Positions 1 to 14,616 of a DNA stretch of 14,616 bases are shown piece by piece. The translations under genes were made by a program, and so were the position numbers. Within the stretch, counting starts at the first letter, position 1. The number at the start of each line of letters is the position of its first letter. The notes below the pieces were generated by a model. The model was not told where the DNA came from. It worked only from the letters and a program-made list of their open reading frames with translations, and did not search any database. Origin of the DNA: Candidatus Thorarchaeota archaeon. GTDB taxonomy: Archaea; Asgardarchaeota; Thorarchaeia; Thorarchaeales; Thorarchaeaceae. Where the stretch lies: contig JAEOUG010000024.1 in the NCBI GenBank assembly GCA_016839445.1, positions 1 through 14,616 of the forward strand, in the 5' to 3' direction.

Positions 1-2
1 CG

Positions 3-431
3 GTTTCAAACCTATCAGGCGACAGAGTCATGACTGTTGGCGATGCAGCAGGTATGGTGAAGGCAACAACGGGAGGCGGGGTGATAATGGGTGGCCTAAC
101 AGCGAAGGCCGCAGGACGCGTGATGGCGGGGGCCTTGGATAAAGACCAGCTCTCAGCGAGGCACCTGAGGGTCTACGACAGAGAGGCAAAGGCCCTAGTG
201 ATGCGAGAGCTGCGACTCATGGCGCTGGCACAGAAAGCTCTCACCTCACTCTCAGACCCAGGGCTTGATGCTGTAATCCGTGATGCAGACACGCTAGGAC
301 TGCTCGACATAGTGAAGAAGGAGGGTGACATGGATCTACAGGGGCGGGTCATCGAACGCCTCCTGAAGAACCCGAGGATGTTTCTGGTAGGCCTCCGAGC
401 AATCAGGTACATCAATCCCTTTATGAACTGA
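3..431 (+). CDS. Geranylgeranyl reductase family FAD-dependent oxidoreductase, C-terminal part (5'-truncated by the window)
   Basis: The frame is open from position 3 (VSNLSGDRVMTV...). It contains the second FAD-binding motif VGDAAGMVKATTGGGV, matching the GDAAG...P/TxGGG motif of GGR/DGGGPL reductases, followed by a helical C-terminus. Confidence 0.85.
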   Translation, partial: VSNLSGDRVMTVGDAAGMVKATTGGGVIMGGLTAKAAGRVMAGALDKDQLSARHLRVYDREAKALVMRELRLMALAQKALTSLSDPGLDAVIRDADTLGLLDIVKKEGDMDLQGRVIERLLKNPRMFLVGLRAIRYINPFMN

Positions 432-463
432 TTAACACTCCATGTCGGACAGGCCTGAACCCG

Positions 464-1825
464 ATGAGTTTCCTTGAATCAAGTCACATTGAAACATCAC
501 TCAAGATCATCGAGAGATGGCACGTATGTGACTATTGTCTGGGTCGGCAGTTCGCATGGCTTGGTACAGGAACCACAAATCGTGAGAGAGGGCGTTCCAT
601 CAAACTTGCACTCCTGATGATAGCTGATGAGGAATTGAAGAAGGGCGATAGTGAGAAGGGAAGGGAGCTGGTAACTCTTCTGTCCTCTAAGGGAATGTTT
701 GCTCCTGCAAGGCTCTTGGCCCAGGAGAGTGGCCTAGACGTTCCAGAGGAGGGGAATTGCGTTCTCTGCAGTGTGCAGGGCGCATCTGTCTTCGACAAGG
801 TTCCCTCCATCGCAGAGGATATCCTTCGAGCTGCTCAGGGGATTGAGTTCGACACCTTCCTAGTCGGTTCCGTTCCTCCTGCTGTCTTGGTAGACAAACA
901 GGACGAGCTCGGAGCTGAGCATTCACTGATGCACAGTGAAACCCTGAAGTCACATTTCAACAGGGAGCTGGGCAAGGCTGCGCAGCCGCTCCTGCAGCGG
1001 ACTGTCGACTTTGAGAGGCCAGATGTTGTCTTCGTCTATGATATGGAGAAGCAAAGGCTCTCGCTTCAAGTCAATCCTGTGTTCATCTACGGACGCTACC
1101 GTAAGCTGAAGAGAGGAATCCCTCAGAGTCGATGGGACTGTAGTGCATGCAGAGGGAGGGGATGCAAGGAGTGCAATGGAACAGGACGACGTTACCCTGA
1201 CTCCATATCCGAGTACATCGGCGAACCCACACAGAGGCTTCTCGAAGGCTCCAGATTCAAGGTCCACGCTGCAGGACGCGAAGATGTGGATGTCCTGATG
1301 CTCGGAGAAGGTAGACCATTCGTTGTAGAGATCTCAGAACCGAGAATCAGAAAGCCAGACTTGGAGAAGATTAGGAAGGCCGTGAACAGACATGCTCGCA
1401 GGAAGGTGGAGATTGGCGAGCTCGCCTTGGTAACTAGAGGGCATCTTCAGAGGCTGAAGAGCGAGGCCTCGGTCAACATCAAGGAGTACATGGCGTTAAT
1501 CGAGGTAGGAAGAGAGGTCACGGACGCGGATATAGGGACTCTAGAGAGAGAGTTCACAGGCATAGAGATTGAGCAGAGAACCCCACATCGCGTGGCGCAT
1601 CGCCGGAGCGACTTGCTTAGAAAGAAGAGAGTCTACCATGTTCGTGCGAAGAAGCGAAAGAAGAACATCATTGAGGCCTCCCTCAGAGTCCAAGGAGGAA
1701 CCTACGTCAAGGAACTCATCTCAGGAGATGAGGGTCGCACGAAGCCATCAGTTAGTGAGAAGCTGGAGACCCCCTGCAAGTGTATTCAGCTAGATGTCAC
1801 TGCGATATATGCCAGCAAGGAGTAG
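464..1825 (+). CDS. pus10: tRNA pseudouridine(54/55) synthase Pus10
   Basis: N-terminal CDYCLGRQF and CVLC zinc ligands, THUMP-like region, YGRYRKLKRGIPQSRW, catalytic GREDVD motif, QRTPHRVAHRR and GGTYVKELISGDEGRTKPS, all typical of Pus10. It sits in the usual position upstream of rpl21e. Confidence 0.96.
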   Translation: MSFLESSHIETSLKIIERWHVCDYCLGRQFAWLGTGTTNRERGRSIKLALLMIADEELKKGDSEKGRELVTLLSSKGMFAPARLLAQESGLDVPEEGNCVLCSVQGASVFDKVPSIAEDILRAAQGIEFDTFLVGSVPPAVLVDKQDELGAEHSLMHSETLKSHFNRELGKAAQPLLQRTVDFERPDVVFVYDMEKQRLSLQVNPVFIYGRYRKLKRGIPQSRWDCSACRGRGCKECNGTGRRYPDSISEYIGEPTQRLLEGSRFKVHAAGREDVDVLMLGEGRPFVVEISEPRIRKPDLEKIRKAVNRHARRKVEIGELALVTRGHLQRLKSEASVNIKEYMALIEVGREVTDADIGTLEREFTGIEIEQRTPHRVAHRRSDLLRKKRVYHVRAKKRKKNIIEASLRVQGGTYVKELISGDEGRTKPSVSEKLETPCKCIQLDVTAIYASKE

Positions 1826-1861
1826 CACTGCCATCACCCAATCTTCGTAGCTGTTGCGAAA

Positions 1862-1871
1862 TCCTTATTTG
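1862..1871 (+). promoter_or_regulatory. Candidate TATA box (TTATTT) for rpl21e-rpo4
   Basis: gcgaaatccTTATTTgg: an A-rich BRE-like stretch followed by a TATA-like box in the pus10-rpl21e spacer. Confidence 0.45.
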
Positions 1872-1959
1872 GCGACCTCAGAGGTCATGCAAGACCTCGG
1901 GTCTGAGTTCTGCTGTTCTAGAGCAATTCGAGGTCAACTATCAAGGTCAGTGCTATCTT

Positions 1960-2256
1960 ATGGTCAAGAAGAGTCACGGCTACAGAGCGCGCACACGCAG
2001 TCTGATGAGCAAGCGTGTCCGTCAGCGCGGTTTGACCTCTGTGAATAAGGTCTTAGAGACCTATCAAGAGGGTCAGAGAGTGGATGTAGTCATTGATCCC
2101 GCGTTCCACAAGGGTATGCCACACAGACGATACCAAGGCAGAACTGGTGTTGTCCGAGGCGCGAGAGGACGGGCTCTGGTAGTGGAGATCGGTCTCGGGA
2201 AGGCAGTCAAGACACTCTTGGTTCGACCAGAGCATCTCCAGCCAAGCAGAGGATGA
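1960..2256 (+). CDS. rpl21e: 50S ribosomal protein eL21 (L21e)
   Basis: MVKKSHGYRARTRSLM...HKGMPHRRYQGRTGVV...KTLLVRPEHL is the L21e signature. The true start is the ATG at 1960 (98 aa), not the ORF-track start at 1780. Confidence 0.97.
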   Translation: MVKKSHGYRARTRSLMSKRVRQRGLTSVNKVLETYQEGQRVDVVIDPAFHKGMPHRRYQGRTGVVRGARGRALVVEIGLGKAVKTLLVRPEHLQPSRG

Positions 2257-2266
2257 GGTGTAGACC

Positions 2267-2608
2267 ATGCCGAAGGAGATAATCAGTGAGGAGGAAATCC
2301 CACTCCCGGTTGTGAAGAAGCTGCTCGGTCAGCGACAGAAGGAGAGTGGCGAGCCCCTTTCATTTCAGCAGTCTATCACCCTTGAGCACGCATCCACGTT
2401 CTCCAAGATGGCTCCTGCAGCATCAGTGAAACTGGTCGAGCGGCTCATGAAGAGCTATGACATTCCGCGGCCTCAGGCAGTTCAGCTGGTCAACATTGCG
2501 CCTGTCACAGCAGAGGAACTCAAGTCCATTCTTGACGTTCGCGCGACAAGTCTGAACGAAGAACAGATCATCGAAATCATCGACCTAATAGCGAAGAACG
2601 TTTCATAG
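2267..2608 (+). CDS. rpo4: DNA-directed RNA polymerase subunit Rpo4 (F, Rpb4 homolog)
   Basis: 113 aa with ISEEEIPLPVVKKLL, LSFQQSITLEHASTFSK and AVQLVNIAPVTAEELKSIL. A GAGGTG SD overlaps the rpl21e stop. Conserved rpl21e-rpoF-DUF655-ksgA order. Confidence 0.92.
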   Translation: MPKEIISEEEIPLPVVKKLLGQRQKESGEPLSFQQSITLEHASTFSKMAPAASVKLVERLMKSYDIPRPQAVQLVNIAPVTAEELKSILDVRATSLNEEQIIEIIDLIAKNVS

Positions 2609-2696
2609 GCAGCCGGAGATTGGGCCCAGAGCCTCGCAGTCCGATTAGTTTTTATCGTTAGTATTCAGATTCTTCTTCAATGTGCCCTAGCGCTGG

Positions 2697-3308
2697 ATGT
2701 GTTCAATCATGGAAGGACAGCAAAACAGGATGTTTGAGACCCACGCATATGTCCTGTCTGTCGTTCCACCAAAGATGTCTCTGCGCGACTCTCGTCCCAG
2801 AGGAGAAACGCTAGCCCAGGGAGTGGGTGAATCTCATTTTACTCTGCTCGAGATGGTGCCGCAACACGGAGCAAGACTGAATCCTGAGGAACGTGTCTCG
2901 ATTGACAGAAACGCAGGCGGCAAGATAGACCATGTTCGGAGAAGGATATTCTTCGAGGATCTGACACCGGAGAGCGAGGCCGAACTGCCCCTTGTCGTTG
3001 AGATAATCGTCACAAAGCACGAGACGAAATTCGTGCAGTTCTTCAATGAGGCTGCACCACTCACGACTAAGATGCATTCGTTGCAGCTCCTCCCTGGCAT
3101 AGGCCCAGCATTGATGTGGGCGATTCTCGAGGAGCGCAAGAGGAGCCCCTTCAAGAACTTCGATGACATTGCAGAACGAACCAAACTGAGGAATCCGAAG
3201 AAGGTCGTGGTGGCCCGCATCATCGATGAGCTGAAGGAAGACGTGAAGCGGTGGATATTCGTTCGACCTCCTAAGCGAGAGGTGGACGAACGTCCCCCAA
3301 GAAGGTAG
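2697..3308 (+). CDS. DUF655 family predicted nucleic-acid-binding protein (OB-fold plus HhH)
   Basis: AYVL...AQGVGESHFTLLE, FVQFFNEAAPLTTKMHSLQLLPGIG and ILEERKRSPFKNFDDI are DUF655 hallmarks, in the conserved position between rpoF and ksgA. The start may be 2697 or 2709. Confidence 0.92.
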   Translation: MCSIMEGQQNRMFETHAYVLSVVPPKMSLRDSRPRGETLAQGVGESHFTLLEMVPQHGARLNPEERVSIDRNAGGKIDHVRRRIFFEDLTPESEAELPLVVEIIVTKHETKFVQFFNEAAPLTTKMHSLQLLPGIGPALMWAILEERKRSPFKNFDDIAERTKLRNPKKVVVARIIDELKEDVKRWIFVRPPKREVDERPPRR

Positions 3309-3323
3309 CCATGATGTGGGCAG

Positions 3324-4196
3324 GTGAGCCTACTGTCGGATATCGAGATTCGTACCCTGTTGACCAAGTATGGGGTCAAAGAACACAAGAAGCGCGGTCA
3401 GAGTTTTCTGAAGAACCAGTTCGTCGCCAGTGAGATTGCTCGTATTGCCTCAGTTGGTCCTGAGGACAGAGTCCTAGAGATTGGAGGTGGTTTGGGAATC
3501 CTCACGGAGTGGCTGGCTGCTGCTGCAGGTCTAGTACATGTCATCGAGATTGAGCCGGGACTGGTCAATGCACTCAGAGACAGGTTCGCCAGCAGAGAGA
3601 ATGTGGTCATAGTAGAGGGCGATGCATTGACCGCAGATCTACCGGCGGTGACCAAGGTTGTGTCAAACCTGCCGTACAGCATCTCGTCTGAGATCACATT
3701 CAGGCTCCTGCGAGAGCTGGATTTCGAGCAGGCGGTCCTCATGTATCAGAAGGAGTTTGCAGACCGTCTGGTCGCGACGCCTGGTTCGCAAGCATACTCT
3801 CGGCTGAGCGTGAACTTCCAGTATCTTGGCAATGCAGAAGAGCTGATGGATGTCAGTGCGTCGATGTTCTACCCCGAACCTGCAGTAGACTCGCAGGTTG
3901 TTCGCATCAAGCACAGAACATCAGGCCCATTTGCCCAAGATGCACATGTGTTCGAGTGGATGATTCGAGGGGTCTACTCTTATCCCAACAAGCATCTGAG
4001 AAGAGCAATGCAGATCTGGTTCAAGAATCTGGGAGTGGAGAAGAATCTCGCTGATGATGTCATCCGTGCCTGTGGCATTGAGGGGCTCGGCACCATGCGT
4101 CCGAGGGGCATGGGACTCGACGTACTTGTCGTACTCGCGGATATCCTTGGGACATTCGTGGAAGACCAGAAACTACTAGGGCCGGAGGAGGACTGA
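3324..4196 (+). CDS. rsmA: 16S rRNA (adenine-N6,N6)-dimethyltransferase RsmA/KsgA/Dim1
   Basis: KKRGQSFL, SAM motif VLEIGGGLGILT, IEIE, GDAL, VVSNLPYSISS, MYQKEFADRL, YSRLSV and FYPEPAVDS. GTG start. Confidence 0.95.
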   Translation: MSLLSDIEIRTLLTKYGVKEHKKRGQSFLKNQFVASEIARIASVGPEDRVLEIGGGLGILTEWLAAAAGLVHVIEIEPGLVNALRDRFASRENVVIVEGDALTADLPAVTKVVSNLPYSISSEITFRLLRELDFEQAVLMYQKEFADRLVATPGSQAYSRLSVNFQYLGNAEELMDVSASMFYPEPAVDSQVVRIKHRTSGPFAQDAHVFEWMIRGVYSYPNKHLRRAMQIWFKNLGVEKNLADDVIRACGIEGLGTMRPRGMGLDVLVVLADILGTFVEDQKLLGPEED

Positions 4197-4197
4197 G

Positions 4198-4803
4198 ATG
4201 ACCCAGAAAGGCGGAAGAATAATCGTATTCGAAGGTGTCTATCCCCCTTCAGAGGATTCATACTTGCTCTTGGACTCCCTGAGTCTTGAGGAGGGAGACC
4301 GGGTTCTCGATGTGGGCTGCGGCTCGGGGGTCATCAGTGTTGAGGCGCTTGAGCACACTTCTGGTGCAGTGAGTCTGGACATATCCATAGATGCAACTAG
4401 AAACACAAGGGAGAACATCCTAAGAAACAGACTCGAAGAAGGGTCGAACGTTGTGCAAGCGGACCTGCTCACGGCGCTTGCGCCAGACACGAAGTTCTCT
4501 GTTGTAGTGTTCAACCCACCATACCTCCCTGTCGATGAACACTCAACCACAATGGATCAGGCCCTCGTAGGAGGCGAAAAGGGGAATGAGGTCATCCTCA
4601 GATTCCTGGAGCAACTACAGGGTCATCTTGAGGACGAAGGACGAGTCTACATCGTTATGTCCTCGCTCTCTGATCCAGACGCCGTCAGCAACTACATGGA
4701 GAGCCTAGGAATGTCTGTGTTGATTGCAGCCACAAAGCCGCAGTTCTTTGAGAAGCTGGTTGTCCTCATGGGAACACTTCGCCACAAGGAAACCGTTTTA
4801 TAA
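4198..4803 (+). CDS. HemK2/Mtq2 (N6AMT1-like) protein methyltransferase, probable release-factor Gln methyltransferase
   Basis: VYPPSEDSYLL, LDVGCGSG, FNPPY and GGEKG motifs. Directly follows rsmA, as is common in archaea. Confidence 0.9.
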   Translation: MTQKGGRIIVFEGVYPPSEDSYLLLDSLSLEEGDRVLDVGCGSGVISVEALEHTSGAVSLDISIDATRNTRENILRNRLEEGSNVVQADLLTALAPDTKFSVVVFNPPYLPVDEHSTTMDQALVGGEKGNEVILRFLEQLQGHLEDEGRVYIVMSSLSDPDAVSNYMESLGMSVLIAATKPQFFEKLVVLMGTLRHKETVL

Positions 4804-4804
4804 G
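4789..4804 (+). promoter_or_regulatory. BRE/TATA promoter for the FKBP gene, overlapping the methyltransferase stop
   Basis: gaaaccgTTTTATAAg about 55 nt upstream of ATG 4857. A GAGGGG SD lies just before the ATG. Confidence 0.6.
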
Positions 4805-4856
4805 ACCCCGAGGAGGCGCGACAGAACAATCCTGGAATCTCGAGAGGGGACCAGAT

Positions 4857-5660
4857 ATGTCAGAGAAGAAGACGGCGAAGAAGACGCCTGCCAAGAAGAC
4901 GACTACGAAGAAGTCGACTGCATCCAAGAAGACGCCTGCCCAGAAGACTGAAGCCACTGTAGGCGAATCAAGCGTAATCTACATCGACTACACGGCGAAG
5001 ATCCAGGATGATGGCCAGGTCTTCGATACGACCATTGAAGATGTGGCCAGAGAGCATGGAACATACAAAGAGAATGACCGATATGAGCCCATGCTAGTCG
5101 CGATAGGCTGGAACTGGCTGCTTGGCGCCGTTGAAGAGGAACTCGTCGGGCTTAAGGTCGGGGACAGCAAGACTGTGGCAGTCCCACCAGAGAAGGGAGC
5201 AGGGACAAGAGACCCAAGAAAGGTCAAGATGATTCCGAAAGTCAAGCTCGCAAAGCACGGCGTGAGAATGCTGAAGGGTGAGGAGATCACCTTTGGAGAT
5301 GAGCGAGGTGTGATTACCGCGGTACTCGGTCGTCAGGTCAGAGTGGACTTCAATAGCCCTCTTGCCGACAAGACACTTGTCTTCGATGTCACTATCAAAG
5401 AGATACTCTCAAGTGATGAGGAGAAGCTCCAGGCCATTGTCAAGAGGCGTGTCCCAGGTCTTCCCCAGGAAGACTTCAAGGTGTCATATGCAAAGAAGAC
5501 GATCACAATCGAAATGCCAAAGGAAACTCGCTACGTCCAGAACATCCAGTATGCGGAGATCGGCATTGCGGCCGATGCACTGAAGGTAGTGCCAGACTCC
5601 AAAGAGGTCAAACTCGTGGTGACCTTTGAACGACCCCCGAAGACAGAGAACGTCACCTAG
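4857..5660 (+). CDS. Long-type archaeal FKBP peptidyl-prolyl cis-trans isomerase (SlyD/FKBP26-like) with a Lys-rich N-terminal tail
   Basis: IDYTAKIQDDGQVFDTT, YEPM, LKVGDSKTVAVPPEKG.GTRDP, the insert-in-flap region, VRVDFNSPLADKTLVFDV, plus the C-terminal domain of long-type FKBPs. Confidence 0.92.
   Translation: MSEKKTAKKTPAKKTTTKKSTASKKTPAQKTEATVGESSVIYIDYTAKIQDDGQVFDTTIEDVAREHGTYKENDRYEPMLVAIGWNWLLGAVEEELVGLKVGDSKTVAVPPEKGAGTRDPRKVKMIPKVKLAKHGVRMLKGEEITFGDERGVITAVLGRQVRVDFNSPLADKTLVFDVTIKEILSSDEEKLQAIVKRRVPGLPQEDFKVSYAKKTITIEMPKETRYVQNIQYAEIGIAADALKVVPDSKEVKLVVTFERPPKTENVT
4866..4949 (+). repeat. Coding degenerate tandem repeat (AAGAAGACG-based, 12-18 nt units) encoding KKTA/KKTPA/KKTTT/KKSTAS/KKTPA/QKT
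   Basis: aagaagacgcctgcc occurs twice exactly, and aagaagacg occurs four times within about 85 nt. Confidence 0.8.
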
Positions 5661-5666
5661 GCATGG

Positions 5667-5674
5667 TTTTTTTT
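5667..5674 (+). terminator. Archaeal oligo-T terminator after the FKBP gene
   Basis: A T8 run starts 7 nt after the TAG stop. Confidence 0.7.
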
Positions 5675-5689
5675 GCAAAGGTCCATGAA

Positions 5690-5702
5690 GAAAACCTTAA
5701 AA
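5690..5702 (+). promoter_or_regulatory. BRE/TATA promoter for psmB (possibly psmB-aCPSF1)
   Basis: gaaaaccTTAAAA about 70 nt upstream of the psmB ATG. Confidence 0.6.
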
Positions 5703-5770
5703 TGGATTACAAAGCACGGGAGCCTGTCACTCGTTCTCTAGAGTTCATCTCCTAGACGGAGTCTATTGAC

Positions 5771-6409
5771 ATGGAACATAATATGCAACCCCCGGCTGAA
5801 TTGAAGACGGGAACTACTACTGTAGGCATGATTGCTAAGGACTGCGTCGTGCTTGCTAGTGATCAGAGAGCCACAATGGGCTATCTCATCGCTAACAAGA
5901 CGGCACAGAAGATCTACAAGATAACGGACCGTATCGGTGCCACTATCGCTGGGTCCGTTGCAGATGCACAGGCAATCATGGACCTTCTCCGAGCAGAGGC
6001 CAAGCTCTTTGAGATTCAGAGAGGTAGACCGATGCGCGTGAAGGCCCTGACCCGACTTCTAAGCAATATCATGTTCCAAGGACGAGGACTCTACATGTTG
6101 GGGAGTCTTGTAGGAGGATTTGATGACGAAGGTCCTCAGGTCTACTACACCGACTTCATTGGCAGTGTGCTGCCAGACAAGTTCGTGGCCAATGGGTCCG
6201 GATCTCCAGTTGCGCTTGGCGTCTTAGAGGCCGAGTACAAGGATGATCTGCCCAAGAAGAAGGCTGTTGAACTGGCGGTTCGCTCCATTGCTGCAGCCAT
6301 CGAGAGAGACGCTGCGACTGGCAACTCGATTCTTGTCAGCGTCATTGACAAAGACGGGTACCAGGAAGTCGACAAAGACACCATCATGAAGATTTGGAAG
6401 GGCCAGTAG
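5771..6409 (+). CDS. psmB: 20S proteasome beta subunit
   Basis: A 14-aa propeptide ending LKTG is followed by TTTVG (catalytic Thr1). Also ASDQRATMG, KIYKI, GSVADAQ, GSGS and RDAATG. Confidence 0.97.
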   Translation: MEHNMQPPAELKTGTTTVGMIAKDCVVLASDQRATMGYLIANKTAQKIYKITDRIGATIAGSVADAQAIMDLLRAEAKLFEIQRGRPMRVKALTRLLSNIMFQGRGLYMLGSLVGGFDDEGPQVYYTDFIGSVLPDKFVANGSGSPVALGVLEAEYKDDLPKKKAVELAVRSIAAAIERDAATGNSILVSVIDKDGYQEVDKDTIMKIWKGQ

Positions 6410-6530
6410 TCAACGGATTTGTTTGATCAGCAGAGTAATCTCTGCGGCGAAGCCAACCCTGCGCACGAGTGCTGGCCTATCAGTCGGCCGTGAAGGGCAT
6501 TAGTGGCCGAAAATTGTGGTGTGAAGATAC

Positions 6531-8444
6531 ATGCACTCAGTCAATGAAAACGACTATGTCGACATTCGAGAGGAGGTCAAGAAGGCACTTCCTCGCTCTG
6601 CGCTCATCAGCTCAGTGGAGTATGAAGGTCCTGAGATAGCTATCTACTCGAAGGCGCCGAAGATACTGCTCGATGATGGCGATAAGATCAAGGCACTTGC
6701 TCGCAAGATGAGAAAAAGAATAGTCGTACGCTCGGCTCCCGAAGTGAGGCTATCTCATGAGGAGGCAGAGGCCACTGTACGGAAGGTGGTTCCCGAAGAA
6801 GCTGAGATCACCACAATCGATTTCGATATCTCTAGAGGAGAGGTCATCATTGAGGCACAGAAGCCGGGGCTTGTAATCGGCAGGAATGGAACAACCCTGC
6901 GAGAGATCACTCGCCAGACCTTCTGGAGACCAAACGTCATGCGGACTCCCCCCATGGAGAGCAAGCTCATCAAGCAAATCAGATACATCGTTCAGTCAGA
7001 GGCGGCCACGCGGAACAAGTCATTCAGGGAGATTGGTAGACGCATTCACAGACCCATGCTTCTGGACAACGGATGGGTCAGACTGACCGCAATGGGAGGC
7101 TTTCGCGAGGTAGGGAGACAGTGCATGTTCCTTCAGACCTCTGAGAGCAACGTCCTCATTGAATGCGGCGTGAATGTGGGAACGCCGAGCAAGGCCTTTC
7201 CACGACTGGACATGCCCGAGTTCGACGTTGACAATCTTGATGCCGTAGTCATCACTCATGCACATCTGGATCACTGTGGGATGGTTCCGTTCCTCTACAA
7301 GTATGGATACAGAGGACCCATCTACATGACCGCCCCCACGCTGAATCTTGCCACCCTTCTTCAACTCGACTACCTTGATGTGGCGGAGCGAGAAGGAAAG
7401 CTTAGACCATACAGAGACCGCGATGTCAAGGAGGCAATCCTGCATACAATCACCCTGAACTACGGTGAGGTGACTGACATTGCTCCTGATGTTCGATTGA
7501 CCATGCACAATGCAGGCCATATCCTTGGTTCGGCCATAGTCCACTTCCACATTGGAGATGGTCAATACAACATGGCCTACACCGGGGATTTCAAGTTCGG
7601 CAGAACAAGGCTCCTAGAACCAGCCACATTCACGTTTCCGCGTCTGGAAACTCTCATCATAGAGAGCACCTACGGCCATCCAACAGACAAGATGCCTCCA
7701 CGGCAGGAGGTCGAGAGGAAGTTTGCCCAGACGCTGAAGCGCGCGCTAGAACGCGGCGGCAAAGTGCTCATACCTGTTCTTGCAGTAGGCCGTGCCCAGG
7801 AGATCATGCTGGTAATCGAGGACCTAGAGAAGAAGAAGCGAATACCGAAGGTTCCTGTCTACATTGAAGGGATGATTGCCCAGGCCACAGCAATCCACAC
7901 CACACATCCCGAGGCACTCAGTAAGAAGATCCGGGAGATGATCTTCCATCAGGGCGTGAATCCCTTCCTCTCAGAGATATTCGTACAGGTTGACAACCCC
8001 GACCAGAGAGAGGAGATATCCCTTGGAGAACCCTGCATCATCATGGCCACATCAGGCATGCTTGCAGGCGGACCAAGCGTCGACTACTTCCGGCTGCTGG
8101 CGCCCGACGAGAAGAATCTGCTCTGCTTTGTCAGCTACCAAGGCGAGGGCACTCTTGGAAGACGAATTCAGAAGGGCTGGAAGGAAGTCCAAATGAGAAA
8201 CAGAGAGGGGCAGACAACGGTAGTCCCTGTCAATCTGGAAGTTGCCACCGTAGAGGGCTTCTCGGGACACTCCGACAGAAAGCAGATCATCAACTTCGTC
8301 AAGAGAGTCAATCCGGTTCCAGAGAGGGTTCTTGTTGCCCACGGAGAAGCCTCAAAGACCCTCGGTCTGGCATCGACCATCCACAAAGCACTGAACATAG
8401 AAACACGTGCCCCGATGGTCACTGAAACTGTGAAGCTCAAGTAA
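6531..8444 (+). CDS. fttA: beta-CASP ribonuclease aCPSF1 / transcription termination factor FttA
   Basis: 637 aa with N-terminal KH domains (VEYEGPEIAIYS, KPGLVIGRNG), GGFREVGR, THAHLDH, AGHILGS, YTGDF, ESTYG, PVLAVGRAQE, ATSGML, GFSGHSD and HGE. Conserved adjacency to psmB. Confidence 0.97.
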   Translation: MHSVNENDYVDIREEVKKALPRSALISSVEYEGPEIAIYSKAPKILLDDGDKIKALARKMRKRIVVRSAPEVRLSHEEAEATVRKVVPEEAEITTIDFDISRGEVIIEAQKPGLVIGRNGTTLREITRQTFWRPNVMRTPPMESKLIKQIRYIVQSEAATRNKSFREIGRRIHRPMLLDNGWVRLTAMGGFREVGRQCMFLQTSESNVLIECGVNVGTPSKAFPRLDMPEFDVDNLDAVVITHAHLDHCGMVPFLYKYGYRGPIYMTAPTLNLATLLQLDYLDVAEREGKLRPYRDRDVKEAILHTITLNYGEVTDIAPDVRLTMHNAGHILGSAIVHFHIGDGQYNMAYTGDFKFGRTRLLEPATFTFPRLETLIIESTYGHPTDKMPPRQEVERKFAQTLKRALERGGKVLIPVLAVGRAQEIMLVIEDLEKKKRIPKVPVYIEGMIAQATAIHTTHPEALSKKIREMIFHQGVNPFLSEIFVQVDNPDQREEISLGEPCIIMATSGMLAGGPSVDYFRLLAPDEKNLLCFVSYQGEGTLGRRIQKGWKEVQMRNREGQTTVVPVNLEVATVEGFSGHSDRKQIINFVKRVNPVPERVLVAHGEASKTLGLASTIHKALNIETRAPMVTETVKLK

Positions 8445-8448
8445 CGGG

Positions 8449-8844
8449 CTAGATTCTCACGAAGTGCGGTGTGACGATCATGCAGTCGTCATTCACCAGT
8501 GCAATCTCAGCTTGATAGCCTCTGGTCTCACCGCGGATGCGTTCAATGATTCTACGTAACTCAAGATGACTGTGGTCATTTCCGTCATTGAGCCGAGATA
8601 TGTCAAGCAGCACGATGTTGCCCTGCCGTATTTCATCAACAACATCGGGAACATCGGAGAGAGAGTGGACCTTCTTTGACCGGAGGAATATCTCCTCAAG
8701 TTCACTGAGCCGCTTTAGCTCCCTGGTTGGAGATGGCGGTGTGCCTCTAATCCTCGGAGAGAAGACGCCAAGACTGGGGAATGTTCGTTCTGTCTTTTCG
8801 TCTTCTTCGGTTCCATCGCTTTTGCGCTTGAAGAGTGACCTCAC
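8449..8844 (-). CDS. sepF: SepF-family cell division protein (archaeal type)
   Basis: The C-terminal core VHSLSDVPDVVDEIRQGNIVLLDISRL...LRRIIERIR...EIALVNDDCMIVTPHFVRI matches archaeal SepF. A short N-terminal MRSLFKRK could be the membrane-targeting segment, followed by a linker. The probable start is GTG 8844, 6 nt after a GAGGTG SD. The ORF track gives 8853. Confidence 0.82.
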   Translation of the reverse strand: MRSLFKRKSDGTEEDEKTERTFPSLGVFSPRIRGTPPSPTRELKRLSELEEIFLRSKKVHSLSDVPDVVDEIRQGNIVLLDISRLNDGNDHSHLELRRIIERIRGETRGYQAEIALVNDDCMIVTPHFVRI

Positions 8845-8895
8845 TACTTGCACCTCGATGTCATCTTTCTCTTCTAGACCTGTAAAGAAAAGACC

Positions 8896-8933
8896 GAGTA
8901 TTATAGGACATGAAGTTGGCTAATCTTTATCTG
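8896..8933. promoter_or_regulatory. Divergent promoter region between sepF and the helicase-like gene
   Basis: Minus-strand TATAATA (8899-8905) and plus-strand cTTTATct (8926-8930) in a spacer of about 100 nt. Confidence 0.5.
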
Positions 8934-8952
8934 ACAAGTCTAGCAAACGGCT

Positions 8953-11604
8953 GTGAGCAGGATGTCGTCGCGTAGGAAGGAGCCGCAATCCGAAGAAGAT
9001 CTTCCAAGTCAGTTGAAGGCTCTGAGCAACCGGCATGCCATTGAGATACTACAGGTTCTCAGTCCAGCTACAGGTGAGATGGTGCCCACTCTGGGATGGG
9101 ACAGCATTGTCGACGGCCTTCTGGCTCAGGATGGTATACAACCACCTCTAGCTCCGAAGTCTGGTGAGAGGACTCAAGAGCAGGTCGAATACGAGGAGAA
9201 GCGCCAGAGCCTCATGTCTGGCGGTACAATCTACGAAACCATGAACAAGTTGGCAAAGGCGAAGTTCGTCACATCATCAGGAGAGCGAGGGAAGAAGCAA
9301 CGTGGATTCATGATCACACACAAGGGGAGACTAGCTCTGGCAGCAGTGGGCCAGCTTGGAGGCCCAATCAGGGCGGATACTGATGTCAAGAGGGCAGCAA
9401 GCATACTCCTGAAACACAAGAACTTCGTGAGCCTTCTTCCCTCTCAGGAGAAGTTCCTGAGAGAGATACATGACATTGACACGAATCTTGTCATTCAGAT
9501 GCCGCCAGGATCGGGCAAGACTTTCCTGGCAATGATAGCTGTGCTTCTCAAGCTTCAGCAGGGAGTCAGGTGCCTCTACCTCAGCCCCTACACGTCCCTT
9601 AGCAGGCAGGTCGTCGAGGAATACGGGCCGCTATTCGAGGAATTGGGCTACTCTGTGGTGCGGCTCGATGGACTCCACCACGCTAGTGACAAGCAACTTG
9701 AGGACGCAAGCCTTCTCATAGTGATGTACGAGTCGCTATTCGAGGCACTTCTGCAGAAGAAGAAGTGGACCGACCACATAGGGCTAGCAGTGATTGACGA
9801 GCTGACAGAACTGGACTCGGCCCAACCCGAACTGGAGGCCCACACAGCGGGAACTGACCGGAGCACCAAGCTAGACATGGTAATTGCGTTCCTCAAAGAC
9901 AAGTCGCAACTCATCACGCTCTCATCTCGCTTTGGCGAAACGGGAGAGGTGAGTGACTGGCTAGGAGCACAGGTATTCCGCCCGGACGTCAGACTTGCAC
10001 CAGATGAGTTCATCGTCTTCAGAGAGGATGATGAGTTCAGGATAAAGAGCAGCGATGGTACGCAGAAGGCGTCGCTTCAGAAGGAGGATGCCCTTGATGC
10101 CGTGATGCTCCACCTTGGGGACTACCAGAAGAAGTCGGTCCTCGTGGTCGTGGGATATAGAACCCGAGCGGAGGGTGTAGCTCGCTGGTTGGCACAAAGA
10201 TTCCCTCGCAGTACGGCGGACGGCCTTCCTGAGCACATAATCGGATCTGGAGAGATGCTTCCGCTTAGCGGAAGACTTGAGCAAGTTCTCCAGTTTGGCA
10301 CTGCCTTTCATCATTCAGGATTGGACGCGGGAGTGAGAGAGCGCCTTGAACATGCAATCGGAGAAAAGCAAGTAAGAACGGTAGCATCCACGACAGGTAT
10401 TACCTCAGGAATCAGCTTCCCATTTGACTGCGTCATCATCCTCCTTGACCCCAACATGTACTTCATGACCACACGTTCAAGATACCTACAGGTTGCCGGC
10501 AGGATTGGGGAGTATCATCTCTCACGTCATGGAGGTCGCGTTTACTTGGTTTTCGAGGGCCCTTCCAGGAGATTCAGCACACCCGAAGTGATGCAGGACA
10601 GACTCCTAAACAAGCCTCTAGAACCCCTGTTTCCGGGAGGCATGTATCCAGGTCTAGCTGTTGGTATCCTTGTCAGAGAAGCCTTCACACGGAAGAAGTT
10701 CACCCGTGACAGCCTTGAGAAGTGCTTCCTTGATAGAGTGCGGTCAACGCTTAGGGCACGGATTGACAGGGACTACTCAGACGAGATGACCGATTACTTC
10801 AGAACGACCTTCAACTGGATGGTACGAGAGAAGGTCTTCGAGAAGGTGGAGAAGGAATACAAGATGGCCAAGGACGCAAAAGCTGCAGTTGAAGCAGGCC
10901 TTGACATCCTTGATTTCCTCTCTGTTCGCGGGCGCCTAGAGAATCTCGGTTCGCAAGATCTCGTCGACATTCTCTTGGACCTGCGCCTCCCTCAGGCAAT
11001 ACGACCTCGCACCATCCGACCGTTGGTTGCTGAACTTGACATAATGGGTATTGAGCAACCTGATGACTGGTATCTGCAGCGGCTGCCAGAGAGAAGAGAA
11101 ACCAAGAAGATGGTAATCGAGAAGTGGATTGACGAGAAGGAGGTCGGCGAGATAGTTGAGGAGGCTCGTGAGTCCACTCGTGGCATAACTCTCGATGAGG
11201 GAGACTTGGCGTCTCTGTTGGGCATCTGTAGCGATGCAGCAGTCAATCTTGCAGGATACCTGAAGTCGATGAAGAAGAAGGACCTTGCAGACGAAATGCA
11301 GGTACTCGGAAGACGGCTTAGATATGGCGTACGAAAGGACTTGGCGAAGTCAGATCTTCTAGAATTGAAACTCCTGGCCGGAGACGACACACCCTCCAAC
11401 AGGTTGCCAAGAGCCGACGCCAGAGTCCTGTTCGAACGAGGGTATGAGTCAATCAGGGACGTTGTGAGAAAGGATATCGATGCCAGCAAGAGAGGCCTAG
11501 CGAGAGACCGGTTCGCACAGAACAGCGGACTGGAACCTGGGCGTGCAATCGATATCTACAAGGCCGCTCTGAAGCACATTCGCGCGAGTATCGAAGATGG
11601 CTAG
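8953..11604 (+). CDS. Ski2/Hel308-like SF2 (DEAD/DEAH-box family) helicase homolog with an N-terminal winged-helix domain and degenerate catalytic motifs
   Basis: Q motif LLPSQEK, Walker A MPPGSGKT, Ia SPYTSLSRQ, II IDELTEL, AFHHSGL, V STTGITSGISFP and VI QVAGRIG. The C-terminus RLRYGVRKDL...RADARVLFERGYESIRDV is Hel308-like. The start may be ATG 8962. Confidence 0.85.
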   Translation: MSRMSSRRKEPQSEEDLPSQLKALSNRHAIEILQVLSPATGEMVPTLGWDSIVDGLLAQDGIQPPLAPKSGERTQEQVEYEEKRQSLMSGGTIYETMNKLAKAKFVTSSGERGKKQRGFMITHKGRLALAAVGQLGGPIRADTDVKRAASILLKHKNFVSLLPSQEKFLREIHDIDTNLVIQMPPGSGKTFLAMIAVLLKLQQGVRCLYLSPYTSLSRQVVEEYGPLFEELGYSVVRLDGLHHASDKQLEDASLLIVMYESLFEALLQKKKWTDHIGLAVIDELTELDSAQPELEAHTAGTDRSTKLDMVIAFLKDKSQLITLSSRFGETGEVSDWLGAQVFRPDVRLAPDEFIVFREDDEFRIKSSDGTQKASLQKEDALDAVMLHLGDYQKKSVLVVVGYRTRAEGVARWLAQRFPRSTADGLPEHIIGSGEMLPLSGRLEQVLQFGTAFHHSGLDAGVRERLEHAIGEKQVRTVASTTGITSGISFPFDCVIILLDPNMYFMTTRSRYLQVAGRIGEYHLSRHGGRVYLVFEGPSRRFSTPEVMQDRLLNKPLEPLFPGGMYPGLAVGILVREAFTRKKFTRDSLEKCFLDRVRSTLRARIDRDYSDEMTDYFRTTFNWMVREKVFEKVEKEYKMAKDAKAAVEAGLDILDFLSVRGRLENLGSQDLVDILLDLRLPQAIRPRTIRPLVAELDIMGIEQPDDWYLQRLPERRETKKMVIEKWIDEKEVGEIVEEARESTRGITLDEGDLASLLGICSDAAVNLAGYLKSMKKKDLADEMQVLGRRLRYGVRKDLAKSDLLELKLLAGDDTPSNRLPRADARVLFERGYESIRDVVRKDIDASKRGLARDRFAQNSGLEPGRAIDIYKAALKHIRASIEDG

Positions 11605-11609
11605 GAAGC

Positions 11610-12116
11610 CTAGACCTTACTGAACTCCCACAGCGGGTCGTTGATGTGATGAATCGATTGAATTACCTTGCCGGTGCTAGCGACCTGCATTTCACCACTG
11701 GACAGCATTGACACCCCAACCGCGAGGGGCTTGCCGTGGCGCTCTTCAACGACAGCGACGATATCACCCTCAGATATTCCATCGTCAATCTTCGTGACGC
11801 CAGGACGCATTATGTCAGCTCCATTGACCACGAATTTGACTGCGCCCATGTCAATCGTGATGGTGGGAATAGTCACTATACCTGCAAGAAGTGAGCGGAG
11901 TGTCGGGAACATGCGACCCTCGTGCTCAAAGAACACAATGTCGCCGTCCAACAGAAGCACTCTCGACCCATCATCAAGAATTCCACCCTCCAACTGAGCC
12001 TTGTCGTCAAGACCCTTCACAGGGTGTCCTAGGTCGGTCTCGATTGTCTCGATCTCCTGTCTCTGCTGTTTCTTCTTCAACAGGTGGCGTTTCTTTATTC
12101 GTTCAATCTTGGGCAT
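11610..12116 (-). CDS. DUF1947/PUA-domain RNA-binding protein (MCT-1/Tma20-like)
   Basis: IKKRHLLKKK N-terminus, FPTLR, and the PUA domain IDMGAVKFVVNGADIMRPGV...HGKPLAVG...GKVIQSIHHINDPLW. The likely start is ATG 12116 (MPKIER). The ORF track gives 12167. Confidence 0.92.
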   Translation of the reverse strand: MPKIERIKKRHLLKKKQQRQEIETIETDLGHPVKGLDDKAQLEGGILDDGSRVLLLDGDIVFFEHEGRMFPTLRSLLAGIVTIPTITIDMGAVKFVVNGADIMRPGVTKIDDGISEGDIVAVVEERHGKPLAVGVSMLSSGEMQVASTGKVIQSIHHINDPLWEFSKV

Positions 12117-12189
12117 TTCATGCACAGGACCGCTGGGAGCCTTTTGAAACCTGCGGAACATCAGCATTGAATACAGACTTCATCGTCAT

Positions 12190-12199
12190 GTTTTTAAGC
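12190..12199. promoter_or_regulatory. Candidate TATA element, possibly bidirectional, between the PUA and Sm genes
   Basis: TTTTTAAG on plus and CTTAAAAA on minus, roughly central in the divergent spacer. Confidence 0.5.
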
Positions 12200-12270
12200 C
12201 ATCCTCGAAGACTAGCGCGACCGTCGCCGGCTACTCGGCCGTTCGATGTCATTCTGTGTTGGTGATATGT

Positions 12271-12519
12271 TTGAACGCAGGTAGACCCATGGAACTGCTA
12301 CAGAACTCCATTGGCTCACAAGTCCTTGTGGAGCTCAAGGGGCGAAAGAAGATCAAGGGGAAACTGCGAGGCTTTGACCAACACCTGAATCTCATCCTTG
12401 AGGACGCGGAGGAAATCTCCTACAATCCTGAAACCGATGAGCAGACGGTGATCACGGTGGATACTGTGATTGTCCGCGGCGACAACGTGGTGATCGTTTC
12501 ACCTCCGCCAACCAGCTAA
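12271..12519 (+). CDS. Sm/Lsm family RNA-binding protein (SmAP1-like)
   Basis: RPMELLQNSIGSQVLVELKG...GKLRGFDQHLNLILEDAEE (Sm1) and IVRGDNVVIVSP (Sm2). The likely start is TTG 12271, 5 nt after a GGTGA SD. Conserved linkage with rpl37e. Confidence 0.95.
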   Translation: MNAGRPMELLQNSIGSQVLVELKGRKKIKGKLRGFDQHLNLILEDAEEISYNPETDEQTVITVDTVIVRGDNVVIVSPPPTS

Positions 12520-12531
12520 GGAGACTGAGAG

Positions 12532-12720
12532 ATGGGAAAGGGAACTCCATCAAAGGGTAAGAAGAACAATCCACATCACATACGCTGCAGAAGGTGCGGA
12601 AGGAGATCCTACCACGTAAGGCACAAGAGATGCGCGGCCTGTGGCTTCGGAGTATCATCCAAGCTCCGCCAGTTCAACTGGGCGCACAAGAAGGTCCACG
12701 GCGTGCGAGTCCGTGGCTAG
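12532..12720 (+). CDS. rpl37e: 50S ribosomal protein eL37 (L37e)
   Basis: [11 protein letters not shown]...[13 protein letters not shown]...CAACGFG...LRQFNW, with the C4 zinc finger. AGGAG SD upstream. Confidence 0.97.
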
Positions 12721-12822
12721 CTCCATTTTCAGCCAGCACCCTAGAGCTTCTCAAGTATCTGTTGCCAAAGTGCAACAACGGAAATCGATATATCCAATTA
12801 CTTCACAATAGTTACGAACCTT

Positions 12823-13227
12823 ATGAGTGACAACAAGACTCGACCCACAGGGAACAATGCAGAGCAGTTCCTTGAGAGCGTGGCAAATGAACAGCGACGA
12901 AGGGATAGCCTTGAACTCCTTGAGATTATGACCGAGATCACGAAGGAGAAGCCCATATTGTGGGGGTCGAGTATCGTTGGCTTTGGCAGCTATCGCTACA
13001 AGTACGCGAGCGGCAGAGAGGGCGACTGGTTCAAGACGGGATTCTCGCCGCGAAAGAACAGCCTCACACTCTATGTGATGCCCAACCTCGACGATTTCCG
13101 TCCTCTCCTCCAGAAGCTAGGAAGGCACAAGACCGGCAAAGGATGTATCTACATCAGCAAGCTCTCGGACGTAGATATCTCCGTCCTAAGGGAGATTGTC
13201 GAGCAGTCAGTCGAGAGACTCCCCTGA
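12823..13227 (+). CDS. DUF1801 (YdhG-like) domain protein
   Basis: NKTRPT, FLESV, LWGSSIVGFGSYRYKYASGREGDW, GFSPRK, LLQKLGRHKTGKGCIYI and DVDISVLREIV are typical of the DUF1801 family. Confidence 0.88.
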   Translation: MSDNKTRPTGNNAEQFLESVANEQRRRDSLELLEIMTEITKEKPILWGSSIVGFGSYRYKYASGREGDWFKTGFSPRKNSLTLYVMPNLDDFRPLLQKLGRHKTGKGCIYISKLSDVDISVLREIVEQSVERLP

Positions 13228-13247
13228 AGCCTGCAAGGCTTTATTTT
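13227..13247 (+). terminator. Small hairpin plus T-rich tract after the DUF1801 gene (may double as the TATA box of the next gene)
   Basis: AAGCCT-gca-AGGCTT followed by TATTTT. Confidence 0.5.
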
Positions 13248-13300
13248 CGTTCAGACAGACTTCGACGTGAGCGGCCTGGTTGGGCCAAAGCATCTAGACT

Positions 13301-14029
13301 GTGGAGGGTTATAGAACGATCACTAAGCATCGAGCTCCTAAACTGGCAATTCTCTTTGCGATGACGTTTCTCTTGACCACGCCCATTGTGGCGATGGCGG
13401 GGAACCAAGGGCTATCGTGGGCCGTACCCATAGGCGAAACGAGAGACTTCGACCTATACCGCGAGAGGAACTCGACCATGCTTGGCTATTCTCTGATTGA
13501 CGAAACAGTCACTCTGAACATAACCGAGCACCCCGAGATTCCTGAAGACATCACTGTATGGCAATCCTATGCCGAGTTTGTGGGGATTCCTGAGATTGAG
13601 CGAATAGGCTACTGGGAGAACGGAACAGCGATGGGGATGTGGGCGTATCTCATCATAACTCCAATTCTCATCCCTGTGGGCAACTGGACTCTCATCGCCG
13701 CCCTCTTGGGCGACTACCTCTCAGATATCGCGGTGGAGTATACGTCGGAAGTCATCAACGACGGGCAACGCATAGGCTTCAGATACTCGGCTCAGATTAC
13801 AGACTATAGTGAAATCAGAGAGGCATGGTGGAGCAAGGCCGATGGGATGCTCATTCACTACCGATGGTACCATTATGACTTCAGATTCGAGGGGCTGGAA
13901 ACAGAGTCGGATATAGTAGCAGATGCCGTGCAGCCGCAATTTCCCTCGAGTGTGGTCATCCTCGTCGGAGGGGTTGCTGGCGCAGTGATTATCCTTGGTG
14001 CGGTCGTCTTCCTAAGGAAAAAGAGCTGA
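13301..14029 (+). CDS. Hypothetical exported protein with a C-terminal membrane anchor
   Basis: Basic plus hydrophobic signal peptide (KHRAPKLAILFAMTFLLTTPIVAMA), an acidic/aromatic ectodomain with four N-x-S/T sequons, and a C-terminal TM helix followed by RKKS. Start uncertain. Confidence 0.8.
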   Translation: MEGYRTITKHRAPKLAILFAMTFLLTTPIVAMAGNQGLSWAVPIGETRDFDLYRERNSTMLGYSLIDETVTLNITEHPEIPEDITVWQSYAEFVGIPEIERIGYWENGTAMGMWAYLIITPILIPVGNWTLIAALLGDYLSDIAVEYTSEVINDGQRIGFRYSAQITDYSEIREAWWSKADGMLIHYRWYHYDFRFEGLETESDIVADAVQPQFPSSVVILVGGVAGAVIILGAVVFLRKKS

Positions 14030-14073
14030 GGACTTCCTAGATCCGTGTAGGCCGGCCTTGTACTGCAGAGGGA

Positions 14074-14388
14074 CTAATCTTCGCCGCGGTCTTCTCGACG
14101 GGGCTTTGTGTAGGAGGCGAAGGACCGTGTTGCGGGACGACCCTGACGACCGCCGACGGGAAGAGGACCGGCAGATGATGCCCGGTTTCCGGGAGTGTAG
14201 GACACATCATAGCCGTACGAGCCCTGCATAACCGAGTAACCATCCTCTGTTCTCGGTCTGCCACCTGTGCGCTCTAGGCGCCTTGGGGGACCGCTCTTGC
14301 ACATGGTGATGAAGATGACGTACAAAGCCCCCAAGATGCATCCTGCAAAGAAGATGTAGATGGGGATGTACTCCAGATAGAATTGCAC
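14074..14388 (-). CDS. Hypothetical small single-pass membrane protein
   Basis: One hydrophobic helix (IPIYIFFAGCILGALYVIFITMC) followed by a basic, Gly/Arg/Pro-rich tail. It fills the gap between the exported-protein gene and the tRNA. A start at GTG 14388 is a guess, as the ORF is open to 14493. Confidence 0.55.
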   Translation of the reverse strand: MQFYLEYIPIYIFFAGCILGALYVIFITMCKSGPPRRLERTGGRPRTEDGYSVMQGSYGYDVSYTPGNRASSAGPLPVGGRQGRPATRSFASYTKPRREDRGED

Positions 14389-14505
14389 TTCTCGCCTGTC
14401 ACCAGTATCATATACTCGCGAAAGCATTTGAGGTTGCTCATAGAGTGTGCCGGACTCGTGATAGGGGATGGTCCACAGATTCTCTCGTGGCAATCACTCC
14501 ACAAT

Positions 14506-14515
14506 TCTTTTAACC
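14506..14515 (+). promoter_or_regulatory. TATA box for tRNA-Ala
   Basis: cTTTTAAcc about 45 nt upstream of the mature tRNA 5' end. Confidence 0.55.
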
Positions 14516-14556
14516 GTTCCAAATCGCATAGCCAATCGCACGACCTGTGCAACCAT

Positions 14557-14616
14557 GGGCCGGTAGATCAGCCCGGTAGATCGCCTCCTTGGCATGGAGG
14601 AGGTCGCGAGTTCGAA
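14557..14616 (+). tRNA. tRNA-Ala(GGC), 3' end truncated by the window
   Basis: Acceptor 5' strand GGGCCGG, TA, D-stem GATC/GATC with loop AGCCCGGTA, anticodon stem CCTCC/GGAGG with loop TT-GGC-AT (anticodon 14591-14593), variable AGGTC, and T-arm GCGAG-TTCGAA. No intron is seen in the visible part. Confidence 0.93.

Follow-up and report, generated by a model that had tools for sequence, protein, structure and literature searches.

A predicted winged-helix domain ahead of a Ski2/Hel308-like helicase in one family of Thorarchaeota

Known Ski2-like helicases and the layout of the Thorarchaeota gene

Archaeal Ski2-like helicases are sorted by a published survey into Hel308, ASH-Ski2 and Brr2-like groups (PMC10946056). 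ASH-Ski2 (Eta), which occurs in Asgard archaea, is described there as a Ski2-like motor with an N-terminal zinc finger of four conserved cysteines and as acting on DNA as well as RNA. A YprA-like defence SF2 helicase with an N-terminal winged-helix (wHTH) domain has been described in Dpd systems (PMC12458937), thus fusions of a wHTH to an SF2 helicase exist elsewhere. Bilaterian HELQ, according to a review, gained an N-terminal extension that does not bind DNA but takes part in regulation and in contacts with partners (PMC13623763).

The window analysed here, the whole stretch of 14,616 nucleotides, contains on its forward strand an open reading frame (8953..11604) of 883 codons running from GTG 8953 to the stop TGA at 11602-11604 in a single unbroken frame, with full-length homologs of 838-917 aa and 49-81% identity. 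Since the homologs align from the methionine at codon 4, ATG 8962 is the likely true start, which would give a protein of 880 aa; a TATA-like CTTTATCT lies about 30 nt ahead of it. The existing gene call in the record (P0002, 863 aa, from TTG 9013) looks too short, because the conserved residues L17, Q20 and L21 sit upstream of TTG 9013.

From its N-terminus the protein comprises a predicted wHTH (about 130 aa), a linker of 18 aa and a full Hel308/Hjm-like helicase with all five domains. Helices 1-2 of the wHTH (aa 20-57, QLKALSNRHAIEILQVLSP...LGWDSIVDGLL; 9010..9123, +), delimited by hhalign to the wHTH of related proteins, are invariant at 9 of 38 positions and free of indels among 52 sequences. 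They are followed by a charged insert leading from helix 2 to the recognition helix (aa 58-87; 9124..9213, +), seen as a gap in hhalign against insert-less relatives, which is 30 aa long in all 52 sequences, variable in sequence and has 0 invariant positions. The recognition helix and basic wing (aa 88-131, SGGTIYETMNKL...GKKQRGFMITHKGRLAL; 9214..9345, +), located by the Pfam PadR match at aa 87-130 and by wHTH matches in the PDB, show 16 invariant positions out of 44, the highest share in the protein, and the net charge of the wing region is +3 to +7 in 52/52 sequences. The linker (aa 132-149; 9346..9399, +) has no invariant positions and ends where the alignment to Hel308 starts, at about aa 150.

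RecA1 (aa 150-345; 9400..9987, +; Pfam DEAD, 2e-18) carries Q165 and motifs I PPGSGKT, Ia PYTSL, II DELT and III LSS, and RecA2 (aa 346-540; 9988..10572, +; Pfam Helicase_C, 1.3e-5) carries IVa AFHHSGL, V TTGITSGISFP and VI QVAGRIGE, in which E520 stands where canonical proteins have the second arginine. The Hel308-type domains 3-5, namely an internal winged helix, a ratchet and a helix-hairpin-helix (aa 541-883; 10573..11601, +), were placed by profile alignment, with approximate inner boundaries. The invariant share falls from 36% in the recognition helix and wing to 26% in RecA1, 20% in RecA2 and 5-10% in domains 3-5; no part of the protein is better conserved than the wHTH. The sequence-only reading had counted about 135 aa ahead of the Q motif; the Q motif (LLPSQEKF, with Q165) and, at aa 184-190, Walker A (PPGSGKT) both come after the N-terminal region and leave about 150 aa ahead of the helicase core. 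The peptides cited in that reading are present, LKALSNRHAIEILQVL spanning aa 21-36 and SGGTIYETMNKLAKAKFVTS...KKQRGFMITHKGRLAL spanning aa 89-129.

The winged helix, the helicase core and their relatives

The Pfam PadR model matched the N-domains of 12/12 family proteins, all under the 27-bit cut-off, with a best E of 4.5e-5; the window's protein scored 22.9 bits on the N-domain alone and 19.5 bits in the full protein. HTH_34 (10/12), TrmB (7/12) and F-93_WHD (6/12) also matched. Against the PDB the N-domain profile returned three chains only at E<=10, all of them winged-helix proteins and all weak: 1tbx (F-93, E 0.14), 3elk (PadR-like TA0346, 0.86) and 3l7w (PadR-type, 0.94). All these direct matches of the Thorarchaeota domain fall under curated or significance thresholds. 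In hhalign the family N-domains matched those of related metagenomic helicases with 96% probability and an E of 3.7e-9, and one of these relatives, P0136, passes Pfam MarR (35.1 bits; cut-off 24.6). On these profiles the N-terminal region is read as a probable MarR/PadR-type wHTH, a more than chance resemblance. Its two parts had been read before as separate ArsR-like and PadR-like pieces; they appear as the two halves of one MarR/PadR-type domain split by the insert at aa 58-87.

Such a domain may bind a protein and not nucleic acid. Winged helices in replication and repair often bind proteins, and the strong conservation across the wHTH surface would fit a partner, for example RPA, a nuclease or a clamp, as well as a nucleic-acid site; the HELQ extension is a precedent (PMC13623763). 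However, the wing and recognition helix are basic in 52/52 sequences, the nearest families are DNA-binding regulators, and no linked partner gene occurs in the 15 Thorarchaeota loci, so we consider a pure protein-interaction module unlikely.

As regards the motor, the family profile aligns unbroken to Hjm (2zj2; aa 152-839 vs 18-674) and to S. solfataricus Hel308 (2va8; aa 157-840 vs 30-686), and a single-sequence match lies within domains 3-5 at aa 705-838. The SF2 RecA core motifs Q, I, Ia, II, III, IV, V and VI are all present, and domains 3-4 align to Hjm. These alignments assign the protein to the Ski2-like SF2 helicases in the broad sense and predict all five Hel308 domains (RecA1, RecA2, winged helix, ratchet, helix-hairpin-helix). 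It is not the canonical Hel308 equivalog, as the models NF040935, NF002654, NF001308 and NF002251 give 80.5-123.9 bits against cut-offs of 887-1216, roughly a tenth of the score required. The question raised from the sequence, whether the genome also has a canonical hel308, is answered by contig C20, which encodes a copy in a 740-aa frame that starts MRVDEIDINKRIVDYLKKNGIEELFPPQ at the Q motif and reaches 617 bits on NCBIfam Hel308, under the strict cut-off yet about six times the score of the wHTH-bearing protein. The start at the Q motif that the sequence-only reading gave for canonical Hel308 is thus borne out by this genome's own copy, and canonical copies in 7 other Asgard genomes start there as well.

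Trees were built on the helicase core only, the N-domain having been removed beforehand. In FastTree (88 rows) the 39/39 wHTH-bearing rows form one clade with support 100, and in IQ-TREE under LG+C20 (48 rows) the 23/23 wHTH-bearing rows do so with an SH-aLRT of 99, apart from 16 canonical Hel308 rows (95) and 3 Brr2-like rows. On their core sequences the wHTH-helicases thus form a separate clade that does not fall inside Hel308, the order of the deeper branches being left unsettled by the trees. With NCBIfam Hel308 scores of only 80-124 bits, this agrees with the earlier proposal that the protein is a Hel308-like paralog in its own right, extended at the N-terminus by a wHTH. The clade has a common motif signature, PY(K/T), DE(I/L)T and LSS, and the Thorarchaeota protein appears as a branch of this wider, so far undescribed clade of archaeal wHTH-helicases. 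The architecture had not been recognised as a described family, and no description of a wHTH-Hel308-like fusion was found in the literature searched; it is, however, common to the wider metagenomic clade.

The metagenomic relatives measure 700-965 aa, mostly 700-830 with one subgroup of 910-965, and those with source labels are one Bathyarchaeota protein (P0129 = RLI47313.1, 'hypothetical protein') and one from a Promethearchaeota MAG (P0184). In relatives such as P0129, P0136 and P0184 the N-terminal wHTH occupies the same position and is homologous by hhalign, and Pfam matches among 30 relatives were to MarR (8), MarR_2 (6), HVO_A0261_N (6), HTH_34 (4) and HTH_45 (4). Unlike the Thorarchaeota protein, the relatives lack the 30-aa insert and mostly carry GRxGR in motif VI. 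They are also sporadic, with 2/251 Bathyarchaeia genomes positive at E<=1e-60, and they lie among nuclease- or defence-type genes; the Thorarchaeota gene, by contrast, occurs in nearly all genomes of its family and belongs to a housekeeping cluster. A relative adjoins an RNase H-fold or PolB-exonuclease-like gene in the 3/3 loci with flanks, and PLD, PD-(D/E)XK, HerA-like or AbiV genes are also near. This exonuclease association is weak: it comes from three loci, and one of the Pfam matches is under the cut-off. The exonuclease-like neighbours in L029 and L065 had no similarity to each other by BLASTP, and the window's genome, at 89.8% completeness, yielded no homolog.

Genomic setting, loss and the upstream region

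Orthologs were found in 74 of the 85 other genomes of the window's GTDB family, labelled Thorarchaeota by their sources, at E<=9.4e-178, and the best matches span the query from aa ~3-17 to ~880. At 17 places in 14 genomes the match is a fragment with a query coverage of <=75%, and 13 of these fragments begin <=16 bases from a contig start. Among 314 other Asgard genomes sampled there was no ortholog, with 0/314 better than 1.5e-31; of the eight best matches inspected outside the family seven are canonical Hel308, and in the eighth the fetched frame is a neighbouring gene. The protein is thus a lineage-specific extra helicase confined to one Thorarchaeota family.

The sequence-only reading had also pointed to other archaea as the place to look for the same architecture, and to an assembly chimera if the fusion were absent in relatives. 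The window comes from a metagenome-assembled genome with an estimated contamination of 6.45%, and the N-terminal 150 aa and the helicase could in principle derive from separate proteins or a mis-called gene. Against this stand the single uninterrupted frame, the family-wide orthologs, which are full-length from query aa ~3-17 at the places listed, and 119 further database proteins with a query coverage of 79-100%, which is at least 94% in 116 cases. The order of genes in 15/15 loci from 13 genera is likewise identical: aCPSF1, sepF, helicase, PUA, LSm. In addition, a contig of run X1, possibly the sample from which the assembly was made, matches 8686-9482 without a single difference, and one of run X5, from another study, spans 9166-9438, from the wing to 7 nt short of the Q165 codon. 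An assembly chimera was therefore rejected, its probability being negligible.

The conserved cluster comprises Pus10, L21e, Rpo4/RpoF, KsgA, a methyltransferase, FKBP, proteasome beta, aCPSF1, sepF, the helicase where present, PUA and LSm; in the window the helicase's neighbours are mostly RNA and translation genes. This setting would fit an RNA helicase for processing, surveillance or transcription termination that would work with aCPSF1/FttA, LSm and PUA, the wHTH resting on structured RNA or a partner protein. The Ski2-like relatives Brr2, Slh1 and Mtr4 act on RNA, and ASH-Ski2 acts on both DNA and RNA (PMC10946056). However, the cluster stands without the helicase in one sister-family genome and in five helicase-less genomes, and therefore the gene was inserted into, or lost from, a pre-existing cluster. 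Moreover, sepF and PUA lie on the opposite strand, so that they cannot share an operon with the helicase; the helicase also diverges more quickly than the genes around it (44-62% identity vs 83-94% for aCPSF1), and its relatives in other archaea sit among nucleases and not RNA genes. A dedicated role in RNA processing therefore seems improbable to us.

The gene is dispensable and was lost repeatedly in several lineages. One genome has kept no more than a 3' relic of 117 nt between sepF and PUA (aa 842-880, 67% identity); two helicase-less genomes have a sepF-PUA spacing of 80-145 nt, another genome a 715-nt gap without the helicase, and the single sister-family genome a spacing of 240 nt.

The divergent intergenic and promoter region 8854..8961, flanked by sepF on the minus strand and by the helicase gene, was examined in sequence and in a by-eye alignment of 30 orthologous regions. 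The conserved motif GAAAAGACCGAGTATTAT on its sepF side belongs to sepF, because genomes without the helicase also keep it. Several genera carry the palindrome CACTCG-N7-8-CGAGTG some 8 nt ahead of the helicase ATG; L034, L036 and L040 have an exact copy, L038, L042 and L044 an imperfect one. It is the only hint at what the sequence-only reading had considered, namely a sequence-specific wHTH and an ATP- or nucleic-acid-sensing regulator or a site-targeted remodeller. Such a site raises the possibility of a sequence-specific regulator or self-regulated helicase, whose wHTH would read an operator and repress its own promoter or load there, the motor serving as an ATP-driven switch or remodeller. 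MarR/PadR-type domains usually bind operators, the recognition helix is nearly invariant, the exact palindrome occurs once per genome, at the helicase gene, in two complete genomes (G320 and G368), and a motif VI without its second arginine would agree with an ATPase that is slow and switch-like.

On the other side, the palindrome is missing in the window and the rest of its genus (20/30 of the regions aligned by eye) and was not found in G336 and G394; the sole copy in G313 lies elsewhere, and chance alone would give some 0.7 exact copies per genome by our own estimate (a control pattern gave 0-1). Its 3' arm coincides with the Shine-Dalgarno-like GAGTGA, therefore the palindrome may be a 5'-UTR RNA hairpin or just a ribosome-binding site, and since its arms are invariant covariation cannot tell a DNA site from a hairpin. 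No second site or regulon was found, and Hel308-type helicases are monomers, ill-suited to palindromic operators, which need dimers. Overall, a regulator of this kind has a small chance of being correct.

Proposed role and comparison with known systems

The reading that we prefer, at about even confidence, is that of an accessory Ski2/Hel308-like SF2 helicase whose extra wHTH would anchor the motor at particular DNA structures. The motor is predicted to bind ATP, Walker A and B being invariant, and by analogy with Hel308 would move 3'-to-5' on a single strand. With its invariant recognition helix and basic wing the N-terminal wHTH may grip duplex nucleic acid, or else a single conserved site or partner, and this grip would recruit or anchor the motor at such structures. 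The protein would serve non-essential genome maintenance, or possibly protect against foreign DNA, and would have no core task in replication or RNA processing. DNA over RNA as the substrate is taken solely from the closest solved relatives, and the ability of winged helices to act also as protein-binding modules speaks against DNA anchoring. The invariant glutamate in place of the second motif-VI arginine suggests an altered coupling of ATP hydrolysis; E520 could also mean a weakened ATPase, a point against an active motor.

A broader scenario, which we regard as quite unlikely, is a fourth archaeal Ski2-like subfamily derived from a mobile helicase and exonuclease module, the Thorarchaeota copy having been captured and remodelled into a site-anchored, switch-like ATPase. 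The module would have arisen in defence or repair islands, and the family ancestor would have taken one copy between sepF and PUA. Remodelling would consist of the 30-aa wHTH insert and the loss of the second arginine finger, and the resulting ATPase would mark or remodel a specific DNA site, possibly its own promoter, instead of acting as a processive repair helicase.

With respect to the published grouping, the Thorarchaeota gene points to a further, well-separated Ski2-like group with an N-terminal winged helix and its own motif signature. Asgard biology gains a lineage-specific helicase in which strong conservation goes together with dispensability, and with its genomic address fixed, gains and losses can readily be followed. 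Should the winged helix direct the motor to a site or structure, the protein would be an example from nature of a 'guided' Hel308-type translocase and a handle on how accessory domains re-purpose a motor, as in the N-terminal extension of animal HELQ; if it is merely another repair-helicase paralog, the result is a useful annotation and little more.

Among the other SF2 helicases, ASH-Ski2 likewise joins a Ski2-like motor to an added N-terminal accessory domain; identity with ASH-Ski2/Eta was rejected, as aa 1-150 of the Thorarchaeota protein contain no cysteine, and a separate cysteine-bearing ASH-like helicase is encoded on contig C62 of the same genome. The eukaryotic tandem-cassette RNA helicases Brr2/ASCC3/Slh1 resemble the Thorarchaeota protein in RecA1-RecA2 about as closely as Hel308 does (2e-24, single sequence). 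Two cassettes add up to the high family-profile score against Brr2, and per cassette Brr2 nearly matches Hel308 (94.8 vs 140 bits); identity was rejected on the single cassette, the lack of Sec63 among Pfam matches at E<=1 and the separate clade of the Brr2-like rows. Hachiman HamB is a Ski2-like defence helicase whose structure (PDB 8vx9) matches at 1.1e-9. PADLOC gave only generic RecA-level matches, to HamB, SngC and PDC-M23B (61 bits for this helicase), and HamB identity was rejected since the best of them, 61.4 bits, covers aa 150-283 only and the neighbours are sepF and PUA, with no HamA-like gene. The YprA helicases of Dpd type belong to an SF2 family other than that of the Ski2/Hel308-like Thorarchaeota protein.

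Canonical Hel308/Hjm (2zj2, 2p6r, 2va8, 9b15) has the five-domain motor in common with the Thorarchaeota protein at an identity of only 26-32%, and the latter keeps motif IVa AFHHxGL, which reads F/YHHAGL in the canonical enzymes, and intact Walker A and B. The canonical enzymes lack an N-terminal domain, whereas the Thorarchaeota protein adds the wHTH of about 130 aa, and their DE(I/V)H, SAT and GRAGR correspond to its DELT, LSS and GRIGE, which are invariant in the family. The PadR/MarR regulators (3elk TA0346, 3l7w) and SSV1 F-93 (1tbx) resemble the Thorarchaeota domain in recognition helix and wing at the level of sequence profiles, though under the thresholds, and its wing is basic. In contrast to them, the Thorarchaeota domain has a 30-aa insert between helices 2 and 3 and no evident dimerisation helix, and it is fused to a motor, whereas the regulators stand alone.

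The reading frame and its predicted N-terminal winged helix

The helicase is encoded by a single uninterrupted frame at 8953-11604 on the plus strand which, read from its GTG start in the window sequence, comprises 883 codons. The peptides quoted in the sequence-only reading were found at aa 21-36 and 89-129, with the Q motif (Q165) and Walker A (aa 184-190) located downstream. Since the starts of the homologs align with the codon-4 methionine, the true start of the helicase is likely the ATG at 8962; the database's gene call (P0002, 863 aa), with TTG 9013 as its start, omits conserved residues. Pfam analysis of the window protein returned DEAD (2e-18) and Helicase_C (1.3e-5), together with a weak PadR match in the full protein at aa 88-130 with an E-value of 1e-3 and a score of 19.5 bits against a cut-off of 27. 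The databases name these proteins only "DEAD/DEAH box helicase" or "replicative superfamily II helicase"; one JGI entry is labelled "DNA-binding PadR family tra...".

Pfam PadR matched all 12 N-domains sampled across the family, always under the curated cut-off (best E 4.5e-5), and the same domains were also matched by HTH_34 (10), TrmB (7) and F-93_WHD (6). When the N-domain profile was searched against the PDB at E<=10, three chains only were returned, all of them winged-helix proteins, namely SSV1 F-93, PadR-like TA0346 and PadR-type SMU.1704, with E-values of 0.14-0.94. The strongest support for the predicted winged helix (wHTH) is transitive and comes from related metagenomic helicases: hhalign aligned the family N-domain with theirs over aa 25-132 with 96% probability (E 3.7e-9), and one of them, P0136, exceeds the Pfam MarR cut-off (35.1 bits vs 24.6). 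Pfam matches in 30 related helicases comprised MarR_2 (8), MarR (6), HVO_A0261_N (6), HTH_34 (4) and HTH_45 (4). According to the hhalign alignment, the "ArsR-like" and "PadR-like" pieces originally described are not two units; the pieces themselves stand, as helices 1-2 and as helix 3 plus wing of one single wHTH.

Between the two halves lies an insert of 30 residues (aa 58-87), missing from the relatives; its length is 30 in 52 of 52 family sequences and none of its positions is invariant. The recognition helix and wing form the most conserved stretch of the protein, with 36% invariant positions, compared with 26% in RecA1, 20% in RecA2 and 5-10% in domains 3-5, and their net charge is +3 to +7 in every one of the 52 sequences. 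This alignment indicates that the basic recognition helix and wing are under strong purifying selection. There are no cysteines in aa 1-150.

The helicase motor and its separate lineage

The 52-member family profile aligned with Hjm (2zj2) in one stretch, aa 152-839 vs 18-674 with an E-value of 6.9e-40, and again in one stretch with S. solfataricus Hel308 (2va8), 157-840 vs 30-686. The family thus has all five Hel308 domains, and the window protein is predicted to contain a complete five-domain Hel308-type motor. The total profile score of Brr2 was above that of Hel308, but it is the sum of two cassettes (94.8 + 73.6 bits). The window protein is no canonical Hel308: its scores with the NCBIfam Hel308 equivalogs are 80-124 bits, where cut-offs of 887-1216 apply. 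The nucleotide-binding motifs are intact, Walker A and the DE of motif II being invariant in the family, and motif IVa (AFHHSGL) is common to the family and canonical Hel308, whereas the two differ in motif Ia (PY(T/K) vs PL(R/K)), motif II (DELT vs DE(I/V)H), motif III (LSS vs SAT) and motif VI (GRIGE vs GRAGR). The invariant E520, which replaces the second motif-VI arginine, may alter ATP coupling.

The window's genome (G000; 2.9 Mb, 190 contigs, 89.8% complete) carries a canonical Hel308 elsewhere, on contig C20 (locus L001), which begins directly at the Q motif. A second Hel308-like gene is found on C46, an ASH-Ski2-like gene with cysteine clusters on C62, a Lhr-like gene on C77 and a further zinc-ribbon helicase on C65. 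By eye, an MCM-like AAA+ gene immediately precedes the C20 gene, its frame stopping just before the Hel308 start. A suspected in-frame break in this Hel308 was discarded, as the flagged TAG is a stop codon just upstream of the start.

When 1.84 billion cluster representatives were searched exhaustively with phmmer, 21 proteins reached E<=1e-30. Below the orthologs lies a tier of proteins of 700-965 aa with Walker A at about aa 125-150, whose alignment to the query often begins inside the recognition helix. Trees were calculated from the helicase part only, each sequence being cut 40 residues before Walker A. In a FastTree of 88 rows all 39 wHTH-bearing rows fell in one clade (support 100), as did 23 of 23 in an LG+C20 tree of 48 rows (SH-aLRT 99), apart from canonical Hel308 (16 rows, 95) and the Brr2-like rows; these supports derive from quick methods with long branches present and do not extend to the deeper order of the three clades. 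The proposal of a distinct Hel308-like paralog is supported, and the same genome has a canonical copy. The long Thorarchaeota branch pairs with a 910-965 aa subgroup in which the second motif-VI arginine is also lost (GRVDH), a pairing that is unsure because both branches are long.

Organism labels were looked up for 20 clusters and were present on two, P0129 (Bathyarchaeota) and P0184 (Promethearchaeota). Clade members are sporadic in Bathyarchaeia (2 of 251 genomes at E<=1e-60), and pattern scans for the clade confirmed at least one locus in genome contigs and at least four in metagenomes; a search of 400 Asgard genomes with P0134, from the sister subgroup, gave nothing at E<=1e-45. In the three relatives' loci with flanks (L029, at 2-10142 of a Bathyarchaeia contig, L065 and L063) an RNase H-fold or PolB-exonuclease-like gene adjoins the helicase, with Pfam E-values of 5.3e-10, 6.8e-6 and 4.3e-4, the last below the cut-off, and nearby are a PLD nuclease with an AbiV HEPN gene, a HerA-like ATPase, or a PD-(D/E)XK/Exo5-like nuclease. 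The two exonuclease-like neighbours that were compared showed no mutual similarity by BLASTP, and neither had a match in the window's genome (89.8% complete). This nuclease association of the relatives is a lead only.

In one relative's locus the PolB-exonuclease-like gene overlaps the helicase stop, and the relatives' loci also hold several ORFs of 270-640 aa without Pfam match. Membership in a known defence system was rejected, the PADLOC hits being partial and of the generic helicase only. A virus or plasmid origin was likewise discarded, as family and clade members were absent from the viral contigs searched: none of 129 hits of the family patterns was confirmed, and the clade alignment gave 13 distant RecA-only matches at 22-30% identity, none over the N-domain.

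The fixed locus and the dispensability of the gene

A protein search returned 220 hits; besides P0002, the matches listed include 119 further proteins of 705-917 aa, mostly source-labelled Thorarchaeota, with 49-81% identity and a query coverage of 94-100% in 116 and of 79%, 89% and 89% in the other three. In a survey of 400 genomes of the phylum, those outside the family being a sample, matches at E<=9.4e-178 were found in 74 of the 85 other family genomes; among the places listed, 17 (14 genomes) cover at most 75% of the query, 13 of these beginning at most 16 bases from a contig start. The remaining family genomes had Hel308-level matches only (nine) or none (two). None of the 314 sampled genomes outside the family gave a match better than 1.5e-31, and among the best of these, eight were examined, of which seven were canonical Hel308 beginning with the Q motif and one frame was that of an adjacent gene.

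Near-identical DNA occurs in sequencing runs of six studies, from marine sediment, estuary, mangrove and soil; the 20 runs listed include no RNA run. The contigs from these runs are short DNA pieces, none across the whole gene, and one from a second study covers the wing to the linker, ending 7 nt before the Q165 codon. The fusion is kept in relatives, and an assembly chimera is excluded.

The genes around the helicase are archaeal housekeeping genes. Upstream on the plus strand lie those for Pus10, L21e, Rpo4/RpoF, DUF655, KsgA, a small methyltransferase, FKBP, proteasome beta and aCPSF1/FttA; a sepF-like gene (8449-8853, minus strand; Pfam SepF 5.4e-12) is divergent from the helicase and a PUA gene convergent with it, with LSm and DUF1801 beyond. 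All 15 loci examined, drawn from 13 genera, share one gene order (aCPSF1, sepF, helicase, PUA, LSm); across them the helicase shows 44-62% identity and aCPSF1 83-94%. Two ORFs without Pfam match at E<=0.01, at 13301-14029 (plus strand, 242 aa, with hydrophobic N- and C-terminal segments) and 14074-14493 (minus strand, 139 aa), are not kept beside the cluster in the other loci examined. Both the family and the sister family keep sepF flanked by aCPSF1 and PUA/LSm.

Where family genomes lack the helicase, the slot between sepF and PUA is empty, showing a relic, close spacing or a gap. In genome G392 (96% complete; locus L050, contig C21, 7849-7965) a 117-nt relic preserves the last 39 codons including the stop, while two genomes of the same genus hold an intact helicase; this is a recent clean deletion. 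Two other helicase-less genomes have a sepF-PUA spacing of 80-145 nt, and one a 715-nt gap. The helicase has been lost several times within the family and is therefore dispensable. Since the slot is also empty in the one sister-family genome (spacing of 240 nt), either the family ancestor gained the gene by insertion into a cluster already present, or the sister family lost it. In genomes G335 (contig C9, 1245-3754), G351 and G343 the helicase appears split into two neighbouring pieces or as a ~640-aa frame spanning aa 1-632 only; these may be frameshifts or truncations, which would be further decay of the gene.

The cluster suggests an RNA helicase cooperating with the neighbouring RNA machinery, a role that we regard as improbable, weakened as it is because the same cluster occurs without the helicase and the gene's neighbours are on the opposite strand.

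In the intergenic region, the motif GAAAAGACCGAGTATTAT (window 8880-8905) lies on the sepF side and is strongly conserved in 30 orthologous loci. It is kept in four helicase-less family genomes, and was for this reason rejected as a helicase operator and assigned to sepF, of which it probably constitutes the promoter (TATA, minus strand) and transcript start. A palindrome, CACTCG-N7-8-CGAGTG, lies ~8 nt upstream of the helicase ATG, exact in loci L034, L036 and L040 and imperfect in L038, L042 and L044. Its arms are without covariation, and either an operator or a 5'-UTR hairpin could explain it. An operator-binding, self-regulated protein would fit this position in some genera and the occurrence of the exact palindrome once per genome, at the helicase gene, in the complete genomes G320 and G368; however, the palindrome is absent at window 8930-8961 and in the window's genus, and its 3' arm overlaps a Shine-Dalgarno-like GAGTGA, so that self-regulation seems unlikely. 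No exact copy was found in G336 and G394 and a single copy elsewhere in G313; with one or zero exact copies in these five genomes, no regulon was found.

Proposed role and known Ski2-like systems

We propose that a Hel308-type motor would move 3'-to-5', and that the N-terminal wHTH would tether the motor to duplex nucleic acid or a single conserved ligand, or recruit it there; the alternative, a winged helix that binds protein, is given a low probability. Recruited to nucleic acid or ligand in this way, the helicase might have an accessory role in genome maintenance or defence alongside canonical Hel308.

A survey of archaeal Ski2-like helicases, which included 27 Thorarchaeota genomes, distinguishes Hel308, ASH-Ski2 and Brr2-like groups (PMC10946056); the terms wHTH, PadR, MarR and HTH do not occur in its main text, and its supplementary trees and lists may already hold these Thorarchaeota sequences in the "Hel308-Ski2" group. 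The five-domain Hel308 and a bilaterian N-terminal HELQ extension appear in the accessible text of PMC13623763, and the portions available of PMC12993045 and PMC7776575 hold nothing further on a wHTH-Hel308-like family. Our literature search found no description of a wHTH-Hel308-like helicase, in agreement with the initial impression that the architecture is not a recognised described family. On the sequence comparisons, the feature is real and conserved, namely a Hel308-like motor with a predicted extra N-terminal winged helix, in an undescribed clade. Among known systems, the Ski2-like helicases HamB and BrxHI serve defence, according to the available sections of PMC12839542 and PMC12458937, and an N-terminal wHTH on a helicase is already known from the YprA type (PMC12458937).
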